The notes under the pieces: model-generated | The model's input: only the letters and a program-made list of their open reading frames with translations | Databases searched by the model: none | Told to the model about the DNA's origin: nothing | Part shown: positions 1-64,000 of the stretch, one piece after another | Numbering within the stretch: the first letter of the stretch is position 1 | How the letters are laid out: the number at the start of each line of letters is the position of its first letter | Translations under genes and position numbers: made by a program | Source: Candidatus Hydrogenedentes bacterium ADurb.Bin170 | GTDB lineage: Bacteria; Hydrogenedentota; Hydrogenedentia; Hydrogenedentales; CAITNO01 | Direction: 5' to 3' | NCBI GenBank assembly: GCA_002070275.1 | Contig: MWCY01000011.1 | Span: 19,847 to 83,846, forward strand | Length of the DNA: 64,000 nt

Positions 1-208
1 TCCGCAGCCCGATGAGCGAGCTTTTTCTTTCGGATTCAGAGCCCATGAGGCTTACATAAACATTGGCATAGCGCAGGTCCTTCGACATGCGTACCCCCAT
101 AACGGAAACGAATCCGATACGCGGGTCTTTGATCCCCCGGGAAATCAGCCGTGCCACTTCTTCCTGGATCAATGCGCCGACACGGGCGATCCTGCCTTTA
201 CCATTCAT
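1..208 (-). CDS. rbfA: ribosome-binding factor A (partial, runs off window start)
   Basis: Manual rc translation: MNGKGRIARVGALIQEEVARLISRGIKDPRIGFVSVMGVRMSKDLRYANVYVSLMG... matches the RbfA signature. The ATG overlaps the DUF503 stop (ATGA). Confidence 0.8.
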   Translation of the reverse strand, partial: MNGKGRIARVGALIQEEVARLISRGIKDPRIGFVSVMGVRMSKDLRYANVYVSLMGSESERKSSLIGLR

Positions 209-486
209 AACATCTCTATCCTGTAATCCGTCAGCACAGCCCGATGATCCTGACCGGCAAAAGCGGCAACACTGCTCAGCTGGCTGTTAACATGGCGGAC
301 ATCATTTCCGATAATGCATACTGCCAGCATGGCGCTTTGCCACAAGTCCGGATCGCCCAACTCCACAACAGAAGCATTAAAACGGTTCTGTATTCTTTCT
401 TTCAGACTCTTTACTGCACGCCGCCGGTCTTTGAGTGAACGCGATTCCGGCAAGGCGAGATCAAGATAAAGCACGCCTATGGTCAC
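205..486 (-). CDS. DUF503 (YlxP-like) protein
   Basis: The 93-aa [47 protein letters not shown] matches the DUF503/ylxP family, which sits between infB and rbfA in Firmicutes-like operons. Confidence 0.75.
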   Translation of the reverse strand: MTIGVLYLDLALPESRSLKDRRRAVKSLKERIQNRFNASVVELGDPDLWQSAMLAVCIIGNDVRHVNSQLSSVAAFAGQDHRAVLTDYRIEML

Positions 487-3440
487 AGGGCATCGGTGTC
501 CAGTGTTTTGGCGATCTGCTCGATCTTGTATGTTTCGATGATGTCGCCTTCCTGAATATCCTCATAGTGTTCCAGTTTGATACCGCATTCGAAACCGGCG
601 GTAATCGCTTTCACGTCATCTTTATGACGCCGCAAAGACGCGATTTTACCCTGATACTTGATCACGCCGTCACGGACAAGCCGCGCCAGGGCATTGCGGG
701 TCGTTTCACCGTCGGTCTGGTAACAGCCGGCGATCTTGCCTAATGCGGAAGAGGTGAAGACGTTCCGCACTTCTGCATGACCGACCACCACTTCTTTGCT
801 TTCCGGTGTGAGCATCCCTTCCACAGCGCTGCGGACTTCGTTCAGGGCATCGTAAATCACCCTGTACTGCCGGATATCCACGCCGGTCTGTTCCGCAATC
901 TTTTTCACCTTGGCATTGGCGGTAACATTGAAGCCGATAATGATGGACTGGCTGGAGATGGCAAGATCCACATCGGACTCGGTCACGCCGCCGACCCCGG
1001 CATGCACGATATGGATGGACACTTCTGCCGTACGGAGATCAGCGGAGAACATGTTCTGCAGCGCATCCACAGAGCCCTGCACATCGGCCTTGATAATAAG
1101 ATTAAGTACTTTCTGTTCCTGCCCTTCCATGCGTGCATGAAAATCTTCGAGCGACATCTGGCGCACGGCGGGTCCCCGCTTGCTCCGGGCAAGATGCAGC
1201 CGTTTTTCCGCCACGTCCCGGGCAATGCGTTCGTCCGGAGTGACAATAAACACTTCACCCGCATCGGCAGGCATGTTGAAACCGGTAACGACAACGGGTG
1301 TGGACGGTCCCGCTTCCTGCACTTCCACGCCTCTGCAGTCAATCATGGAACGCACACGCCCATGGGCTGTTCCGGCGAGGAAGGCATCGCCGATCCGCAA
1401 GGTTCCTTCCTGCACGAGCACCCACGCCACAGGCCCCAGTCCCATGGACAATTCAGATTCGATAATGGTGCCTTTGGCGCGCTTCTTGGGATTGGCCCTC
1501 AGTTCCAGCATTTCCGCCTGAAGCACAAGCATTTCCATGAGCTCATCCACGCCCTGGTTCATCTTGGCGCTGATATTTTTCATAATCGTCTTGCCGCCCC
1601 AGGCTTCGTCCAGAAGCTCATACTGGGTAAGCTCCTGGCGGATGCGGTCGGGCTGCGCCGATTCTACATCGCACTTGTTGATGGCTACCACAATGGGCAC
1701 ATCCGCCGCTTTGGCATGATGGATCGCCTCGACCGTCTGGGGCTTCACGCCGTCATTCGCTGCCACGACCAGAACGACCACATCGGTGACGTGTGCGCCG
1801 CGGGCGCGCATTTGCGCAAAAGCCTGGTGTCCGGGCGTGTCCAGAAATGTGACTTTGTTATCCTGTACTTTGATGTCGTAGGCAGCAATGTGCTGGGTAA
1901 TTCCTCCAGCTTCTCCTTCCACCACTTTGGTCGACCGGATTGTATCCAATAGGGATGTCTTTCCATGATCGACGTGTCCCATCACCGTAACTACAGGCGG
2001 ACGCGGGATCAGATCGGCAGGATCGTCTTCCTCTTCTTTGAAAATCGCTTCCTCTTCGGGAATTGCCACTTCGACTTCAAAATTAAATTTCGACGCAATG
2101 TGGCGAACCATTTCAATATCGAGACTCTGGTTTTTCGTCAGAAGGACATTGTCTTCCATCAGCGCCAGAATAACTTCGTTAACAGGCAGATTCATGAGAC
2201 CGGCAAGGGCTTCGACAGTTACTTCTGTTTCGACTTCGATGGTGCCGCCGATTGAAGATTCGGGTGTGCTGATGGCTTGTTCCTCACGTTTTCTTTTACG
2301 TTTTTTCCGTGATCCGCTAAATCCGGTACCGCTCCGGAACTCCCGGATTGCCGCTTCTGTTTCACGACGCATACCATCTTCACGAAGTCGCGTACGGTCT
2401 ACTTTCTTCACCTTTTTACGACGATCTTTGTCGCCCTCCGCTGAAACCTCTTTCAACGGTGCCTGGGCAATCAAATTCGCTTTTGCCGTTTCCGGCTCAG
2501 CGGCTTTTCCGGCATCAGTGACCCGTCTGCCGCCACGGGGCGCGGGCGGTTCGGAAGCACGACGTTTACGCTCTGCATCACGTTCAAGAACAGCACGCAG
2601 CACTTCGGGATCGGCCTGAATGGTTGAGAGGACGGGACCTTGGGGCTCCGGAGGCTGCTGCAGTCTCCGTGCCTGCCTGCGCTGCTCCTCTTCGTGGCGT
2701 TTTTCCGCCTGAGCAAGCACCCCTGTGCCTTGAGTCTCTTCAAGTGACTGAATCCGGCTCTCCCGGCGTTCCAGATCGGCGAGGCGCTCTTCTTCGGATT
2801 CCTCTATGATTTCAGCGACCACTTTGGCAGGGTGCGCGTGTTCCTCTTCCGGTTCCGGCGCGGAGGGCTCCGGTGTTTCGTCAGCAGGTGCTTCTTCAGC
2901 TTCAGCAGCAGGCGTTTCCACCACTTCTGCCACTTCCGGTTCGGGTACCGCCAGAATTTCCGCTTCGTCTGCTTGCGGGGCAGGTGTCACTTCTTCATCA
3001 ATGATTTCAGCAACAGCACTTTCTGCCGCTTCTTCCTCTACTATTGCGTCCGCTTTTGCTTTGGGTTTGGCTTTGGATTTTGCCTTGGCTGGCGCTTTTG
3101 CCTTTGTTTCTTCTTTTGCTTTGGGCTTCGCCTTAGGCTTGGCTTTGGCGGCGGCTTTAGTCTTCGCTTCCGCTTTCTTTTTAGCAGCCTCTGCCTTTTT
3201 CTTTGCCGCCTCCTTCTCTTTCTTTCGTTCTGCCTCTTCTTCTTCTTTCTCCTGCGCCTTTATTTTTTTCAGCATTTTGTCAAAAATAGAGGGATCGTCG
3301 TCTATATCAAAAAGCAGATCCACAATATTGCCCGGAATAGAGGCATCGATGCTCTCAACTTCTATCTTCAGTTGGCGGAGCATCTCTAAAGCCTTTTCAG
3401 GCTTCCAGCTCAATCCCTGTAAACTTGCAAGGGTATGCAT
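483..3440 (-). CDS. infB: translation initiation factor IF-2 (the ORF track extends to 3629 and overlaps nusA; likely start MHTLASLQ at 3440)
   Basis: GTPase G-domain ([26 protein letters not shown]). Long low-complexity KAKPK/EEA N-terminal region. The order nusA-infB-rbfA is conserved. Confidence 0.95.
2980..3260 (-). repeat. low-complexity coding repeats (Lys/Ala/Pro/Glu-rich) in the infB N-terminal region
   Basis: Repetitive gcttt(g/t)gc(c/t)tt(g/t)g DNA encoding [11 protein letters not shown] / [10 protein letters not shown]. Confidence 0.7.
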
Positions 3441-3522
3441 TCTTTTTCTATCTCCTGATCTGCCTTTGCGCCCTTTTTGACTTACGGCAGCTGATACGCC
3501 ACTTTGACAACAGGCGAAAAAA

Positions 3523-4683
3523 CTATTCTGTATCCGTGTCAGAAACTGTTTCGCTGCCGCCGTCACCTTTTTCGGAAAGTTCATTCTCCGGTCCGTCTTT
3601 TTCTTTCTCTTTATGGTTTTCGGGCACATTCCCTTCCATCTGACTGAGGGATTCAGAGTCCCCTCTTATATCGATATTCCAGCCAATCAGCTGTGAAGCA
3701 AGCCGGGCATTCTGTCCTGATTTTCCTATAGCAAGAGACAGCTGTTCCTGTGGCACCTGCACATGAATGCGCTTCATGTCCTCATTCATGCGGATGTCCA
3801 GAATGTCGGCGGGGTTCAGCGCATTGATGCACAGCTGCATCGGATCGCTGTTCCAGCGGATCACATCGATTTTCTCTCCGTTAAGCTCTTCCACGACGGC
3901 ACGCACCCGGGAGCCTTTCAGCCCCACACAGGCACCTACCGCATCCACATTGGGATCATTGGATGCCACGGCGATTTTTGTGCGGTTCCCCGCATCTCTC
4001 GCAATTGCTTTGATCTTGACGGTGCCGTCCCTGATTTCCGGAACTTCGTGTTCGAACAACGCCTCAACCAGTTCAGGCGCATTGCGTGAAAGGATCACCT
4101 TGGCACCCTTGCTGGCACGGTCCACTTCCAGAATGATGGCACGGATTCTGTCTCCGACCTTATATCGTTCCCGGGGCGACTGCTCTCTGTAGCGCAGCAC
4201 CGCTTCCACCTGCCCCACGGTGATAAACAGATTCCGATGGTCGTCAATATTCTTTACGGAACCGACGACCAGATCGCCTTCATGCTGTTTGAAATCCTGA
4301 AAGATCCGTTCCCGTTCCGCTTCCCGGATTTTCTGGGCGATCATCTGGCGCGCCGCCTGAGCTGCAATACGCCCGAAATCCGCCGGGGCAGCGGGCACTT
4401 TCAGTTTGTTGCCCACCACCACGTCGGGATTCAGTTTCAATGCATCTTCGAGAGCGATTTCTGAACTGGGATCCTGGACCGTTTCCGTTACAAGCCTGAT
4501 TTCAAACACTTTAAATGACAGAGGCTGTCTTTCAACTTCCACAGACACATGAGCCACTTTTTTATGCATGGCTCTACCCGCTGCCGTTTCAATGGCCCCA
4601 CGAATGGCTTCAATCAGCGTGTCCATATCCAGGCTTTTCTCGGCTTCAAGCTGTTGCAGGATCATTTTCATGTTTTCTGTCAA
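3523..4683 (-). CDS. nusA: transcription termination/antitermination factor NusA
   Basis: 386 aa with S1 and KH domains (GACVGLKGSRVRAVVEEL, IDVIRW, LAIGKSGQNARLASQL) and an acidic tail. Confidence 0.9.
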   Translation of the reverse strand: MTENMKMILQQLEAEKSLDMDTLIEAIRGAIETAAGRAMHKKVAHVSVEVERQPLSFKVFEIRLVTETVQDPSSEIALEDALKLNPDVVVGNKLKVPAAPADFGRIAAQAARQMIAQKIREAERERIFQDFKQHEGDLVVGSVKNIDDHRNLFITVGQVEAVLRYREQSPRERYKVGDRIRAIILEVDRASKGAKVILSRNAPELVEALFEHEVPEIRDGTVKIKAIARDAGNRTKIAVASNDPNVDAVGACVGLKGSRVRAVVEELNGEKIDVIRWNSDPMQLCINALNPADILDIRMNEDMKRIHVQVPQEQLSLAIGKSGQNARLASQLIGWNIDIRGDSESLSQMEGNVPENHKEKEKDGPENELSEKGDGGSETVSDTDTE

Positions 4684-4707
4684 GACAATCTCCTCAGGCG
4701 GGGCAGA

Positions 4708-5166
4708 TCAGAGATCCAGCCGTGCCTTCTTGATATTTTCCAGATGCAGAGCCACTTCAGCATTGCCCATCTGTATCCGGATAAGATCGCCATCCAATGC
4801 ACGCAGAACGCCTCGAAACCGGGAGCGGCCGTCAACCGGCGCCCGGGTTTCCACCCGGACAGGCTGCCCGCAGTAGCGTTCAAAATGAGACGCTTTGCGC
4901 AGGGGCCGGCTGATACCGGGCGATGACACTTCAAGCATATAGCGACCATCCAGAAAATCGGCACTGTCCAGCAGCGGGTCCATCATCTGGGATGCACGTG
5001 TGCATTCGTCCATCGTGATACCCGAGCCTTCTTTATCTATAAAAACCCGCAGCAGCGGCGCACCGCCCTGCCGGGACATTTCCACTTCCACCAGCTCGAA
5101 ACCGAGTTGCTGCAAGTCTCCTTCCAGCAACTGCCACAGCTGACGCACCAGGGCATCTGTTTCCAC
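4708..5166 (-). CDS. rimP: ribosome maturation factor RimP (probable GTG start at 5166; the ORF track extends to 5271)
   Basis: LGFELVEVEM...LRVFIDKEGGITMDEC...LEVSSPGISRPL matches RimP. An AGGAAAGG RBS precedes the GTG. Confidence 0.7.
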   Translation of the reverse strand: METDALVRQLWQLLEGDLQQLGFELVEVEMSRQGGAPLLRVFIDKEGSGITMDECTRASQMMDPLLDSADFLDGRYMLEVSSPGISRPLRKASHFERYCGQPVRVETRAPVDGRSRFRGVLRALDGDLIRIQMGNAEVALHLENIKKARLDL

Positions 5167-5361
5167 GGAACATGCCTTTCCTGCCCTGAAACACAAAAAA
5201 CACAAACAAAAAAAGTGGGCCAAGACCCACTTGTCACGGTCGCTATCTGTTACCAGTACAATAACATACATACCGGTAAAAGTGCAACCGATTTCTGCTT
5301 ACGCCTCCGTAAAATCAGGGCAGATTTACGAAGTTTCAGCAGATCCTTATTGTGCTTGGGG

Positions 5362-6036
5362 TTATACCATCATTACTACAAGATTCCGGTTGGATGTTTT
5401 GTCGGTTCGATAACTGAAAAACACACCGCCGCACACAGTACAGTGGGGCACAATATGAATATTGTGCCTGAAAACGCCCGCTTTTTCAAGTTGCGCACTG
5501 TTTGTGCCGGGGATATCGAGAAAGCGGTCCCGGCAGGCATACCCCGCCCTATGCCACTGCGCCGCCAACTCCGGAGAGACTTCGTAGCAGCAGCCATGGG
5601 CGCAGGGTCCGATCAGCGCCACAAGAGAAGAAGGCTGCGACCCGAAACGGTGCGTCAGAAGTGCCACTCCCGTCCCGGCAATATTACGGAAACTTCCCTC
5701 CCTACCGGCATGAAGAAGGCAGCCTGCCCGTACTAAGGGATCAAAAAGCAGCACAGGCGCACAATCCGCCACACTGACCCCTGCTGCGATCCCGGCTTTG
5801 CCCAGGAGTATTCCATCCGCTTCCAAAGAAGCGCCGCGCGCCTCTTCGGCACATACTACGGCAATGCCGTGTACCTGCCGCACCCGGACGGGACGTACGC
5901 CGGGTGCACCGGCCAATGTCATAAACGCTTCTGTATTGGGCACCGCCTCATCACGGCTGCCGCAGTCTCCGTCGCTTTTGTCGGACATTGCGGCAACAGA
6001 CAGCCCCGCCTCCTGCATGAGCGAAAAGTGTATCAT
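5362..6036 (-). CDS. pgeF: YfiH/PgeF family purine nucleoside phosphorylase/laccase-domain protein (DUF152)
   Basis: Motifs QVHG..V, ADG, ADCAPVLL, HAGREG. The track's M at 6054 is a TTG; an internal ATG lies at 6036. Confidence 0.75.
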   Translation of the reverse strand: MIHFSLMQEAGLSVAAMSDKSDGDCGSRDEAVPNTEAFMTLAGAPGVRPVRVRQVHGIAVVCAEEARGASLEADGILLGKAGIAAGVSVADCAPVLLFDPLVRAGCLLHAGREGSFRNIAGTGVALLTHRFGSQPSSLVALIGPCAHGCCYEVSPELAAQWHRAGYACRDRFLDIPGTNSAQLEKAGVFRHNIHIVPHCTVCGGVFFSYRTDKTSNRNLVVMMV

Positions 6037-6050
6037 GGCGCATTTTCGCC

Positions 6051-7439
6051 TCAAAGCACATATTGACTCAAATCGCGTTTTTCCGCGATTTCGGAAATCC
6101 TGCTTTCCACGAACTCCGCCGTGATCAAAACCTGCGTCCCTTTGCGGTTGGATGCATCAAAAGAGATGTCTTCCAGCACATACTCTAAAATCGTATGAAG
6201 CCGCCTTGCGCCGATATCTTCGGTTTCACTGTTCACGCGCTCACAGATTTCCGCAATTTTTACCAGAGCCTCCGGTTCAAAATGCAGGGTGACTTCTTCC
6301 GCTTCAAGCATGGCCTGATATTGTTTGATCAGCGAATACTCCGTCTCGGTGAGAATACGCAAAAAATCATCCCGGCTCAGGCTGTCGAGCTCCACACGTA
6401 TGGGAAAGCGTCCCTGAAGTTCCGGGATCAGATCGGACACCTGGGTCATGTGAAAAGCGCCGGCTGCAATGAAAAGAATGTGATCGGTTCGGACTGAACC
6501 GTATTTCGTCAGTACCGTGCTGCCTTCCACGATGGGGAGGATATCGCGCTGGACACCCTCGCGGGACACGTCGGGACCATGTCCCCGATGCCCACGTCCT
6601 GCTATCTTGTCTATTTCATCCAGAAAAACAATACCGCTGTTTTCTGCATTCTCAACACCGCGCCGCGCGGCAAGGTCCATGTCAATCAGCTCATTGAACG
6701 CTTCCTGCAGAAGCACTTCCCGCGCTTCCGCCACGGTGACCTTTTTCGCTTTCCGCCGTTTCGGCGTCATGTGCCCGAAGACATCCTGCAGATTCATGCC
6801 CATTTCTTCCATGCCGCTGGAAGCAAATATCTGGAGCATGGCGTTGTCCTTGGACTCGGTAACGGTCAGTTCCACTTCCTTGTCTTCCAGATCCCCTGCC
6901 GCCAGTTTGGTTCGGATCAGGTTTCTTGCTTTCTCCTGAGCGGCAGCCCCCCGTTCAACAGGCGGCTCATCTCCGGCATCCGGGTCGGCAGGATTGTATC
7001 CTCCTCTTTCAGCATGCCGCATGGTCGGGGGCAGCAGAAGATCCAGAAGACGCTGCTCCGCCTTTTCCTTTGCCCGGGCTTCACATTCCCCACGCAGCTC
7101 CTCCCGCGCCATTTTCACCGCCACTTCCGTAAGTTCCCGGATCATGGACTCGCAATCCCGTCCCACATAACCCACTTCTGTAAATTTGCTCGCTTCCACT
7201 TTAACAAAGGGCGCTTGTGCAAGTTTGGACAGGCGGCGTGCAATTTCCGTTTTACCGACACCGGTGGTTCCTATCATAATGATATTTTTAGGAACTACTT
7301 CTTCCTGAAGTGCTTCAGGCAGCTGAAGGCGGCGCCAGCGGTTTCGCAGCGCAATCGCAACTTTTCGTTTCGCCTGGGTTTGACCGACAATATATTTGTC
7401 CAGTTCCTGAACAATTTCCTGAGGGGTTAATGACTGCAT
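6051..7439 (-). CDS. hslU: ATP-dependent protease ATPase subunit HslU
   Basis: The N-terminus TPQEIVQELDKYIVGQTQAKRKVAIALRNRWRR, the Walker A motif GTTGVGKTEIARRLSKL and a C-terminal AAA+ lid. Confidence 0.95.
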   Translation of the reverse strand: MQSLTPQEIVQELDKYIVGQTQAKRKVAIALRNRWRRLQLPEALQEEVVPKNIIMIGTTGVGKTEIARRLSKLAQAPFVKVEASKFTEVGYVGRDCESMIRELTEVAVKMAREELRGECEARAKEKAEQRLLDLLLPPTMRHAERGGYNPADPDAGDEPPVERGAAAQEKARNLIRTKLAAGDLEDKEVELTVTESKDNAMLQIFASSGMEEMGMNLQDVFGHMTPKRRKAKKVTVAEAREVLLQEAFNELIDMDLAARRGVENAENSGIVFLDEIDKIAGRGHRGHGPDVSREGVQRDILPIVEGSTVLTKYGSVRTDHILFIAAGAFHMTQVSDLIPELQGRFPIRVELDSLSRDDFLRILTETEYSLIKQYQAMLEAEEVTLHFEPEALVKIAEICERVNSETEDIGARRLHTILEYVLEDISFDASNRKGTQVLITAEFVESRISEIAEKRDLSQYVL

Positions 7440-7487
7440 CGAATTGTCCTCTTCACGGGCATTTTGGAAAGATGATGTAAGCGGGTA

Positions 7488-8603
7488 TTATAACCAGTGC
7501 CTGCGCCGGAAAAAAACCAGCATTCCGCCTGCTATGCACAGGCAAAGCAGGAGCACCAGCGGGTATGCCCAGGGTACATCCAATTCCGGCATATGCCGGA
7601 AATTCATACCGTAAATTCCGGCTATAAACGACATGGGTATAAAAATTGTCGAGATGATGGCGAGGATTTTCATCACTTCGCTCATGCGATTGTTGATGCT
7701 GCTGAGATAGACATCCAGAAGCCCCGATGCCATGTCTCTGAATAATTCCACCGTATCGATGATTTGGACGGTATGGTCGTACAAATCACGGAAATAGGCA
7801 TCTGTATCACGTTTAATCAGCGGATGCCCGTCACGAAGCAGCGCGTTGACTGCCTCACGAAGGGGCCAAAGCGCTTTTCGAAGGAAAAGAAGCTCCCGTT
7901 TCATTTTCTGCAGTTCAGGCACCAGTGCCTGATCGGGCCGATCCAGGGCGCGGCTTTCCAGCCCTTCTATTTCTTCACCCAACAGTTCCAGACACAGAAA
8001 ATACTGATCCACAACAATATCCAGTATCGCATGAAAAAGATAATCCGCACCAAACTCACGAATACGGCCTGCTGCCGTTTCTATGCGATGGATCAGCGGA
8101 TGCAGTATTTTATTGGGCTTCTCCTGAAAACTGATCACCCGTCCGGGCTGCAATATCAGGCTAAGCTGATGCATCACAAGCCCTCTTCCCGACGGATGCG
8201 GCTCCGCCACTTTCAGCACACAAAAAACATACTGCTCGAAAAACTCCGCCTTGGGCCGCTGGTGGGTATTCAGAATATCCTCCAGTGTCAGCGGAAAGAT
8301 TGAAAAACGCTCGCCCGCTTCCTTCAGCAGTGAAACATCATGCAGACCGGTTATATCCAGCCAAACCACTTCCGCCCGGGTATCCGGCTTTGCTGCTTCC
8401 TCGAGAGATATGCCCTTGCGGATGGCATGGTGTTCAGGCCCGAAACAAATCAGCGTAATTTCAGGCACCGCTGTATGAGCGGTGCCGACATGCACCAGTG
8501 AACCGGGCGGCTGCGATCCTTTACTTCCGTAAGGACAGGTTAATTGATGTGACACACCATTTCCCTTTACTCCAGTGGAGACCTGTTTCAAGTAGTATAC
8601 CAC
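7488..8603 (-). CDS. corA: magnesium/cobalt transporter CorA
   Basis: C-terminal two transmembrane helices with the YGMNF motif; 371 aa. Confidence 0.85.
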   Translation of the reverse strand: MVYYLKQVSTGVKGNGVSHQLTCPYGSKGSQPPGSLVHVGTAHTAVPEITLICFGPEHHAIRKGISLEEAAKPDTRAEVVWLDITGLHDVSLLKEAGERFSIFPLTLEDILNTHQRPKAEFFEQYVFCVLKVAEPHPSGRGLVMHQLSLILQPGRVISFQEKPNKILHPLIHRIETAAGRIREFGADYLFHAILDIVVDQYFLCLELLGEEIEGLESRALDRPDQALVPELQKMKRELLFLRKALWPLREAVNALLRDGHPLIKRDTDAYFRDLYDHTVQIIDTVELFRDMASGLLDVYLSSINNRMSEVMKILAIISTIFIPMSFIAGIYGMNFRHMPELDVPWAYPLVLLLCLCIAGGMLVFFRRRHWL

Positions 8604-8651
8604 CTTTATGCGGGCACCGGTGCAGCGAAGGCATCCGGCAGCACCGTCAGA

Positions 8652-9767
8652 TCACCGTTTAGGATCGCCTATCGGATGATCCTGAAGCGGCTGCAGCAGC
8701 GCACCGACGCCTGCACTGAGCTCTTTCGCTTCCGGCTGCCGAAGGACTTCCGCCGTCGATTCCGAAAGATCCCGCATCGGCAGGAGGGCGGAACCGACTG
8801 CGGCGCTGCTTTGGAACGACGAGCTGCCCGGCTTTTCCCCGGAGATCCCGGTTCCGAGCGGGCGGGGCCTTCCTGCGTCTTCCGCATCCAAATGCGCAAG
8901 CTGCGCTTTGATTTCAGTCTGCTGGGGAAAACGCTGCAAAAAGCAAAACATCCCGTTTCTCAACAGGGGCAGATCCTTTTCGTCTGTAAAAGCAGCCGCC
9001 ATCTGCTCCAGAAGCGCCCGGGCTTCGTCGGGGCGTTCCGCATACGTGACCAGACGGTCAAACCAGTGGCTTGCTTCCGTATATCGTTTCTGGCAGATCA
9101 GATTGGCGGTAATCCGGGAAAGGACGGCAGGATTGCCCGGATAAATGTGGACAAGAACAAAATACTCTTTCAGAGCGCCTTCCCAGTCCCCCTGTTTTTC
9201 AAGCTGTGCAGCGTGCTCCAGCTGGGGCGCAGTGGAAATGCCGGGATGATCCGGAAGGATCAGTTCCACCAGAATACGGGACAGCAGCGACACCACCAGA
9301 TGACCGTAAAGCGCCATGCCCGCCACCAGAAGCCCCAGCAGCGTAAAGATAAACAAGGCTATATCATCCTGAATCAACTGCTGCACCGTAATGATTTCGT
9401 AACCGAAAAAGAGAAGCACCATCCCGAGAACAACAAGCTGCCGGCGCACACTCCATTCCTGCTGCAGGTGAAAGCGGACATGGAGGGACCAGATGCCGAC
9501 TCCGAGAAAAAGAGCCAGAATCACCCCTCCGGTGACATAAAAGAAAGGTTGGGTGCTGTCCTGCAGCACATTCATGGAAAAAACATGGATCACTGCATCA
9601 CTTTCTGCGGGCTTCTCCGCCTTGCTATGACAGTAGCGTACTGCAAACACGGGGTAAACAGTCAACCCGGCACGGCTTTCCGTCGCTTTTGTGCCTGCAC
9701 CCGGAAAAATATCGATCCGCCCGGCACATCCCCGGGCTGTGATACCGATCAAAATTGAGCGCATATC
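8652..9767 (-). CDS. hypothetical polytopic membrane protein with TPR-like cytoplasmic region
   Basis: Several hydrophobic helices followed by TPR-like EGALKEYFVLVHIYPGNPAVL. Start chosen at MRSILIGI. Confidence 0.45.
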   Translation of the reverse strand, partial: DMRSILIGITARGCAGRIDIFPGAGTKATESRAGLTVYPVFAVRYCHSKAEKPAESDAVIHVFSMNVLQDSTQPFFYVTGGVILALFLGVGIWSLHVRFHLQQEWSVRRQLVVLGMVLLFFGYEIITVQQLIQDDIALFIFTLLGLLVAGMALYGHLVVSLLSRILVELILPDHPGISTAPQLEHAAQLEKQGDWEGALKEYFVLVHIYPGNPAVLSRITANLICQKRYTEASHWFDRLVTYAERPDEARALLEQMAAAFTDEKDLPLLRNGMFCFLQRFPQQTEIKAQLAHLDAEDAGRPRPLGTGISGEKPGSSSFQSSAAVGSALLPMRDLSESTAEVLRQPEAKELSAGVGALLQPLQDHPIGDPKR

Positions 9768-9877
9768 CCGTGAATTTGCTGTCGCAACGGGGTGCTTTAC
9801 TTGCATAAAAAAGAGAATAACGGTATTATTATTACAGAGATGAAGTCTGAAACCGAGATAGCTAAGGAGCAGCAACC

Positions 9878-10108
9878 ATGAAAAATAGTTCTTTTCTTAA
9901 GTTAGTATTACTGTGCTGCCTGCTGACGGCTGTCCTGTGGGTCAGCACCATGGATGAGGCGCAAGCGCAAACAGCCGATCAGAAACTGGCGCAGCAGAGC
10001 GGACTGGGTTCCAAAAAAATCGATGCAGACAAACTTCCGGGGAAATTGGAATATACCATTGCCATCGGCTCCGTAGTCGCCATGATAGCCGTCGTGAAGT
10101 TTGCCTGA
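9878..10108 (+). CDS. small (76 aa) protein with an N-terminal signal/TM and a C-terminal TM
   Basis: AAGGAG RBS 8 nt upstream. MKNSSFLKLVLLCCLLTAVLWVS ... IAIGSVVAMIAVVKFA. Confidence 0.45.
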   Translation: MKNSSFLKLVLLCCLLTAVLWVSTMDEAQAQTADQKLAQQSGLGSKKIDADKLPGKLEYTIAIGSVVAMIAVVKFA

Positions 10109-10247
10109 AGGGTTGGGATAGCCGCAAAGTGTATCGCAATTCGGTTGCGCAGGCAGATCGGAAACTCCGGTCATCGATGCCGGATCACTTTCAGTTTGGG
10201 AGTTCTGTTGATCAATAAGAGCAGCCGGGTCGCAGGGCCGCCCCGGA

Positions 10248-11573
10248 ATGAAACGAGGAATTCCTGTGTCCGAACGTATTTTGTGGCTGAATAGCAGCAC
10301 AGCATCCCATGAAAAGACAATACAGTGCCTGCATGCAGCATCATTTGAGCTGGACATAGCCAAAAGCCATGCTGAAGCGCTGATGCGTTTGCAGGAAGCC
10401 TCCTATCAGGTCTTTATCGCCCAGCAGCACTGTAACGGTCAGGATTGCCTTCCGCTCCTTCGGGAGGTCAGTGTACGGCGCCCAGAAACAGTATGCATAC
10501 TGTTGGGAGCTGCAGCCACTGAAGCGGACAACTGCCCGGGCTCCTTTGTCTTTCTATCCGGTGCCGGAGAGCCCGAACAGCTCCTCGCCGATGTACAGCA
10601 CGCCCTGAAGCAGGCGGGACTGACCCGATGTACCACGCTGGCAGAAGAAGTTGAAAAAACACGAAACGAGCTGCTGCGCACCAGGGAGCGGCTGAATAAT
10701 CTGCTGGACAGCACCATGGATGCTGTTTTCACACTGGGCACCACGCTGGAAATCACTTATGCCAACCGGGGCGCAGTACGCATGCTCGGCTACAACTTTA
10801 ATGAATTTGAAGGGATGGACTTTGAATTACTGCTCCGGGGCGCCGAAGATGAGTCTTCACTGCTCCTGACGCAGCTGGACGACGGCCCTATACAAAATTA
10901 CGAGACAGAGCTCCGCCATCAGGGCGGCCGCTGGGTACCCGTCAGTATTTCCCTGTCCAAAGCGTATGATCATCTGGGGAAGTTCGTATCCCTTCTTGCG
11001 ATCTGCAAAAACATTACACAGCAGAAACAGCTGGAACAGAAGCTGAAGGAAAAAATTGTCACCGACAGCCTCACCGGGCTGTATAACCAGCGTTATTTTT
11101 ATGAGCGTCTGGCGGCGGAAATAGAACGTGCACGGCGGCAGAATCACCCCCTGTCCCTGCTTCTTCTGGACGTGGACGCCTTCAAACAGTATAATGACAG
11201 TCGCGGGCATCTTGAAGGGGACCGGGTTCTCAAGGCAATCGGCGAGGTGATCCGCCAGTGCACCCGTGACTATGTGGACGTGGGCTGCCGTTACGGAGGC
11301 GATGAATTCACGGTGATCCTCCCGGAAACGGATCTGGTTCATGCGAAGAACATTGCCGAGCGCATACGGGTTTCCTTTGAAGCACGGGCTTTTGATCAAT
11401 GTACGCTCAGTATCGGACTGATGACGAACAATAAAACGGCGCCCGACAAAGGGGCGAGTGCGGAATCCTACATCCGTTTTGCGGATGAGATGATGTACGA
11501 AGCGAAGCGGTCGGGCGGAAACCGGGTTTGCATTTACGACGGCAGCCCAAACGTTGCAGGCCCTGATGCATGA
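10248..11573 (+). CDS. diguanylate cyclase with degenerate receiver-like N-domain and PAS domain (REC-PAS-GGDEF)
   Basis: RYGGDEF active site, an LTGLYNQRYF I-site region, and a PAS-like LLDSTMDAVFTL. Confidence 0.85.
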   Translation: MKRGIPVSERILWLNSSTASHEKTIQCLHAASFELDIAKSHAEALMRLQEASYQVFIAQQHCNGQDCLPLLREVSVRRPETVCILLGAAATEADNCPGSFVFLSGAGEPEQLLADVQHALKQAGLTRCTTLAEEVEKTRNELLRTRERLNNLLDSTMDAVFTLGTTLEITYANRGAVRMLGYNFNEFEGMDFELLLRGAEDESSLLLTQLDDGPIQNYETELRHQGGRWVPVSISLSKAYDHLGKFVSLLAICKNITQQKQLEQKLKEKIVTDSLTGLYNQRYFYERLAAEIERARRQNHPLSLLLLDVDAFKQYNDSRGHLEGDRVLKAIGEVIRQCTRDYVDVGCRYGGDEFTVILPETDLVHAKNIAERIRVSFEARAFDQCTLSIGLMTNNKTAPDKGASAESYIRFADEMMYEAKRSGGNRVCIYDGSPNVAGPDA

Positions 11574-11617
11574 CAGTGCCGGCAGAGCCGCAGCGCTTCC
11601 CTAAACATACCGGAGGT

Positions 11618-12433
11618 TTTATGAAATTCGGAATTTGCAACGAAATATTTAAAGAGTGGAACGATCTGGCGCGCACCATCAATTTTGTGAAGGAAACAGG
11701 GTACGACGGTCTCGAAATCGCTCCCTTCACACTGGCGCCCTATGTCACCGACATCCCCGCATCGACGCGGTCGGAAATTGTACGGCTGGCAGCGGCCGCC
11801 GATCTTGATATTCTGGGGATTCATTGGGTTTTTGTCGGCCCGGAGGGTGTTTTTCTCACCCATCCCGACGCTGAAGTCCGCCGTTTTACCACACAGTATC
11901 TCATTGATCTGGTCAATTTCTGCGGAGATGTGGGCGGAAAAGTGCTGATTTTCGGCTCACCCAAGCAGCGCAATGTAGGCCGGGATGTTACTTACAACCA
12001 GGCCTTCGATTACGCCCGCGAAATTTTCGAAGCTGCCATGCCCGCCTGTGAAGCGCGTGACGTTACAATCTGCATGGAACAGCTGACCCACTGGGAAACC
12101 AATTTCTGCCACACGCCCGAGCAGACGGTAGAGCTCATCGATGCGGTGAATCATCCCCATTTTCAGCTGCTTCTGGACACCAAAGCCATGTCCTATCTGG
12201 AAGAGGATCGGGCGACACTGATCCGGAAATACGGGAAATACCTGCGTCATTACCATGCGAACGACACAAATTTCCACGGGCCGGGCTGGGGCGAGGTCGA
12301 CTTCGCTCCTATCTTCGATGCGCTCAGAGACATTAATTACGACCGTTATGTGTCTGTGGAAGTATTTCGTTTTGAGGCGGGGCCGGAAGCGATCGCCCAA
12401 AAGAGTCTGGAATATATGAAGCAGTTTGTCTGA
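11618..12433 (+). CDS. sugar phosphate isomerase/epimerase (xylose isomerase-like TIM barrel)
   Basis: GGAGG RBS. MKFGICNEIFKEW...GYDGLEIAPF...GIHWV is the family signature. Confidence 0.75.
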   Translation, partial: FMKFGICNEIFKEWNDLARTINFVKETGYDGLEIAPFTLAPYVTDIPASTRSEIVRLAAAADLDILGIHWVFVGPEGVFLTHPDAEVRRFTTQYLIDLVNFCGDVGGKVLIFGSPKQRNVGRDVTYNQAFDYAREIFEAAMPACEARDVTICMEQLTHWETNFCHTPEQTVELIDAVNHPHFQLLLDTKAMSYLEEDRATLIRKYGKYLRHYHANDTNFHGPGWGEVDFAPIFDALRDINYDRYVSVEVFRFEAGPEAIAQKSLEYMKQFV

Positions 12434-12576
12434 TCCCCCTTCAGGTGATACACTGCTGCAATCTTCGGGAGTGCGTGGATATAAACCGGGACACTCTTCT
12501 GCCAAGGCAGAAACGGCTCTCCCGTAAATCAACTCATTTTTCAGCGGGCAACTTTTTCCCGCTGCAGGAGCATTTC

Positions 12577-13623
12577 ATGAAAAACAAACTTGTTATCGGT
12601 ATGCCTGCCGGATCGCTGGCAGATGTCAATCGGGGCGGTAATCTTGTTACTCTGCTTAAAGCGGCCGGCTTTCCCACGCAAGGATACGAAAAAGGCGGGC
12701 CTACCACCTTCCCGCTCCATTCCATGCTTTTCGGCTGGGACGGACGCCCTCAGGAATTCGGCGCGCAGCTGGCGCTGCATGAAGTCGACATTGCCATCGG
12801 CGGCGATGACTGGATTGCCGAACGGCTTCTGGAATACAAGCACGAATACGGGAAAAACATCACGCTTTCCAAAGCACTGTCGCTGGGCCGGGGCAAAGTA
12901 CGGCTTGTCATTATCAACGCTCCCCGTCCGGAAGGGCAGAGTTTTGATGCCTGGCTGACACAACTGCTGACAGAGCAGAAGATAATCCGTGCCGTTTCGG
13001 AAATGCCCTATCTCTTCATTCAATGGTTTCAGAAGAAACGCGCGGCACTGGGCTTTGGTGAGGAATGGGACTGCTACTCCATTCAAAAATACAATACGCC
13101 TCCGAAGATCGAAAAGGGGCTGGTCGTTTATGAATCGTGGGGAAAGACCGAGGCGAAAGTACTCCACGGCAGTGTTGATTTCGGGCTGGAAATCACCCAG
13201 ACCGGCAGCGCCATCCGGAATTACGGGCTGGAAATCAGTGAAGAAATCATGCAGTCCGAAGCAGGCGTCTGGGCGGCGGAAGGGTTGAAAAATGATCCGG
13301 AAAAATATGAACTTGCACGTATGTTTCTGCTGAATCTTTACGGCGCTGTTTTTGCCGAAAACAAAGTGCTGGTTTTGTTCAATGCCCGCAAAGATCAGGT
13401 GCCCGCCATCATTGACTATCTGGATAAACACCGCCTTTTCGGCGATGAGCCCACGATGAACGAAGGCATTAATTTTACTGAATTCAACATTCAGGTGCGT
13501 ACCGCTGATCCCGCACTGCCTCTTGCACAGGTGCGTTATGACCTTGCCCGGCTCGGCGCGACCCATATTGAGACCCTTCCGCTGGATTCCTGTATTCCGG
13601 AGCTCAGCGTCATCGATTTTTAA
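12577..13623 (+). CDS. HisG-like ATP phosphoribosyltransferase family protein (long, with insertions)
   Basis: LVIGMPAGSLADV...LLKAAGF and DFGLEITQTGSAIRNYGLEI resemble HisG (DLVSTGATLEANGL). Not in a his operon. Confidence 0.45.
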   Translation: MKNKLVIGMPAGSLADVNRGGNLVTLLKAAGFPTQGYEKGGPTTFPLHSMLFGWDGRPQEFGAQLALHEVDIAIGGDDWIAERLLEYKHEYGKNITLSKALSLGRGKVRLVIINAPRPEGQSFDAWLTQLLTEQKIIRAVSEMPYLFIQWFQKKRAALGFGEEWDCYSIQKYNTPPKIEKGLVVYESWGKTEAKVLHGSVDFGLEITQTGSAIRNYGLEISEEIMQSEAGVWAAEGLKNDPEKYELARMFLLNLYGAVFAENKVLVLFNARKDQVPAIIDYLDKHRLFGDEPTMNEGINFTEFNIQVRTADPALPLAQVRYDLARLGATHIETLPLDSCIPELSVIDF

Positions 13624-13706
13624 AGGACAGCTTTTTACAGCATCAGCAGGCTGTCCGCCTACAACCCTGCAGCACCGCTGCATGGATGAGCCGACAGGAG
13701 TGTGCC

Positions 13707-15896
13707 ATGAAAACGCGTCTCTTTGCCACAGCGCTCTTTCTCTGCCTGCTGCTGCTTCCGTTGCAGCTTTTCGCCGACGACACGCTGGAATGTATTTCCG
13801 GCGACCTTGCCCTTACCTTTCATCAGGGCTCCGGCGGCATCCGGATTACCCGTCTGCAGGACCTGGGCAAGGACAGAAATCTTCTGGCGGCATTGTGCCG
13901 GCCCCTCTTTGTGCTTGTTGTCTGCGATCAGGACGGAAAAGAGACACATGTCCCCTCCACAGACGGATGGGAACGGGTCGGCATGGAAGCGACGGATGGA
14001 GGCGCCCTGCTCCGGTGGGAGGGCTATCCCGGTGCGAATCTCAGCACCTTTACTGTGGAAGTGCGGCTCTATGCCCGCCCCGAAGAAAGCGCCTGGGAAT
14101 GGCACATTGCCACAGCCGGGGCACTCAATACAACACGGCTGGAAGATGTCGTTTTTCCGCAGATAACCCTCCACGAATCCATCTGTGACGGGGGCATCCT
14201 CTATCCGGACGGGCCCGGTGCGCTGATTCAATATCATTGGGATGCGGACATGCAGAAATGGCAGCGCTACGGCGGCGGCTGGGGCAGCATGCAGTTTATG
14301 AGCACCTTTTCCAGGTGGTCGCCCGAACAGAACCAGTCCGGTTTCTATTTTGCCATGCATGATCCACAGGGATCGGCAAAAGAAATCGTTGCCCAGTCGA
14401 AAGCGAAAGAGCGGACAGTCAGCCTCTTTTTCGAACATCCCATACCCGATACAACCCGAACCAATAATTACAGCCTTCCGGGCAAAGCCGTGTGGCGGCT
14501 CTTCCGGGGCGACTGGTTCGATGCGGCGCAGTATTACAAAAACTGGGTGCAAAAGAATGCGCTGTGGATGCCCCGGCTCGGCAGAGAAGGGCGGGAAGAT
14601 ACGCCTCTTTGGATGCGTGAGCTCTGCGTATGGGCACAGACGGGAGGCACACCGGAAGAAGTGACGGAGCGCGTCAAGTCTTTTGCCGACTACCTCGATG
14701 TGCCCGTAGGCTTTCACTGGTACAACTGGCATGAAATCCCCTTCGACAATGATTATCCTCATTATTTCCCTGCCAAAGAGGGATTTGCCGAGGCGGTGCA
14801 GGCCCTGCAGGCAGCCAATGTATACGTTATGCCCTACATCAACGGACGGCTCTGGGATACGCACGACTGCGGTGCGGAAGACTGCTCCTTCACTTCGCTT
14901 GCTCTGCCCGCTGTGACCAAAGAAGAAGATGGCGCGCCTTATATCGAAAAATACGGCAGCCGGGAAAGCGACGGATCCGAAGTTGCGCTGGGGGTCATGT
15001 GCCCCGCCACACCGCTGTGGCAGAATAAAGTGAAGGAAATCGTGCTGCGCCTGCAGAAAGAGTGCGGCGTGAAGGGCGTGTATATTGATCAGATTGCCGC
15101 AGCGACGCCTGCCCTGTGCATGGATCCGTCCCACGGCCATCCTCTTGCGGGTGGCTCCTGGTGGAACCTGAGTTACTGGAACATGCTGGATCGGATCCGC
15201 CGGGAAATGCCGGAAGGGCATGTGATCACTACGGAGTGCAACGGCGAACCCTATATCAACCGCTTCGACGGATATCTCAGCTGGCACTGGCAGACCGATG
15301 GGCAGCTACCCGTTTTTCCGGCGATCTACGGCGGTACGATTCAATGCTTCGGCAGGTCCTATGGCGGCGGTGAGACGGCAAGTCTCGCCCTCCGAATGAA
15401 GGCGGCGCAGCAGCTGGTCTTCGGCGAACAGATCGGATGGATCAATCCTGATCTGGCAATAGCGGAAGAAAACGCCGCCTTTTTCAAACAGATCGTGCAG
15501 CTGCGCTGGCTGCTGCGCCGGTATTTTTATGCAGGCGAAATGCTGCGGCCGCCCGTGACCGGCGGCACTATACCGCAGGTGCGCGCCGACTGGCAGTGGC
15601 ATGGAGAGCATCCGGTCATTACCGATGCGCTGCTTACGGGCGCCTGGCAGATAGCCGGAGAAACGAGGACGGCACTGCTCTTTGCCAATGTGTCCGATGA
15701 ACCGATAGAAGCGCCCATCGTACTCAGAAACACCGGTACAGACGGCGCATCCCTTGCCCGGACAGTGCTCACAGATAAAAGCACGGCACCCGTTCCGGAC
15801 TGCATCACTTCAGGAGAGCCGGTCATGATCACGCTGCCGCCCCGAAAGGCTCTCGCCTGGGAGTTTGGCGAAGCGATCCGTTACAGCCCCCATTAA
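13707..15896 (+). CDS. secreted hypothetical protein, possibly glycoside-hydrolase-like
   Basis: Signal peptide MKTRLFATALFLCLLLLPLQLFA. ~730 aa, rich in W/Y/D/E. No family recognised with confidence. Confidence 0.65.
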   Translation: MKTRLFATALFLCLLLLPLQLFADDTLECISGDLALTFHQGSGGIRITRLQDLGKDRNLLAALCRPLFVLVVCDQDGKETHVPSTDGWERVGMEATDGGALLRWEGYPGANLSTFTVEVRLYARPEESAWEWHIATAGALNTTRLEDVVFPQITLHESICDGGILYPDGPGALIQYHWDADMQKWQRYGGGWGSMQFMSTFSRWSPEQNQSGFYFAMHDPQGSAKEIVAQSKAKERTVSLFFEHPIPDTTRTNNYSLPGKAVWRLFRGDWFDAAQYYKNWVQKNALWMPRLGREGREDTPLWMRELCVWAQTGGTPEEVTERVKSFADYLDVPVGFHWYNWHEIPFDNDYPHYFPAKEGFAEAVQALQAANVYVMPYINGRLWDTHDCGAEDCSFTSLALPAVTKEEDGAPYIEKYGSRESDGSEVALGVMCPATPLWQNKVKEIVLRLQKECGVKGVYIDQIAAATPALCMDPSHGHPLAGGSWWNLSYWNMLDRIRREMPEGHVITTECNGEPYINRFDGYLSWHWQTDGQLPVFPAIYGGTIQCFGRSYGGGETASLALRMKAAQQLVFGEQIGWINPDLAIAEENAAFFKQIVQLRWLLRRYFYAGEMLRPPVTGGTIPQVRADWQWHGEHPVITDALLTGAWQIAGETRTALLFANVSDEPIEAPIVLRNTGTDGASLARTVLTDKSTAPVPDCITSGEPVMITLPPRKALAWEFGEAIRYSPH

Positions 15897-15932
15897 AATA
15901 AAAAAGCGCCTCCCGGAAACTCCGGGAGACGC
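15894..15932 (-). terminator. rho-independent terminator for the H-X9-DG gene (hairpin ctcccggaaactccgggag plus U-run on the minus strand)
   Basis: A GC-rich inverted repeat directly flanked by A11 on the plus strand. Confidence 0.7.
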
Positions 15933-15961
15933 CGCTTGTCCGCAGAGAGAAAAAAACTGGC

Positions 15962-16957
<996 letters not shown>

Positions 16958-17205
16958 AAGACATTACTCCTTGGGTTTGGTTAAAAGGAACACACAAAAA
17001 TAAGACATCTTTTGTGATTATAAAGGTTCTCTGGAACAAAAGCAAATTTTTTCGAGCTAAGAAAAGTGCCTGTACAGGACAGACCTTATTTGCACTTTAA
17101 CCGGGTATAAAAAAAATCTAGACAGACCTGTTTCCGCCTTATGAGATGTTCTATAAAGTCCCTTTTATACACTGTTTGTGCGCATTTTCGGGATCATTTG
17201 CCAGC

Positions 17206-17243
17206 AGAAACAAAAAGCGCCCCTCCGCACGGGGAGAGGCGCC
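17206..17243 (-). terminator. rho-independent terminator (gcgcccctccgcacggggagaggcgc plus U-run on the minus strand)
   Basis: Perfect 10-bp stem with a 5-nt loop, followed by TTTTTG on the minus strand. Confidence 0.65.
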
Positions 17244-17272
17244 GGACAAAACGGAATAACAGATTCTGCTTA

Positions 17273-17395
17273 CAGACCGGTCAGAAGCCCTACCAGTATA
17301 GCCATGAGGCTGTTGACGGGACCGTCACCTTTTTCTTCATAGCGCTGGAAGGCAACGTGGCCATCCATGTAGAGCACATTGGAACCGCCGGGCAC
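17273..17395 (-). pseudogene. C-terminal remnant (~41 codons) of a second H-X9-DG/DUF1559 paralog
   Basis: [41 protein letters not shown] aligns with the C-terminus of the 15962..16957 protein. No N-terminal pilin-like part lies upstream. Confidence 0.6.
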
Positions 17396-18329
17396 GGAGC
17401 TGGATCTTACGCAGAGTCCTGCAGAGCGTTTTGCGCCTTTGTTCACGATCACCTTTTTTGAAAAAGACACCTCAGTCACTCCGCCTATGCCCGGAAATGT
17501 TGTCGCAGAGATGGACGTGTCGGTTAATAAGGTAAACACGGGGTTATTATATCTGAGCCCGATCACTTATCAGTTTGAAATACCCATGTACCGTTATTCT
17601 TATACCCTTCCCACGCCCCTGAACTTGCCGGAAGGCTATATTCGTATCCGTGGCAAGCTGGCAGGGAGCGTGGATCCCTCCGATCCCACCAACCCGAATA
17701 AGGCACGTGCCTTTGTGCAGGTTTCCTCGCCCGACGGCAACCAGGACCTTCGCGAATATAACGGACAAGATATGCCCTATAAAGAAAGAATTGACCCTGC
17801 AAAACAATATGACGTAGCCATGTGCCTGCTTCCCGCTCTTGAAGAAGTGCCGGACATTACCGGTCTTGATTTTGCCGCTGCTGAAGCCGCTCTTCAGGCA
17901 GCGGGCTTTGTAGTAGGTACCGTCACCTATGATTACAGCGGTGCGGCTCCAGCAGGTCAGATAATCAATCAGGATCCTGCCGCCGGATTGGAACTGCCTG
18001 CCGGCAGCACAATCAATCTGGTGGTTGCAGCGGAGCCCTCAATCGTTCCCAATGTTGTCGGCAAGACTGAGGCAGAAGCCGCCGACCTCCTCGCAGCCGC
18101 CGGGCTGGTTGTCGGCAGTGTTTCTCAGGTGTACAGCGATACGGCCCCTGCAGGTCAGGTGCTTCAGCAGAGCGTAGCCCCGGGCTCTTCTGTTGCCCCC
18201 GGTACTGCCGTGAATCTGGTTCTTTCACGGGGTAAAGAAACTACCGTTCCTGCAGCCGGTGCGGTCGCCCTGGTTGCTCTGTCTGCCGCTCTGGCGGGCA
18301 TCGGTCTGGCACGGTCACGCCGCAAATAA
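17379..18329 (+). CDS. PASTA-domain repeat protein with C-terminal hydrophobic anchor + basic tail (start uncertain; TTG at 17379 or ATG at 17487)
   Basis: Two PASTA-like units (VPDITGLDFAAAEAALQAAGFVVGTVTY...; VPNVVGKTEAEAADLLAAAGLVVGSVSQ...). C-terminal tail AAGAVALVALSAALAGIGLARSRRK. Confidence 0.55.
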   Translation: MEPPGTELDLTQSPAERFAPLFTITFFEKDTSVTPPMPGNVVAEMDVSVNKVNTGLLYLSPITYQFEIPMYRYSYTLPTPLNLPEGYIRIRGKLAGSVDPSDPTNPNKARAFVQVSSPDGNQDLREYNGQDMPYKERIDPAKQYDVAMCLLPALEEVPDITGLDFAAAEAALQAAGFVVGTVTYDYSGAAPAGQIINQDPAAGLELPAGSTINLVVAAEPSIVPNVVGKTEAEAADLLAAAGLVVGSVSQVYSDTAPAGQVLQQSVAPGSSVAPGTAVNLVLSRGKETTVPAAGAVALVALSAALAGIGLARSRRK

Positions 18330-18439
18330 AAGACATTTACGATAGAGTCAGCAGACCTGTCTTTCTTTGATCGAGAACAGCCCGGATCAGGGTGAAGCGA
18401 AAACACTTCGCCCGGATCCGGTGCTTCGAAAAATGAGCT

Positions 18440-18493
18440 CCGGCATGTATAGGTGCGCACGTGACACCATATGCCTGCCGGGGCCTTTTTTTC
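18440..18493 (+). terminator. possible intrinsic terminator downstream of the PASTA gene
   Basis: Imperfect hairpin ccggcatgtat...atgcctgccgg followed by ggccTTTTTTT. Confidence 0.35.
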
Positions 18494-18703
18494 AGATGTA
18501 CCCGAGGCACCGGGATGCACCGGGGCTTCGTATAAAAAGAACGGCATGGAACCGTTTGTGGGGCGCACACTCCTGCTCCGGGAAATAAAAGAGCCTTCGC
18601 CGGCGTTTTCCGGCATAACTGCACTGAATGCGTGTTTATCCGGTCTGTTCTTCGAACGGGAGGCAGACCGCAACCCTCATCTCAAAAAATAAGGAGTATC
18701 TCC

Positions 18704-19297
18704 ATGGCATTGGAAGTCACCAAAACAGCACCTGATTTTACGGCAACAGCAGTCATGCCCGACAACACCTTCAATGAGAAGTTTCGGCTCGCCAATTACC
18801 TTGGCAAGTATGTGGTTCTTTTCTTCTATCCGCTGGACTTTACCTTTGTATGTCCCTCTGAAATCATCGCTTTTGATAAAAAGCTGAAGGAATTCAAAGA
18901 GCGGAACTGTGAAGTGATCGGCGTTTCCGTAGACTCCCATTACTCTCACTGGGCGTGGAAAAACACCCCGGTGGACAAAGGCGGTATCGGCAATATCCAG
19001 TATCCGCTGGTCTCCGATCTGACCAAGCAGATTGCCCGCGACTACGGCGTGCTCTTCGATGAGTCAGTAGCACTGCGCGGACTGTTCCTCATTGATAAAG
19101 AGGGCATCGTCCGGCACGCCCTGATCAACGACCTGCCTCTGGGCCGCAGCGTGGACGAAGCGATCCGGGTGCTGGATGCGCTGCAGTTCCATGAAGAAAA
19201 CGGCGAGGTCTGCCCCGCCAACTGGCGCAAAGGGGAAGAAGGCATGAAAGCCACGGCCGATGGCGTCGCCAGCTATCTCGGAAAGCACGCCAAATAA
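18704..19297 (+). CDS. 2-Cys peroxiredoxin (AhpC/Tsa family)
   Basis: AAGGAG RBS. Peroxidatic Cys motif FTFVCPSEI and resolving Cys GEVCPANW. Confidence 0.9.
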   Translation: MALEVTKTAPDFTATAVMPDNTFNEKFRLANYLGKYVVLFFYPLDFTFVCPSEIIAFDKKLKEFKERNCEVIGVSVDSHYSHWAWKNTPVDKGGIGNIQYPLVSDLTKQIARDYGVLFDESVALRGLFLIDKEGIVRHALINDLPLGRSVDEAIRVLDALQFHEENGEVCPANWRKGEEGMKATADGVASYLGKHAK

Positions 19298-19320
19298 AAA
19301 CGACACCTCCGGTTTTTCAA

Positions 19321-19350
19321 CGCCCGCTGTATCAATGGCGGGCGTTTTTT
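19321..19350. terminator. bidirectional rho-independent terminator between the convergent prx and activase genes
   Basis: cgcccgctgtatcaatggcgggcg plus TTTTTT; an A-run lies on the other side. Confidence 0.7.
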
Positions 19351-20152
19351 ATTGCCCGCCGGAGGAAAGCACGCTGTCTTTTGCAAAAAGAGCGGCACCG
19401 AGGGCACCTGCCAGCTGTGGCTGCCCGGGAAGGAGCAGCGGCTCACCCAGCAGTTCCTCCAGCGCATGCACAACACCGGGGTTCCGGGCAACACCGCCCG
19501 TCATAATGGTGGGCCCTGTCATGCGGACACGGGAAGCAAGCCCGAAAACGCGCGAAGCAATGGAGCGGCACAGCCCGGCAGCAATATTATTCACAGGCTG
19601 GTTCTGCGCCAGCCAGGAAATCACTTCGCTCTCGGCAAAAACAGTGCAGGTAGAGGAAATGGCAACAGGCGCATCCGCCGCCAGTGCACGGCCTCCGAAT
19701 TGATCCAGTTCTATTTCGAGGAGCCGTGCCATGACTTCCAGAAATCGGCCTGTACCGGCGGCGCATTTGTCGTTCATTTCAAAACGGAGCACCCTCCCGC
19801 CCTCATCCAGTGCAATGGCTTTCGAGTCCTGCCCGCCGATATCAATTACCGAGCGCGCCTCAGGGTAAAAGAAGCGGGCACCCCGGGCATGGCATGTAAT
19901 TTCCGTTACCGACCGTATGCGCCCTTCCACACGATCCCGCCCGTACCCGGTTGCAATGAGTCCGCGGCAGTATTGGGCGTGCAAACCGGCACTGTCCACC
20001 GCCTGATCCAGCGCACGGCGGAAAGAATCGGCCAGCACGCCGCTGGTCGGCAGTACCGCCTGAGACAGGATCTGATCTGCTTCGTCAAGAAGCACCACCT
20101 TGACAGCGGCACTGCCCACATCGACCCCGGCAAAAAAAGTATGTGTATTCAT
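19349..20152 (-). CDS. BadF/BadG/BcrA/BcrD-type ATPase (CoA-substrate-specific enzyme activase / HgdC-like)
   Basis: FAGVDVGSAAVKVV and IDIGGQDSKAIAL (ASKHA fold), with a Cys pair for a bridging [4Fe-4S]. Confidence 0.8.
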   Translation of the reverse strand: MNTHTFFAGVDVGSAAVKVVLLDEADQILSQAVLPTSGVLADSFRRALDQAVDSAGLHAQYCRGLIATGYGRDRVEGRIRSVTEITCHARGARFFYPEARSVIDIGGQDSKAIALDEGGRVLRFEMNDKCAAGTGRFLEVMARLLEIELDQFGGRALAADAPVAISSTCTVFAESEVISWLAQNQPVNNIAAGLCRSIASRVFGLASRVRMTGPTIMTGGVARNPGVVHALEELLGEPLLLPGQPQLAGALGAALFAKDSVLSSGGQ

Positions 20153-20153
20153 G

Positions 20154-21296
20154 TCATGCGGATCCCTGCAGCATTTCTGAAAATGCACTCACCCGGGTGC
20201 GCAGCTGCTCTGACGGTTCCTGATTTTGTTCCACGGAAAGCGTAATCGCGGGAATCCCCGCCTCTTCCAGGGCTTTCATCATGGGCACATAATCAAAAGC
20301 CATAGGGTCGCAGAACTGTGTCAGCAGAAAGATCACACCATCCGCACCTGCTGCACGCACCCGCGCCAACAGCGCATGCCCCGGATGCCAGCCCGTTCGG
20401 TGAAAAGCAGGGCAGGGATCACGGTGCAGGCTGCGCCGGGTAAGCACCTCCAGCGTACTGCCGTCTTCCGCATCGGCACTGTAAAAAGCGCGATGACTCA
20501 CACACAGATCATCGCCGACAATGTGGCAGCCTGCCTCTTCAATAAGATCGATGAAGGCGGGCGGACTGCACATGCTGCCCGCAACAAACACCTTCGGAAG
20601 GGCGGCGCTATCGTCTGAAGCCGCCTCCTCTGCGGATTCCACGGCGGAAAGAAGGGCGTGAAGCGCTGCCAGATGCGCTTCCCTGTCCATCAGCTGCGCC
20701 GCAAGAGCAATCTGCATAACCCGGGCTCCGGTGAGTACCTTCGGGTAACGTGCGCGGAGTGCGTACAGCTGCTCCATGGCATTGCGCTGCTGCTGAAAAA
20801 GTGCGAGCGCTTCTTCAATACGCGCCTCCGCAATGGGACCTGTTTTTTCTTCGAGCAGACGCCGCACACGGGCAAGCTCAGCACCGTAGTACTTTTCTGC
20901 GAGAGCCCCGTCCGTCTGCGTCGGCACCGACACAATCAGCACCTCCGCATCGCCCCGATGTGCGCGCCACAGATCTGCCACGTTCTGCATGGTATCGCAG
21001 GTGTGGGAAAACAGGACAATATCGAGAAAGGGCCATTCTTTTTTCAGAGCACGGTCAAGCACACTGCGGGCATAACTGCATGAGAAGGTCTGCAACAGCT
21101 CATCCGCGTGGTGTGTGTCGCCTATACGGCTGAAAACACGGACAGGCAGATACCCCGCCGCATGAAGCAGTTCGAGCGGTGCATAAGAGCAGAGATACCC
21201 TGCCACCGGCTTTCCTGAAGCGGCTGCTTCCATGGCTTTGGCATAGGGTTCTTTTTCTGCAAAAGAAAAAGGAGCCATCAGAGACTGGATATCCAT
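20154..21296 (-). CDS. 2-hydroxyacyl-CoA dehydratase D-component family protein (HgdB/YjiM/double-cubane-cluster-protein-like)
   Basis: GYLCSYAPLELLHAAGYLPVRV is typical of PF06050. Multiple conserved Cys. A 1-nt gap separates it from the activase start. Confidence 0.75.
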   Translation of the reverse strand: MDIQSLMAPFSFAEKEPYAKAMEAAASGKPVAGYLCSYAPLELLHAAGYLPVRVFSRIGDTHHADELLQTFSCSYARSVLDRALKKEWPFLDIVLFSHTCDTMQNVADLWRAHRGDAEVLIVSVPTQTDGALAEKYYGAELARVRRLLEEKTGPIAEARIEEALALFQQQRNAMEQLYALRARYPKVLTGARVMQIALAAQLMDREAHLAALHALLSAVESAEEAASDDSAALPKVFVAGSMCSPPAFIDLIEEAGCHIVGDDLCVSHRAFYSADAEDGSTLEVLTRRSLHRDPCPAFHRTGWHPGHALLARVRAAGADGVIFLLTQFCDPMAFDYVPMMKALEEAGIPAITLSVEQNQEPSEQLRTRVSAFSEMLQGSA

Positions 21297-21404
21297 AGAC
21301 CTGATCCCTTTCAGCGGTTTTTCCGCAGCGTGTTCCGCCTGCCTCTTTATTTTCCGGAACAGGGCGGGATATTGCAAATCGGAGGGCTTCGGAAGCGGGA
21401 AGGC

Positions 21405-22055
21405 TCAGCTCAAAAAGTGGGCAAGCAGCACTTTCATGCCGAGCGCAGCAAGCAGAAAGCCGCCGAATATCTGCACCTTCTGTCCGAAATGAAGTCCCAG
21501 CCGGCTGCCCAGCTTCATTCCTGTAAAAGTGAGGGATGCCGTAATGCAGCCGATGACAAACACGACGAAAAAGATATTCACCTGCATGACCGCCAGAGTC
21601 AGCCCCACCGCCAGAGCATCCAGACTGGTCGCTATGGACAGCCCGATCAGGCGGAGCCCCCGGGTCGGGTCGGTGGAGCAGGAAGCCAGGGGATCGGTAC
21701 CGTTTCTGTAATTGCTCCATGCCTCCCAGCTCATTTTTCCGCCCACGGCAAGCAGAATCAGAAAGATCACCCAGTGATCCCAGGGATGAATCCATTTTTC
21801 AACGGTCTGCCCGGCAAGCCATCCGATGAGAGGCATGAGCGCCTGAAACAAACCGAAATGAAAGGACAGTCTGAAAAACTGCCGCCTGTTTACCGTCACC
21901 AGAAGTGTACTGGCAACCATGGCAACAGCGAAGGCATCAATGGACAACCCCAGTCCGAGTATTCCGATTTCGAGCAATCCCAATTTAGAATAATCCCATA
22001 CCGGTGCTTCCAGGAAAAAACAGTCCTCGCCTGCTGTAAATTGAAAGTATACCAC
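21405..22055 (-). CDS. mntP: manganese efflux pump MntP (DUF204); start uncertain
   Basis: GLSIDAFAVAMVAS...LIGWLAGQ...ATSLDALAVGL, with the two conserved halves. Confidence 0.75.
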   Translation of the reverse strand: MVYFQFTAGEDCFFLEAPVWDYSKLGLLEIGILGLGLSIDAFAVAMVASTLLVTVNRRQFFRLSFHFGLFQALMPLIGWLAGQTVEKWIHPWDHWVIFLILLAVGGKMSWEAWSNYRNGTDPLASCSTDPTRGLRLIGLSIATSLDALAVGLTLAVMQVNIFFVVFVIGCITASLTFTGMKLGSRLGLHFGQKVQIFGGFLLAALGMKVLLAHFLS

Positions 22056-22130
22056 ACTTTTTGTTAAAATAGCATATTAACCCGTATGTCGCGGGGAGTT
22101 CCACCCACCTTTTAGGAGTCTTGTAGTTTC

Positions 22131-24062
22131 ATGAAAAATCTGGTGTCCCAACTGGCCCGGGGCGGCGCAGACCTTATGCCTGCCGACCTGGAGGCCGATC
22201 TGAACGAGCAAATCAGTCAGGAAAGCATGTCGCAGCTGATGGAGGAAGCGCCTCAGAATTTCAAAGAAGGCGAAGTCGTCCGCGGCCGCATTGTCGGCAT
22301 CAACGATAACCGCGTTTCCGTGGATATCGGCTACAAAAGCGAAGGCGTAGTTGACCTGGGAGAATTTGCAGAAGGCGAAAGCACCGCCATCGGTACCGCA
22401 TACGATTTTTATATCGAAACTCCGGAAAATGATCACGGCGCCCCCAATCTCTCCAAGATTAAAGCGGACCGGATCAAAAACTGGGAGCATGTGCAGGCCG
22501 TATACGACAACGACGGTATTATTGAAGGCGTCATCACCCGCCGTGTCAAGGGCGGTCTCAAAGTGGATGTCGGTGTGGATGCCTTCATGCCCGCCAGCCA
22601 GCTGACCTTCCGGCCCACGGGCGATCTTGATCGCTACATCGGCGAAAAGATGGAAGTCAAGATTGTGAAGCTGACCCGCCGTCGCCGCAATGTGGTTGTC
22701 AGCCGCAGAAGACTGCTCGAAGAGCAGCGTGAAATTGAAAAACAGCACCTTCTTAAACGCATCGAAGTCAACGGGCTTATCGAAGGTGAAGTTAAAAATA
22801 TTACCGACTTCGGCGCCTTTGTGGACGTCGGGGGCATCGATGGTCTGCTGCATGTGACCGACATGAGCTGGGGCAGAGTCAAGCATCCCACGCAGATGGT
22901 GCAGGTCGGTGATAAGATTCAGGTTATTGTGCTGAGCTTTGACCCCGTGAGCGAGCGGATCAGCCTCGGACTCAAACAGCGCACGGAAAATCCGTGGAAA
23001 ACGGTTCTCGACCGGTACCCTGTGGGCGCCATCATGCGCGGACGCGTTGTCAGCATGACCGAATACGGCGCCTTTGTCCAGCTGGAAGAAGGCGTGGAAG
23101 GCATGGTTCATGTCAGCGAAATGAGCTGGACACGCCGTGTCCGTTATCCAAACGAAGTGCTTAGCATCGGCGACGAAGTGGACGTGATGGTGCTGAGCGT
23201 TGACGCTGAAGAAGAAAAGATTGCTCTGGGCATCAAACAGACCCAGCCCAATCCCTGGAAACAGCTGAGCGACCGGTATCCCATCGGCTCCGCCATCAAG
23301 GGTGTTGTGCGCAACCTGACCGAATACGGTGCCTTTGTCCAGATTGAAGACGGTATCGACGCCCTGCTGCATGTGAGCGATCTGTCCTGGACCAAGAAAA
23401 TCACCAACCCCGGTGAAGTGCTTCAAAAGGGTCAGGAAGTTGAAGTGCAGGTGCTGAGCATTGATCCCGAAGCGGAAAAAATCAGCGTCGGTCTCAAGCA
23501 GCTCCAGTCCGATCCCTGGTTGTCTGTCGTGGAAAAACTGCCCATCGGCGCTCATGTCGAAGTGGAAATTGTCAAACTGGTTGCTTTCGGTGCCTTCGGG
23601 CGTCTGGACAACAGCGTTGAAGGACTGATCCATGTGAGCGAGCTTTCTCAGGAACGTGTGAATAAGCCCGAAGATGTTCTGAAAGTCGGCGACACGGTCT
23701 GGGCAAAAGTCATCAGCATCAACGCAGCGGAACGCCGTATCGGTCTGAGCATGCGCGAATATCAGCGCGATCAGGAACGGCTCGAAGCAGGCGAAGAAAT
23801 CCCTGCAGGAGAGTCCGTGGACGTCAGTGCGGCGCTGGGCGGCAGTCTGCCGCAAGGCATGTATCAGGCAGGCAGAAGTCTCGCCGATGTGGCGCACGAT
23901 CTGTACGCAGCGGTGAGCCGCAGCCAGAATGCTGCCGCACAGGAACAGGCGGAAGCACAGGCGGCATCCGCAGAAGACGCACCGGCAGAGGAGCCCCCCC
24001 TGTCAGGTGTACCGGAGGCGACCGTTGAAGAGGCGGCGCCGGAACCGGAACAAGAAGGCTAA
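22131..24062 (+). CDS. rpsA: 30S ribosomal protein S1
   Basis: Six S1 repeats ([29 protein letters not shown] type). 643 aa with a C-terminal acidic/Ala-rich tail. Confidence 0.95.
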   Translation: [643 protein letters not shown]

Positions 24063-24090
24063 TCTTATTCACTTAAGCTGAATTGAACCG

Positions 24091-24127
24091 CGAGCGTCAA
24101 ATCTTATTTGGCGCTCGCCTTTTTATA
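24091..24127 (+). terminator. rho-independent terminator after rpsA
   Basis: gcgagcg-N15-cgctcgc followed by CTTTTTAT. Confidence 0.7.
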
Positions 24128-24242
24128 CACAAGCACACAGGCTCCTCCGGTTCTGATGAGGAAGAAAACAGGAAGAGCCGTTGTTACCCAAGCAACCCAC
24201 CCACCCCCCGCGTCCGGACGACGCTTCGCAGGAGATAATAAA

Positions 24243-26063
24243 ATGGTTGGACTGAAAGCTAAAAAGTCAATCGCACACGGCCAGATCATGAGCGGTGCGG
24301 AAATGACGCTGCAGGTGCTTGCCGAAGAAGGTGTGGACACCATCTTCGGTTACAGCGGCGGCGCCATTCTCCCCACTTATGATGCCGTCTTTCAATACAA
24401 TAAAAATAACCCGGAAAAGCAGATAAACCTGATTGTGCCTGCCAATGAGCAGGGCGCCGGATTCATGGCGGCAGGGTATGCCCGCGCCAGCGGCAATGTG
24501 GGCGTGGCACTGGTTACCTCCGGGCCCGGCGCCACGAATACTGTGACGCCTGTCCGGGACTGCATGGCAGATTCCGTGCCCATCATTGTTATTTGCGGGC
24601 AGGTGGCACGCAACGCCATCGGAACGGATGCCTTTCAGGAAGCGCCGGTGTACAGCATCATGAGCGCCTGTGCCAAGCATGTTTTTCTGGTTAAAGATCC
24701 CAAGCAGCTTGCAGCCACCGTGCGTACGGCTTTTCAGATTGCACGGAGCGGCAGGCCCGGTCCGGTGGTCATCGATCTGCCCAAAGACGTGCAGAACTGG
24801 CAGGGCGCCTATGACAGCGAGTCGGTGCTTCAGCTGCACGGCTATCAGGAACGCACCAATTCCGTTTCGGCACGGCGCATGCCCGAGAAGAAAATGGAGA
24901 GCTTTTTCAAAATGCTGAAGCAGGCGAAAAAGCCGCTGCTGTATGTGGGCGGCGGTGCCGTCATTTCCGGCGCTTCAGCAGTACTGCAGTGCTTTATGAA
25001 GCAGTACCAGATTCCGGCGGTGACAACGCTCATGGGTATAGGCGCTCTGGATACGACCGATGCGCTGTGCCTCCACATGCTCGGCATGCACGGTGCCGCT
25101 TATGCCAATTACGCCGTGGACGATTGCGATCTGCTCATTGCATTGGGCGCACGCTTTGATGACCGCGTTGCCGGCATCCCGCATAAATTCGCTGCCAATG
25201 CCCGTATCGCCCAGATCGATATTGATGCTGCCGAGATCGGTAAAGTGAAAGCTGTGGACTGGTCTTTTGCCGGCGATATCAAAACGGCACTGTCCGATCT
25301 GCTGGAATACGGGAAAGAATTTTCCCTGGATCACAGCGAATGGGTCGCCGCCGTTCAGAAGATGAAAGAAACACATGCTTTCAACTTTAATCGGGAAAGC
25401 GATATCGTGCAGCCGCAGGAAGTGCTGCAGGAACTCAATAAGATTACCGAAGGCAACGCCATTATCGCCACCGGCGTGGGCCAGCATCAGATGTTCGCCG
25501 CCCAGTACTTCGACTTCAAGAAGCCGAGAACGCTGCTTACATCGGGCAGCATGGGTACCATGGGCTTCGGTCTGCCCGCCGCCATCGGAGCACAGGCTGC
25601 CTTTCCCGATGCGCTGGTGATCGACGTGGACGGAGATGGCAGCATCCGGATGAATATCGGCGAAATGGAAACCTGCACCACCTACAATCTGCCCGTGAAG
25701 ATTCTGCTGCTGAACAATCACGGCGACGGAATGGTGGTTCAATGGCAGTCCCTTTACTTTGACAACCGCTTCTCGGGCACCGACAAAACGCTGCACAGCA
25801 AAGATTTTGTGAAAGCGGCGGAGGCGGACGGCTTCGGATTTGCCCGCCGTGTGACAAAGCGCAGCGAACTGGAAGAAGCACTGAAAGCCTTTGTCTCTTT
25901 CGACGGCCCTGCTTTTCTCGAAGTGTTCGTCGATAAAAATTCTTTCGTCTTCCCCATGGTCGGCCCCGGAATGGCGTACAAAGATATGATGACCGGCCCC
26001 TACATCAAGAGCCGCAGTGCCGGACCTACAGACGGCACGCTGGACACTTCCGACAGCTTTTAA
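24243..26063 (+). CDS. ilvB: acetolactate synthase large (catalytic) subunit, ThDP-dependent
   Basis: GYSGGAILP, ThDP motif GVGQHQM...DGDGS...NN. GGAG RBS before the ATG at 24243. Confidence 0.9.
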   Translation: MVGLKAKKSIAHGQIMSGAEMTLQVLAEEGVDTIFGYSGGAILPTYDAVFQYNKNNPEKQINLIVPANEQGAGFMAAGYARASGNVGVALVTSGPGATNTVTPVRDCMADSVPIIVICGQVARNAIGTDAFQEAPVYSIMSACAKHVFLVKDPKQLAATVRTAFQIARSGRPGPVVIDLPKDVQNWQGAYDSESVLQLHGYQERTNSVSARRMPEKKMESFFKMLKQAKKPLLYVGGGAVISGASAVLQCFMKQYQIPAVTTLMGIGALDTTDALCLHMLGMHGAAYANYAVDDCDLLIALGARFDDRVAGIPHKFAANARIAQIDIDAAEIGKVKAVDWSFAGDIKTALSDLLEYGKEFSLDHSEWVAAVQKMKETHAFNFNRESDIVQPQEVLQELNKITEGNAIIATGVGQHQMFAAQYFDFKKPRTLLTSGSMGTMGFGLPAAIGAQAAFPDALVIDVDGDGSIRMNIGEMETCTTYNLPVKILLLNNHGDGMVVQWQSLYFDNRFSGTDKTLHSKDFVKAAEADGFGFARRVTKRSELEEALKAFVSFDGPAFLEVFVDKNSFVFPMVGPGMAYKDMMTGPYIKSRSAGPTDGTLDTSDSF

Positions 26064-26086
26064 ATAACATGTCCTGTCTGTTTCAA

Positions 26087-26116
26087 GCCTCCGGTTTTCG
26101 CCGGAGGCTTTTTTTA
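26087..26116 (+). terminator. rho-independent terminator after ilvB
   Basis: gcctccgg-tttt-cgccggaggc plus TTTTTTT. Confidence 0.75.
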
Positions 26117-26223
26117 AGTCTGATGAGATCTCCGCTCTGTATTTCAGAGACACCACTTATTTATACTACTGATGCAGCCGCACACTTTTTCATAAACTGA
26201 AGACGAAGCGTAAAAGAACTGTT

Positions 26224-27069
26224 ATGGGTTTTATCAGCACCAGACTGGCACGGCTCCACGACAAAAAACAACGCCGCCATCCGGATTCAGGCATTCTGTC
26301 AGGGGCGGAGCCGCGTCACCTCGGTGCGCAGGATGCAGAGCGGGCGGTGCTGTTCATCCACGGCTTTATAGCCACGCCCAACAGTTTTGCCGACCTTCCG
26401 GACTATGTGGCGGCACGGGGCTGGCATGTCCGCGCCATGCTGCTGCCCGGGCATGGCACTTCCCCCTTCGACTTTCAGAAGGTCACCGGGCAGGAACTGG
26501 AAGATGCCGTGCTGCAGGAAGTGGAGCAATTGAAGCGGCGATATGCAACGGTTGTGTTTGTCGGCCATTCCATGGGGGGCGCTCTCGCAACCATTGCGGC
26601 GGCACAAAGCAGCCCGAAAGGACTGATTCTTGTTGCACCTTATTATTCAGTCACCCATCGGTGGTATTACATGATGCGGCCGGAGACCTGGGCACGCCTG
26701 GCTTCATCCGTCACGCCCTTTATCTGTGCGCCGGGCACGCGGCAGCCGATCCGGCAAACAACTGACAAAGGCAAGATCATTCTGTACAAATGGATCCCCC
26801 TGAAAAGCGTGCCCGTTGCCATGGCTCTGGCCGAAAAAGCACGGCATGAAGATACCTTGCGCAAAATAAACATGCCGACGCTGCTGATCCATTCAGTAAA
26901 TGACACTGTCACCGATCCGGCAGCATCGAAAAAGGTGTACGACGTCATCCCGTCCCCGGACAAAACCGCAGAATGGCTTACCCGCTCCAATCACGTCGTT
27001 TTCTGGGATTACGACCGGGATCAGGTGAAAGAATCGGTCAGCCGTTTTCTGTCCAGATGGGAATCATGA
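26224..27069 (+). CDS. alpha/beta hydrolase (lysophospholipase/S33-like), paralog 1
   Basis: GHSMGG nucleophile elbow. LFIHGF oxyanion region. An Asp/His pair later. Confidence 0.8.
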   Translation: MGFISTRLARLHDKKQRRHPDSGILSGAEPRHLGAQDAERAVLFIHGFIATPNSFADLPDYVAARGWHVRAMLLPGHGTSPFDFQKVTGQELEDAVLQEVEQLKRRYATVVFVGHSMGGALATIAAAQSSPKGLILVAPYYSVTHRWYYMMRPETWARLASSVTPFICAPGTRQPIRQTTDKGKIILYKWIPLKSVPVAMALAEKARHEDTLRKINMPTLLIHSVNDTVTDPAASKKVYDVIPSPDKTAEWLTRSNHVVFWDYDRDQVKESVSRFLSRWES

Positions 27070-27083
27070 AACAGGAGGTAAAA

Positions 27084-27992
27084 ATGGCCTTATTTCGCAT
27101 CGCCGTTATCCTTTTTATCCCCTTTCTTCTGATCGGCGCTCTTCTGTTCTGGAATAATTACGCTCCGAAAGAAGCGGAACGCTATGACCGCACCCTGCCC
27201 AGGAATCCCGACACCGGCATTCTTTCCGGCGCCGAAGCGCGCACCTGCGGCCCTGATGACACCCGGAAAGCCATTCTTTTTGTGCATGGCTTTATCGCAA
27301 CACCCGACTGCTTTTCCGATCTTCCGGAGTATGTGGCAGAACGGGGCTGGCATGTCCGCGCCATGCTCCTGCCCGGCCACGGCACCTCTCCCTTCGATTT
27401 TCAGAAGACAAGCCCCGCAGCGCTGGAGGAAGCGGTGCTGAAAGAACTCGATGCGCTGCAGCAGCGCTACGATACCGTCGTCATCCTCGGGCATTCCATG
27501 GGCGCCGCCCTTGCAACCATTGCCGCTGCACAGAAGCAGCCGGACGGGCTGATCCTGACAGCGCCCTACTATGCTGTTACGAAACAATGGTATTATATAT
27601 TGCGTCCGGAGACCTGGGCAGGACTTGTCTCTCCGATACTGCACTGGGTATACAGACCGCAAAACATGCAGCCTGTAAACCGTGCAGAGGCACGGGGCGA
27701 AATCCTTTCCTATAACTGGATCCCTTCGAAAGGAGCGCTCACTGCCATGGCAGTAGCGGGCAAAGCACGGGACGACACGATTTTGCAGAAGATCGCCATG
27801 CCGACCCTTCTGATTCATTCAAAAAATGACACCGTCGCGGATCCGGCCTATGCCGAAGCCGTATATAACCGTATTCCATCGAAAGATAAAACGCTCCACT
27901 GGCTGCTCCTTTCCGATCATATCCTGTTTTATGATTACGACAGGGAAACAGTCAAAATACAGATTGCCGCCTTTTTAAAAAAATGGGATTGA
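27084..27992 (+). CDS. alpha/beta hydrolase, paralog 2 with N-terminal TM anchor
   Basis: GHSMGA. It shares the block HGFIATP..DLP.YVA.RGWHVRAMLLPGHGTSPFDFQK with paralog 1. GGAGG RBS. Confidence 0.8.
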   Translation: MALFRIAVILFIPFLLIGALLFWNNYAPKEAERYDRTLPRNPDTGILSGAEARTCGPDDTRKAILFVHGFIATPDCFSDLPEYVAERGWHVRAMLLPGHGTSPFDFQKTSPAALEEAVLKELDALQQRYDTVVILGHSMGAALATIAAAQKQPDGLILTAPYYAVTKQWYYILRPETWAGLVSPILHWVYRPQNMQPVNRAEARGEILSYNWIPSKGALTAMAVAGKARDDTILQKIAMPTLLIHSKNDTVADPAYAEAVYNRIPSKDKTLHWLLLSDHILFYDYDRETVKIQIAAFLKKWD

Positions 27993-28010
27993 CTGTCCCG
28001 GGAACTTTTC

Positions 28011-28673
28011 ATGAAACCCATCTTCTGTTTCTCCATGCTCCTTTGCTCTCTTTTCTTTTTCGGTACCGCACTGGCAGACGAAGCGCCGGACAATGATCTT
28101 GACCGGATGCTGCACGGTGTCCGATTGAATATGTCTTTTGAAGAATGCCTCAAGCGCCTGCCCGATGCCGTCTACAGCGACGCCGCCTCGCGCAATACCA
28201 CTCCCGGCCCCCAGAAACCGGATGCACTGCTGATCGCATATGGCGCCGACCCTTTTCTGGGCGTGCATGCCTTCGCCAATATCGGATTTCAGGATGCCAG
28301 AATCTATGAACTGGTGGCGGTATGGTCCGATGATGCAAAAGACATTGAAGCCCGATGCCGCCGCTTCTTCAAGGCACTCGATGAACGGCACGGTACCGCA
28401 TACGAGAAAAAAAGCCTCTTTGTTTTCCCCGGTTCCGACCAGCAGCAGGCCGTTGCAGTCCGGGTCTGGCAGGAAGCAGACACCGTCACCCTGGCATTTT
28501 ATACACCCCCTGGTGAAAACGCCCCTTCGCAAAAAGCATCGCTCAGTTTTGCCCAGTTCAAAACCGGCGCTTCTTTTCTGGATGATGTTTTTGTGAACAA
28601 TCCCGTGCCCGAAGAACAGGCGACAGAAGCCTGGGAAAAAATGGAAAAGCCGAACGCAACGCCTCTCCCCTGA
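28011..28673 (+). CDS. secreted hypothetical protein
   Basis: Signal peptide MKPIFCFSMLLCSLFFFGTALA. Confidence 0.55.
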   Translation: MKPIFCFSMLLCSLFFFGTALADEAPDNDLDRMLHGVRLNMSFEECLKRLPDAVYSDAASRNTTPGPQKPDALLIAYGADPFLGVHAFANIGFQDARIYELVAVWSDDAKDIEARCRRFFKALDERHGTAYEKKSLFVFPGSDQQQAVAVRVWQEADTVTLAFYTPPGENAPSQKASLSFAQFKTGASFLDDVFVNNPVPEEQATEAWEKMEKPNATPLP

Positions 28674-28749
28674 AACGCTTTTATATGGTACCATTTATCC
28701 GGCAACGCATCAGTCCGCCGAAAAAAACAGGTAGTGAAAACAAAGCACC

Positions 28750-29190
28750 ATGAATTCAGAATCCGCAAAACAACGATTTCAGGAAGCCAACAGGCTGTTT
28801 AAAAACAGGCAGTATGAAAAAGCGCTGGAACTGCTTCAGCAGCTGAACAGAGAATTTCCCAATACGGAAAACATCATGTATGCAGCCGCTTTATCGCTGG
28901 AAAAACTGGGCAGCATCGATGAAGCCAAATATCTCTGCCACAGCATGATCAGGAACTTCGAATCAGTCAGAGCGCAGGAACTGCTCAATCATCTGGAAGT
29001 GGCACCACGGGTTGCCGCTCCTCAGGGCGATATCCCGGATGCAGCCGTGGAAGTCCTGCCGAAGCATGCGCGGCTTGAAGATATCGGCAACCCGTCTGTC
29101 AAACGGCGCAACAGGATGCTTGTCGTTGCCGTTGTTGTACTGGCAGCCCTCGTACTGGCGCTGCCTTTTCTGCTGAAGATGCTCAGATAA
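28750..29190 (+). CDS. TPR-like small protein with C-terminal TM anchor
   Basis: A YEKALELLQQL TPR-like helix pair. C-terminal MLVVAVVVLAALVLALPFLL. Confidence 0.5.
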   Translation: MNSESAKQRFQEANRLFKNRQYEKALELLQQLNREFPNTENIMYAAALSLEKLGSIDEAKYLCHSMIRNFESVRAQELLNHLEVAPRVAAPQGDIPDAAVEVLPKHARLEDIGNPSVKRRNRMLVVAVVVLAALVLALPFLLKMLR

Positions 29191-29213
29191 CAGGGCCGTA
29201 AAAGCAGTACGCT

Positions 29214-29555
29214 TTAATGATCGCAGACATTCTCTCCTGATTCCAGAGTGCCCTCCAGGTAGCGCTGCACCAGGGCTTCCACCGGATCGGCCGGTGCGCC
29301 GATAACCACTTCGATATTGTTCTCGGCAAAAAGCGCCTGGGCACGTGCCCCCATGCCGCCGGCAATAATCACCTGGGCATTGCGCTCAGCAAGCCAGCGC
29401 GGCAGCAGCCCGGGCTGATGCTCCGGCGCATCGACCACATCCACTTTCAGAATGCTTTTCTGCTCCGGATCCGTATCCACGAGCGCAAACTGGGCACAGT
29501 GCCCGAAATGAAGGGCAAGATGCCCCTGAACTACCGGTATAGCAACACGCATCAT
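29214..29555 (-). CDS. NifX/NafY/NifB-C-terminal family (dinitrogenase FeMo-cofactor-binding-like, PF02579) protein
   Basis: MRVAIPV...HFGHCAQFALVD...VIIAGGMGARAQALFAENNIEVV is the canonical PF02579 pattern. Confidence 0.85.
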   Translation of the reverse strand: MMRVAIPVVQGHLALHFGHCAQFALVDTDPEQKSILKVDVVDAPEHQPGLLPRWLAERNAQVIIAGGMGARAQALFAENNIEVVIGAPADPVEALVQRYLEGTLESGENVCDH

Positions 29556-29613
29556 TTTCTCTCCTGTTGTTTTTCAGAGTCGGGCGACACATCCGGTGCA
29601 ACCTCGACCTTCC

Positions 29614-30012
29614 TTATGCTTCTGTTTTCATCTGCTTTACTGATGCCGATGCCTGATAATTTTCCAGCGCAGCACGCAGTGTATTCGATGCCAGCAGTGC
29701 ACAGTGCCGGTGCGCTTCCGGCATACCGCCCAGCGCATTCAGAATATCCTGCTGTGAGATTTCTTTTGCTTCCGCAACGGGCCTGCCTTCTGCAAGTTCT
29801 GTCGCCATGCTTCCGCAGGCGCGGGAAGGACCGCAGCCTGTCGTGGTAAACGAAGCGGCACTCACAATACCTTCATCGACCTGCACCCAGAACTCCATCG
29901 TGTCTCCGCAGGGACCGGTTATTCTGGCGTAGCCGTCCGGCTCCTGCAGTTCATCATAATTTCTTGGATTTCTGAAACGTTCCAATGCCTTGGCGCTGTA
30001 GTTTTCTTCCAT
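29614..30012 (-). CDS. IscU/NifU N-terminal-domain-like Fe-S cluster scaffold
   Basis: NPRNYDEL...ITGPCGDTMEF...TTGCGPSRACGSMATE...HCALLASN, with the three scaffold Cys and the His. Confidence 0.85.
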   Translation of the reverse strand: MEENYSAKALERFRNPRNYDELQEPDGYARITGPCGDTMEFWVQVDEGIVSAASFTTTGCGPSRACGSMATELAEGRPVAEAKEISQQDILNALGGMPEAHRHCALLASNTLRAALENYQASASVKQMKTEA

Positions 30013-30041
30013 CTGACTTGTTGTCCCGTATCTAAAAAAGA

Positions 30042-30980
30042 TCAGCCGCCGTTTCCGCTTTCTGCATCTCCGGCATCAGGCGCTGTACCGTCAAGCATTG
30101 AAGCCACCCGGCACCAGATTTCACGGATCGCCTCAGCTGCGGCACCGCCATAATCAAGAACAGTTTTCCCCGCAACCTGCGCCTCCGTCATCCGGCGGTC
30201 ATAACCGATCCGTCCGACCGGACGGGCGCCCATTGAAAGAGCGACCGCTTCAATGCTTTCCGTCAATTCAGAATTGATATCCCACTTGTTGACACACACC
30301 GCCACGGGCACATTAAAATGCTTCGCCAGCCGGGCAACCCGCTCCAGATCGTGCTGTCCGCTTAACGTCGGTTCCGTGATGATCAATGCGAGCGATGTGC
30401 CTGTAATGGAAGCGATCACCGGACAGCCGATTCCGGGAGGACCGTCGATAATCAGTTTTGCAATCCCCTCCTTTTCCGCTCTGTCTCTTGCGGCACGGCG
30501 CACCGTCGACACCAGCTTGCCCGAGTTTTCCGCGGCAATACCCAGCTTCGCATGAACCATGGGCCCGCAGGGTGTCGAAGAAACATACCACTCCCCTGCC
30601 GTACATTCAGGAAAATCAATGGCGGCGGCAGGGCACCAGTCAACACAGACGCCACAGCCCTCACAGGACAGCGGATCCACTGTATACCGGACATCCGCTC
30701 CCGTATCCTCCCGCCGGATACCCTCAAAGCGGCACCGTTCATAACAGTCTCCGCATCGGGTGCAGTCCTCCTGCCTGATTACCGCCTGATGCCCGCTCCT
30801 GAATTCATAATGCTCTTCCGGCTCCGGGTGCAGCAGCAAATGCAGGTCGGCCGCATCCACGTCACAGTCTGCCAGCACCGCCCTCCCGGCAAGAGACGCA
30901 AAGGCGGCCGTAAGGCTTGTCTTGCCCGTTCCGCCTTTTCCGCTGATGATGACCAGCTCCCGGATATCATGCCTGCTCAT
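30042..30980 (-). CDS. MinD-superfamily P-loop ATPase with inserted 2x[4Fe-4S] ferredoxin domain (COG1149-like), copy 1
   Basis: Deviant Walker A ISGKGGTGKTS. CTRCGDCYERC and CEGCGVCVDWCP ferredoxin motifs. Confidence 0.85.
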   Translation of the reverse strand: MSRHDIRELVIISGKGGTGKTSLTAAFASLAGRAVLADCDVDAADLHLLLHPEPEEHYEFRSGHQAVIRQEDCTRCGDCYERCRFEGIRREDTGADVRYTVDPLSCEGCGVCVDWCPAAAIDFPECTAGEWYVSSTPCGPMVHAKLGIAAENSGKLVSTVRRAARDRAEKEGIAKLIIDGPPGIGCPVIASITGTSLALIITEPTLSGQHDLERVARLAKHFNVPVAVCVNKWDINSELTESIEAVALSMGARPVGRIGYDRRMTEAQVAGKTVLDYGGAAAEAIREIWCRVASMLDGTAPDAGDAESGNGG

Positions 30981-31920
30981 AGCGTTCCCCTATACCGAAA
31001 AACAGCTTGTTTTCCCGTTCCATAACACACAGCCTCCCCTCTTTTACCAGCCTGTCCAACAGCTTCGCCGTTTCAAGCCGATGAAAACCCAGCCCTTCCG
31101 CAATCTCCTCCAGGGGACAGGGACGCCGCCTCAGCATTTCCAGCACAGGTGCCTCCTGAGGCAGCAGCACGCCGCCGCTGTCCGGAATGTAACGGGGCGA
31201 AATAATTTCCGCCTCAGGTTCAAAAAAAGAAACATAGCGCTCCATCACGGAAAAAGAAACCGCTTTTACACGGCTCATGGCGGGCGGACGCTCCACCGTA
31301 TTGATCTGCACTTTATCCGGCCGGATCAGCCGCACCTGTGCCGCAATTTCGCGCACGCTGTCTTCATCATCATTGATACCGTCCATTAGAAAGACTTCGA
31401 GCCACAGGGCACCGGAAAACTCATTTCGGAAAGCAATCAGCCCTTCCAGCATTTTTGCAAAAGAAAGTCCCGCGACAGGCCGGTCTATTTTCTGAAAAAG
31501 ACGCTCATTTCCCGCATCCAGCGAGGGTAAAACAACATCCGCATGAAGGAGCGCATCCCGCACTTCCTGCTGCCAGAAGAGCGCACCGTTGGTAATGACT
31601 GCAACAGGAACAGACGTCAGTGATTTTATTTTCTGAATCAGCTCTCCGAGTCCCGTATGCAGGGCAGGCTCCCCGGCGCCCGAAATCGTTATGTAATCCG
31701 GCGCCGGATGTGTGGCAAGAAAAGCAGCCACTTCCTCCAGAACGGCTTCCACGTCCACATAGGCATCGCGCTGCATGGTGTGGCAGGTGGTGCGCCCCTG
31801 CTCGCAGTAGATGCAGTCATAGGGGCAGGTTTTCGCCGGAATCAGATCCACGCCCAGCGATCTGCCAAGGCGGCGTGATACTACAGGACCAAAGATGAAG
31901 GAATGTTTACGGGAAGTCAT
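30967..31920 (-). CDS. radical SAM protein (COG0731-like) with C-terminal winged-helix domain
   Basis: FGPVVSRRLGRSLGVDL...CPYDCIYC (CxxxCxxC). A C-terminal LEEIAEGLGFHRLETAKLLDRLVKEGRL wHTH. Overlaps its neighbours by 14 and 4 bp. Confidence 0.85.
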   Translation of the reverse strand: MTSRKHSFIFGPVVSRRLGRSLGVDLIPAKTCPYDCIYCEQGRTTCHTMQRDAYVDVEAVLEEVAAFLATHPAPDYITISGAGEPALHTGLGELIQKIKSLTSVPVAVITNGALFWQQEVRDALLHADVVLPSLDAGNERLFQKIDRPVAGLSFAKMLEGLIAFRNEFSGALWLEVFLMDGINDDEDSVREIAAQVRLIRPDKVQINTVERPPAMSRVKAVSFSVMERYVSFFEPEAEIISPRYIPDSGGVLLPQEAPVLEMLRRRPCPLEEIAEGLGFHRLETAKLLDRLVKEGRLCVMERENKLFFGIGERYEQA

Positions 31921-32786
31921 GAACGCACCGCCTTTCCTTTCTCACGCTGCCCCGCACCGTCCCGAATTTTTCCGAGCAATTCCATAAAGGATGCTCTGTA
32001 TTCAGGCAACGCATCAACGATCAGGGCACCTCCGGAGTAGGCAGCTGCAATACGGCGATCCTCGGGAAGTGTCAGCAATACCGGAATATCTTCTGCATCA
32101 CAATAATCCCGCACCCTGGCATCGCCCACGTCCGCACGGTTAATCACTACACCGAAAGGAAGCCCGAGGGTGCGAACCGTCTCCACAGCAAGCTGCAGAT
32201 CATTGAGACAGAATGGAGTCGGTTCGGTAACCAGCACAACGTAATCCATGCCCTTCAGGGTCGTGATCACAGGACAGGAGGTCCCCGGCGGCGCATCATA
32301 AATAATCACTGCCGCATCGGGCGCTTTCGCTTTTACCGCTCGGATCAAAGGCGGCGACATAGCAGCGCCCACGCGCAGCGTCCCCTGCACAAAATGTAAA
32401 TCGCCCGCCATTCCACGGCTGACCGTACCGATCGCATGGGAAGATTCAGTCAAGGCTTTTTCAGGGCAGGCAGGCACACAGCCGCCGCAACCGTGACATA
32501 GCTCCGCAAAAACAATCAGCTTTCCCGCCACACAGGCAAGCGCATTGAAACGACAGACTTCCACGCATTTGCCGCAGCCGGTACATAACGCCGGATCCAC
32601 CTGCGGCACAGGAATTCCCGCAGTTTCAGAAAATGAAAGCTCCGGCTTCAGAAAAAGATGACCGTTTGGCGCCTCCACATCGCAATCCACATAAACAGTT
32701 TCGTCACCCTCCGTAAGGGCAGCCAGATTGGCGGCAACGGTCGTTTTGCCTGTTCCGCCTTTTCCTGATGCGATGGCTATGTGCAT
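31917..32786 (-). CDS. MinD-superfamily P-loop ATPase with inserted 2x[4Fe-4S] ferredoxin domain, copy 2 (start MHIAIASGKGGTGKT; the track ORF is over-extended)
   Basis: IASGKGGTGKTT Walker A, plus CTGCGKCVEVC and CHGCGGCVPACP. Confidence 0.8.
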   Translation of the reverse strand: MHIAIASGKGGTGKTTVAANLAALTEGDETVYVDCDVEAPNGHLFLKPELSFSETAGIPVPQVDPALCTGCGKCVEVCRFNALACVAGKLIVFAELCHGCGGCVPACPEKALTESSHAIGTVSRGMAGDLHFVQGTLRVGAAMSPPLIRAVKAKAPDAAVIIYDAPPGTSCPVITTLKGMDYVVLVTEPTPFCLNDLQLAVETVRTLGLPFGVVINRADVGDARVRDYCDAEDIPVLLTLPEDRRIAAAYSGGALIVDALPEYRASFMELLGKIRDGAGQREKGKAVRS

Positions 32787-33006
32787 GAAAGAAAAAATAT
32801 CCTGATGGTTCTGCCTGAATGGAAGTTTCCGTTTTTCAGGACACTGTCCCGGCAATTCCGAAACCTGTCGGGGCCGTCGGGAGCGACTCCGGTTCCGGAA
32901 TTGCCGATTGAACGGACAGTGCGTCAGTAAGGAGAAAAGAGAAACTCTATAATTAACATGCCTGTCGGGGGTCAGACAAAGGGTCTGAGCAGGAGCAGTT
33001 GCCTGC

Positions 33007-33375
33007 TCAAACCCAATGGCCATCCACAGCGGCAGCATGCATTTCCGCGAGGGCATCACGGCGCCACGCCTGCAGCGCCTCCGAAATCGGTACTTCATCC
33101 GAATGATAAACCCGTATGGATGATGCAGCAAATACAGTAAAGGCTTTGGGGCCGCAATGCCCTGTAACGAGAGCACTTGCTCCCGCTTTCACTACGGCCT
33201 GCGCTGCCTGTATGCCTGCTCCCTGAGGCGCGTTGACATTCTGCTGATTCTCCACCACCGTGTACTCGTCTGTGTCGGTGTCATAAATTAGAAAGCCATC
33301 GGCACGCCCGAAACGGGAACATACAAGCGCATTCAGATCTTTTCCTGATGTCGAAAATGCAATTTTCATAATCAT
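33007..33375 (-). CDS. NifX/NafY-like (PF02579) protein
   Basis: MKIAFSTSGKDL...FGRADGFLIYD...ALVTGHCGPKAF. Confidence 0.75.
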   Translation of the reverse strand: MIMKIAFSTSGKDLNALVCSRFGRADGFLIYDTDTDEYTVVENQQNVNAPQGAGIQAAQAVVKAGASALVTGHCGPKAFTVFAASSIRVYHSDEVPISEALQAWRRDALAEMHAAAVDGHWV

Positions 33376-33418
33376 TTCTTTTCCGGCAGCCGTGCAGGGC
33401 ACTGCTGCTTCCGCTGCG

Positions 33419-33703
33419 TCAGCGGTCAGATGACTTTTCAAGAGAAGCCAGACGGTCCTGTACTTCTTCCAGTGCGCCCTGAAGCCGGGCGGCCTGTTCG
33501 CGCAGGGACTGTGACTCTGTTTCGGAACTTAAACCGAAACCACGACCGAAACCACGACCGAAACCCATACCGCCGCGCATACCGCGGCCTGAACCCGCAC
33601 CACGGCGCGCAGCCATACCACGACCGTCACGCAGGCACCCGCCTGCACCACGCCCCGTCAGGGCGCCTTTTCCGCAAGGTCCTGTTCCATCTCTTCCAGG
33701 CAT
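33419..33703 (-). CDS. DUF5320-like Gly/Arg-rich protein with C-terminal coiled coil
   Basis: MPGRDGTGPCGKGALTGRGAGGC... Gly/Arg-rich N-terminus. LREQAARLQGALEEVQDRLASLEK coiled coil. This family is usually found beside PF02579 genes. Confidence 0.65.
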   Translation of the reverse strand: MPGRDGTGPCGKGALTGRGAGGCLRDGRGMAARRGAGSGRGMRGGMGFGRGFGRGFGLSSETESQSLREQAARLQGALEEVQDRLASLEKSSDR

Positions 33704-33706
33704 AAT

Positions 33707-34393
33707 CTAGTTCCTTTCTTCTTTGTCCAGACTGCCTCTGTTCAGCAGCCATTCTTTCACATCCATCGGAGACATCTGCTTCTGCTGCGACAGCGCCCGG
33801 AACGTCGATCCGGGATCCGCCGTGAAACCCGCTTCCTGCAGGCGACTCAGTGTGTCTTCCAGAAGAAGCCCGGCATCGTCACAAAATTCCTGCACGGTCA
33901 TGCGACCGACACCTGTACCATGACCTGATGCAGGATGCACCGCCTCTGCAGAGAGCGCACCGGCACAGCTTCCAGCTTTCTCCTCTTCGGTCAATGCTGT
34001 AAGGAAGCTGAACGGCGGCACTTCAAAAATGGCACCTGCCGACAGCAGCAGAAAAAGAAGGAGTGCCGTGACCGCTTCTTTTTTCAAATGAAGCCGCTGT
34101 TTTAAAAACAGATAGCGCAACAGAATGCGCCAGTTGAAGTACACATGAATCAACCCGGCAACAACAAAAGTGCAGGCCATAATGATGTGCAGGGCATTCC
34201 ACTGATCTTTCGACAGCAGCAAAACACGCCAGCCTGTTTCCCGGGCAATGCGACAGGACGGAGCAAGGTAAAGCACGAGACCGGACACCGCCAGTGTCAG
34301 AAAAACCAGGCTGATCAGAAAACTGGTAAGCCCTCTGCCGTGCCAGGGCGTTTTCTGTTTGTCTGTTGCCTCTTGTGTGCTCACTGTCATCAT
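33707..34393 (-). CDS. small integral membrane protein (4 TM, conserved His in helices; DUF4405-like?) with soluble C-terminal domain
   Basis: Hydrophobic helices LTSFLISLVFLTLAVSGLVLYL, LHIIMACTFVVAGLIHVYF, ALLLFLLLSAGAIF. Confidence 0.65.
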   Translation of the reverse strand: MMTVSTQEATDKQKTPWHGRGLTSFLISLVFLTLAVSGLVLYLAPSCRIARETGWRVLLLSKDQWNALHIIMACTFVVAGLIHVYFNWRILLRYLFLKQRLHLKKEAVTALLLFLLLSAGAIFEVPPFSFLTALTEEEKAGSCAGALSAEAVHPASGHGTGVGRMTVQEFCDDAGLLLEDTLSRLQEAGFTADPGSTFRALSQQKQMSPMDVKEWLLNRGSLDKEERN

Positions 34394-34399
34394 GCTACC

Positions 34400-34906
34400 T
34401 CACTCATGCCCGAAGGGGCGGTTGCAGCCGGGACATACGGCTGATTCCGGATGCCTCCGGCAGTTGGGAAGACGGCAGCCGCACTCAGGACATACGGAAT
34501 GCCCTCCAGAAAACCCGGGTTTGCCTCTGCCGTATCCCTGTCCTTTTCCGGCGCCGCACCGGCGCCCGCCGGAACCGCAGCCCGGCATGGCAAAAGCGCC
34601 GCTGCAGACAGTGCCTGCGAGCACTGCTGCCAGTATTTCTTCAACATCACCGGAGATAAACGGGATCAGCTGAATGCCGGCGGCAGAAAGCCAGTCGGCA
34701 AAACGCCGGGATACAGCGCCGCACACCAGCTGCCTTACGCCCAGTGCTTCAAGCTGTGAAAGCAGATTCTGTACGGTGCCTCCGGCAATTTCTTTTTCCT
34801 GACGGGACACCACAACCCCTTGCTGCAGCTCAACGACAAGAAACGTCCGGGCTGTATCCAGCACCGGAGAAATGCGTTGTTCCCTTACTGTCAGTGCAAT
34901 CTTCAT
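34400..34906 (-). CDS. NifX/NafY-like domain fused to Cys/Gly-rich zinc-ribbon-like tail
   Basis: An N-terminal PF02579-like MKIALTV...LVCGAVSRRF...LIPFISG. The tail GCGSGGRRCGAGKGQGYGRGKPGFSGGHSVCPECGCRLPNCRRHPESAVCPGC. Confidence 0.8.
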   Translation of the reverse strand: MKIALTVREQRISPVLDTARTFLVVELQQGVVVSRQEKEIAGGTVQNLLSQLEALGVRQLVCGAVSRRFADWLSAAGIQLIPFISGDVEEILAAVLAGTVCSGAFAMPGCGSGGRRCGAGKGQGYGRGKPGFSGGHSVCPECGCRLPNCRRHPESAVCPGCNRPFGHE

Positions 34907-34931
34907 CAGCAGTTCCTTGTATACCTTCTTA

Positions 34932-34947
34932 GAGCATACACCGTGCC
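34932..34947 (-). promoter_or_regulatory. candidate sigma-54 (-24/-12) promoter TGGCAC-GGTGT-ATGCT for the NifX/MinD/radical-SAM operon
   Basis: The minus strand reads TGGCACGgtgtATGCT with correct N5 spacing. GG and GC are conserved and the -12 reads ATGC instead of TTGC. It lies ~25 nt upstream of the ATG at 34906. Confidence 0.5.
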
Positions 34948-35020
34948 AATGATCAAAATATTTTTAACATACTGATATTAAATGAATTACAGGAGAGCGG
35001 GATCGCATTTTCGGCGAGAT

Positions 35021-35088
35021 AAGTCGCATTAATGCGACTATTAGAGATGCAACAGTCGCAATAGTGCGACTTATTTGCGACGCGTCGC
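35021..35088. promoter_or_regulatory. three dyad-symmetric GTCGCA/TGCGAC sites (candidate enhancer/UAS for the adjacent sigma-54 activator)
   Basis: AGTCGCAttaaTGCGACT (35021-35038), AGTCGCAatagTGCGACT (35053-35070), TGCGACgcGTCGCA (35075-35088). Centres are ~32 bp apart, at about -108 and -140 from the -12 element. Confidence 0.5.
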
Positions 35089-36450
35089 AGGAGGGAGCGT
35101 CAGGCCCAGAGCACGAACCTTGCGGAACAGCGTGCTCTTATGCATGCCCAGCAGATCAGCCGCTTTCTGCCTGTTTCCATCGCACGCTTTCAGGGCATCG
35201 AGAATGGCACGGGCCTCCGCTTCCTGAACCGCATTGTTCAGCGACGGAGCAGTCCCAGCGCCGGAGCGGCGGTAAAAAGCCTGCATCGCTTCAGGCAGAC
35301 ATCCGACATCAATGAGCGGCCTGTCACACAGCACGAAGGCATGTTCAATGCTGTTCTCCAGTTCACGGATATTACCCGGATAGTCGTAGGACATCAGCAG
35401 GCGCATTGCCTCCGCAGTGACCCCTTCTACCGTTTTATTCTGCCGGAGATGATTGTTACGACGGATAAACCGGTCCACGAGCAGGGGAATATCTTCCCGG
35501 CGCTCCCGGAGCGGCGGCAGTTCCAGCCTGATCACATTGATTCTGTAATAAAGATCCTGCCTGAAAAGTCCTTCCTGAACCAGTGCGCCGAGCGATTTGT
35601 TGGTGGCGGCAATGATGCGCACATCTGTGTGAAATGCGCGGGTTGCGCCCAGCGGCTCATACTGCTTTTCCTGGAGCACCCGCAGCAGCCGAACCTGCAT
35701 GGCAGGGCTGATATCCCCTATTTCATCCAGAAAAAGGCTCCCTTTTTCCGCCAGAGCAAAGCGGCCGGGCTTGTCTTTGTCCGCTCCGGTAAAAGCACCT
35801 GCCTGATACCCGAAGAGCTCGGACTCCAGCAGCGTATCAGGCAATGCGCCGCAGTTGATGCCAAGAAAAGGTCCTTTGTGCCGGCCGCTCAGATCATGAA
35901 TTGCCCGTGCCAGCAGCTCCTTGCCGGTACCTGTTTCTCCTTCTATGACAACAGGCACCTCGCTGGCTGCCACCTGCGGCAGCATCTGAAAGAGTTTTTC
36001 CATGGCGGCACTTCTGCTGACCATGTCGCCCAAGTCATAGCGATGTTCAATTTCACGCCGCAGCTCTTCCACAAGACTCAGATCACGAAAGGTTTCCACA
36101 CCTCCCACAACATTTCCCCTTTCATCCTTCAGCAGTGCAGTTGAAAGACTGATGGGGATGCGCTCTCCTGCCGCATCGACGATATAGACAGATTTGTTAA
36201 TGATGGGTTCCCCCGAATCCAGCGTGTGACGCAGGGCGCATTCCTCTTCGCAGGTGCTGGCGCGAAAAACTTCGCAGCAGCGCCTGCCCAGTGCTTCTTC
36301 CCGGGGAATACCGGTGATCTCTTCGGCGGCGCGGTTGAAGGAGGTAATACGCCATCCATGATCTACCGTGAATACTCCGTCGGAAATACTTTCCAGAATA
36401 ATCTCCGTGCTCTCCGGCGGCAGCATATCTTTGGAAAAAGGCTGATCCAT
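35071..36450 (-). CDS. sigma-54-dependent transcriptional activator (PAS - AAA+ - Fis-type HTH), PAS domain with Cys4 cluster
   Basis: GAFTGA motif, ESELFGY, Walker A GETGTGKE, and a C-terminal HTH. The PAS has CC-x6-C-x3-C (RRCCEVFRASTCEEEC). Confidence 0.9.
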   Translation of the reverse strand: MDQPFSKDMLPPESTEIILESISDGVFTVDHGWRITSFNRAAEEITGIPREEALGRRCCEVFRASTCEEECALRHTLDSGEPIINKSVYIVDAAGERIPISLSTALLKDERGNVVGGVETFRDLSLVEELRREIEHRYDLGDMVSRSAAMEKLFQMLPQVAASEVPVVIEGETGTGKELLARAIHDLSGRHKGPFLGINCGALPDTLLESELFGYQAGAFTGADKDKPGRFALAEKGSLFLDEIGDISPAMQVRLLRVLQEKQYEPLGATRAFHTDVRIIAATNKSLGALVQEGLFRQDLYYRINVIRLELPPLRERREDIPLLVDRFIRRNNHLRQNKTVEGVTAEAMRLLMSYDYPGNIRELENSIEHAFVLCDRPLIDVGCLPEAMQAFYRRSGAGTAPSLNNAVQEAEARAILDALKACDGNRQKAADLLGMHKSTLFRKVRALGLTLPPATRRK

Positions 36451-36532
36451 GGCACCTCATGTTTTCAGAAAAAAGCGCAGCATTGCACAGCCTCAGTGTA
36501 GACCCTTGACCGGCAGCGCTTCAACCTGCACA

Positions 36533-36578
36533 ATAAAAAAACCTGAAAAGGAGCGACGTTCCCGTTCTCCTTTTCAGG
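36533..36578 (-). terminator. rho-independent terminator downstream of the sugar-binding protein gene
   Basis: cctgaaaaggag...ctccttttcagg hairpin followed by T9 on the minus strand. Confidence 0.7.
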
Positions 36579-36604
36579 CATTGCGTCAAAGAAATTTCAA
36601 AGGG

Positions 36605-37582
36605 CTATTTGCCCGTATTCAGCAGCTTCTGCACTTCCGGACTTTCCAGATTTTCCAGCGTCACCACCGTGACTCCCGTGTCAATGATCGGCGGCACCTC
36701 TTCCCCTTTGAGCGATGCCACAGCCGCTTTCACGCCTTCATAGCCCATCTTGAAAGGATCCTGCACAATCAGTGCCTGAATCACTCCTTCTTTCAGCGCA
36801 TTGATCTCTTCTTCGGTCGCATCAAAGCCGACCAGTTTGACCTTTCCGGCTTTTCCTGCCGCCCGGAGTGCCTGAGCTGCACCGATGGCGCCGGGTTCGT
36901 TGGTTGCGAAAATACCGCCCAGATCGGGATGTGCCGTCAGCATATCGGAGGTCACATTCATTCCTGTACTGACATCACTCTGGGTATAGTTCGTGGCAAC
37001 AATTTTCATGCCCGGGAATTCAGTCACCCCTTCCTTGAAACCGCGCTCACGGATTTCAGACGTTGCAGCGCCGGAAATGAAGGGAAGCAGCCCCAGTTCG
37101 CCCTGTCCTCCCATGAGATCCGCCAGCACGCGTGCCGCCATTTTGGCGCCTTCGAGATTATCCGTGGCAACGAGACTTTTCGGAATATCCGACTTCACAC
37201 CCGAATCAACCATGACGACAGGAATGCCCGCCCTGTCCGCCTGTGCGATGACGGCACCCAGCGCATTTTCATCGCACGCCGCCATGACAATGGCACTCAC
37301 GCCCCGAGTAATCATGTCCTGCACAATATTGATTTGCTGGGCGATCTCGGTTTCCTTGGGAGGACCCTGCCAGACCACAGAGGCACCGCACTCGGCTGCA
37401 GCCGCTTCCGCTCCCGCCTTCACACCCAGCCAGAACTGATGAGACAAACCTTTGGGGATCACAGCAATTTCCAGAGCACCGCTCTTCGCCCCGCCGGAAC
37501 CGGAACTGCCGCTTCCACTGCCGCCGCAGCCGGCAAGACAAATCAGCGACAACAGAACTGCGCCTGTCGTTATGTATCTCAT
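36605..37582 (-). CDS. ABC transporter periplasmic sugar-binding lipoprotein (RbsB/monosaccharide-binding family)
   Basis: Lipobox LAGC plus a Gly/Ser linker. A PBP type I fold (VIPKGLSHQFW...VDSG...VGFD). Confidence 0.85.
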   Translation of the reverse strand: MRYITTGAVLLSLICLAGCGGSGSGSSGSGGAKSGALEIAVIPKGLSHQFWLGVKAGAEAAAAECGASVVWQGPPKETEIAQQINIVQDMITRGVSAIVMAACDENALGAVIAQADRAGIPVVMVDSGVKSDIPKSLVATDNLEGAKMAARVLADLMGGQGELGLLPFISGAATSEIRERGFKEGVTEFPGMKIVATNYTQSDVSTGMNVTSDMLTAHPDLGGIFATNEPGAIGAAQALRAAGKAGKVKLVGFDATEEEINALKEGVIQALIVQDPFKMGYEGVKAAVASLKGEEVPPIIDTGVTVVTLENLESPEVQKLLNTGK

Positions 37583-37609
37583 CGAAAATTCTCCTTGTAA
37601 TTGCGAATC

Positions 37610-38755
37610 CTAGCGTGGGATCCGGAATTGTTTGTTGCTGCCTTCCACTTCTATCTCGATGCCGATGCCGGAGGAGGCAACACCGATAAGGCGCGCCCGT
37701 GTACCCGGAATGGTTTCACCGACATATACTTTCTTCAGATTGATAATTGCAAGCGCATCAGGCTGATCTTTATCAGCAGGACGCAGCACATTCACGCGCA
37801 GCCCGTCCAGACCGAAGCGCGCACGCTCCTGGGAAGACAGACGCGGGAGATTGTCCACACTTACCGCACCGCCGGACGAACGCGCCGACGGAACACGCGG
37901 CACTGTCCCGGCAGAGGCGGAGGGGTATTCTGACGGCGTCTGGGCAATCACACTTCGCTCAGCAGGCGCAGAAACAGGCGCAGGAACAGGTGCAGGAACG
38001 GGAACAACCACGGGCTCCTGGACGGGTACAGGTGCCGGAGGTGGCGCTGGAGCAACAGGTTCAGGCGCAGGCACGGACGCAGGAGGCGGCACCGGGGCAA
38101 CAGGCTCAGGCACTGGCACTGGTGCAGGCTCCGAGACGGGTGCAGGCGCAGGAGGCGGCACCGGGGCAACAGGCTCAGGTACAGGTGCAGGCTCAGGAAC
38201 GGGCGGCGGCAAATCCGCCACTTTGACCACAGGCGGAGGCGCCGATGTTTCCTGTGGAAAGCGATCGGGCAGCGGGATGGATTCCGGCAGCGGGGGCCGG
38301 GTCGTTTCTTTTTTTTCCGGCACTGCCGCCGGGGCAGATTTTGGGGGTGCAGGCGGAGGTGTCGGCGGCGTTTCTCCGGCAGGTTCTGCTTTCGAAGCAG
38401 CCTTTTTCTCTTCCGGTACAGGTGCAGCCACAGGCGGAGGCGCCGTCACAGGCATCTGATAGCTGTGCGTATCAGCTGCCGGTGCGCCAGCGACCTGTTC
38501 GGGCGGTGTTGCCCCGCCTTTGACGGCAAGAAAATACCCTACAGGAACCAACGCCAGTACAAAACCGCCGCACAGCGCCAGCACAACAGGCAACCAGACC
38601 GGCATCCGCTTTTCACGTTCAGGCACAGAGGATTCGCCAAGGAGGACAGATGCCGCCTCTTCAGGGGAGAGGGTCGGCTCATAATCGCCGGGCTGCGACT
38701 GCTTCGCCGCTTTTTCCTGCTCCAGTTTATTCAGGGCATCCAGAATGGAACTCAT
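37610..38755 (-). CDS. GspB/ExeB-like protein with a long Pro-rich repeat region (partner of ExeA)
   Basis: MSSILDALNKLEQEK N-terminus, a single TM, then PVPEPVAPVPPPAPAP repeats. It sits immediately downstream of the ExeA-like gene. Confidence 0.6.
   Translation of the reverse strand: MSSILDALNKLEQEKAAKQSQPGDYEPTLSPEEAASVLLGESSVPEREKRMPVWLPVVLALCGGFVLALVPVGYFLAVKGGATPPEQVAGAPAADTHSYQMPVTAPPPVAAPVPEEKKAASKAEPAGETPPTPPPAPPKSAPAAVPEKKETTRPPLPESIPLPDRFPQETSAPPPVVKVADLPPPVPEPAPVPEPVAPVPPPAPAPVSEPAPVPVPEPVAPVPPPASVPAPEPVAPAPPPAPVPVQEPVVVPVPAPVPAPVSAPAERSVIAQTPSEYPSASAGTVPRVPSARSSGGAVSVDNLPRLSSQERARFGLDGLRVNVLRPADKDQPDALAIINLKKVYVGETIPGTRARLIGVASSGIGIEIEVEGSNKQFRIPR
37960..38230 (-). repeat. in-frame tandem DNA repeats encoding the Pro/Val/Ala/Glu-rich linker
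   Basis: gcaggaggcggcaccggggcaacaggctcagg recurs at about 38080 and 38147, along with similar GC-rich units. Confidence 0.7.
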
Positions 38756-38795
38756 GCACTGGTGCCTTTCACATTCCTGAAGTCGCTGCAGCTGA

Positions 38796-41108
38796 TCATT
38801 GATATGCACTTTCCCGGGCGGCGGGCACCAGTGGCGAACTGCCCGTTACAGGCATCGTGGCAGAGGAGGGCAAACCCTCCGGGGCATATCCGGGTGCGAT
38901 AAAAGGAACACCCGGTTCAGGCAATTCGCGTTCCTCTATCAGTTTTTCTCCGCCGACTGACAGCACAGAAGGGGCCGAGACTTTTTCCTCCTCTTCCCGC
39001 ACGCCGTCCGCAGGCGCACCCAATAGGCGCAGCAGACTGCTTTCCTGGCCCGGCGCTGCAGCATCACGCTCTTCGCTCAGGGATGAGTCCGTGTTGCTTT
39101 CAGATGCAGCAGAAGGTTCAGCAGCGGTAAAAATAATTTCTTTTTCGGCTGCAGGCGCCGCCGTTTTCTGTGCAGGAGTTTCCCCGGAAGGCTTCCGGAC
39201 AGGTGCCGTTTTTTCAGCGACGACGGCTTTTTTCAAGGGATCCTGTTTTGCAGGTGCCGGGACTTTGCTGACCGTTTCCGCCGCCGTAATGGCTGCCGCA
39301 TCTGCCGGAGCACCGCCTTCGCTTTCGGCCGCATTTCCCGCCGCCGGGCGTTCCTGCAGGGTCGGCACATCAGCGCTGAAACTTGCCAGAGCAAGCCGCA
39401 CCTGACGCCCCGCTTTTCCGTCCGCCTTCAAGCCCGCCAGCTCCTGAATGCGCATCACCGCTTTTTCAGTGGCTTTATCGAAAGTGTCGCCTGTATTGCC
39501 TGCATCCAGCAGGCCCGCCCGACGCAGTTTTTCCTTCAATGCTTCAATCTGTGGGCCCTTCTGACCCAGCACCAGGACGGGTCCCGAGAAACCGGCATCA
39601 TTCCAGGAGAACACTGCCTCTTTGGCGTAATAGAGGGAAAACTCTTTTAAAGGAACGATAATACGCTTATTCACTGCCGGAAGGAGTGTCACCGTTTCCT
39701 GATCCATCCGCACCAGCCCCAGCCAGCAGGTGATCTCTCCGGCATGAAGCCGTACAAGGCCGGGCAGATTGATGGCGGCCAGATGCTCCGCCGACGGGCG
39801 GATATGCTCGCTGGCAAGACCCTGGGCTTCCAAAAAGCGAACCAGTGTGTCCGCATCACCTTTTGCCGGATACTCTGACGGCGACGGCCGGTTCCACAGA
39901 GACAGGAGCGTTTCCAGCCCGCCCTGAAGGGCTTTTTCCGCATCCAGCTCCGCAAGCACAGGCGCCAGCTGCTGTGCATTTTTGCCGGCTCCTGCCGCAT
40001 TCAGCCGGTTCAGCACCTGGCGCAGCGGCTCTTCCGTCGCTGGCTGCACAGGCACCGCCGGGGAAGTCGCATCGCTCGCCGCTTCTGCCGCTGTCCGCGC
40101 TGCCCCGCTTTCGGGCGTGCCCGGCACCGCTTCGGTGCTACCCGTTAAGATCCGGTTGAAGTGGTTGAGCTCCTGCGCAAAACGATCGAGGGGCGACACA
40201 AGATAATGTATCAGCACGATCGCAACAGCCAGAATCAGCAGCAGGGCAGGCGAAGGGATCAGCCGCCTCCACCGGGTGCGGGGTTCTTTGGGTGCCGTAA
40301 TTTTTTCACCCCGGATTTCTTTCTCCGCCTGCTTCACCAGTTTTGCGGAAATAACATGCTGCTCTTTCGTGTAGCCGATGAGCAGCGTCCGGTCGCATAA
40401 GGCGTTAATCATGCGCGGCACGCCACCAGCAAGTTTGTAGACCTGGGTCACCGCCGCCTTGGTAAAATTGATGCGTTTGCGCCCGCCTGCAACATGAATT
40501 CTGTAGGCGATATACTGGAGCGTTTCGCTGGCGCTCAGCGATTTCAGATGATAGCGTGCCGTAATCCGTTGATTCAGCTGGCGCAGTTCACGCAGTGCCA
40601 GTTTTTCCGCCAGCTCCGGCTGACCGATCAGAATGATCTGAAGGAGTTTTTCCGTATCCGTTTCAAGATTCGAGAGAAGGCGGATCTGTTCGAGCACCTG
40701 AGGCGAAAGGTTTTGTGCTTCATCAATGACGAGCACGCAGTCTTTTCCCATGGCACTGGAATGGAGCAGATGCACATTCAGCTCTTCGGTCAGCTCCAGC
40801 ACTGTATCCGCATCCGATTCAATTCCGAATTCCTGATTGATCTTTTTCATCAGCTCGATGGCACTCAGGAAAGGATTGAAAATAAAGGCGACTTCCGTAT
40901 TGGAATCAAGCTGGTTGAGCAGGTTGCGGCACAGCGTAGTCTTCCCCGTTCCGATTTCGCCGGTGATCATCACGAATCCGCTACGGTTCTTGATGCCGTA
41001 GAGCAAATGAGCGAAAGCCTCTTTGTGCTTTTCGCTCAGATAGAGAAATTTGGGATCGGGCGTCAGATTGAAAGGACGCTCACGAAGCCCGTAAAAGGAT
41101 TCATACAT
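38796..41108 (-). CDS. ExeA/GspA-like AAA+ ATPase with C-terminal peptidoglycan-binding domain
   Basis: ITGEIGTGKTTLCRNLL Walker A. A mid-protein TM. A C-terminal PG_binding_1-like TFDKATEKAVMRIQELAGLKADGKAG. Confidence 0.85.
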   Translation of the reverse strand: MYESFYGLRERPFNLTPDPKFLYLSEKHKEAFAHLLYGIKNRSGFVMITGEIGTGKTTLCRNLLNQLDSNTEVAFIFNPFLSAIELMKKINQEFGIESDADTVLELTEELNVHLLHSSAMGKDCVLVIDEAQNLSPQVLEQIRLLSNLETDTEKLLQIILIGQPELAEKLALRELRQLNQRITARYHLKSLSASETLQYIAYRIHVAGGRKRINFTKAAVTQVYKLAGGVPRMINALCDRTLLIGYTKEQHVISAKLVKQAEKEIRGEKITAPKEPRTRWRRLIPSPALLLILAVAIVLIHYLVSPLDRFAQELNHFNRILTGSTEAVPGTPESGAARTAAEAASDATSPAVPVQPATEEPLRQVLNRLNAAGAGKNAQQLAPVLAELDAEKALQGGLETLLSLWNRPSPSEYPAKGDADTLVRFLEAQGLASEHIRPSAEHLAAINLPGLVRLHAGEITCWLGLVRMDQETVTLLPAVNKRIIVPLKEFSLYYAKEAVFSWNDAGFSGPVLVLGQKGPQIEALKEKLRRAGLLDAGNTGDTFDKATEKAVMRIQELAGLKADGKAGRQVRLALASFSADVPTLQERPAAGNAAESEGGAPADAAAITAAETVSKVPAPAKQDPLKKAVVAEKTAPVRKPSGETPAQKTAAPAAEKEIIFTAAEPSAASESNTDSSLSEERDAAAPGQESSLLRLLGAPADGVREEEEKVSAPSVLSVGGEKLIEERELPEPGVPFIAPGYAPEGLPSSATMPVTGSSPLVPAARESAYQ

Positions 41109-41291
41109 GGGAGATCATCCGGCCGCTGTTATTTTTCCGGGACTGCGGCGCTGCAGCCGCCGTAAAAGCCACCAAAGACACTTTTTAATAGACTACCAAA
41201 TATTACCTGTAATATCAAGATTTATTTGTCCTGTCAACAGTTTAATCTTCCTTTTTGATCCTCTTTTCCGAAACGCTTCCGTCCTATTTCT

Positions 41292-41361
41292 TTGCGGGGA
41301 TATGCCGGGAATGGTATACTATGAATCTTCTATGACACTTTTACCTGTCACCTGAGGTGAC
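41292..41361 (+). promoter_or_regulatory. sigma-70-like promoter (TTGCGG-17-TATACT) followed by a perfect palindrome GTCACCtgaGGTGAC upstream of yebC-ruvC
   Basis: -35 at 41292-41297 and -10 at 41315-41320. The 15-bp dyad at 41347-41361 lies in the leader, ~35 nt before the ATG. Confidence 0.4.
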
Positions 41362-41394
41362 GCCAGTACCTACAAGTACGGAGGAGAATTCCAA

Positions 41395-42147
41395 ATGTCC
41401 GGTCATTCCAAGTGGAGTACAATCAAACGTAAAAAAGGTGCAGCAGATGCCAAGCGCGGGAAAATCTTCTCCAAGCTGGCGAAAGAAATCACCGTTGCCG
41501 CCCGTCTGGGCGGTGGCGATCCGGCTGCTAACCCTCGATTACGTTCCGTGCTTCTGGCTGCCCGTACACAGAACATGCCCGGCGATAATGTGGATCGCGC
41601 CATCAAAAAAGGCACCGGCGAACTTCCCGGCGTCACCTATGATGAAGTCCGGTATGAAGCCTATGCACCGGGCGGCGTGGCACTGATCATCGACGTGCTT
41701 ACAGACAACAAAAACCGTACCGTGTCAGAGATTCGCCATCTGGTCAGCAAGTTGGGCGGCAATATGGCGGAAGCCGGAGCCGTTGCCTGGAACTTTGAGC
41801 CCCAGGGTCTCCTGACCATTCCCAAGGAAGGCATTTCCGAAGAAGAAATGTTCGATAAGGCGATTGAGGCGGGTGCCGAAGATGTCAGCGGCGACGGGGA
41901 TGCCTATGAAATCCGGACCGCTCCCACGCAGCTGCATGCGGTCGCCGGAGCGCTTGAAGCGGCAGGAACCAAAGCAGAAGAAGTCAAACTGACCATGATG
42001 CCCAAGACCACCATGGAGCTGACAGGCAAACAACTGCTCTCATGCCTGCGGATGATCGAAGAACTCGAAGATCATGATGACGTGCAGGACGTTTTTTCCA
42101 ATCTGAACATTACCGACGAGGCTATGGCTGAAGTCATGGACGAATAA
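41395..42147 (+). CDS. yebC: YebC/PmpR family DNA-binding regulatory protein
   Basis: MSGHSKWSTIKRKKGAADAKRGKIFSKL is the canonical N-terminus. GGAGG RBS. Confidence 0.95.
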   Translation: MSGHSKWSTIKRKKGAADAKRGKIFSKLAKEITVAARLGGGDPAANPRLRSVLLAARTQNMPGDNVDRAIKKGTGELPGVTYDEVRYEAYAPGGVALIIDVLTDNKNRTVSEIRHLVSKLGGNMAEAGAVAWNFEPQGLLTIPKEGISEEEMFDKAIEAGAEDVSGDGDAYEIRTAPTQLHAVAGALEAAGTKAEEVKLTMMPKTTMELTGKQLLSCLRMIEELEDHDDVQDVFSNLNITDEAMAEVMDE

Positions 42148-42645
42148 ATGCTGGTGATCGGCTTTGATCCGGGCAGCGCCCTTACCGGTTTCGGTGTGGT
42201 CAGCAGGCAGGGCAACCGCCTGCACCACCGTGAACACGGCACTATCCGGACTCCGGCAAAACAGCACAGCGCACAACGGCTGCAGACTCTGTTTCAGGAA
42301 GCGGAGGCACTCATAGCCCGCATTCAGCCCGATGCCGTTGCCATTGAACGCCTGTTCTTCAAGCAGAATGTGACCACAGGCATTCAGGTGGCGCAGGCAC
42401 GCGGTGTGCTGCTCCTTGCCGCCGCACAGGCAGGCTGTCCCATAGGCGAGTTCAGTCCCACGGAAATGAAGATCGCCGTGACCGGCTACGGCAGAGCAGA
42501 CAAAAAGCAGCTGCAGGAAATGGTGCGGCGGCTGCTGAATCTGCCCGAAGTGCCACGGCCCGACGATGCCGCCGATGCGCTGGCGCTGGCAATCTGCCAG
42601 ATTCAGTTCGGCGCAACACAGGAACGTCTGCAGGCGGAGCCGTGA
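42148..42645 (+). CDS. ruvC: crossover junction endodeoxyribonuclease RuvC
   Basis: MLVIGFDPGSALTGFGVV and a catalytic Asp/Glu pattern. It starts immediately after the yebC stop. Confidence 0.9.
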   Translation: MLVIGFDPGSALTGFGVVSRQGNRLHHREHGTIRTPAKQHSAQRLQTLFQEAEALIARIQPDAVAIERLFFKQNVTTGIQVAQARGVLLLAAAQAGCPIGEFSPTEMKIAVTGYGRADKKQLQEMVRRLLNLPEVPRPDDAADALALAICQIQFGATQERLQAEP

Positions 42646-42732
42646 CGGCTGGCGTTTGCTGCACATAATAATCCGGTTTAATCAGTGCCCGGGCAGAAAG
42701 TCCGGGCAAAAACATACAGGGAGACTGTAGTT

Positions 42733-43632
42733 ATGACAATGAAAATCAAAATCAGAGGCATCATGGCTGCCATGGTTACGCCTTTTACAAAGGGCGGCGA
42801 AAATGTGGACTACGACAAGATCGGTCCGCTGGCAAACCGCCTGCTCAGTCAGGGAGCTCATGGGCTGTTTCCCTGCGGCACCACGAGCGAAGGCATGCTC
42901 ATGTCTGCCGAAGAACGTAAGGAAACACTGGAAGAAGTGCTCCGTACGGCGCCGAAAAAGACACCCGTCATTGCGCATACCGGCTGTCTGGACTATGCCA
43001 CCACGCTGGAACTGACACGCCATGCCCGTGATGCGGGCGCCACAGCGGCCTCCATTGTCGCACCAGGCTATTACGCCTATGACGATGCCGGACTCTTTCA
43101 GTATTACAGAAATCTTGCCCGTGCCGTGGACGGCTTCCCCATTCTGCTCTATAACATTCCCGCCTGCGCCCGGAACGTACTCAGCCCTGAACTTGTGCTG
43201 AAACTGGCGGAATCGGAAGAAAATATTGTAGGCATCAAAGACAGTTCCGGTGTTATGACCGCACTCACCCGCATGATCGGCAATGCGCCCGACGGCTTTC
43301 ATGTTATCTGCGGCACTGATGATTACGGTTTCCAGGCCATTCTCGCCGGCTGCCCCGCTCTGGTATCCGGGCTCTCCAATGTGGTCTGCGAAATCTATGC
43401 GGCGGTCTACGAGAATATCCAGAAGAAAAACCTGAAAAAAGCCTGGCAGGAGCAGATCCGGCTTGAGCGGGCAGCCCGCATTTTCAAGTACGGTCAGAAC
43501 CTCGCCTCTTTCAAAGAAGGGCTACGGCTCCGCGGCTTCGATGCGGGGTATGTGCGTCCGCCGCAGCGTGACCTCACCGCTGCAGAGAAAAAACAGCTGG
43601 AAAAAGACATGCAGGAACTCGGCGTGATCTGA
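42733..43632 (+). CDS. DapA/N-acetylneuraminate-lyase family class I aldolase (4-hydroxy-tetrahydrodipicolinate synthase-like)
   Basis: AMVTPF, GLFPCGTTSEG, and the Schiff-base Lys region IVGIKDSSG. Confidence 0.75.
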   Translation: MTMKIKIRGIMAAMVTPFTKGGENVDYDKIGPLANRLLSQGAHGLFPCGTTSEGMLMSAEERKETLEEVLRTAPKKTPVIAHTGCLDYATTLELTRHARDAGATAASIVAPGYYAYDDAGLFQYYRNLARAVDGFPILLYNIPACARNVLSPELVLKLAESEENIVGIKDSSGVMTALTRMIGNAPDGFHVICGTDDYGFQAILAGCPALVSGLSNVVCEIYAAVYENIQKKNLKKAWQEQIRLERAARIFKYGQNLASFKEGLRLRGFDAGYVRPPQRDLTAAEKKQLEKDMQELGVI

Positions 43633-43685
43633 GGCTGACACAGCCACTCCGTCCGCAACTCCCTGCGCTGCAGAAAGAAACAGGC

Positions 43686-44975
43686 GTGGAAGTTACAATC
43701 CGACCTTCAACACTTCGGGGCAGGATACAAATCCCTGCCTCGAAGTCCCATACCATCCGGGCTGTAGTGATTGCCGCACTGGCACCGGGGGAAAGCTGCA
43801 TCCTTAATCCTCTGGAATCGGAGGATGCCCGATCCGCCCGCAACGTCTACAATGCCTTCGGCGCACAGATCACCGAAGAACCGGAGATGTGGCGCATCGT
43901 CGGCACAAACGGAAGGCCGCAGGCGCCCGACAATATCGTAGACACAGGCAACTCCGGCACCACCATGCGCATGGCGCTCGGCAGCGCAGCGCTGATTCCG
44001 AAAGGACTGACCGTACTCACCGGCGATGATCAGGTGCGAAGGCGGCCGGGCGGCCCGCTGGCGCAGGCGTTGAATGCTCTGGGCGCACAGGTGCAGTCCA
44101 CCCGCGGCAACGGATGCCCGCCCTGGGTCGTCGGCGGCATGCTCCGCGGCGGCGAAACGGAAATGGAAGCCGTCACCAGCCAGTATGTCAGCTCACTGCT
44201 GCTCAATGCACCGCTGGCGGAAGGCGATACACGGCTGCATGTACCTCTGCTCAACGAAAAGCCTTATGTTGTCATGACCCTTGACTGGCTGAAAAATCAG
44301 GGGATTGCCGTGCAGTACAGCGATGACCTGAGCGAATATCATATACCCGGAGGGCAGCAGTACCTGCCTGTCAACCGGCCCATTCCCGGTGATTTCAGTT
44401 CCGCCACCTTCTTTCTCGCTGCCGGTGCGCTCCCCGGCAACCGCGTCGCCTGCGCCGGACTGGATATGAACGACAGCCAGGGCGACAAGGCGGTTGTCGG
44501 TTTCATCAAAGAAATGGGTGCAGTACTTCGCTGTGAAAAAGACGAAGTGACCGTAGCGGCCAAAAAGCTGCGGGGCTGTGAATTCGATCTCAACGCCACG
44601 CCCGATGCACTGCCCATGATGGCAGCCCTCGCCTGTCTGGCGGAAGGCACCACACGTCTGGTCAATGTGCCGCAGGCACGACTTAAAGAAACAGACCGTA
44701 TCCGGGTCATGCGGATGGAGCTGGAAAAACTCGGCGCCGCCATCGAGGAACTGGAAGACGGAATGATTATTCAGGGCGGCGTGTTGCATGAAGGAGTGGT
44801 GGACGGACACGGCGACCACCGTATTATCATGGCACTGGCAACAGCCGCCACAGCGGCAACGGGACCGGTGACCATCCGGGGCACAGAAGCTGTTACAGTA
44901 ACCTACCCCGAATTTTTCCGGCACCTGCAGGCTCTCGGAGGCAGTCTCTCTGGATCCGGCATCGAAGCGTCGTGA
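43686..44975 (+). CDS. aroA: 3-phosphoshikimate 1-carboxyvinyltransferase (EPSP synthase)
   Basis: IPASKSHTIRAV, NSGTTMR, RPGGPL and GDHRIIMA motifs. Confidence 0.9.
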   Translation: MEVTIRPSTLRGRIQIPASKSHTIRAVVIAALAPGESCILNPLESEDARSARNVYNAFGAQITEEPEMWRIVGTNGRPQAPDNIVDTGNSGTTMRMALGSAALIPKGLTVLTGDDQVRRRPGGPLAQALNALGAQVQSTRGNGCPPWVVGGMLRGGETEMEAVTSQYVSSLLLNAPLAEGDTRLHVPLLNEKPYVVMTLDWLKNQGIAVQYSDDLSEYHIPGGQQYLPVNRPIPGDFSSATFFLAAGALPGNRVACAGLDMNDSQGDKAVVGFIKEMGAVLRCEKDEVTVAAKKLRGCEFDLNATPDALPMMAALACLAEGTTRLVNVPQARLKETDRIRVMRMELEKLGAAIEELEDGMIIQGGVLHEGVVDGHGDHRIIMALATAATAATGPVTIRGTEAVTVTYPEFFRHLQALGGSLSGSGIEAS

Positions 44976-44982
44976 CAAAGGA

Positions 44983-46605
44983 TTGCGCATGAACATCGTC
45001 ATTATGGGCGCCAAAGGCGCCGGCAAAACCACGCTGGGAACAAAACTCGCAAAGCAGCTGGGACTCCCCTGGGTGGATACGGACAGAACCATTGAAGCAC
45101 TGGACGGACAGAACCGCAGCTGCCGTGAAATCTTTACTGCAGAAGGCGAAGCGCGCTTCAGGGAACTGGAATTGCAGGCAGCGGCGGAAGTGGCAAAGCA
45201 TGATTATCATGTCATCATCACCGGCGGCGGCATGATGATGTCCCCCGATGCACGAAGACTGCTGCGACCGGGTAATATCCTTGTCCTTTTCTGCGCCGAG
45301 CCGGAAATCCTCTGGGAACGGGCAACGCGTCGCGGCATACCGCCCGCCTTTGCCGGAGATGACGGCTTCGAACGATTCGCCGAACAATGCCGTTTCCGCC
45401 GTGAAGTACTGACCCCCTTTGCAGACATCCTTTTCGATACCACCGATACCGATCCGGATAAAAAAGCCGCCGCCCTCGCCAACGATATCGAATCCGAACT
45501 GGCGCTGCGCCGCCATCTCGCCAACACCTATGGCGAAGTGATTCGTGCCACAACCTTCGGCGAAAGCCATGGCAGAGCCATCGGCGTGGTGCTCGACGGC
45601 GTGCGCCCCGGCATCCCCTTTGACGAGGAAGACATCCAGAAAGAACTCGACCGGCGCAGACCCGGGCAGAGCAAAGTCGTAACGCAACGCCGCGAAGCCG
45701 ATACCGTCGAAATACTCTCCGGCGTTTTTGAAGGGCAGACCACCGGGGCGCCGCTGGCAATGGTTATCCGCAACGAAGACCAACGCTCAAAAAGCTATGA
45801 TAACCTCAAAGATCTGTTCCGGCCCGGACACGGCGATTTCACCTTCTATAAAAAATACGGAGTCCGTGATCATCGCGGCGGCGGCCGCCAATCAGGGCGT
45901 GAAACAGCGTGCCGTGTTGCGGCAGGCGCCTTTGCCCGATCCGTCCTCGAATCCATGAACATCCGCATCGTTGCCCATTCCATCGAAATCGGCGGCATCC
46001 AGGCTTCCAAATGCGACCTTTCGATCATTGAAACCAACCCCGTCCGCTGCGCCGATCCCGATGCCGCACCGCTCATGGAAGAAGCAATTCTGAAAGCGCG
46101 GAGCGAAAAAGACTCCCTCGGCGGCATCATCCAGCTTGAAGTACATAACCTGCCGCCCGGCCTCGGCGATCCCGTCTTCGGGAAACTGGATGCGCGCCTC
46201 TGCAGTGCCATCATGACCATCGGTGCCATCAAAGGCGTGGAAGTGGGCGATGGTTTCGCCATCACCCGGCTGCGCGGTTCGCAGGCGAACGATCCCATGG
46301 GCGAGCAGGGATTTCTCAGCAACCATCATGGCGGTATTCTGGGCGGCATCTCCAGCGGTGCGCCCCTGATTATGCGCATCGCCGTCAAGCCGACCGCTTC
46401 CATTGCATCACGCCAGCGTTCGATACGCATCTCCGGTGAACCCTGCGATGTGGAAGTCAAAGGGCGCCATGATCCCTGCATCGTCGTCCGTGCCGTGCCT
46501 GTCGTCGAAAACATGGCGGCGTGGGTGCTGCTCGATGCTTTCGAAGTGCAGGCACGCATCAATCCGGAATGGGCGGAAAAATATTATCCCCCTGCCGCAC
46601 CCTGA
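44983..46605 (+). CDS. bifunctional shikimate kinase / chorismate synthase fusion (AroK-AroC)
   Basis: An N-terminal ~170 aa with Walker A GAKGAGKTTLG (AroK). The C-terminal ~360 aa, TTFGESHG...RPGHGDF...GGGRQSGRET, is AroC. One continuous frame. Confidence 0.85.
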   Translation: MRMNIVIMGAKGAGKTTLGTKLAKQLGLPWVDTDRTIEALDGQNRSCREIFTAEGEARFRELELQAAAEVAKHDYHVIITGGGMMMSPDARRLLRPGNILVLFCAEPEILWERATRRGIPPAFAGDDGFERFAEQCRFRREVLTPFADILFDTTDTDPDKKAAALANDIESELALRRHLANTYGEVIRATTFGESHGRAIGVVLDGVRPGIPFDEEDIQKELDRRRPGQSKVVTQRREADTVEILSGVFEGQTTGAPLAMVIRNEDQRSKSYDNLKDLFRPGHGDFTFYKKYGVRDHRGGGRQSGRETACRVAAGAFARSVLESMNIRIVAHSIEIGGIQASKCDLSIIETNPVRCADPDAAPLMEEAILKARSEKDSLGGIIQLEVHNLPPGLGDPVFGKLDARLCSAIMTIGAIKGVEVGDGFAITRLRGSQANDPMGEQGFLSNHHGGILGGISSGAPLIMRIAVKPTASIASRQRSIRISGEPCDVEVKGRHDPCIVVRAVPVVENMAAWVLLDAFEVQARINPEWAEKYYPPAAP

Positions 46606-46615
46606 ACCAGAAGAA

Positions 46616-47299
46616 TCAGCGGCGCCACGCCCGAAGCAGCACACGGTAAATGCGGAAAGAATCGCGGATCTTCCGGAAATGGCTGCTCCGGTTACCGGGC
46701 TCGTACACGGTGGCGACCGGCGCCGATGCGAGAACACAGCCCTCACGCAGGGCAAAGAGGATCATCTCCATTTCCGTCTCGTAGCGACCGCCACGGCTCT
46801 GCGCAAGAAATGACTCCGCAAAGGCACGGGACAGCACTCTGAAACCGCATTGCGTATCGGACAGCGGGCAGCGGAAAACATGGGCGCTGATCCAGGCGGT
46901 CAGTACATTGCCGAACCGGCTGCGCAGCGGCATCAGCCTGCGGTCGATCTGACGGGCACCCACCACCAATGCCGCCCCCGTCGACCTGCTCGCTGAAAGC
47001 AGAGCATCCACTTCGCCCGGATCGTGCTGACCGTCCGCATCCATCAGAACAATGCGCTGCACAGCTTCATGCTGAAGCGCCTCGCGAATCCCTGCAAGAA
47101 GCGCATGACCCTTGCCGCGGTTCTCCGGAAAACGAAGTGCCTGCACAGTCCTCTCCGACAGGCAGTCCGTCCCCCCGTCCGTGGAACCATCATCCACAAC
47201 AATCACCGGGCCCTCAAAGGAAGTCAGCCCGTTCAGTACCGATTCAAGACGGTTTCCCGCATTGTAACAGGGAATGACAATAGCTGTATTCTGGGGCAT
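46616..47299 (-). CDS. family 2 glycosyltransferase (polyprenol-phosphate sugar synthase, DPM1-like)
   Basis: IVIPCYNAG, VVDDGSTDG, LMDADGQHDP (DxD-type motifs). Confidence 0.8.
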   Translation of the reverse strand: MPQNTAIVIPCYNAGNRLESVLNGLTSFEGPVIVVDDGSTDGGTDCLSERTVQALRFPENRGKGHALLAGIREALQHEAVQRIVLMDADGQHDPGEVDALLSASRSTGAALVVGARQIDRRLMPLRSRFGNVLTAWISAHVFRCPLSDTQCGFRVLSRAFAESFLAQSRGGRYETEMEMILFALREGCVLASAPVATVYEPGNRSSHFRKIRDSFRIYRVLLRAWRR

Positions 47300-47621
47300 T
47301 CAGAGATCCCGTCGGTCTTAACATAAAAAAGATCATTTCAAAACGCCCTCTATCTTATCACGGCGTAAAGAAAGAAACACAGCCCCGGAGAAAGGGTGCG
47401 GGTTCTCTTATGAAACGCAGGAATTCGGGATAAAAAAGAGACAGCGTCTTCGACGCCATATACATCTGCATTATTAATATTCTGGAAAAGCCCGTACGCG
47501 CTCCCGGGGTGTACTGATGCCGCATTTTTTCACATCTGCCCCGGATTGTGAATACTTTCCCGGTAAATGGTATTATATATGTGTACTGATGCTTCTTTTT
47601 TGAGCATGAAGGAGTATATCC

Positions 47622-47816
47622 ATGCCTGTGTATGAGTATCATGCGATTCGCGCCGAAGGAGACGAAGAGAAATCCTTTATCGGCGGGATCGTCGTGGCAA
47701 AGGATCGGCGCGAAGCAAAAGGCAAGCTGCGGGAACACGGTCTGAAAGCGACGCAGCTGAAGCGCGCCCGGGGCATTATGGCTGTAATTAAATGGCTGGA
47801 TGCCGATATTCGCTGA
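47622..47816 (+). CDS. standalone 64-aa protein resembling the N-terminal cytoplasmic domain of GspF/PilC
   Basis: Strong AAGGAGT RBS. MPVYEYHAIRAEGDEEKSFIGGIVVAKDRREAKGKLREHGLKATQL fits the GspF N-domain pattern (F/YxYxA...G...G...A...LRxxGL). Confidence 0.5.
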   Translation: MPVYEYHAIRAEGDEEKSFIGGIVVAKDRREAKGKLREHGLKATQLKRARGIMAVIKWLDADIR

Positions 47817-47957
47817 GTTCGGCGCCGTCTTCACAGCGCATCTTTTGTCGTCTGAAGCATAAACTGGCTTCCCGTCTGTTTTTTTTCTGCCCGACAAGGG
47901 CTTCTATCCAACTGAAATCTCTCAACCAACCCTTTACCTGCAGGAGGTTTTTATCCT

Positions 47958-49415
47958 ATGTCTTCAGTGCTTGCCGCCATTCCCGAACTGACCGACACGC
48001 TTCCCTTTAAAGTTGCCGATATGGGCCTTGCCGAATGGGGACGCAAAGAAATAGAAATTGCGGAACAGGAAATGCCCGGTCTCATGGCGGTTCGCCGCCA
48101 GTATGCGGAGGCGCAGCCGCTCAAGGGCGCACGTATCATGGGCTCACTGCACATGACGATTCAGACGGCAGTGCTCATTGAAACGCTTGTGGCGCTGGGT
48201 GCCGAAGTGCGCTGGGCAAGCTGCAATATTTTTTCGACGCAGGATCATGCCGCCGCCGCCATTGCGGCAACGGGCGTACCTGTTTTCGCCTGGAAAGGGG
48301 AAACGCTGGAAGAGTACTGGTGGTGCACCTGGCAGGCGATGAATTATCCTGACGGCAAGACGCTGAACATGATTGTGGATGACGGCGGCGATGCCACGCT
48401 GCTGATTCACCGGGGCTGCGACTTTGAAAAAAGTTTCGAGGAAACCGGTGCGCTGCCGCCTGTCTGCCGGGACAACAAAGAAATCGAAGTGGTCGATTCG
48501 CTGCTCTACAAAGTGCACGAAATGGATCCGGGCTACTGGCGCCGCATCGCGAAAAACTGGATCGGCGTTTCCGAGGAGACGACGACAGGTGTGCACCGTC
48601 TGTATCACATGATGCGGGAAGGAACACTGCTCACCCGCGCCATGAACGTGAACGACAGTGTAACCAAATCCAAATTTGACAATCTCTACGGCTGCCGTGA
48701 ATCCCTCGCCGACGGCATCAAACGTGCCACCGATGTCATGGTGGCGGGCAAAGTGGTTGTCGTGGCGGGCTACGGCGACGTGGGCAAAGGCTGCGCTGAC
48801 GCCATGCGCGGACTCGGTGCCCGGGTGATCATTACGGAAATCGATCCGATCTGTGCGCTGCAGGCCGCCATGGAAGGCTATCAGGTGCTTACCATGGACG
48901 AAGCGGCACCGCTGGGCGACATCTTTGTTACCGCCACGGGCTGCTGCGATGTGATCGCCGGGCGACATATGGAGCAGATGAAGGATCAGGCGATTATCTG
49001 CAATATCGGTCACTTTGATTCGGAAATTGAAGTATCCTGGCTCGAATCGAATCCTTCCATCTCCGAAGAGAATATCAAGCCGCAGGTGGACAAATTCATT
49101 TTCCCCGACGGGCGTGCGATTTTCCTGCTTGCCCGAGGCAGGCTCGTGAATCTCGGCTGCGCCACCGGTCACCCGTCCTTTGTCATGTCCAATTCCTTCA
49201 CCAACCAGACGCTGGCGCAGATTGCCTTTTTCACCGAGCCTGACAAATACGAAGCGGGCAAAGTGTATACGCTGCCAAAGAAACTGGACGAGGAAGTGGC
49301 ACGCCTGCATCTGGGCAAGCTCGGCGTGAAGCTGGAAGTACTGACAGCGCGCCAGGCGTCCTATCTGGGCGTTCCTGTGGACGGTCCCTACAAACCGGAC
49401 ACGTACCGGTACTAA
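47958..49415 (+). CDS. ahcY: adenosylhomocysteinase
   Basis: 485 aa with a NAD-binding [10 protein letters not shown] and the C-terminal insertion typical of the long form. Confidence 0.95.
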
Positions 49416-49524
49416 GGACTGCCGCCTCTTTTAGTTTATATTTCGAGCCTGCGCTGCACGCCGTCACGCTGTCCGGACAGCTCCGGACTGCGGTTCTTCT
49501 TTCTTTTAAACAAGGGTTCTGTTC

Positions 49525-52323
49525 ATGAGCAAAAAATATGTAATCCATGTGATTTCCAACACGCACTGGGATCGGGAATGGCTGAATAATTTTCAGGAAA
49601 CCCGAATGATGCTGGTCGAGTTTTTCGACCTGCTGCTGGAAGTGATGGAAGGCGACGATTCCTATACTTCCTATGTGCTCGACTCGCAAACCGTACCGCT
49701 GGAAGACTATCTGGAATTCCGACCGGAAAACAGGGAACGTCTCGCAGCGCTGATTGAGGCGGAGCGGCTTCTGGTCGGCCCCTGGTACACCTGCCCTGAA
49801 GGCTTTGAAGTCAACGGCGAATCACTCGTCCGCAACCTGCTCATGGGTCATCGTGTTGCTTCCGGGTTCGGTCATGTCATGAAAGTGGGGCACACCCCTT
49901 TTTCCTACGGGCAGAATTCACAGATGCCTCAGATCTATTCCGGGTTCGGCATTGACACCATGCTCTTCTACCACGGCGTCAGCCATCAGGAAGTTTCCAA
50001 CGAATGGATTTTTGAAGGCGCCGACGGCACCCGCATCCTCGGGTCGCAGATGAGCAGCGGCGCACGCTACAACTTCTATCACGGCGTATACCGTCCCGCC
50101 GTCATCGGCAGAACCGTTGCGGAAAGAGAACACGAGTGGAAAGAGGGCGGTATGCCTTTCCACAGAGCATCACCGGAACTTTCACTGACGCACCATCTGC
50201 TCCTGCAGCCCCGGCGCACGATTGACAAAACACGGCTGGAGCAAGCTGTGCGCGCCCTGAAAGAGGCGGAGACCGGTGTGTCCGTTACCCGGCATCTCTG
50301 CTTCATGATGGGCCACGACAGCAGTGTGCCCGACCCGCTGGAGCCGGAACTGATCCGGCTGACCCGGGAAGCACTGCCTGATGATGAAGTGGTGCACAGC
50401 AATTATGAAAGCATGCTCCGTGCCGTTCGTGAAGAAATCGACTGGAACAAGCTCACTGTTCTGAAAGGCGAGCGGCGGGTACCCAAGCCCATGCCCATTA
50501 TTCTGCATCTCTACAGTGACGTACTTTCGAGCCGCACCAGAATGAAAAAACGCAGCTCCCGCGCCGAATATAAACTGCAGCGCACGGTCGAGCCTTTCCT
50601 GATGGCTGCGGCGCTGATGGGAGCGCCCTGGCCTGCCGCCATGCTCGAGTACGCCTGGAAGACCATGCTGCGCTGTCATGCCCACGACAGCATCAGCGGC
50701 AGCGGTGTTGATGCCATTGAAGAAGATATGATGAATCGTCTCCGGCAGGTGCTCGATCTCAGTGACAGCCTCGGCTCCCGGGCGCTTGCCCATATGCAGG
50801 AACAGATCGACACCTCTGCGCTTCCGTCGGATGCGGTCGTGCTGACGGTGTACAATCCCGCACCGAGAGAGCGGAGTGAAGTGGTTACGGCTGTTGTCGA
50901 TCTGCCGTGGCAGGGACCACGTCCCCGGGGTCAGTTTACCTTGCGCGATGCGGAAAGCGGCAAAGCCATTCCCGTGCAGTGTGCGGCGCGCAAGCCCCAC
51001 TGGGCAGTCATGAATCATGCCTTTGACGCACCAAACCTTATGAAGAGCGAGCGGTTCACCATTCATTTTGAAGCGACACAGCTGCCCGGCCTCGGCTATG
51101 CGACTTTTGTCGCCGACCTCTCCGGCAGCTTCGATACAGGCACACTGGTCACCGCCGCCAACACGCTGGAAAACGAGCATCTCCGTGCCGAAATCCGGCC
51201 GGACGGCACGATTACGCTCCTCGACAAACATACCGGCGTTTCCTATCCCGATCTGCATTACTTTGTGGATGACGGGGAAGGCGGCCATGCCTGGATGCAC
51301 GTGCGGCCCGCCTATGACCGACCTGTCGACAGCCGGGGTTTTCCTGTCGTGATTTCCCTTGAAGAAGACGGACCGCTCCTCGCACGGTACCGTATTGAAT
51401 ACCGCATGTCTGTTCCTTCGGGCATTGACGACAACGGCGGCGATCCCTGGCAGCGGCTGGACGGTGTGGGCAATCATGCATCGCGCGGCACAATGGAAGA
51501 AGAAATGACCATTGTTTCCCGCATCACGCTGCGCAGAAACAGCCGGAGCCTCGAAGTGCAGACTTCTTTCGACAACCGGGCACAATGCCACCGGCTCCGG
51601 GTCATGCTGCCCACGCACCGCAAAGGAAAATACTGCCATGCAGAAAGTGCTTTCGATGTAGTGGAGCGGGAAACGGCCTTCGATGAAAACAGCGTCTGGC
51701 ATGGCGCCAAAGGTGTCACCTTCCCCATGCAACGTTTTGCGGACGTGAGCGACGGCACCGCCGGCATTGCTTTTATCAGCGAAAGCCTCCGGGAATATGA
51801 AGTTACCGACACGGAAGACCGTGCGATTGCGGTGACGCTGCTCCGTGCCTATGAAATCAATCTTGCCACCGTAAGCTGCCGCTGGGAAACGCATCCTGAA
51901 ATGATTCTTTCCCAGAGTCCGGGGCATCATGAATTCACTTACCGGATTCATCCCCATGCGGGAAATTATGCGGAGGGTGCCGTACTCGAGGAAGCGGATG
52001 ATCTGGTGGCGCCTCTTGAACCGGTGCAGGCAGGCGTATGCAAAGGCCGTGAGCCCCTGCGCCAGGGATTCCTTACCGTATCCCCTGCCTCGCTGCTTCT
52101 TTCCGCTGTCAAGCAGGCGGAAGACGGTGCAGGCTGGGTCATACGGCTTTTTAACCCGACTGAAAGAACAATCGAAGGAAGTGTCACGCCGCCGCCTTCC
52201 GTTACCGGTGCCGCTCTCCTGACACTGGAAGAAAAACGGCAGGAGACCCTTTCGCTTGAGGCAGGACAACTGCACCTGTCGGTGGCGCCTAAAAAAATCG
52301 TGACACTGCTGCTGGAAAACTGA
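49525..52323 (+). CDS. glycoside hydrolase family 38 alpha-mannosidase / mannosylglycerate hydrolase-like (cytoplasmic)
   Basis: N-terminal HVISNTHWDREW (the GH38 metal-binding motif). ~930 aa with no signal peptide. Confidence 0.85.
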   Translation: MSKKYVIHVISNTHWDREWLNNFQETRMMLVEFFDLLLEVMEGDDSYTSYVLDSQTVPLEDYLEFRPENRERLAALIEAERLLVGPWYTCPEGFEVNGESLVRNLLMGHRVASGFGHVMKVGHTPFSYGQNSQMPQIYSGFGIDTMLFYHGVSHQEVSNEWIFEGADGTRILGSQMSSGARYNFYHGVYRPAVIGRTVAEREHEWKEGGMPFHRASPELSLTHHLLLQPRRTIDKTRLEQAVRALKEAETGVSVTRHLCFMMGHDSSVPDPLEPELIRLTREALPDDEVVHSNYESMLRAVREEIDWNKLTVLKGERRVPKPMPIILHLYSDVLSSRTRMKKRSSRAEYKLQRTVEPFLMAAALMGAPWPAAMLEYAWKTMLRCHAHDSISGSGVDAIEEDMMNRLRQVLDLSDSLGSRALAHMQEQIDTSALPSDAVVLTVYNPAPRERSEVVTAVVDLPWQGPRPRGQFTLRDAESGKAIPVQCAARKPHWAVMNHAFDAPNLMKSERFTIHFEATQLPGLGYATFVADLSGSFDTGTLVTAANTLENEHLRAEIRPDGTITLLDKHTGVSYPDLHYFVDDGEGGHAWMHVRPAYDRPVDSRGFPVVISLEEDGPLLARYRIEYRMSVPSGIDDNGGDPWQRLDGVGNHASRGTMEEEMTIVSRITLRRNSRSLEVQTSFDNRAQCHRLRVMLPTHRKGKYCHAESAFDVVERETAFDENSVWHGAKGVTFPMQRFADVSDGTAGIAFISESLREYEVTDTEDRAIAVTLLRAYEINLATVSCRWETHPEMILSQSPGHHEFTYRIHPHAGNYAEGAVLEEADDLVAPLEPVQAGVCKGREPLRQGFLTVSPASLLLSAVKQAEDGAGWVIRLFNPTERTIEGSVTPPPSVTGAALLTLEEKRQETLSLEAGQLHLSVAPKKIVTLLLEN

Positions 52324-52487
52324 GCAGAAGAAACAATGAAATAAGCCTCTCCGGGAATCTGTTCCTGATCATGATATAATTTCCGGGCGGCATGCTGCTT
52401 TGTTTGTGGACGGGCTGCTGCCAACTGTCCCCACTGACCTGTCAGCTGTGCCGCCTGCTGAATAGAACGCTTTGCACTGAGAGGATT

Positions 52488-55427
52488 ATGCAGACCATGA
52501 AAACTTCCGTTCTGAAAATAACAGGCCTTCTTTTTGTATGCGTGCTTGCCGCAGCCGCAGCAGACAGTAACGAAAACGCAGGGAAAGGATTTGAATCTAT
52601 GGGGGGACCCTATCCCGACGATCCCAGGCATGTGCATCATTACCGACTTGATAACGGGCTGGAAGTCTTTCTTTCCGCCTGTGTCGATGAACCCCGTTTC
52701 TATGCGGAGATTGCAGTGCGTGCAGGCAGCAAAAACGATCCGCCCGACGCCACCGGTCTCGCCCATTATATGGAGCATCTTCTGTTCAAAGGCTCTGAAA
52801 AGCTGGGCACCCTGGATTATGAGAAAGAAAAGCCCCATCTGGAGCGTGTTTCCGAATTATACGAACAGCATTTCAACGCCACCGATCCGGCGGAACGGAA
52901 AGCCATCTATCAGCAGATCACAGAAGAATCTACCCGTGCAGCTGCCTATTCCGTTCCTAACGAACTTGACCGCACCTACTCCGCTCTCGGCGCCCGGAAC
53001 CTCAATGCTCATACCTGGGTGGAGGAAGTTGTATATAAAGTCGATCTTCCGAAAAATTGTCTGGAACAGTGGGCAATGATCGAGTCAGACCGTTTCCTTC
53101 ATCCTGTTTTCCGCCTGTTCCAGACGGAACTGGAAACGGTGTATGAAGAAATGAACAGGGCGCAGGACAACAAAAACCGTATCATTTCGGAAGCAGTCGC
53201 CGCCTGTGCATTCAAAAATCATCCTTACGGGCAGCAGACCACACTGGGCAAAGTGGAGCATCTGAAATCACCGTCCATCCGCAAGCTCGAAGAATTCTAC
53301 CGGACCTGGTACGTGCCCAATAACATGGCCATTTTCATAGCCGGTGACATCGATCCGGACGAGACGATGGAAATTATAAACCGCTATTTTTCCTCCTGGG
53401 AACCCCGCCCCATTCCCGAACAGAAACAGTGGCAGGAAGATCCGCTTCGCGGAAGAGAACAGGTGACCGTTTCCTATGAAGGAGAGGAATTTGTGCTCCT
53501 CGGCTTCCGGACGGTTCCTTTCCTGCATCCCGACAGGCTGCCTCTGCTTATGCTCGATATGATGCTTGACAACTCCGAAGCGGGGTTGATCAATCTCAAT
53601 CTGAACAAAAACCAGCGCGTGCAGAGTGCAGGCGCCTACCCGATGATCTTCAATGACTACGGCATGCAGTATCTCTACGGCACACCCAAAGAAGGGCAGA
53701 GCAAAGAAGAAGTGGAGGCACTGCTCCTCGAACAACTGCGCATCATCAGGGCTGGCGAATTCGATGACTGGCTCATTCCTGCCATCAACAATTATTTTCA
53801 GAAATCAGAAAAAGCAAAACTGGAAAAATACAGTTCCTGTGTTCCTCTGATGCGCGATGCCTGGCTCGCTTACGAGCCCTGGGAGGATGCTTACCGTTTT
53901 CTTGACCAAATGGCAGCGGTGACCCGGGAGGATGTGATCCGCGTCGCCAATGAATATTTCGGTGAGAACTATGTGGCGGGCTACCGTGAAGATGGGTCAC
54001 ACAACCCGCCACTGGTGGAAAAACCGCCTCTGCCGGATATTAATATAGATGCCGCTGCCCAATCTGATCTTGCAAAAGCCGTACTGGCACTGCCTCAGCC
54101 CGATGTCGCACCGGTCTTTCTTCAGGAAAACCGTGACTACAGGAAGCTGCAGGACGAACGCGGCATCACGCTTTACCATACGCCGAATCCCTATAACGAC
54201 CTCTTTTCATTAACCTTTAGCTTTCCTCTCGGTACCCGGCAGGATAAACGTCTGGCGGCAGCGACAAATCTTTTCTCAAAAACAGGTACAGAAACAAAAA
54301 GCCCCGACGAACTGCAGATTGAGTGGTTCAAGCGGGGTTCTTCTTTCAATATCTCCGCCTCTGCCAACGATGTGGTTCTGATAATTCTCGGGCTGGATGA
54401 CCAGCTGCCGGCAACCTTGGCACTGCTGCAGGAAATGCTTGAGCATCCGGCAGTAACGGAAGAAAGCCTGGAGACTATGAAAGCCGTAACCCTGAAGATT
54501 CAGGCGGATCTTCGCAAAGACCCCGGCGGACTGATGACGGCGCTTTCCAGCTACATGGCTTATGGCGAAGAATCCGCTGCCCGCCAGTGGCTTCCTGCCG
54601 ACCAGCTGAAAGCACTGACTGCCGCCGAGCTGCAGGAACTGCTGCGAAGTCTTTTTACTTACAAATATCATGTGTTGTATTCCGGCACGATGACACCCGA
54701 AGAGGCACTGCGTCTTACCGGGTCGCTGTGCAGAAGTGATGCGCCCCTGACGGATCGACTGCCTTATTATCAGCCCACCATGCGCACGCCCGAAAAAAAT
54801 GAGATCTTCTTCACTCAGCGCGAAATGGGGCAGGCACACATTGCCATACGGTATCCCGGCGTAAACTATGATCCCGAGCTCATGGCACAGGTCAATCTCT
54901 TCAATGAGTATTTTTCAGGGGGCATGTCCGGTCTTGTTTTTCAGGAGCTGCGGGAAGTGCGAGCCCTTGCGTACGCCGCCTATGCCGCCTATCAGCCGGG
55001 AGCACGCCGAACGGAGCAGAACACCATGGAGGGCATGATTCAGACCCAGGCGGATAAAGCGCCTGAAGCCATTAACGCCTTTATCGATCTGCTCGACAAC
55101 ATGCCACTTTCAGCGGAACGCTTCAAACAGGCAAGAGAAACCCTTCTCAAGGATTTTGCGTTCACCCGAACTTCGTTCCGGGAAATTCCGGCACTGGCGC
55201 TCTCCTGGGAGCGCAAGCAGATCGAACCGGACCCCAGAGAAAAGGTGTATCAGAAGATTCAGCAGATGACCAGTATCGACATCCTCGCAACATTTCATAA
55301 AGAACATATTGCCGGAAAAGCAAAACTTATTTCTGTGCTGGGCGATACAGCACGCCTCGATTTCAATGCTCTCGGCGGTATCGCCGAAGTGCGGACGCTG
55401 ACGCCGGACGAACTGTTTATCAACTGA
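52488..55427 (+). CDS. secreted M16 family zinc metallopeptidase (pitrilysin-like, two-half architecture)
   Basis: Signal peptide. Inverted zinc motif HYMEHLLFKGS (HxxEH). Confidence 0.85.
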   Translation: MQTMKTSVLKITGLLFVCVLAAAAADSNENAGKGFESMGGPYPDDPRHVHHYRLDNGLEVFLSACVDEPRFYAEIAVRAGSKNDPPDATGLAHYMEHLLFKGSEKLGTLDYEKEKPHLERVSELYEQHFNATDPAERKAIYQQITEESTRAAAYSVPNELDRTYSALGARNLNAHTWVEEVVYKVDLPKNCLEQWAMIESDRFLHPVFRLFQTELETVYEEMNRAQDNKNRIISEAVAACAFKNHPYGQQTTLGKVEHLKSPSIRKLEEFYRTWYVPNNMAIFIAGDIDPDETMEIINRYFSSWEPRPIPEQKQWQEDPLRGREQVTVSYEGEEFVLLGFRTVPFLHPDRLPLLMLDMMLDNSEAGLINLNLNKNQRVQSAGAYPMIFNDYGMQYLYGTPKEGQSKEEVEALLLEQLRIIRAGEFDDWLIPAINNYFQKSEKAKLEKYSSCVPLMRDAWLAYEPWEDAYRFLDQMAAVTREDVIRVANEYFGENYVAGYREDGSHNPPLVEKPPLPDINIDAAAQSDLAKAVLALPQPDVAPVFLQENRDYRKLQDERGITLYHTPNPYNDLFSLTFSFPLGTRQDKRLAAATNLFSKTGTETKSPDELQIEWFKRGSSFNISASANDVVLIILGLDDQLPATLALLQEMLEHPAVTEESLETMKAVTLKIQADLRKDPGGLMTALSSYMAYGEESAARQWLPADQLKALTAAELQELLRSLFTYKYHVLYSGTMTPEEALRLTGSLCRSDAPLTDRLPYYQPTMRTPEKNEIFFTQREMGQAHIAIRYPGVNYDPELMAQVNLFNEYFSGGMSGLVFQELREVRALAYAAYAAYQPGARRTEQNTMEGMIQTQADKAPEAINAFIDLLDNMPLSAERFKQARETLLKDFAFTRTSFREIPALALSWERKQIEPDPREKVYQKIQQMTSIDILATFHKEHIAGKAKLISVLGDTARLDFNALGGIAEVRTLTPDELFIN

Positions 55428-55481
55428 TGCCTGCCGGCAGGAGGGTTAAGTGTCCGGAGCAATCCGGTCCGGGAGAAGCCT

Positions 55482-55712
55482 GTGTCTGAAAAAAGCAGCG
55501 ACGACATGAAGACACCTCAGGCCGCTACATTGCAGGAGCGCCCCGCTTTCCTCCCGCCACTGGAAAGAATGCGTCGGGAGCGACGGCTGACACTGCTCTT
55601 TTTCACCGGATTTATGCTCCTTGCCGCCCTCTTTCATCTGCTTGCTTCAGAGCATTCCCCTGCCGAAGCACCGGCTGTGCCCCACGCTGTAACGGAGGAA
55701 CATCTTCCGTGA
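55482..55712 (+). CDS. small membrane protein, translationally coupled to the downstream gene
   Basis: One TM (LTLLFFTGFMLLAALFHLLA). Its stop overlaps the downstream GTG start (ccGTGA). Confidence 0.4.
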   Translation: MSEKSSDDMKTPQAATLQERPAFLPPLERMRRERRLTLLFFTGFMLLAALFHLLASEHSPAEAPAVPHAVTEEHLP

Positions 55713-57604
55713 AAAGGGACCAGAGACAGCAGAAGCACGACGAAGTCTTTTCAGAACACACCACTTTTTTCCCGGAGGATGCCACAGAAACAGGTCTGTG
55801 CCTGCTGGCACTCACACTGCCTCTGGGTATCGGCGCACGTGTCGCCGGTCCTCTTTATCTGCATCATCCGGCGCTGCTCCTTCTCCTCTTCCTCCTCGGC
55901 AGAGATTGGCAGCGCATCAAAAGGCTGACCGTTCCTTTCGAACTGATCTTCCCTGCGACGCTGCTGTGTCTCCTGTCACTGCTCCTGATCCCTGGAGGCT
56001 CCGCCGCTGTAGCCGGAAAAATAATTGCCTTTTCTCTTTTCTTTCTGCTTATTTATCACAGCACCCGAAGGAGTGCTGTGGTCTGGCGGGCGCTTCAACT
56101 CTCTCTGTGGTCGAGCAGTCTGGTGATCCTGCTCAGTCTGCCGGCACAGCACGGGCTTCTCTTCCCCACTGCATTTCAGCCCGGAAACTCCTTTGTCTGG
56201 CTGGGACCTTCCAATTTCCGCTCCGGTCCCTTTCACCTCATCGCTGTGCTGCTGCTTCCTTTTCTGCTGCTGACTGCACGGATGACAGGTATGCACCGTT
56301 CCAGGCATTCTGTTGCTCTGCTGGAAACACTGCCGGTGCTGCTGCCGGGTATTGTTCTGTATCAGTCAGGCACTTTTCCCGCTTCCGGGACCGATTCCGG
56401 AACCGCTTTTCTTTTCCCCGCATTACCGCTGACCCTGACGGCACTCTGGCTCGCCGCACGCACCGCCGCAAAACTGCAGGTCGCACGGAGCCACATGCCT
56501 CAGGCGCTTGCTGCACTCCTTGCTCTTTCTGTATTGACAGGAACGGTATTTTTTCTCCTGACCGACAATATGCCCGACGGCTACGCTGTTTTTCTCTTTG
56601 CGCTTCTTGCCGCCTGCGCCAAACCCCGCCTGAAATGGAATGAGGCCGCACCGAACGGCACTGTGCTTCTGATACTGCCTGCCGCACTCCTGCTTATTTT
56701 TAATCTGACTTTCATCCGCAGCGGTGATCCCCGCCATTACGGACATACGGCGGAACAGGCGCTCCACAGCCGGGATTATGCCGCACTTCAGGCACAGCTG
56801 GACTTTGTGCAGAACCGGTGTCCCGGCGAAAGATATGCCGATTTCTGCGAAGCGAGACTTCATCTGGCACTGGGCAATCTGGATACTGCCCGTCACTGCT
56901 TTGCACAGTCGCTCCTGCCCGGCAGAAACAGGCTCCTGCCGCCGCCGGGAACACAGGAAATTACCCGCTTTCTCGATGACATGCGAGATGCCAGTTCCGC
57001 TCTCCCTGAATCGCTCCGCGGTATCGCCTATGAACAGGCACTGCTGGCGGCAGGGCGGGAACGGCATGCCCTTTCGCTGCTCGAAATTCGCAATCCTGTC
57101 GAGACGCACACAACACTGAATCCCCTCCCCGCGGCTGCCGCACTGGCGCAGCTTCTCGAAAGGCCGGAGCTCGAAGAGAAATTCCGCCGATGGGACGGAG
57201 CGTTGCTCGCAGCGATTCTGAAATCGGCGCATCCCCTCAACGAACTCAGAGTAGCGCCGCCGGGCTTTCCCGAAAACAGGCTGCCGCTGATCGCCTGTGC
57301 CCGCATTGAGGGGAATCGGGTGGAACTGTCCCTTTTCTCTCCTGCCAGGGAGGAAGGCGCGTCTTATATCAACCCGGCAGCAACAGAGATCTTTTCTCCG
57401 GAGCATTCTTTTCCTGATTTCTGGGGAGAGCTGTATCAGAACGGATCCGGCGCATGGCGGCTGCCTTTTTCCGTTTCCGCGGAGCTGGCGCCCCTCGACG
57501 AAGCGCCTTTCTCTTTCTATCCTGATGCCATGCCATCCGATCCGGAAACCGAAGGTATCACACAACTGGTCATTTATATACCCGGCAGCGGAGAAACGCC
57601 ATGA
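55709..57604 (+). CDS. polytopic membrane protein with C-terminal TPR-like soluble domain
   Basis: Roughly 10 predicted TM helices in the first ~330 aa, followed by helical repeats. Confidence 0.6.
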   Translation: MKRDQRQQKHDEVFSEHTTFFPEDATETGLCLLALTLPLGIGARVAGPLYLHHPALLLLLFLLGRDWQRIKRLTVPFELIFPATLLCLLSLLLIPGGSAAVAGKIIAFSLFFLLIYHSTRRSAVVWRALQLSLWSSSLVILLSLPAQHGLLFPTAFQPGNSFVWLGPSNFRSGPFHLIAVLLLPFLLLTARMTGMHRSRHSVALLETLPVLLPGIVLYQSGTFPASGTDSGTAFLFPALPLTLTALWLAARTAAKLQVARSHMPQALAALLALSVLTGTVFFLLTDNMPDGYAVFLFALLAACAKPRLKWNEAAPNGTVLLILPAALLLIFNLTFIRSGDPRHYGHTAEQALHSRDYAALQAQLDFVQNRCPGERYADFCEARLHLALGNLDTARHCFAQSLLPGRNRLLPPPGTQEITRFLDDMRDASSALPESLRGIAYEQALLAAGRERHALSLLEIRNPVETHTTLNPLPAAAALAQLLERPELEEKFRRWDGALLAAILKSAHPLNELRVAPPGFPENRLPLIACARIEGNRVELSLFSPAREEGASYINPAATEIFSPEHSFPDFWGELYQNGSGAWRLPFSVSAELAPLDEAPFSFYPDAMPSDPETEGITQLVIYIPGSGETP

Positions 57605-59058
57605 CCCTTAGCTCCATCGAATCAAAACTGATGACATCAATACGTGCGGTGCTGGCGGAGGCAGGCGCTTTATCAAAAAATCGCCTCATCCTCGCCGCTG
57701 TGTCAGGCGGACAGGACTCCATGGTACTGCTTCATCTCTTGAACCGCCTCGGCGTGCCTCTTATCGCCGCCCACTTTGATCACGGCACCCGTTCAGGGGA
57801 AAGTGCGCTGGACGCAAAGCTGGTCGAAGATTTTTGCGTAGAAAAAGGGATCCCTTTCCGCTCCGCCCGGGAAAGCCTGGAAGAAGATGCCCGCCGTACA
57901 GGCGAGAACTTTGAGGCACTGGCACGGCGGAAACGCTATGCCTATCTTACGGACACGGCGCACCGGGAAGGTTGCGAAGTCATCGCTACAGGCCATCATC
58001 TCAATGACCAGGTGGAAACGATTTTAATGGGATCGCTGGGTCTGGCGAGCAGTTTCGGCGGAAGCGGCATGGAGCCTGTATGCAGAAAAAACGGGTTCCT
58101 TCTGGTCAGGCCCATGCTCCACATCCGCAAAGAGGATATTGACGCCTGTGCCCGGAGTGCAGGCGTGCCCTGGCGTGAAGACAGCAGCAATCCCGATCAG
58201 CGCTATGCACGAAATCGTATCCGCAGCATCCTTCTGCCGGTCATCGACTCGCTGGGCAGCCACTGCAAAGCTCAGCTGGCGGAACGGGCGGCACTTCAAC
58301 GGGAAGCATTGCACTACCTCGATGAAGAAGGCGGAAGGGTACTGAAACAATGCGGCCGGGCCGGGCATCAGCGGAACATCCTTCTTTATCTCGAATATGA
58401 AAAATTGTGCAGCTATCCGCCCCTGCTTGTCCGTCATGCCTTGCGTGTCCTTGCCCGGCTTCTCAAAGTTGTCTTCAGCCGGGCGGATATCAACCGGATC
58501 CATCGTCTTCTCATGGACAGCAAACCCGGAAAAGAATATGATCTCGTGGAGGGACTGATCCTTTACAAGCGCGGCAAGGAATGCATGATCTTTCGGAATC
58601 TCCCTGCTTTAGAAGACGAGTGGCCTACCGTGCCCACACCCGGCGAAATCATTTACAGCCATTTTTCTGTGCAGACTTCATTTCCCGAACCGCTGCATGT
58701 TATGCATCTCATTGAGTATGCCGCTTCACAAGGCATCTTTTATTTCTATGAGTGGCAAGTTGAGTACCCTCTTTATATCCGTACGTGGGACGGCATAGGA
58801 TGGATGGTCCCTTTTGGCTCTTCCAAAGCAAAGCCCATTAATAAAATACTGCGAGAAAGAGGAATCCCTCCCACACTGCGAAGACTGGAATGTATCATTT
58901 GTGATGAACTGCAGAGAGATCTGCTTTTCTCTTCAGGTCATAGAACCGATATGGCTGTTCTCTCAGAGCACCATTCGAATTCCATTCTGGCAATTAAAAT
59001 TACGCCCCTTGACACTTCCGACCCGGATATAGTTGCATACTTTGACAGCAGCGACTAG
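57601..59058 (+). CDS. tilS: tRNA(Ile)-lysidine synthetase
   Basis: PP-loop SGGQDS and GHHLNDQVETILM. The ATGA overlaps the upstream stop. Confidence 0.85.
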   Translation: MTLSSIESKLMTSIRAVLAEAGALSKNRLILAAVSGGQDSMVLLHLLNRLGVPLIAAHFDHGTRSGESALDAKLVEDFCVEKGIPFRSARESLEEDARRTGENFEALARRKRYAYLTDTAHREGCEVIATGHHLNDQVETILMGSLGLASSFGGSGMEPVCRKNGFLLVRPMLHIRKEDIDACARSAGVPWREDSSNPDQRYARNRIRSILLPVIDSLGSHCKAQLAERAALQREALHYLDEEGGRVLKQCGRAGHQRNILLYLEYEKLCSYPPLLVRHALRVLARLLKVVFSRADINRIHRLLMDSKPGKEYDLVEGLILYKRGKECMIFRNLPALEDEWPTVPTPGEIIYSHFSVQTSFPEPLHVMHLIEYAASQGIFYFYEWQVEYPLYIRTWDGIGWMVPFGSSKAKPINKILRERGIPPTLRRLECIICDELQRDLLFSSGHRTDMAVLSEHHSNSILAIKITPLDTSDPDIVAYFDSSD

Positions 59059-59121
59059 AATAGCTGTGCAAGCGATGGTCGCTCCCGCAGGATTCAATTT
59101 TCTTCTGGTATAAAGGATTTT

Positions 59122-61284
59122 ATGATGACCTTTGTCCGCTGTTCTTTGGCTCTTCTGCTCTTTGCACTTCTGTTCGGTCTGGCCGCTGAGGCGGAAGGTC
59201 CCGACCGCACCTGCTTTCAGGAAGCCGGGCACTGGCAGCCTGCCATTGACCTCGGTGCCGATATGGCGATTGTTTACGGCGTTAACGACAGCTTCGCCGA
59301 CCGGGTTCGGCAGTGGCGTGAAAAGGGCTATTCCATCGGCATGATGACGGGCATCGCCTGGGGCGGCTATGATGATTATTACCGCACGGCGGACGGCTTC
59401 AAAAAAGATGAAGTGCAGACCCGTAAATCAGGAAAATTGTATATGCACGGCGACAGCACCACCGTCGGCTATAACGTGCCTACCGATGCCTACATCGACT
59501 ATATCAAGCAGGTGGTGAATCCTGCCGTGGATCTCGGTGCACAGGCAATTTTTCTGGAAGAACCCGAATACTGGGCGGAAGCCGGTTGGAGCGAAGCCTT
59601 CAAAGAAGAATGGCTGCGCTTCTACGGAGAGCCGTGGCAGGAGCCCGATTCAAGCCCCGATGCGCAATACCGTGCCTCCAAACTTAAATATGAACTCTAT
59701 TTCAAAGCGCTTCGCGAAGTTTTCCGCCATATCAAAGAACGGGCGGCAGCACAGGGCAGAGAAGTGGAATGCCATGTGCCCACCCACAGCCTCAACAGTT
59801 ATGCGCAGTGGCGGATTGTAAGCCCCATGTCACACCTCATGGATCTCGAGGAAATGGACGGGTATATCGCCCAGGTCTGGACAGGCACTGCCCGTACGCC
59901 CAATCTGTACCGGGGCGTGCAGAAAGAACGTACTTTCGAATCGGGCTTCCTCGAATACAGCCAGATGGTCGCCATGGTCCGGCCCACAGGAAGAAAACTC
60001 TGGTTCCTCGCCGACCCCATCGAAGACAACCCGAATTACAGCTGGCGCAACTACAAGGAGAATTATGAATGCACCGTCATCTCCTCGCTGCTCTGGCCGG
60101 AAAACTACCGATACGAAATCATGCCCTGGCCGACACGCATCTTCAAGGGGAGCTATCCCAAAGTGGATCTTGACACAAAATCGGATGACCGCGAAGGGAT
60201 CCCGGCAGACTACGCCGCCGAACTCATGGCCGTCACCAATGCCCTCAACCATATGGATCAGGATAAAGTCGAATACGATACAGGAACACAGGGGATCGGC
60301 GTGCTCGTTTCGGATACTCTCATGTTTCAGCGGGCTGCACCCCGGGGCAGCGATGCCCTGCTCAGCAATCTCTACGGCATTGCCATGCCCCTCGTCAAAC
60401 ACGGTATCCCCGCCCGCTTCGTCCAGATGGAAACCCTCACACAACCGGGCGCCCTCGACGGCATCCATCTGCTGCTCATGACCTATGACGGACAGAAACC
60501 GCTCAAACCCGATTATCATGAAGTGCTGGATCAGTGGGTACGCGGAGGCGGTGCGCTCCTCTTTGTCGATGACGGTTCCGATCCCTACAACCGGGTGCGT
60601 GAATGGTGGAATGATGAAGGCAAAAACGATGCCCTCCCGCAGGATGACCTTTTCAGACGGCTCGGCATCAGCTCTGAACAGGCGGACACGCCTGTGGCGG
60701 TGGACGGGGGCCGGGTCTATGTCATGAACATCTCGCCGACCCGCCTCGCTAAACAGACAGAAGGCGCCGAACGGCTCATGCAAGCGGTGGCGCTTATGCT
60801 GCAGCAGAAAGGGATCACCCTGCAGACCCGGAACTATATGAAACTGCGGCGCGGTCCGTTCCTGATTGCTTCGGTGATGGATGAATCGATTTCTGAACAG
60901 CCGCTGTCGCTGCAGGGTTCCTTTATCGATCTGCTGGATGCCGCCTTGCCTGTCGTGAAAGAAAAAACGCTGGAGCCCGGTCAGCGCTGCCTCCTCTTTG
61001 ATCTTGACTGGGCGGCAGCACATCATGCCACGGCTGAAGTGGCAGCCGCCTCCTGCCGTGTCCGCGAAGAAAGCATGAACGGAAGCATCTTCTCCTTTGT
61101 AACCAGAGGCCCCGAAAATGTCCGGGCGCGCATGCGCATACGCCTGCCGAAAGCACCGGAAACAATCACCGTCGCCCCCGATGATACCGAGTTCCTCTCG
61201 GCATGGGACAGTAGCAGCGGCACACTTATGCTCGAATGCGACAATCAGGCAAAGGACATCCGTTTCTCCTTGCAGCTGCAATAA
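59122..61284 (+). CDS. secreted hypothetical protein (~720 aa), possibly carbohydrate-active
   Basis: Signal peptide MMTFVRCSLALLLFALLFGLAAEA. No family confidently recognised. Confidence 0.6.
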   Translation: MMTFVRCSLALLLFALLFGLAAEAEGPDRTCFQEAGHWQPAIDLGADMAIVYGVNDSFADRVRQWREKGYSIGMMTGIAWGGYDDYYRTADGFKKDEVQTRKSGKLYMHGDSTTVGYNVPTDAYIDYIKQVVNPAVDLGAQAIFLEEPEYWAEAGWSEAFKEEWLRFYGEPWQEPDSSPDAQYRASKLKYELYFKALREVFRHIKERAAAQGREVECHVPTHSLNSYAQWRIVSPMSHLMDLEEMDGYIAQVWTGTARTPNLYRGVQKERTFESGFLEYSQMVAMVRPTGRKLWFLADPIEDNPNYSWRNYKENYECTVISSLLWPENYRYEIMPWPTRIFKGSYPKVDLDTKSDDREGIPADYAAELMAVTNALNHMDQDKVEYDTGTQGIGVLVSDTLMFQRAAPRGSDALLSNLYGIAMPLVKHGIPARFVQMETLTQPGALDGIHLLLMTYDGQKPLKPDYHEVLDQWVRGGGALLFVDDGSDPYNRVREWWNDEGKNDALPQDDLFRRLGISSEQADTPVAVDGGRVYVMNISPTRLAKQTEGAERLMQAVALMLQQKGITLQTRNYMKLRRGPFLIASVMDESISEQPLSLQGSFIDLLDAALPVVKEKTLEPGQRCLLFDLDWAAAHHATAEVAAASCRVREESMNGSIFSFVTRGPENVRARMRIRLPKAPETITVAPDDTEFLSAWDSSSGTLMLECDNQAKDIRFSLQLQ

Positions 61285-61355
61285 AAACAGTTTTGACTTT
61301 GCCCTCCTGTCTCGCCATACTTTTTATATAGAACAACTGCTTAAAGGAGACGGTT

Positions 61356-63353
61356 ATGCGTTTTTTCAGCGTGATTTTTTGTCTTTCTCTGGCGTTAACT
61401 GCCACAGCTGCCGATTTCAGCGTACTGCCTGCCAATCCGGATGGCACGCCGCATGCCGCCATGATGTACAAATACCTCCTGCATGAGGCAGAAGGGTGTC
61501 TCAACGCGCGCATGGAAGCCTATGAAGCACTGAAGACGGAAGCAGACATTCTCGCCTGGCAGGAGAACTTGCGCAGCCGTTTTACTGAGAGTCTTGGCGG
61601 TTTTCCGGAACGCTGTCCCCTGAATGCACGTATTACCGGACAGGGCGAAAAAGAGCACTTCCGTTATGAGAAAGTCATTTTTGAAAGTCAGCCAGGATTG
61701 CTGGTGACCGCTATTCTATATCTCCCCAAAGGACAGGGACCCTGGCCGGGCGTCATTGTTCCCTGCGGGCATGCAGCCGAGGGAAAAGGTATGGATGCCT
61801 ATCAGCGTGCTTCCATGCTTCTGGCTGCCAACGGCATGGCGGCGCTCTGCTACGATCCCATCGGTCAGGGTGAACGCTGCACATTTCTCAAAGAAGACGG
61901 TTCGGTCGAACTGGGCTCTGTTATTGACCATACCCTTGTGGGTGCCAAGGCGATTCTGACCGGCATGAACACCGCTTCCTTCCGTGTCTGGGACGGCATG
62001 CGCGCCATCGATTATCTTCAGAGCCGAGACGACATCATTGCTGACAAAATCGGCTGCACCGGGAACTCAGGCGGCGGCACGCTAACCAGTTATCTCATGG
62101 CACTGGATCCGCGTATTGTCTGCGCTGCCCCTTCCTGCTATCTGACCAGCTTCGACCGGCTGCTCAACACCATCGGGCCCCAGGACGCCGAGCAGAATGT
62201 TTTCGGGCAGATCAGCTACGGGTTTGACCATGCCGACTATCTGCATCTGCATATGCCGAACCCCGTCCTTATGTGCGTGGCAACCAGAGACTTCTTCGAC
62301 ATTAACGGCACCTGGTCCACTTTCCGGCAGGCGAAAAGACTCTATACCCGTCTGGGTGTGGCAGAACGGATTGATCTTATCGAAAACGACGAAGAACACG
62401 GATTTCACAAAGCACAGCGGGAAGGGATGGTCCGCTGGATGAGCCGCTGGCTGCTGCAGCAGGATCGCTTTATTACCGAGCCGGATTTTGATATTTTTAC
62501 GGAGAAAGAATTCCTGTGCACTGACAGGGGTCAAGTCATTTACGAAGCAGGCGCCCGATCCGTCCTCGACCTGCTTTCAGAACGAGAAAAGATGCTGGCA
62601 CAGAAACGCACCGCCTTCAACCGTTCTGCTGACCCCTCTGCTATCCGGGAGAAAATAAAAGAGCTGATCGCATTGCGCACGAGTGATACAGCTGCGCCCG
62701 AAGCGCTTGTGCTGAAAGAAGACACTTATAAGGGAATCCCCCTCCAGTATCTGGCTCTGAACCCTGAGCCCGGTATTGTACTCCCGGCATTGCTTGCCAT
62801 GCCCGAGGCTTTTACCGGAAGCTGGATACTCATCTGTGCGGCAGAAGGCAAAGCATCTCTTTTTGATAACCCGGAAAGAATGCAGGCCCTTCTGAAAGAA
62901 GGCAACGCTGTCCTCGCTCTTGATCTGCGCGGTCTTGGCGAAAGCGCCAATCATGAGGGCGGACTCGGCTGGCACAAAACCGTAGGTCCTGACTGGCAGG
63001 ACTTTTTCCTGGCTTTTCTGCTCGGGCGCAGCTATGTCGGCATGCGCACCGAAGACATACTCACCGCCGCGCATTGGCTGAAAGCCAGAGAAGACAAGGC
63101 GATCCGGCTGGTAGCGACAGGCGAGGCAACCGTTCCGGCGCGGCACGCCGCAGCTCTGGAACCGGATCTGTTCGAAACGCTTCGTCTGGAGGGCGGCATC
63201 CCCTCCTGGGCGGAGGTGGTACATACGACCCGGGCAAAGCATCAGCTGATCAATACCGTTCACAATGCCCTTGCCTGGTATGACCTGCCTGACCTTACAG
63301 CGCTGACTCAGGCGCAGGTGGAAGAAATCAGCAGCACTGTGCCGGAATTCTAG
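61356..63353 (+). CDS. secreted alpha/beta hydrolase (acetyl-xylan-esterase / dienelactone-hydrolase-like)
   Basis: Signal peptide. Nucleophile elbow GCTGNSGGG. A Asp/His later (EEHGFH). Confidence 0.7.
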   Translation: MRFFSVIFCLSLALTATAADFSVLPANPDGTPHAAMMYKYLLHEAEGCLNARMEAYEALKTEADILAWQENLRSRFTESLGGFPERCPLNARITGQGEKEHFRYEKVIFESQPGLLVTAILYLPKGQGPWPGVIVPCGHAAEGKGMDAYQRASMLLAANGMAALCYDPIGQGERCTFLKEDGSVELGSVIDHTLVGAKAILTGMNTASFRVWDGMRAIDYLQSRDDIIADKIGCTGNSGGGTLTSYLMALDPRIVCAAPSCYLTSFDRLLNTIGPQDAEQNVFGQISYGFDHADYLHLHMPNPVLMCVATRDFFDINGTWSTFRQAKRLYTRLGVAERIDLIENDEEHGFHKAQREGMVRWMSRWLLQQDRFITEPDFDIFTEKEFLCTDRGQVIYEAGARSVLDLLSEREKMLAQKRTAFNRSADPSAIREKIKELIALRTSDTAAPEALVLKEDTYKGIPLQYLALNPEPGIVLPALLAMPEAFTGSWILICAAEGKASLFDNPERMQALLKEGNAVLALDLRGLGESANHEGGLGWHKTVGPDWQDFFLAFLLGRSYVGMRTEDILTAAHWLKAREDKAIRLVATGEATVPARHAAALEPDLFETLRLEGGIPSWAEVVHTTRAKHQLINTVHNALAWYDLPDLTALTQAQVEEISSTVPEF

Positions 63354-63424
63354 ACCGCAGCGGCTTTTATTTTTCTTTATGCAGCGATCCGGCTGAAAGC
63401 GGGAACGCGCGACCTCTACCGGTT

Positions 63425-64000
63425 TCAGTGCAATGCCGGAGCTGTCATTTCTTTCCACTGGTCTTTATAGACGAAAAAGTTCACACCGTCCGCACCGGCT
63501 GCACGGACACCCGCGGCTGTTTCCGCCATGAGCGGATCGTCAATATAAATAATGGGAGCCAGTTCTTTTTCGTCGCCGATAAGTGCACGGGCACGACGGG
63601 TCTCCAGTGCCACCGCTTGCGGAGGCAGCGCTTTTTTGACTGCTTCGACAGAGGGCGCATCCATAAGTCCGGCAAAACCTGTCAGGTTCAGAACAGCTTC
63701 CATCACCGCCTTTTCACCCGCCGTTCCGGAAACACCGAGCACATCAGGCAGCTCGGCGAGTTCCCAGTTCAGACAGGCAGGGCCGGGATGATCCGGATAG
63801 TTTCTGTAGATCATGGGCGCAAAAACATCCACAAAAGATTTCAGATCTTCGTAGGATTGTCCCACCAGCGGTGCGAGGCAGGGTGTAAAAATGTACACAC
63901 CCATACGAAGCCCGGCGCCATGGATAATCTCCGACAGCGCACGAAAATGCGCAGTCGTGCAGACACGCCGGAACCGCAGCCATTCAAGAAGTCCCGGCAG
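63425..64000 (-). CDS. hypothetical protein, C-terminal part (the gene continues beyond the window end)
   Basis: The frame stays open upstream of the annotated Met (…HFRALSEIIHGAGLRMGVYIFTPC…). Confidence 0.5.
   Translation of the reverse strand: MPGLLEWLRFRRVCTTAHFRALSEIIHGAGLRMGVYIFTPCLAPLVGQSYEDLKSFVDVFAPMIYRNYPDHPGPACLNWELAELPDVLGVSGTAGEKAVMEAVLNLTGFAGLMDAPSVEAVKKALPPQAVALETRRARALIGDEKELAPIIYIDDPLMAETAAGVRAAGADGVNFFVYKDQWKEMTAPALH

Follow-up and report, generated by a model that had tools for sequence, protein, structure and literature searches.

A Hydrogenedentota beta-subunit and activase gene pair seems only to resemble a stand-alone double-cubane cluster protein system, its catalytic subunit apparently relocated in the genome

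The described systems closest to the gene pair analysed here are the (R)-2-hydroxyisocaproyl-CoA dehydratase HadBC (PDB 3o3m) with its activase HadI (4eht), the double-cubane cluster proteins, represented by DCCP/DCCP-R (6eno, 7yyl) and YjiM/YjiL, and the Bzd-type class I benzoyl-CoA reductase BzdNOPQ. In the double-cubane cluster proteins, a single PF06050 gene is directly followed by an archerase gene, and the ligand set of an [8Fe-9S] cluster had, to our knowledge, been seen in DCCP and BzdN only. The ligands of this cluster in BzdN, which served as our reference, are Cys36/73/100/263/293/327 (PDB 8s02; Fuchs et al. 2025, PMC11971306), and the same paper takes homodimeric DCCPs to be ancestral within the family. 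The DCCP family itself was taken here as SSN cluster IV of Jeoung et al. 2020, or NCBIfam NF040772 (double_cubane), with a cut-off of 350 bits.

The window, i.e., the whole 64,000-nucleotide stretch of DNA that was analysed, carries a gene pair of similar appearance on its minus strand (Table 1). The whole PF06050 HGD-D profile was matched in the open reading frame 20154..21377, and PF01869 in the frame 19349..20188; the true starts are most likely the ATG codons at 21296 and 20152, and the first of these was chosen because the homologs are 379-381 amino acids long and the identical protein has 380 amino acids in the NCBI annotation. The two genes are translationally coupled, their junction reading TGA-C-ATG, with a spacer of 1 nt and the activase gene downstream. 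The first-pass annotation had described a PF06050 protein of ~380 amino acids encoded 1 nt upstream of an activase with the motif IDIGGQDSK, with no second dehydratase subunit and no CoA-transferase or ligase nearby, and in all of this it was correct: both genes are real and so placed, the motif is present, tblastn and the HMMs of beta-type and alpha-type subunits found neither a second PF06050 gene nor a second activase gene in the window, and no CoA ligase or CoA-transferase lies within ~6 kb of the pair. The neighbouring genes encode DUF6259, DUF1559 and PASTA proteins, a peroxiredoxin, MntP, RpsA, IlvB and two alpha/beta hydrolases, and no aromatic-degradation genes were found near the pair. 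A PerR-ferritin-peroxiredoxin stress module adjoins it.

Table 1. Features of the gene pair and its immediate surroundings, in positions of the window
Feature	Position	Strand	Remarks
Beta/BzdN-type HGD-D subunit gene	20154..21296	-	380 aa + stop; PF06050, E 1.7e-78
HadI/HgdC-type activase (archerase) gene	19349..20152	-	267 aa + stop; PF01869, E 1.8e-65; TIGR00241
Weak sigma-70-like promoter candidate, TTGCAA-N17-GAAAAT	21349..21377	-	Within the 108 nt that separate mntP from the beta gene; putative only
GC-rich hairpin of 12 pairs, then TTTTATT on the + strand	19319..19346	+	From the terminator scan; the single hairpin there, flanked by the peroxiredoxin and activase stop codons
2-Cys peroxiredoxin gene	18704-19297	+	Convergent with the activase gene

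It had also been proposed that the pair shares a bidirectional terminator with a convergent peroxiredoxin gene. The convergence was borne out, but the two-way action was not, as the T-run follows the hairpin on the plus strand only, and the minus strand there reads GAAAAACC, with no T-run; the hairpin is clearly a terminator of the peroxiredoxin gene, its bidirectionality not being demonstrable. Upstream of the beta gene, a comparison by eye of eight loci with a bare pair, i.e., one without an accompanying alpha-subunit gene, aligned the promoter candidate with an ATTTGTnTTT...TA(A/G)AAT element that is kept upstream of the beta genes of the relatives; the copy in the window scored 8/12 and was absent from the output of the consensus scan. 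A shared Fur/PerR operator at this place was considered and rejected, since a sigma-70-like promoter pattern alone was visible. The Rfam scan of the window returned no match, and hence no Mn riboswitch at mntP.

The 380-amino-acid protein possesses the cysteines that ligate the double cubane, namely Cys36/73/100/265/295/329, which align with the ligands of both DCCP and BzdN, and also Arg53/269/292. Across 42 homologs, each of the six cysteines was either invariant or conserved to 90% or more, and all six were present in all 82 of the tabulated family members and in 58 of the 59 metagenomic N-like proteins encoded next to an alpha gene. Judging from this alignment, the six cysteines most likely serve as the ligands of an [8Fe-9S] double cubane. 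A phmmer search of the PDB gave HadC (138 bits) and BzdN (137 bits) as the best matches, with DCCP at 81 bits, and the structure pointed in the same direction: the AF2 model (pLDDT 92.9) reached TM scores in Foldseek of 0.93 with HadC, 0.91 with BzdN and 0.86/0.78 with DCCP, and of 0.93/0.94 (rmsd 1.9 A) against chains B and D of 3o3m. By both sequence and fold, therefore, the nearest subunits are the partner-type HadC, BzdN and MbdN, with DCCP further off, and in neighbor-joining (NJ) trees the family of this protein, together with BzdN, HadC and MbdN, was split from the DCCP group (DCCP 7yyl_C and P0096-98) in 80 of 80 bootstraps.

The 267-amino-acid protein is by its sequence an archerase of the HadI/HgdC type, with predicted ATPase activity and a predicted bridging [4Fe-4S] cluster. 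It scored 254 bits with TIGR00241, the acyl-CoA dehydratase activase model (cut-off 125.4), and its matches in the PDB were HadI (4eht, 235 bits), MbdQ (223), HgdC (214) and DCCP-R (152). The ASKHA phosphate motifs DVGS and DIGGQD are present, and Cys130 and Cys169 line up with conserved cysteines in HadI and occupy the sites of those that bridge the cluster.

The first-pass annotation had likened the pair to a double-cubane cluster protein and its activase. In support of this comparison, the alignment with DCCPs did recover all six ligand cysteines, and the archerase gene is indeed coupled to the PF06050 gene; however, membership of the DCCP family was ruled out by HMM score, seventh cysteine, motif spacing, phylogeny and fold. 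With NF040772 the protein scored only 157 bits, and two relatives, L001 and L009, scored 168 and 188, whereas the positive control, YjiM of E. coli, reached 531. The seventh DCCP cysteine, the non-ligand Cys94, is a serine here, and the spacing CX36CX26CX164CX29CX33C is that of BzdN and not the seven-cysteine DCCP motif CX19CX18-19CX29CX166-170CX32-34CX32C.

The relatives cast further light on the pair. At the loci compared (80 from genomes and 80 from metagenomes), a second, divergent PF06050 gene was found beside nearly every relative, in the orders N-A-O, N-O-A or N-O, and its product is HadB-like (280-323 bits) with a conserved three-cysteine set. By the test set in the first pass itself, this result counts against the stand-alone status given there to the dehydratase component, as a HadB-like alpha subunit is encoded in the same operon in relatives at 33-51% identity. 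Among these loci, the bare pair is confined to one Hydrogenedentota clade, which includes the window, and none of the bare-pair loci has an alpha gene within a distance of 10 kb. The clade was monophyletic in 78 of 80 NJ bootstraps and nested inside partnered Hydrogenedentota lineages, which by themselves were monophyletic in 2 of 80 replicates only; on this tree, the bare-pair clade is derived. The neighbours of the partnered relatives included 3-hydroxyacyl-CoA dehydrogenase and enoyl-CoA hydratase genes at some loci and URO-D family genes at others, and gave no consistent clue to the substrate.

In the tree of alpha subunits, a clade of 13 clusters mirrors the bare-pair clade and has the same sister group, namely the L015-type N-A-O operons. 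All five of its members that were examined are orphans, with neither an N gene nor an activase gene at the locus, and the active-site cysteines are kept in all examined orphan proteins. By tetranucleotide composition, each examined orphan was matched to a different bare-pair locus. In the clearest instance, an orphan alpha (HOC67436.1) and a bare-pair beta (HOC67923.1) share one accession block and lie on contigs from the same assembly (ERZ795028), with a tetranucleotide r of 0.94-0.96; the accession-block and composition arguments, which are strong but indirect, place the two genes in one MAG. The window was matched with L180/P0320 at r 0.88 and GC of 50.6% vs 55.3%, the r within the window being higher (0.94-0.96), and the ranks of divergence are concordant, the beta of the window and P0320 each being the most divergent in its own clade. 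A census of alpha genes in metagenomes had suggested that orphans are too rare for a split system, as a beta gene lay directly upstream at 72 of the 73 informative loci among the matches listed; this view was dropped because these matches had missed the orphan clade, which was found through protein search and accession numbers. The single orphan in the census, L139, is an unrelated rarity and not a member of that clade.

Taking these results together, we regard the pair, with moderate confidence, as the beta and activase half of a split three-component 2-hydroxyacyl-CoA-dehydratase-like enzyme; a lone PF06050 gene would be seen beside an activase gene here because the operon has been split. 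The pair would constitute the electron-input half of a BCR/HAD (benzoyl-CoA reductase / 2-hydroxyacyl-CoA dehydratase) radical enzyme with its genes at two loci. The activase, a presumed homodimer with one bridging [4Fe-4S] cluster, would be reduced by ferredoxin or flavodoxin, and its hydrolysis of ATP would drive the injection of a low-potential electron. The 380-amino-acid protein would be the non-catalytic beta subunit of the BzdN/HadC type, in which the [8Fe-9S] cluster may store or relay the electron(s), and which would pair as a heterodimer with a HadB-like alpha subunit. The electron would then pass to the latter, where a [4Fe-4S] cluster held by three cysteines forms the putative active site and binds a CoA thioester, the substrate probably being an acyl-CoA. 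In this Hydrogenedentota clade, the alpha gene would have gone from the operon and now lie elsewhere in the genome, presumably in the species of the window as well. Thus, the catalytic subunit seems to have been relocated, and the pair to have only the outward look of a stand-alone double-cubane cluster protein system.

An unlikely alternative is that the pair is a complete two-component system like DCCP/DCCP-R or YjiM/YjiL, in which a beta homodimer would use the double cubane as its active site for the ATP-energised reduction of a small substrate, by a secondary, independent DCCP-like origin from a heterodimer subunit. The lack of an alpha gene at every bare-pair locus speaks for this idea, and extends, for the species of the window itself, to the HMM search of the 64 kb and to the MAGs in which its protein occurs, where a search by accession block and sample name met no alpha-type accession among the matches listed. 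The intact ligand cysteines, the fact that the clade retains 37 of the family's 40 best-conserved columns, the tight coupling of the two genes, the beta of the window being the longest branch of its clade, and the view of homodimeric DCCPs as ancestral (PMC11971306) are also consistent with it, but a conserved orphan alpha gene is kept in sister species that have the same gene pair, and both the composition and the divergence rank of the orphan P0320 fit the window. The protein itself also departs from the DCCPs in HMM score, seventh cysteine and motif spacing, lacks ~40 extra DCCP residues, and is nearer to HadC and BzdN in fold. The substitutions K298F, K327Q/S/N, P337V and E354S had at first looked specific to the bare-pair clade, with those at 298 and 327 being DCCP residues near the cluster, and hence a sign of a stand-alone active site; this argument was dropped because F298, S327 and M332 occur in the partnered sister operons L095 and L156 as well. 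That the alpha gene was truly lost in the lineage of the window, leaving a BzdN-type double-cubane protein and its activase as a stand-alone ATP-driven reductase, is in our judgment decidedly unlikely. If true, it would represent a second independent DCCP-like origin, the reverse of the proposed path from homodimer to heterodimer, and the reductase might then work with the neighbouring PerR-ferritin-peroxiredoxin stress module.

There is a slimmer chance that the locus is a donor, supplying its activase and a paralogous electron-storage subunit to alpha/beta operons that have no activase of their own. Many N-O loci indeed have no activase within 10 kb (e.g., L017, L021, L107, L108, L110 and L115), and in the MAG CAZBNU01 a bare pair (L009) coexists with an N-O locus at which no activase is visible (L013); nonetheless, three of the five bare-pair genomes are represented by a single beta-type locus among the best 80 matches, and neither the conserved beta copy, translationally coupled to the activase, nor the matching orphan alpha clade would be explained. 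Lastly, a decaying remnant of an operon stripped of its catalytic subunit, suggested by the absence of the alpha gene from the operon, is hardly credible given that both reading frames are intact, the identical protein occurs with the same synteny in many assemblies, and the clade comprises 18 or more clusters, 56-62% identical to the protein of the window, with the cysteines and 37 of 40 core columns conserved. The MAGs that carry this protein include GCA_022706205.1 and the assemblies of HOD95212.1, HOR50559.1, HPK24536.1, HPX86127.1, HNZ47539.1 and OQB33553.1.

It follows that a PF06050 gene alone beside an activase gene is, by gene order itself, no ground for calling a double-cubane cluster protein system. 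A very large and so far uncharacterised family, which has HadB-like alpha subunits (>5,000 database proteins) and single activases, keeps the [8Fe-9S] ligand set in its beta subunits. The double cubane could thus be widespread among dehydratase-like enzymes, beyond the benzoyl-CoA reductases. The Hydrogenedentota clade, on the split-enzyme reading, would offer an electron-input module set apart from its catalytic subunit, usable for studying module exchange, regulation and the redox role of the double cubane.

Compared with the known systems, the pair has in common with DCCP/DCCP-R and YjiM/YjiL the single PF06050 gene with the archerase gene directly after it, and with DCCP the six double-cubane cysteines; it differs in that identity to YjiM is only 25%, the relatives of the protein are subunits of heterodimers, and the activase is nearer to HadI than to DCCP-R. 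The resemblance to BzdN is closer, the protein being of equal length, with the same cysteine spacing and with counterparts of the distal-subcluster arginines R53, R267 and R290 of BzdN, but identity is 27%, the score with TIGR03190 is 133 bits vs a cut-off of 454 (453.8), and that with TIGR02263 is 165 vs 421. Moreover, His330 of BzdN is replaced by Met, three of the four basic residues being kept; the window has one activase gene in place of the BzdP/BzdQ pair, and the alpha partner of the relatives scores much lower with BzdO (137-148 bits) than with HadB. As for HadBC, HadC uses three cysteines to ligate a [4Fe-4S] cluster that carries an additional sulfur, as opposed to six cysteines and the predicted [8Fe-9S] cluster here; every equivalog cut-off was missed widely (e.g., NF052456, 164.5 vs 700 bits), and the pair has neither a linked alpha gene nor a CoA-transferase gene nearby. 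Nonetheless, HadC is the best match of the 380-amino-acid protein in both structure and sequence, HadI is the most similar to the activase, likewise a single one of the homodimer type, and the alpha subunit of the relatives is closest to HadB.

Immediately upstream of an activase gene, and separated from it by a 1-nt spacer (TGA-C-ATG junction), lies a PF06050 gene for a protein of about 380 residues, as the first-pass annotation had stated. Translation probably starts at ATG 21296 for this protein, here called β (380 residues), and at ATG 20152 for the activase (267 residues), the former start being supported by the length of homologs (379-381 residues) and by an identical NCBI protein annotated at 380 residues. 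The claim that no second dehydratase subunit lies nearby also held, since tblastn and HMMs of both subunit types retrieved no second PF06050 or activase gene in the 64-kb window. The identical β recurs in Candidatus Hydrogenedentota MAGs and metagenome assemblies, always in the order MntP, β, activase, peroxiredoxin, and is publicly annotated as 2-hydroxyacyl-CoA dehydratase family protein, R-phenyllactate dehydratase β subunit or BcrC.

Features of the gene pair and of its surroundings in the window
Feature	Position	Strand	Remarks
β (HGD-D) ORF	20154-21377	-	PF06050, whole profile, E 1.7e-78
Activase ORF	19349-20188	-	PF01869, E 1.8e-65; TIGR00241 acyl-CoA dehydratase activase, 254 bits (cut-off 125.4)
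MntP-type manganese exporter gene	21405-22055	-	directly upstream of pair, same strand
2-Cys peroxiredoxin gene	18704-19297	+	downstream, convergent with pair
Hairpin	19319-19346		between peroxiredoxin and activase stop codons; T-run on + strand only
DUF1559/prepilin-type gene	15962-16957	-	
Short ORF	17270-17420	-	overlaps start of PASTA-domain ORF on opposite strand
α/β-hydrolase ORF	26224-27069	+	
α/β-hydrolase ORF (mechanical)	26973-27992	+	overlaps end of preceding ORF

Of the bidirectional terminator earlier thought to be shared with the convergent peroxiredoxin gene, the convergence and a peroxiredoxin terminator were retained, while bidirectionality is not clear, given the one-sided T-run. 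No yybP-ykoY manganese riboswitch was detected, the Rfam scan of the whole window at gathering thresholds giving no match. Elsewhere in the window, the short ORF resembles a truncated piece of a paralog, its last 38 residues sharing 79% identity with the C-terminal end of its DUF1559/prepilin-type neighbour. The two hydrolases are tandem paralogs (58% identity over 272 residues).

The pair had been likened to a double-cubane cluster protein (DCCP) with its reductase; this identity was not upheld. By sequence, β is closest to partner-type subunits, scoring 138 bits with HadC, 137 with BzdN and 125 with MbdN, but 81 with DCCP. It reached none of the NCBIfam equivalog cut-offs, and in the double_cubane model NF040772 it scored 157 bits, well short of the 350-bit cut-off, whereas the E. 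coli family member YjiM, only 25% identical to it, scored 531. All 80 neighbor-joining (NJ) bootstraps placed BzdN, HadC, MbdN and the whole β family apart from the DCCP group. An AlphaFold2 model of β (pLDDT 92.9) superposes best on HadC (TM 0.93) and BzdN (0.91), followed by DCCP (0.86/0.78) and α subunits (0.71-0.79). The activase likewise scored best with HadI (235 bits), then MbdQ and HgdC, with the DCCP reductase far off at 152 bits; its counterparts of the conserved HadI cysteines, where the bridging cluster is ligated, are Cys130 and Cys169.

The cysteines of β are at 36, 73, 100, 243, 257, 265, 295 and 329. BzdN binds its [8Fe-9S] double cubane, which stores and transfers electrons rather than forming the active site, via Cys36/73/100/263/293/327, the distal subcluster being ringed by Arg53, Arg267, Arg290 and His330 (Fuchs et al. 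2025, PMC11971306). All six recur in β at identical spacing, along with Arg53, Arg269 and Arg292, but Met stands in place of His330. Among 42 homologs, each of the six is either invariant or conserved in 90% or more, and they occur in 82/82 tabulated family members and 58/59 metagenomic relatives. The hallmark of DCCPs, in contrast, is a seven-cysteine motif of other spacing with a non-ligand Cys94 (PMC7317905), which is serine in β. Thus, the expected ligand cysteines are present, though in the BzdN and not the DCCP pattern, and β likely carries a double cubane of the BzdN type. Together, the NF040772 score, the motif and its spacing, the NJ tree and the modelled fold ruled out DCCP membership.

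The best 80 loci of a genome scan for relatives (one genome per species) were searched with HMMs of β (N), of the activase (A) and, at a later stage, of the α-type subunit (O). The single-subunit reading was contradicted by these relatives, of which nearly all at 33-51% identity have a second PF06050 gene alongside: the order is N-O-A, A-N-O or N-O at 33-38% (Desulfobacterota, Syntrophia, Spirochaetota, Actinomycetota) and N-A-O or N-O at 39-51% (Hydrogenedentota and MAGs labelled Nitrospirales). N-A alone, over flanks of up to 10 kb, is confined to the closest clade (at least 18 database clusters, at 56-62% identity). This bare-pair clade was monophyletic in 78/80 NJ bootstraps and joined the partnered Hydrogenedentota lineages in 79/80; since the latter alone were monophyletic in only 2/80, the bare pairs form a derived clade nested among them. 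The O protein is a divergent PF06050 member, best matched by HadB (280-323 bits), then BcrB and BzdO, with conserved cysteines in DLCSYAR, CCNNIC and SNRSC that make up a three-cysteine α-type site; its family counts over 5,000 proteins (E < 1e-30). These HadB-like α proteins are paired with a six-cysteine β (58/59 checked) and usually one HadI-like activase (L006-L085, L093-L172), although many N-O operons lack one within 10 kb. Some partnered relatives adjoin 3-hydroxyacyl-CoA dehydrogenase and enoyl-CoA hydratase genes, others URO-D family genes. The recurrent motif suggests that many dehydratase-like enzymes carry [8Fe-9S] clusters.

Loss of α in the bare-pair clade was first suggested by a metagenome scan with the α profile, in which, among the matches listed, 72 of the 73 informative loci had β immediately 5' of α and the other was an orphan; this view was later undercut by a protein search with this profile and cluster look-ups. 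These retrieved HOC67436.1, an orphan α with no N or A gene within 10 kb, 487 accession numbers from HOC67923.1, the β of an L001-type bare pair. One of its contigs (NODE_625) and the bare-pair contig L001 (NODE_1350) are both from assembly ERZ795028, and the two loci correlate in tetranucleotide composition at 0.94-0.96. In a tree of about 120 α proteins, HOC67436.1 belongs to a separate clade (13 clusters), sister to the α of L015-type N-A-O operons, and the β tree mirrors this, L015 being sister to the bare-pair clade. All five members looked up (P0381, P0320, P0316, P0294, P0298) are orphans that keep the active-site cysteines. When the orphans are matched to bare-pair loci by composition, each has a partner of its own: P0381 (L176) with L001/L089 (r 0.94-0.95), P0294 (L187) with L009 (0.89), P0316 (L182) with L086 (0.87) and P0320 (L180) with the window (0.88, below the 0.94-0.96 between window fragments; GC 50.6% vs 55.3%). 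Divergence ranks agree, the window's β being the most divergent of its clade (57-62% identity) and P0320 the most divergent orphan α (76-80%). No α accession was found in the accession blocks of the window-species MAGs among the matches listed. From the orphan clade, shared assembly, mirrored trees, composition pairing and divergence ranks, it follows that, in the sister species at least, the α gene was not lost but moved elsewhere in the genome, as it probably was in the window's lineage too.

In two lineages (L176-L179, L182), co-oriented ABC-transporter genes precede the orphan α by about 130-230 nt, and the cluster is complete in L176-L179, with four genes (ABC_tran, unannotated protein, ABC_tran, ABC2_membrane_4). 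A rare orphan outside the Hydrogenedentota clade (L139:9765-10994, +), 51% identical to the L011 α and with two close database relatives only, lies between a GFO/IDH-type oxidoreductase gene and a 544-residue ORF. Bare pairs are themselves repeatedly followed by a convergent peroxide/iron-stress cluster (window; L001-L003, L007, L008, L086-L091): peroxiredoxin in the window, peroxiredoxin and ferritin in L007 and L086, ferritin in L001, L008 and L089. L007 and L091 also have a PerR-like Fur-family regulator (best NCBIfam match PerR, 110-113 bits, under the cut-off), and the upstream flank varies (MntP, methyltransferase, TrpRS or DnaK). Such stress genes are adjacent in 0 of about 70 partnered loci; the association may reflect either synteny by descent or the joint regulation of proteins sensitive to oxygen.

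We favor, with some confidence, a mechanism in which the pair feeds electrons to the unlinked HadB-like α. The activase dimer, reduced by ferredoxin or flavodoxin, would bind ATP, dock on β and inject low-potential electrons into the predicted double cubane, which would pass them to the [4Fe-4S] site of α for activation of a CoA thioester by the radical mechanism established for 2-hydroxyacyl-CoA dehydratases (HAD) and benzoyl-CoA reductases (PMC7317905, PMC11971306). A truly stand-alone DCCP-like reductase in the window's lineage is rather unlikely. That the locus donates activase to operons lacking one is given still less weight, and a decaying remnant is highly improbable.

The analysis therefore corrects the attractive reading of the pair as a stand-alone DCCP system, which is probably wrong, and indicates a large reservoir of putative [8Fe-9S] proteins. 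The novelty lies in two traits combined, a double-cubane motif in the β of a HAD-like enzyme and a catalytic subunit that is unlinked throughout a clade; taken alone, the pair of genes is probably a commonplace component of an established enzyme class. The system falls outside the defining tests of the named equivalog families; it would work like a HadBC/HadI-type enzyme, but with a β subunit of the BzdN type.

What the first reader, a model, noticed from the sequence alone, without database searches (positions are those of the whole stretch)
29214..34906. Nine-gene operon: three NifX-like proteins, two MinD/ferredoxin ATPases, a radical SAM–wHTH protein, an IscU-like scaffold, DUF5320 and a membrane protein
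Nine tightly packed minus-strand genes with 4–14 bp overlaps form one operon. Three encode PF02579 NifX/NafY-like cofactor-binding domains (29214–29555, 33007–33375, 34400–34906). Two are MinD-type P-loop ATPases, each carrying an inserted 2x[4Fe-4S] ferredoxin. The others are a radical SAM enzyme with a C-terminal winged helix, an IscU/NifU-type scaffold, a Gly/Arg-rich DUF5320-like protein and a 4-TM protein. No nitrogenase structural genes (nifHDK/ENB) are present. So this is not a nif cluster, but it has the parts of a metallocluster assembly line: a scaffold, a radical SAM, cofactor carriers and ATP-driven Fe-S insertases. PF02579 plus MinD-ferredoxin pairs recur in anaerobes and archaea with no assigned function. 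This expanded, sigma-54-controlled version in a PVC-type bacterium looks like an uncharacterised metallocofactor or Fe-S maturation and delivery system.
Basis: partly seen in the sequence, partly recalled or inferred. Interest (0 to 1): 0.88.

Follow-up and report, generated by a model that had tools for sequence, protein, structure and literature searches.

The report
Expanded orange-protein (ORP) iron-sulfur gene cluster
This nine-gene operon is a Hydrogenedentota version of the sigma-54/OrpR-controlled "orange protein" (ORP) cluster known from Desulfovibrio, an iron-sulfur handling complex whose cellular job is still unknown, here carrying a radical SAM enzyme, an IscU scaffold, DUF5320 and a membrane protein but lacking the usual Mrp ATPase domain.

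Summary
The packing is looser than described. Only two junctions overlap, and a 220-nt strongly folded spacer with a terminator-like hairpin separates gene 4 from gene 5. The organism is a Candidatus Hydrogenedentota MAG (FCB group), not PVC.

The system is not unassigned. It is a homologue of the Desulfovibrio ORP cluster:
- Gene 4 best matches the D. gigas orange protein.
- Genes 5 and 7 are the Orp3/Orp4-type MinD-ferredoxin pair.
- Gene 9 is a free-standing MrpORP Di-Nase domain.
- Gene 1 is the Orp7-position protein.
- The upstream activator carries OrpR's Fe-S-binding cysteine motif, next to a -24/-12 promoter and two perfect palindromes.

Of 80 ORP loci from other genomes, 61 have ORP followed by the two ATPases in the same order.

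The radical SAM, DUF5320 and IscU genes also recur with these genes in several phyla. Sister lineages carry a true IscU-MrpORP fusion where this window has separate IscU and Di-Nase genes and no Mrp domain.

Most likely role: redox-gated Fe-S assembly, carriage or storage. The exact function is unknown, as it is for ORP itself. Verdict: a new variant of a known kind, of moderate interest.

The parts
35071..36450 (-). OrpR-type activator: PAS domain, sigma54 AAA+ domain and Fis-type HTH, 459 aa
   Evidence: Pfam PAS_9 3.9e-14, Sigma54_activat 2.3e-67, HTH_8 1.1e-10. The PAS domain carries C58-x-E60-x6-C67-x3-C71. This is the spacing of the C52/E54/C61/C65 Fe-S ligand set of DvH OrpR (PMC8359166). 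The same motif is present in 24 of the 51 PAS-domain matches in the fetched loci, including those of the activators encoded beside the ORP-type genes, and Desulfovibrio sp. L026. Full-length identity to activators in those loci is 39-61%, median 51%.
35022..35071 (.). Two perfect 18-bp palindromes AGTCGCA-N4-TGCGACT (35022-35039 and 35054-35071), centres 32 bp apart; candidate activator binding sites (UAS)
   Evidence: two exact matches and nothing else exact in 64 kb (0.22 expected at up to 2 mismatches). They lie 74-123 bp upstream of the -24 element. Related GTCGCA/TGCGAC palindromes occur upstream of the g1-like gene in Hydrogenedentes loci L007 and L090. The published DvH OrpR site is also a CGC-core palindrome, GGGCGYRTTTTGCGCCC. 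That type is seen in L089.
34933..34948 (-). Sigma-54 (-24/-12) promoter TGGCACGGTGTATGCT
   Evidence: one mismatch to TGGCAC-N5-TTGCW, the best match in the window, 27 nt upstream of the g1 ATG. Equivalent -24/-12 elements precede g1-like genes in L090, L059, L086, L041, L018 and L083.
34400..34906 (-). g1: Orp7-position PF02579 protein with an 'MPGC' motif, a Gly/Arg/Cys-rich cationic tail and a CPxCG...CPGC zinc-ribbon-like end (168 aa)
   Evidence: PF02579 1.4e-8. The tail has pI 9.0, 17 Gly and 9 Cys. An alignment with genes at the same position (between the activator and ORP) in Desulfobacterota, Nitrospirota and Desulfovibrio loci shows a conserved MPGC motif and, in some, the zinc ribbon. 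The family has 2519 representatives at E <= 1e-3.
33707..34393 (-). g2: DUF4405 membrane protein with three hydrophobic segments and a ~95-aa soluble C-terminus (228 aa)
   Evidence: DUF4405 2.2e-14, weak cytochrome-b561-like hit. Three Kyte-Doolittle segments. The same g1-like then DUF4405 order occurs in Hydrogenedentes L090. A DUF4405 gene sits directly upstream of a g6-type radical SAM gene in Verrucomicrobia L092.
33419..33703 (-). g3: DUF5320 protein, with a Gly/Arg-rich cationic N-terminal half and an acidic helical C-terminus (94 aa)
   Evidence: PF17253 1.3e-13. Residues 1-60 have pI 12, 23 Gly and 10 Arg. DUF5320 genes lie in ORP-type or radical SAM neighbourhoods in L007, L009, L023, L059, L086 and L094.
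33007..33375 (-). g4: orange protein (Orp8-type) PF02579 protein (122 aa)
   Evidence: The best solved-structure match is D. gigas ORP 2WFB, 3.6e-17. Next are TM1816 (1RDU) and MTH1175 (1EO1). 41% identity to the ORP fragment.
32787..33014 (-). Structured intercistronic spacer: a 13-bp terminator-like hairpin overlapping the g4 stop (32981-33014) and a long hairpin with 16-nt arms at 32850-32865 and 32891-32906
   Evidence: MFE -90 kcal/mol against -63 +/- 4.6 for shuffles (z = -5.8). No Rfam family matched. No sigma54 or sigma70 consensus in it. It is 98.75-100% conserved in strain-level contigs but has no similarity to the equivalent regions of L007 or L094.
31917..32786 (-). g5: MinD-type ATPase with an inserted 2x[4Fe-4S] ferredoxin, Orp3/Orp4-type paralogue A (289 aa)
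   Evidence: CbiA 4.4e-16 and Fer4 2e-14. GKGGTGKT motif plus CTGCGKCVEVC and CHGCGGCVPAC. Gene callers start it at MHIAIASGKGG. Orthologues (38-58% identity) are the first of the two ATPases in 70 of 80 ORP loci.
30967..31920 (-). g6: single-cluster radical SAM enzyme of the COG0731 family with a C-terminal winged helix (317 aa), overlapping both ATPase genes
   Evidence: PF04055 5.3e-16. CPYDCIYC motif. More than 6300 homologues, which JGI names 'wyosine synthetase (radical SAM superfamily)'. It is far below the NCBIfam cut-offs for TYW1 and MoaA. AF2 model pLDDT 88. Foldseek gives only generic matches: PFL-AE 1.8e-12, NifB 1.9e-10, TYW1, viperin.
30042..30980 (-). g7: MinD-type ATPase with an inserted 2x[4Fe-4S] ferredoxin, paralogue B (312 aa)
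   Evidence: CbiA 1.3e-9 and Fer4_21 4.5e-8. 31% identity to g5. All 8000 scored candidates reached E <= 1e-10, many at 60-66% identity. AF2 pLDDT 88.5. Structural neighbours are archaeal MinD, FlhG/FleN, then NifH. The ferredoxin insert follows the invariant DCDVDAADLH segment. P0397 is a natural fusion of a g7-type protein with a g9-type domain.
29614..30012 (-). g8: IscU/NifU-N type Fe-S scaffold (132 aa)
   Evidence: NifU_N 3.6e-29. NifU_clost 3.5e-31, below the equivalog cut-off. Cys35, Cys60 and Cys104 sit in GPCGD, TGCG and HRHC contexts. 53% identity to the N-terminal domain of the 541-aa IscU-MrpORP fusion of L007.
29214..29555 (-). g9: free-standing MrpORP-type Di-Nase (PF02579) domain (113 aa)
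   Evidence: It matches positions 265-365 of NCBIfam MrpORP at 1.2e-35. 69% identity, end to end, with the C-terminal domain of the L007 fusion. It carries the published Di-Nase signatures HFGHC, PEHQPGLLP and a terminal CDH (PMC6345978).

Best explanation
The locus is a Hydrogenedentota member of the ORP (orange protein) gene-cluster family. It has been rearranged into one co-directional sigma-54 operon with extra parts.

**Proposed working**
1. At low redox potential, the OrpR-type activator binds the two palindromes and opens the -24/-12 promoter. Its PAS domain is predicted to hold a redox-sensitive [4Fe-4S] cluster.
2. The IscU-type scaffold (g8) supplies Fe-S clusters.
3. The clusters pass to small PF02579 carriers. 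These are g9 (MrpORP Di-Nase type), g4 (ORP/Orp8 type) and g1 (Orp7-position type with a Cys-rich cationic tail).
4. The clusters also pass to a heterodimer of two ancient paralogous MinD-type ATPases (g5 and g7, equivalent to Orp3/Orp4). Each carries 2x[4Fe-4S] inserted just after switch I. ATP binding and hydrolysis would therefore be coupled to the clusters, driving either electron transfer or cluster hand-over.
5. The radical SAM enzyme g6 is translationally coupled between the two ATPase genes. It probably modifies a partner protein or a carrier-bound cluster.
6. DUF5320 and the g1 tail (Gly/Arg-rich, cationic) may hold anionic iron-sulfide species, as the IssA tail does.
7. DUF4405 ties the assembly to the membrane.

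**Shown here**: homology, synteny, motifs, the promoter and the palindromes.
**Shown in Desulfovibrio only**: complex formation, Fe-S transfer, and redox sensing by OrpR.
**Inferred**: every step involving g6, g3, g2 and g1, the direction of cluster flow, and the final client.
For: **Core homology**
- g4 best matches D. gigas ORP 2WFB.
- g9 matches the MrpORP C-terminal domain at 1.2e-35 and carries its published motifs.
- g5 and g7 have the Orp3/Orp4 architecture (PMC6345978).

**Synteny in 80 ORP loci, mostly Desulfobacterota**
- 70 have a g5-type gene followed by a g7-type gene.
- 61 have ORP-A-B, 57 add a Di-Nase gene, and 30 add IscU.

**Regulator**
- The C-x-E-x6-C-x3-C motif matches the OrpR ligand set.
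- There is a sigma54 promoter and two palindromes.
- The same layout (activator, -24/-12 element, g1-like gene) occurs in other phyla.

**Sister Hydrogenedentes loci L007 and L094**
- Both carry MinD-Fd, radical SAM, MinD-Fd, ferritin and an IscU-Mrp-Di-Nase fusion.
- The L007 fusion passes the MrpORP equivalog cut-off, 554 against 450 bits.
- g8 and g9 are 53% and 69% identical to its two ends.

**Other links**
- A natural fusion joins a g7-type ATPase to a g9-type domain.
- g6-type radical SAM genes sit next to ORP or Mrp genes in Desulfobacterota L041, L055, L059 and L087. They sit next to PF02579 in Armatimonadota L008. They lie within a few genes of DUF5320 and Mrp genes in Holophaga L009, and next to DUF4405, ferritin and Mrp genes in Verrucomicrobia L092.
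- Ca. Desulfaltia L059 has almost the same gene families in almost the same order.
Against: - No experiment exists for this organism.
- The cellular function of the ORP complex is unknown even in Desulfovibrio, where a cell-division role was proposed.
- The Mrp/NBP35 P-loop domain, the only part shown to transfer Fe-S to Orp3/4/8, is absent from the operon and from the whole window.
- No sulfur donor (cysteine desulfurase) is encoded in the window.
- The 220-nt structured spacer may split expression.
- Nothing identifies the substrate of g6. Its fold matches are generic.
- The likeness of the g1 tail to DUF5320 and IssA is compositional only (BLAST E = 27, no HMM hit).
- The D. vulgaris Hildenborough locus itself was not retrieved. 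Comparison rests on other Desulfobacterota and Desulfovibrio loci and on published descriptions.
Confidence: 0.7

Rival explanations
1. Iron-sulfide storage and mobilisation. The PF02579 proteins with cationic Gly/Arg-rich tails, together with DUF5320, nucleate and hold thioferrate-like or other polynuclear Fe-S material under reducing, sulfidic conditions, as P. furiosus IssA does. The MinD-ferredoxin ATPases and IscU draw on this store to rebuild clusters.
For: - IssA is a PF02579 domain plus a cationic Gly-rich tail that stores thioferrate and reconstitutes ferredoxin. Its clade includes the tail-less MTH1175 (PMC5524996).
- g4 matches MTH1175 at 1.7e-12.
- The g1 tail has pI 9.0. g3 residues 1-60 have pI 12, 23 Gly and 10 Arg.
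- The ORP paralogue in L059 carries a GRGMGRGMGKGGG tail.
- Ferritin and peroxiredoxin genes sit inside sister clusters L007, L092 and L094.
Against: - The tails are not homologous to IssA or to each other by any test run.
- g4 and g9 have no tail.
- This reading does not explain the radical SAM enzyme.
- It partly overlaps with the best explanation rather than excluding it.
Confidence: 0.2
2. A dedicated assembly line for a complex, non-cubane metallocluster, working on nitrogenase-cofactor logic without nitrogenase. The radical SAM enzyme remodels clusters held on NifX-like carriers, the MinD-ferredoxin pair plays a NifH-like ATP-driven reductase or insertase role, and the product is delivered to an unknown client enzyme.
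For: - PF02579 is the NifB/NifX/NafY cofactor-binding domain.
- NifB structures rank third and fourth among fold matches of g6.
- NifH is among the structural neighbours of g7.
- g6 overlaps both ATPase genes.
- Radical SAM plus PF02579 adjacency recurs across phyla.
- D. gigas ORP binds a Mo-Cu-S cluster.
Against: - g6 has one CxxxCxxC motif and only three other cysteines, so it lacks the auxiliary K-cluster sites of NifB.
- No NifB model appears among its NCBIfam hits.
- PFL-AE, TYW1 and viperin match its fold equally well.
- No client enzyme and no Mo, W, Cu or Ni transporter is linked in the window.
- Most ORP loci lack the radical SAM gene: 73 of 80.
Confidence: 0.12
3. A cell-division or spatial-positioning device. 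The two MinD-like ATPases act mainly as membrane-associated positioning proteins, as first proposed for the Desulfovibrio ORP complex. The Fe-S parts serve as redox input.
For: - Inactivating orpR in DvH gives morphological defects.
- MrpORP localises to the cell pole.
- Orp3 and Orp4 are reported to have MinD-like amphipathic C-terminal helices.
- The nearest fold neighbours of g7 are MinD and FlhG/FleN.
Against: - There is no MinC/MinE-like or divisome gene in the operon.
- The g7 C-terminus (…DGTAPDAGDAESGNGG) shows no obvious amphipathic helix.
- Every recurrent neighbour is a metal, Fe-S or redox protein: IscU, Mrp, ferritin, peroxiredoxin, HydG and radical SAM.
Confidence: 0.08
4. Thiomolybdate or thiotungstate and copper handling. 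The ORP-type proteins sequester Mo/W-Cu-S species formed in sulfidic habitats.
For: - The closest solved relative of g4 is the D. gigas orange protein.
- Homologues of that protein harbour a non-covalent [S2MoS2CuS2MoS2] cluster.
Against: - No Mo, W or Cu transport or Moco genes were found among the ORFs scanned.
- No Moco riboswitch or any other Rfam match occurs in the locus.
- The other eight genes point to Fe-S chemistry.
Confidence: 0.05

Closest known systems
ORP (orange protein) gene cluster and complex of Desulfovibrio vulgaris Hildenborough: orp3-orp4-orp5, orpR, orp7-orp8-orp9
   Same: - Two paralogous MinD-type ATPases with 2x[4Fe-4S].
- Several small PF02579 proteins, including an ORP/Orp8 homologue and an Orp7-position protein.
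- An MrpORP-type Di-Nase domain.
- A PAS-sigma54 activator with the same Cys/Glu motif, a -24/-12 promoter and palindromic upstream sites.
- Found in an anaerobe.
   Different: - One co-directional operon instead of two divergent ones.
- No Mrp/NBP35 P-loop domain.
- A COG0731-type radical SAM-winged-helix gene lies between the two ATPase genes.
- DUF5320, DUF4405 and IscU genes are added.
- The palindrome sequence differs: AGTCGCA-N4-TGCGACT against GGGCGYRTTTTGCGCCC.
- The host is Hydrogenedentota rather than Desulfobacterota.
MrpORP (Orp9), NCBIfam NF041136
   Same: g9 is a full-length match to its C-terminal Di-Nase domain, with the HFGHC, P-x-H-x-PG-x-x-P and terminal CDH motifs. Sister genomes carry a true MrpORP fused to IscU at the same place in the cluster.
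   Different: The window has no Mrp P-loop or CXXC domain. IscU and the Di-Nase domain are separate genes 58 nt apart.
OrpR, the Fe-S PAS sigma54 enhancer-binding protein
   Same: - PAS-AAA+-HTH domain order.
- C-x-[DE]-x6-C-x3-C motif.
- Position next to its target operon.
- Palindromic sites upstream of a sigma54 promoter.
   Different: - The half-site sequence differs.
- Only one target promoter is evident.
- Cluster binding and redox response are untested here.
IssA iron-sulfur storage protein of Pyrococcus furiosus
   Same: A PF02579 globular domain with a cationic, glycine-rich, probably disordered tail (the g1 tail). The same composition appears in the separate DUF5320 protein g3.
   Different: - No detectable tail homology.
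- The g1 tail is Cys-rich with a zinc-ribbon-like end, whereas the IssA tail has one Cys and many aromatic residues.
- No thioferrate evidence.
Nitrogenase cofactor assembly (NifB, NifX/NafY, NifH)
   Same: The domain vocabulary: radical SAM, PF02579 carrier, and a deviant-Walker-A dimeric ATPase with Fe-S.
   Different: - No NifB auxiliary cluster sites.
- No NifEN or NifHDK.
- The ATPases carry ferredoxin inserts rather than a bridging cluster.
- The system is very widely distributed (all 8000 scored g7 relatives at E <= 1e-10; no nif genes in this window).
ISC/NIF-type IscU scaffold
   Same: g8 has the NifU_N fold, three Cys ligands and the His preceding the third Cys.
   Different: - Below the equivalog cut-offs.
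- MPEAHRHC is in place of the LPPVK motif.
- No partner cysteine desulfurase or chaperones nearby.
- Fused to MrpORP in relatives.

Membership tests
ORP gene cluster (Desulfovibrio type) | An ORP/Orp8 homologue (small PF02579 protein related to D. gigas ORP) | tested here: met
   g4 against PDB 2WFB: E 3.6e-17, 41% identity.
ORP gene cluster (Desulfovibrio type) | Two paralogous MinD-type ATPases, each with two [4Fe-4S] ferredoxin motifs (Orp3/Orp4) | tested here: met
   g5 and g7 have a deviant Walker A motif and 2x CxxCxxCxxxC each, and are 31% identical to one another. Their orthologues are adjacent, in the same order, in 70 of 80 ORP loci.
ORP gene cluster (Desulfovibrio type) | Control by a cognate PAS-sigma54 activator and a sigma54 promoter | tested here: met
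   Activator gene, -24/-12 element and two palindromes. This is sequence evidence only.
ORP gene cluster (Desulfovibrio type) | An Mrp/NBP35-Di-Nase protein (Orp9/MrpORP) encoded in the cluster | tested here: not met
   Only the Di-Nase domain (g9) is present. No Mrp homologue was found anywhere in the 64-kb window by tblastn. Sister loci L007 and L094 do have it.
ORP gene cluster (Desulfovibrio type) | The proteins form a physical complex (Orp3, 4, 5, 8, 9) | not testable with these tools
   Known only from DvH pull-downs. Indirect support comes from a natural fusion of a g7-type ATPase with a g9-type domain.
OrpR | Three conserved PAS cysteines (C52, C61, C65) plus an acidic residue at position 54, which bind a [4Fe-4S] cluster | tested here: met
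   C58, E60, C67 and C71 have identical spacing. Cluster binding itself is untested.
OrpR | Binds the palindrome GGGCGYRTTTTGCGCCC | tested here: not met
   The window has a different palindrome, AGTCGCA-N4-TGCGACT. The published type is seen in L089. A divergent half-site is expected for a distant orthologue.
MrpORP (NF041136) | Whole-protein score at or above 450 bits, with a deviant Walker A motif and a CXXC P-loop domain | tested here: not met
   g9 scores 123.5 bits and covers only profile positions 265-365.
MrpORP Di-Nase domain | CxHFGHCE-type motif, a proline-rich PPPHxPGxxP motif and a C-terminal CDH | tested here: met
   g9 has LALHFGHCAQ, APEHQPGLLP and a terminal VCDH. The first Cys of the motif is absent.
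IssA | A PF02579 domain plus a long cationic, Gly- and aromatic-rich C-terminal tail, storing thioferrate | tested here: inconclusive
   The g1 tail is cationic and Gly-rich but Cys-rich, with few aromatic residues. There is no sequence homology evidence, the IssA sequence was not in hand, and the chemistry is untestable here.
NifB | A radical SAM domain with additional conserved Cys/His ligands for the K1 and K2 clusters, and a NifB equivalog score | tested here: not met
   g6 has six Cys, three of them in the CxxxCxxC motif. No NifB model is among its NCBIfam hits. Fold similarity is generic.
TYW1 / COG0731 'wyosine synthetase' (the name given by JGI) | TIGR03972 equivalog score of at least 318 bits | tested here: not met
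   33.7 bits. The name is a COG-level label, not a function.
MinD cell-division ATPase | MinD equivalog score and a partnership with MinC/MinE | tested here: not met
   minD_arch scores 69 and 48 bits against a cut-off of 202. No MinC or MinE is nearby.
IscU/NifU-N scaffold | The NifU_N domain with three Cys ligands | tested here: met
   PF01592 at 101.9 bits against a cut-off of 22. Cys35, Cys60 and Cys104 are present. It is below the NCBIfam equivalog cut-offs.

The most novel reading that the evidence does not exclude
The conserved module comprises a COG0731-type radical SAM-winged-helix enzyme, PF02579 carriers, the paired MinD-ferredoxin ATPases, DUF5320 and IscU/Mrp. It may be a widespread anaerobe machine that builds or remodels a non-standard iron-sulfur or heterometal-sulfur cluster for an unidentified client. 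That would make it a nitrogenase-independent relative of the NifB/NifX/NifH assembly logic. The function of the Desulfovibrio ORP complex has been open since 2011, and that complex would then be a reduced form of this machine.
Probability: 0.12. Interest if true: 0.8.

Novelty: new variant of a known kind. Interest (0 to 1): 0.42.

Why it matters
The ORP complex is conserved across very many anaerobes. All 8000 scored relatives of g7 reached E <= 1e-10, and the g1 family has about 2500 representatives. It is tightly regulated by redox potential, yet its function is unknown.

This locus and its relatives show that the Desulfovibrio cluster studied so far is a trimmed version of a larger gene set. 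That set repeatedly includes a radical SAM enzyme, an IscU scaffold (sometimes fused to MrpORP), DUF5320, ferritin, peroxiredoxin and, in one sister lineage, HydG.

This shifts the weight of evidence from cell division towards iron-sulfur supply, storage or repair under reducing conditions. It also names concrete new partners to test: g6, DUF5320 and the Orp7-type tail.

The Mrp-less arrangement here is a natural experiment on whether IscU can replace the Mrp domain as the cluster donor.

Tried and rejected
- **Riboswitch or known RNA in the 220-nt spacer or elsewhere in the locus.** No Rfam match at E <= 1.
- **Spacer as the remnant of the PvlArgDC gene found at that position in L094 and L007.** tblastn found nothing.
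- **Second sigma54 or sigma70 promoter in the spacer.** None matched the consensus.
- **Homology between the g1 tail and DUF5320.** BLAST E = 27 and no Pfam hit. I kept it only as a compositional likeness.
- **Function of g6 from its fold.** Foldseek gives PFL-AE, NifB, TYW1 and viperin at similar scores, which is not informative. NCBIfam hits are all far below cut-off.
- **Solved structure of a MinD-ferredoxin fusion.** None exists. Hits split into MinD and ferredoxin parts.
- **Reading Fievet et al. 2011 (PMC3133258), which defined the ORP complex.** The paper is not held. I used its description in later papers.
- **Retrieving the D. vulgaris Hildenborough locus itself.** The single genome scan returned the 80 best ORP loci, mostly other Desulfobacterota and a few Desulfovibrionaceae.
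- **The 'cysteine desulfurase' I first assumed in L007.** It is a cystathionine gamma-lyase/synthase family enzyme, not NifS.
- **Wider homologue search for g2.** It found only six relatives. One of the two contexts looked up is unrelated.
- **Literature on DUF5320, COG1149 or COG1433 function.** Nothing relevant turned up.

Full report
**1. What is in the sequence**

Nine minus-strand ORFs lie between 29214 and 34906.

| Gene | Coordinates | Family |
|---|---|---|
| g1 | 34400-34906 | PF02579 |
| g2 | 33707-34393 | DUF4405 |
| g3 | 33419-33703 | DUF5320 |
| g4 | 33007-33375 | PF02579 |
| g5 | 31917-32786 | MinD/CbiA with two CxxCxxCxxxC motifs |
| g6 | 30967-31920 | Radical_SAM |
| g7 | 30042-30980 | MinD/CbiA with two CxxCxxCxxxC motifs |
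| g8 | 29614-30012 | NifU_N |
| g9 | 29214-29555 | PF02579 |

The same nine genes are called on independent metagenome and MAG contigs.

The packing is looser than described. Only g5/g6 (4 bp) and g6/g7 (14 bp) overlap. The other junctions are gaps of 3 to 58 nt.

g4 and g5 are 220 nt apart. That spacer folds far better than shuffled sequence (z = -5.8). It begins with a 13-bp terminator-like hairpin at the g4 stop codon. It matches no Rfam family.

g2 has three, not four, strongly hydrophobic segments.

The C-terminal winged helix of g6 is supported by an AF2 model (pLDDT 88) and by a weak MarR_2 hit.

**2. The organism**

Identical proteins are deposited as Candidatus Hydrogenedentes/Hydrogenedentota MAG proteins. 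NCBI taxonomy places that phylum in the FCB group, so the host is not a PVC bacterium. A DUF1559/N-methyl protein at 15962-16957 may have prompted the PVC guess.

The rest of the window is housekeeping: IF-2, NusA, CorA, shikimate genes, SAH hydrolase and others. No nitrogenase, hydrogenase or Mo/W genes were found among the ORFs scanned.

**3. Regulation**

Directly upstream on the same strand is a 459-aa PAS-sigma54-HTH activator.

A -24/-12 element, TGGCACGGTGTATGCT, lies 27 nt before the g1 start. It is the best match in the window.

Two perfect 18-bp palindromes, AGTCGCA-N4-TGCGACT, lie 74-123 bp further upstream, 32 bp apart. There is no other exact copy in 64 kb.

**4. Identity: the ORP system**

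NCBIfam pointed to MrpORP. g9 matches its C-terminal domain at 1.2e-35.

The literature describes the Desulfovibrio vulgaris ORP cluster (PMC6345978 and PMC8359166):
- Orp3 and Orp4 are MinD-type proteins with two [4Fe-4S] motifs.
- Orp5 and Orp8 are Di-Nase-type small proteins. Orp8 is the orange protein, and Orp5 is described as homologous to a [2Fe-2S]-binding protein.
- Orp9 (MrpORP) is an Mrp/NBP35 domain plus a PF02579 'Di-Nase' domain.

The window matches this point by point:
- g4's best solved relative is D. gigas ORP 2WFB (3.6e-17).
- g5 and g7 have the Orp3/4 architecture.
- g9 carries the published Di-Nase motifs HFGHC, PxHxPGxxP and a terminal CDH.
- The activator has C58-x-E60-x6-C67-x3-C71, the same spacing as OrpR.

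**5. Comparative test**

A genome scan seeded with ORP sequences returned 80 loci, mostly Desulfobacterota. I mapped the window proteins onto them by tblastn.

| Feature | Loci (of 80) |
|---|---|
| g5-type ATPase immediately followed by a g7-type ATPase | 70 |
| ORP-A-B | 61 |
| ORP-A-B plus a Di-Nase gene | 57 |
| ORP-A-B plus Di-Nase plus IscU | 30 |
| Mrp domain within 10 kb | 22 |
| IscU-like gene | 42 |
| g6-type radical SAM gene | 7 |

The median identity to g5 and g7 orthologues is 47-49%. The two ATPases are therefore ancient paralogues kept in a fixed order, which suggests a heterodimer.

Activators beside these loci share the Cys/Glu motif. It is present in 24 of the 51 PAS-domain matches, including Desulfovibrio sp. 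L026. Sigma54 promoters precede the g1-like gene in several phyla. L089 shows the published GGGCGC...GCGCCC palindrome type.

The gene between the activator and ORP is g1-like. That is the position of orp7 in DvH. It has a conserved 'MPGC' motif, then a Gly/Arg-rich stretch and in some lineages a zinc ribbon. This subfamily has about 2500 representatives.

**6. The extra genes are not unique to this organism**

- Ca. Desulfaltia L059 has this order: activator, g1-like, DUF5320, g6-type radical SAM, ORP with a Gly/Arg tail, Mrp, MinD-Fd, MinD-Fd, ORP, Di-Nase, IscU, IscU.
- Sister Hydrogenedentes loci L007 and L094 keep the MinD-Fd, radical SAM, MinD-Fd sandwich (in L094 a phosphatidylserine decarboxylase gene also lies between the first ATPase and the radical SAM gene). 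They add ferritin, a 1-Cys peroxiredoxin and a 541-545-aa IscU-Mrp-Di-Nase fusion. The L007 fusion passes the MrpORP equivalog cut-off (554 against 450 bits).
- g8 and g9 are 53% and 69% identical to the two ends of that fusion. The window lineage therefore has IscU and Di-Nase as separate genes and no Mrp domain, here or elsewhere in the 64 kb.
- g6-type enzymes also sit next to PF02579 in an Armatimonadota genome, and within a few genes of DUF5320 and Mrp genes in Holophaga. In a Verrucomicrobia contig one sits next to DUF4405, ferritin and Mrp genes, with a PAS-sigma54 activator gene nearby. In one Chitinivibrionales contig the enzyme stands alone.
- A natural fusion joins a g7-type ATPase to a g9-type domain.

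**7. Mechanism**

*Shown by sequence.* The locus has an OrpR-type activator, a sigma54 promoter, an IscU scaffold with its ligands, three PF02579 carriers of three distinct subtypes, two SIMIBI-class ATPases and a single-cluster radical SAM enzyme. In the ATPases the ferredoxin insert follows the invariant DCDVDAADLH segment. I take that segment to be switch I by analogy with MinD and NifH.

*Shown only in Desulfovibrio.* Orp3/4/5/8/9 form a complex. MrpORP passes Fe-S to Orp3/4/8. OrpR switches off as the redox potential rises.

*Inferred.* Under reducing conditions the operon is induced. IscU builds clusters that load the carriers and the ATPase pair. ATP turnover gates electron or cluster transfer. 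g6 modifies a partner or a bound cluster. The cationic Gly/Arg segments of g3 and g1 hold anionic Fe-S species, as proposed for IssA (PMC5524996). DUF4405 provides a membrane link.

I put about 0.85-0.9 on membership of the ORP cluster family. I put about 0.5 on the Fe-S trafficking or storage role as stated. The reported figure of 0.7 is for the combined statement.

**8. Rivals**

- IssA-like iron-sulfide storage overlaps with the best explanation. Composition and the ferritin and peroxiredoxin neighbours support it. No homology test does.
- A NifB-like complex-cluster assembly line is the most novel reading. It is weakened because g6 lacks auxiliary cluster ligands and any NifB signal. Its fold matches are generic. 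In addition, 73 of 80 ORP loci lack the enzyme.
- A cell-division role has only the Desulfovibrio phenotype behind it.
- Mo/Cu thiometallate handling rests on g4's relative alone.

**9. Novelty and interest**

What is new:
- The phylum.
- The single-operon layout with a structured internal spacer.
- The loss of the Mrp domain, with IscU and Di-Nase retained.
- The evidence that a COG0731-type radical SAM enzyme, DUF5320, IscU and DUF4405 belong to an extended ORP gene set across phyla. I found no paper describing this.

This is a new variant of a known kind. It is a useful lead on the open question of what ORP does, but it is not a categorically new system.

Noticed in passing
window 32787-33014 (-): The 220-nt spacer between g4 and g5 folds into a 13-bp hairpin at the g4 stop codon and a second hairpin with 16-nt arms (z = -5.8). 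It has no Rfam match and no similarity to the equivalent region in sister lineages. It could set different expression levels for the ORP half and the ATPase half of the operon.
   Followed up: partly
L007:3489-4901: In a related Hydrogenedentes contig, the ORP-type cluster contains a gene that passes the HydG equivalog cut-off (483 against 312 bits). HydG is the [FeFe]-hydrogenase H-cluster maturase. The same cluster also holds ferritin, a 1-Cys peroxiredoxin, a CoA-binding protein and a cystathionine gamma-lyase-family enzyme. This hints at a link between ORP genes and hydrogenase or Fe-S maturation.
   Followed up: partly
L007:11672-13297 and L094:9541-11178: These are 541-545-aa three-domain proteins: IscU, Mrp/NBP35 and Di-Nase. 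The L007 copy is a bona fide MrpORP by NCBIfam, with a scaffold domain fused to its N-terminus and a Cys-rich linker (CGSCATDSC). I did not find this architecture described in the papers read.
   Followed up: partly
P0397 (protein from the search): A 417-aa natural fusion of a g7-type MinD-ferredoxin ATPase with a g9-type Di-Nase domain (HFGHCE ... CDH). The same domain can therefore be attached to either kind of P-loop ATPase.
   Followed up: no
window 18632-19297 (+): A 1-Cys peroxiredoxin (AhpC-TSA plus 1-cysPrx_C) lies about 10 kb from the operon. It is the same family that sits inside the ORP-type cluster in L007 and L094.
   Followed up: no
window 34400-34906 (-), residues 100-168 of g1; L059:4003-4605; L018:13696-14376: Proteins at the Orp7 position share an 'MPGC' motif right after the PF02579 domain, then a Gly/Arg-rich stretch. 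In several phyla they also share a CPxCG...CPxCG zinc-ribbon-like end. In L089 the ORF appears to run on into the ORP gene, which may be a fusion or may be an artefact of my ORF extraction.
   Followed up: partly
L092:4362-9766: A Verrucomicrobia contig has this order: DUF4405, g6-type radical SAM, ferritin-like, Mrp/ParA, MamS/MamX-like, FmdE, ARMT1-like (DUF89), with a PAS-sigma54 activator nearby. ARMT1-like genes also recur in L009 and L094.
   Followed up: no
window 15962-16957 (-): A protein with a prepilin-type N-methylation motif plus DUF1559 (SBP_bac_10). A similar gene flanks the cluster in L094.
   Followed up: no
window 20154-21377 (-): A 2-hydroxyglutaryl-CoA dehydratase D-component family protein (HGD-D, 1.7e-78). 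Enzymes of this family are Fe-S enzymes activated by an ATP-dependent reductase. It is a conceivable but untested client within 10 kb of the operon.
   Followed up: no

Follow-up and report, generated by a model that had tools for sequence, protein, structure and literature searches.

The orp-like operon and its long junction

The window analysed here, a 64-kb stretch of Hydrogenedentes DNA, carries on its minus strand a gene cluster (29214..36450) that looks like an orp (orange protein complex) cluster with its two halves fused in tandem. The closest protein relatives point, by their source names, to Candidatus Hydrogenedentes of anaerobic-digester metagenomes, and the DNA samples in which this population is found include JGI 3300009767 and 3300028576, ENA ERZ27249281, and SRR31560030. 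A gene for a sigma-54 activator with PAS, AAA+, and HTH domains (36450..35071, minus strand) precedes the operon itself, whose gene order, from 5' to 3' of the transcript, is NifX-like, DUF4405, DUF5320, NifX-like, spacer, MinD-ferredoxin (MinD-Fd), radical SAM, MinD-Fd, NifU_N, and NifX-like. The gene upstream of the spacer (33007..33375, minus strand; stop codon TGA at 33009..33007) was assigned to the NifX-like proteins by its translation and its Nitro_FeMo-Co/Di-Nase domain (Pfam PF02579, E = 7e-24). The gene downstream of the spacer (31917..32786, minus strand) encodes, according to Pfam, a MinD/CbiA P-loop ATPase with two 4Fe-4S motifs (Orp3/Orp4-like); it starts with an ATG at 32786, and its N-terminus, MHIAIASGKGGTGKT, is conserved among relatives. 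A first-pass annotation of the same DNA had described a 220-nt spacer between the NifX-like gene and the second MinD-ferredoxin gene. The position and length are correct (32787..33006, minus strand, between the NifX-like stop at 33007 and the MinD-Fd start at 32786), but the MinD gene is the first and not the second in the direction of transcription, and it opens the downstream half of the operon directly past the spacer. All remaining junctions of the operon are 3–58 nt long or overlapping, as against 220 nt here, which agrees with the first-pass figure of less than 60 nt.

The transcript that crosses the spacer is presumed to originate from a candidate sigma-54 promoter located before the first gene of the operon (TGGCACGGTGTATGC, 34948..34934, minus strand), which has one mismatch to TGGCAC-N5-TTGC and lies 28 nt before the ATG at 34906. 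Two tandem palindromes identified in the sequence, GTCGCA-N4-TGCGAC (35019..35074, minus strand), are candidate enhancer sites of the neighbouring activator. The region from the activator to the first NifX-like gene (35074..34934, minus strand) has an OrpR-like regulatory layout.

In Desulfovibrio vulgaris, five Orp proteins, among them MinD-like ATPases with two 4Fe-4S motifs as well as Di-Nase/NifX-like proteins, assemble into a single complex, and their genes are located in two divergent, separately promoted operons that depend on sigma-54 and OrpR (PMC6345978; PMC8359166). The Hydrogenedentes operon has both kinds of protein in common with the D. vulgaris orp clusters, as well as a PAS-containing sigma-54 activator and palindromic enhancer sites 5' of a –24/–12 promoter, which are predictions in the present case (PMC8359166; PMC6345978). 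On the other hand, the D. vulgaris halves are divergent operons with a promoter each, whereas the halves in the window are in tandem with a structured spacer as the seam, and the palindromes do not have the sequence of the OrpR site in D. vulgaris, GGGCGYRTTTTGCGCCC. The Hydrogenedentes operon also includes radical SAM, DUF4405, DUF5320, and NifU_N genes as extra members, and the likeness is one of gene kind. By analogy, the gene products of the operon plausibly need to be made in set ratios.

Fold, conservation, and distribution of the spacer

The mRNA strand of the spacer folds at –90.6 kcal/mol, compared with –63.2 ± 4.9 kcal/mol for dinucleotide shuffles (z = –5.63), and none of 200 shuffles was as stable; among the nine intergenic regions of the window, the spacer ranks as the most structured, and its earlier description as highly structured is borne out. 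Hairpin A (32981..33014, minus strand), identified by the fold and by a repeat search, consists of a 13-bp G+C-rich stem (8 of 13 pairs are G-C) and an 8-nt loop. Its 5' arm takes in the last two codons of NifX and the stop codon, and the stem is followed only by UUUG. This hairpin lies partly outside the spacer and was missed in the first-pass inventory of structures. A linker (32923..32980, minus strand) follows, which is mostly unpaired as judged from alignments, composition, and minimum-free-energy folds; its 3' 34–38 nt are 61–76% A+U across lineages. Hairpin B (32841..32922, minus strand) is defined by the fold, a structural alignment, pair counts, and a covariance model. It has an outer stem of 9 bp (32922..32914 with 32849..32841), a bulge of 7 nt on the 5' side only (32913..32907), an inner stem in which 15 of 16 positions are complementary (32906..32891 with 32865..32850), and a variable apical region (32890..32866). 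The 11-bp repeat nested inside an 8-bp repeat that had been noticed at first is this hairpin, with actual lengths of 15/16 bp inside 9 bp. Between hairpin B and the MinD-Fd gene, the window species has a further CCUGAA..UUCAGG hairpin (32814..32840, minus strand; from the fold) and, from the sequence, a U-rich tract adjoining the MinD-Fd ATG (32787..32801, minus strand). The ATG lacks a well-spaced Shine-Dalgarno sequence in the window, where an AGGA is located 13 nt from it.

Orthologous junctions were collected from contigs encoding MinD proteins of decreasing identity to the window protein, and four further lineages have the module: L085 (MinD 89% identical; spacer of 219 nt), L097 (72%; 217 nt), L088 (71%; 238 nt), and L091/L093 (71%; 237 nt). 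Strains with an identical MinD protein have spacers that are 99% identical and are hence uninformative. Both hairpins are present in the individual minimum-free-energy structure of each of the five lineages. The only conserved primary sequence of the spacer is in the linker, where the conserved letters are ATG (32959..32957), ATA (32950..32948), and TCTCCTTAC (32935..32927). The TCTCCT within the context TCTCCT(T/A)A is invariant and lies 5–9 nt upstream of hairpin B, and the arrangement ATG-N6-ATA is also shared. The stretch from hairpin B to the start codon is not conserved among the lineages. The CCUGAA..UUCAGG hairpin becomes CAUGAA..UUCAGA in L085, with the loss of two pairs, and could not be aligned in L088, L091, and L097, and the U tract and the AGGA are not kept in the relatives, even in the 89% relative L085. 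The second hairpin, the U-rich tract, and the start codon without a good Shine-Dalgarno sequence, all of which the first-pass annotation had listed, are therefore present in the window but are not conserved features of the junction.

Outside these five lineages, the same gene pair is arranged differently. The NifX-like and MinD genes are 41 nt apart in L099 (MinD 67% identical) and 93 nt apart in L100 (64%), in both cases without the module, and 644 nt of other sequence separates NifX from MinD-Fd in L095 (66%). The gene calls in that 644-nt stretch (L095 2357..3000, also in L096) have no Pfam domain and disagree between two assemblies, and could belong to a degenerated or a novel gene. Scanning metagenomes with the conserved NifX end and hairpin A as the anchor recovered only the window species and the L088 species and added no lineage, and a scan of genome contigs reached only relatives of ≤52% identity. 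Since the more distant relatives have junctions of 41–93 nt, the module is, in the loci compared, a clade-specific insertion into an otherwise tightly linked NifX-MinD pair, restricted to a single small clade. Since close relatives do without the module, it is not essential for the operon.

The pairing of hairpin A is kept in all six sequences compared, where 78 of 78 cells of the 13 pairs are standard; two pairs changed on both sides and eight are invariant, the latter partly because the 5' arm is coding. Hairpin B was missed by RNAalifold on the raw MAFFT alignment because an indel of one base pair at the bulge shifts the register between two clades. In a structural alignment made by hand to fit the structure, with N as a gap placeholder, 96.2% of 131 cells pair across five lineages, of which three to four are independent, and 12 of the 29 pairs have compensatory changes on both sides in the same hand-fitted alignment. 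For four of five measures, no column shuffle came up to the real alignment (0/500); for the fifth, the number of further standard pair types, 12 of 500 did so. When the 3' partners were slid by 1–3 columns, pairing fell to 26–46% with at most two both-side pairs. One outer pair is G-C, A-U, or U-A, depending on the lineage. The constant elements of hairpin B are the two stacked helices of 9 bp and 15–19 bp, the 7-nt one-sided 5' bulge, and invariant G-C pairs at the junction, while the apical 18–25 nt, the bulge sequence, and most of the stem sequence vary. The covariation analysis in related genomes proposed in the first-pass annotation has thus turned out in favour of a structure that is kept in orthologous operons.

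Compensatory change could, however, be mimicked by arm-to-arm template switching in DNA palindromes. The module could accordingly be read as a DNA-level or selfish palindromic insertion (a REP/MITE-like remnant or a protein-binding palindrome) without RNA function, fixed in the ancestor of the clade, with intramolecular template switching maintaining the complementarity of its arms. Its restriction to a narrow clade and absence from relatives would fit such an origin, as would the 11-nt arm cores of hairpin B, which are nearly palindromic themselves (CGGmA-N-TkCCG), and a variable loop with a drifting stem is also expected of a neutral palindrome maintained by conversion. Yet the ends have neither terminal repeats nor a target duplication, the arms are unlike the GTCGCA-N4-TGCGAC enhancer sites, and only one copy of hairpin B was found in the 64-kb window, and across 327 kb of related loci the covariance model (R1) recovered the orthologous junctions alone. 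Furthermore, both hairpins fold more stably as sense than as antisense RNA in all five lineages (10 of 10 comparisons, by 0.8–10.8 kcal/mol) because the G-U pairs lie on the mRNA strand, an asymmetry that is unexpected for a DNA palindrome. For hairpin A alone, the sense strand is 3–10 kcal/mol more stable in 5 of 5 lineages, and at the window locus the hairpin B covariance model gives 90 bits for the minus strand as against 30 bits for the plus strand. The spacers of the window and L085 are 89% identical, compared with 75–76% identity at the four-fold degenerate sites of the flanking genes, and this slow evolution relative to synonymous sites includes the non-palindromic linker. The strand asymmetry and the slow evolution of the spacer point to selection on the transcribed RNA and not on a DNA palindrome. 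We therefore regard an insertion acting only at the DNA level as very unlikely, and judge it highly probable from the compared sequences that the spacer contains a conserved and selected sense-strand RNA structure.

Several coding explanations for the spacer were rejected. A 419-aa open reading frame starting at a GTG (33176) stays open through the spacer and would extend the N-terminus of MinD-Fd, but its part upstream of the ATG exceeds 300 nt in the window only, and it was dismissed as a chance or artefactual frame because stops close it in relatives, 3–9 nt upstream of the MinD ATG in L088 and L091. The differences in spacer length among the lineages are not multiples of three. A leader peptide from the conserved ATG (MLIIEFLFSPY* in the window) is not supported, as it has no Shine-Dalgarno sequence, varies from 5 to 11 codons by lineage, and shares only ATG-N6-ATA. 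A decayed DUF5320-like zinc-ribbon gene was likewise rejected, as the spacer has no similarity to one, no Pfam match, and a BLASTP E value of 3.3 against the Dehalococcoidales gene of this kind. In Dehalococcoidales MAGs, a NifX-MinD gap of 226–229 nt is a real small DUF5320-like gene, unrelated to the window spacer, that begins with MPRGDGTGP... and has two CPxCG zinc-ribbon motifs (L002 3775..4000, L003 508..735, and L005 1818..2046).

Public records of the junction have irregularities of their own. One public gene call for the MinD-Fd protein (P0001; 312 aa) is 23 codons too long (32787..32855, minus strand), with a start at a TTG in the 3' arm of hairpin B, and a MinD gene started inside the hairpin is flagged here as a recurrent annotation error. 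Two short public contigs (L094 and L098) begin in or beside the spacer, at or immediately past hairpin A, and L090, the end of a 55.6-kb contig, stops slightly further upstream, inside the NifX gene. These ends probably reflect assembly breakage at inverted repeats, although they could be RNA ends if the runs are metatranscriptomes.

Possible termination, internal promoters, and ligand sensing

Hairpin A resembles intrinsic terminators and attenuators in that it has a 13–15 bp G+C-rich stem just 3' of a gene, with U residues after it in four of the five lineages, and it was the top-ranked terminator-like site in a 20-kb scan, which accepted it only by counting U's spread over 8 nt. Intrinsic terminators combine a G+C-rich stem-loop, which is present here, with a U tract of about 5–8 nt. 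The tails of hairpin A are UUUG (window and L085), UUUU (L088), UUUC (L091), and CUCA (L097), so that the tract amounts to 3–4 U or, in L097, none, and the stem overlaps the stop codon. As the genuine terminator of the window has five U's, hairpin A was rejected as a canonical terminator. That textbook intrinsic terminator, AAGCCTCCGG..CCGGAGGCTT followed by TTTTT (26085..26110, plus strand), is located after a gene ending at 26063 and, as predicted from its sequence, shows that the window organism uses canonical U-tailed terminators. A further 13-bp hairpin (24090..24118, plus strand) lies in a 45-nt gap between genes on the same strand, extending into the beginning of the following ORF. No U tail follows hairpin B, and no alternative anti-terminator pairing is conserved. 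An internal attenuator, one of the three functions proposed in the first-pass annotation, consequently appears doubtful.

The shape of hairpin A is also relevant to a reading in which the operon consists of two transcription units. Hairpin A would terminate the sigma-54 unit, the A+T-rich block (ATG-N5-YATA ... TCTCCT) would be or contain a promoter, and hairpin B would serve as a stabiliser of the 5' UTR or as a regulatory stem. The rank of hairpin A in the 20-kb scan, the concentration of the spacer's conserved primary sequence in the linker, and the separate transcription units of the Desulfovibrio orp halves (PMC6345978) all speak for such a division. The window and L085 also have a weak sigma-70-like pair, CTGACC-18-TATAGA, that matches at 8 of 12 positions; it was rejected as a promoter since it is not conserved across the lineages, although the promoter rules of Hydrogenedentes may differ from the consensus. 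The candidate –10 elements lack the key final T in all four versions. The sigma-54 motif TGGCAC-N5-TTGC is absent from the window spacer at ≤2 mismatches and no such motif is conserved among the lineages, with the reservation that the consensus may not be that of the host; partial matches occur only in the window and L085. In the apical part of hairpin B, CGGAACCGGAGTCGC (32897..32883, minus strand; CGGAACCGGAGTTGC in L085) has the GG-N10-GC spacing with 2–3 mismatches, and this match, which is absent from the other three lineages, is probably due to chance. Against two units also stand the short or missing U run after hairpin A, compared with the TTTTT of the genuine terminator, and the 41-nt junctions of relatives, which leave no room for a promoter. 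On balance, we consider two transcription units unlikely, though less so than the other alternatives to a processing element.

No known RNA family was recognized in the spacer. A search with Rfam 15 returned no match at the gathering score in the whole window, only chance-level eukaryotic matches (E = 0.36 and 1.3) in 32500..33300, and, in three orthologous loci, no match with an E value of 1 or below, nor was a tRNA or tmRNA found. The Rfam scan that the first-pass annotation had suggested thus gave no known cis-regulatory RNA, and the metal- or cofactor-responsive RNA it had offered as an example appears doubtful as well. Ligand sensing finds little support because the loop and bulge sequences are not conserved, the helix is plain and long, and the element occurs at one locus in a narrow clade without an Rfam match. 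Riboswitches are recognized by a conserved unpaired pocket and by recurrence at related genes; hairpin B is a single unbranched helix in which the apical 18–25 nt and the bulge vary, and among the sequences scanned it occurs only at the orthologous junction in five lineages. Riboswitch-like sensing by the spacer is unlikely on these sequence features. Resemblance to integron attC sites or iron-responsive elements was also dismissed, as the core sequences were absent on inspection, and visual inspection gave no conserved pseudoknot that would join the bulge or loop to the flanks.

A broader regulatory role may also be considered, in which hairpin B is the site of a regulatory protein (a product of its own operon or a global RNA-binding protein) or a sensor RNA (a feedback, redox, or cofactor attenuator) that controls translation of, or read-through into, the MinD-Fd half. 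The retention of a 7-nt one-sided bulge in all lineages with invariant junction G-C pairs, the invariant UCUCCU that precedes the hairpin by 5–9 nt, and the weak ribosome-binding site downstream in the window, which leaves room for translational control, would be in keeping with such a site. However, the bulge and the apical loop vary in sequence, the element lacks a multi-stem junction, a pocket, and an Rfam match, and it is confined to one locus. The stretch through which hairpin B would act on the start codon is not conserved either, and hairpin B has no U tail of its own or a conserved downstream hairpin with one. Sequestration of the Shine-Dalgarno sequence by the anti-SD-like UCUCCUUA was rejected, as its duplex energies with the region from the end of hairpin B to just past the start codon were no better than those of shuffles (fraction as good, 0.19–0.80). 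A regulatory-protein site or sensor is accordingly quite unlikely. Still more improbable is a specific form of this idea, in which hairpin B, the 7-nt bulge, and the UCUCCU box would constitute a dedicated RNA switch, bound by an Orp-type protein or responsive to redox state or metal clusters, that sets the ratio of the NifX-like half to the MinD-ferredoxin half in a complex of the orange-protein type. If true, such a switch would be a post-transcriptional counterpart of the two separate OrpR-dependent promoters of Desulfovibrio.

A possible role in mRNA processing and stability

The anatomy of the module, with a 3' hairpin, an A+U-rich single strand, and a long 5' hairpin, best fits the remaining function proposed in the first-pass annotation, an RNase processing or stability element, although the mechanism itself is put forward only tentatively. 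Modules have been described in which a protective hairpin at a 3' end is combined with a cut in an unstructured A/U-rich stretch just 5' of a stable hairpin, including papBA and operons reshaped by programmed decay (PMC5927463). The Hydrogenedentes spacer resembles such modules, in which RNA is selectively processed and stabilized (SRPS modules), for example those of E. coli papBA and malEFG and the operons of Dar and Sorek (2018) (PMC5927463), in having a hairpin directly after the upstream cistron, followed by an unstructured A/U-rich stretch and a stable hairpin before the downstream cistron. The conserved hairpins A and B flank a mostly unpaired linker of 61–76% A+U, the setting is similarly an operon with products that are plausibly needed in unequal or set amounts, and the structure is kept while the sequence drifts. 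In contrast to the SRPS modules, which are marked by a mapped endonucleolytic cut and by unequal half-lives of the two segments, the Hydrogenedentes module is a candidate predicted from sequence and is confined to one small clade, and hairpin B, at about 25–28 bp, is much longer than their typical 5' protective stems.

Long hairpins in mRNAs are also processed by RNase III, as in the rpsO-pnp leader, the rnc leader, and phage T7 R1.1. Hairpin B is similar to these substrates, as it is located between cistrons and forms a long, near-perfect helix that exceeds two turns and is interrupted by an asymmetric internal bulge, and it is the length of the helix rather than the sequence that is conserved. 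Substrates of RNase III have about 20 bp or more of double-stranded RNA and are cut by the enzyme on both strands with a stagger, and hairpin B has 9 + 15–19 bp in all lineages. Because its length exceeds two helical turns, hairpin B is a plausible RNase III substrate on the basis of the predicted helix, although the 7-nt one-sided bulge is larger than in classical substrates. Motifs of the RNase E type (RN|WUU) carry no weight as evidence, given how short they are.

From this anatomy we infer a possible course of events that comprises co-transcription, cleavage, and an effect on stoichiometry. The orp-like operon would be transcribed from the sigma-54 promoter at 34948..34934 across the spacer. 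Co-transcription of the NifX-MinD pair is likely to be the ancestral state, judging from the other Hydrogenedentes in which the two genes are 41 or 93 nt apart. The spacer would divide the NifX/DUF4405/DUF5320/NifX half from the MinD-Fd/radical-SAM/MinD-Fd/NifU/NifX half, with hairpin A closing the upstream half of the messenger. As the NifX stop codon sits in its 5' arm, hairpin A would form only after the departure of the ribosome from that codon. The A+U-rich and largely unpaired linker with its UCUCCU(U/A)A would lie between the hairpins, and hairpin B, as a helix of about 25–28 bp with a 7-nt bulge, would head the downstream half. An endonuclease would then cleave either the linker, if of RNase E/Y type, or the long helix, if of RNase III type, after which hairpin A would guard the 3' end of the upstream fragment from exonucleases and hairpin B, or its remnant, would guard the 5' end of the downstream fragment. 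As a result, the two halves of one transcript would differ in how long they last and how much protein they yield. Hairpin A, given its short U run, may also terminate some transcripts, and the stop codon inside it could link protection or partial termination to the translation of NifX. By analogy with the described modules, our tentative reading is that the spacer acts as a clade-specific structured segment of a polycistronic mRNA that sets the upstream half against the downstream half by processing or stability, a possibility we hold open with less than even confidence.

The spacer RNA matches no described RNA family, and in kind it is a well-known type of intercistronic mRNA structure, found in a few uncultured lineages. 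It adds an undescribed RNA motif with clear covariation in five lineages, and opens no long-standing question. The locus illustrates clearly, for an uncultured phylum, how a structured RNA was inserted into a tightly coupled gene pair and then kept by selection. If the processing model is true, a lineage with fused orp units would have regained independent control of the two halves of a metal-cluster complex.
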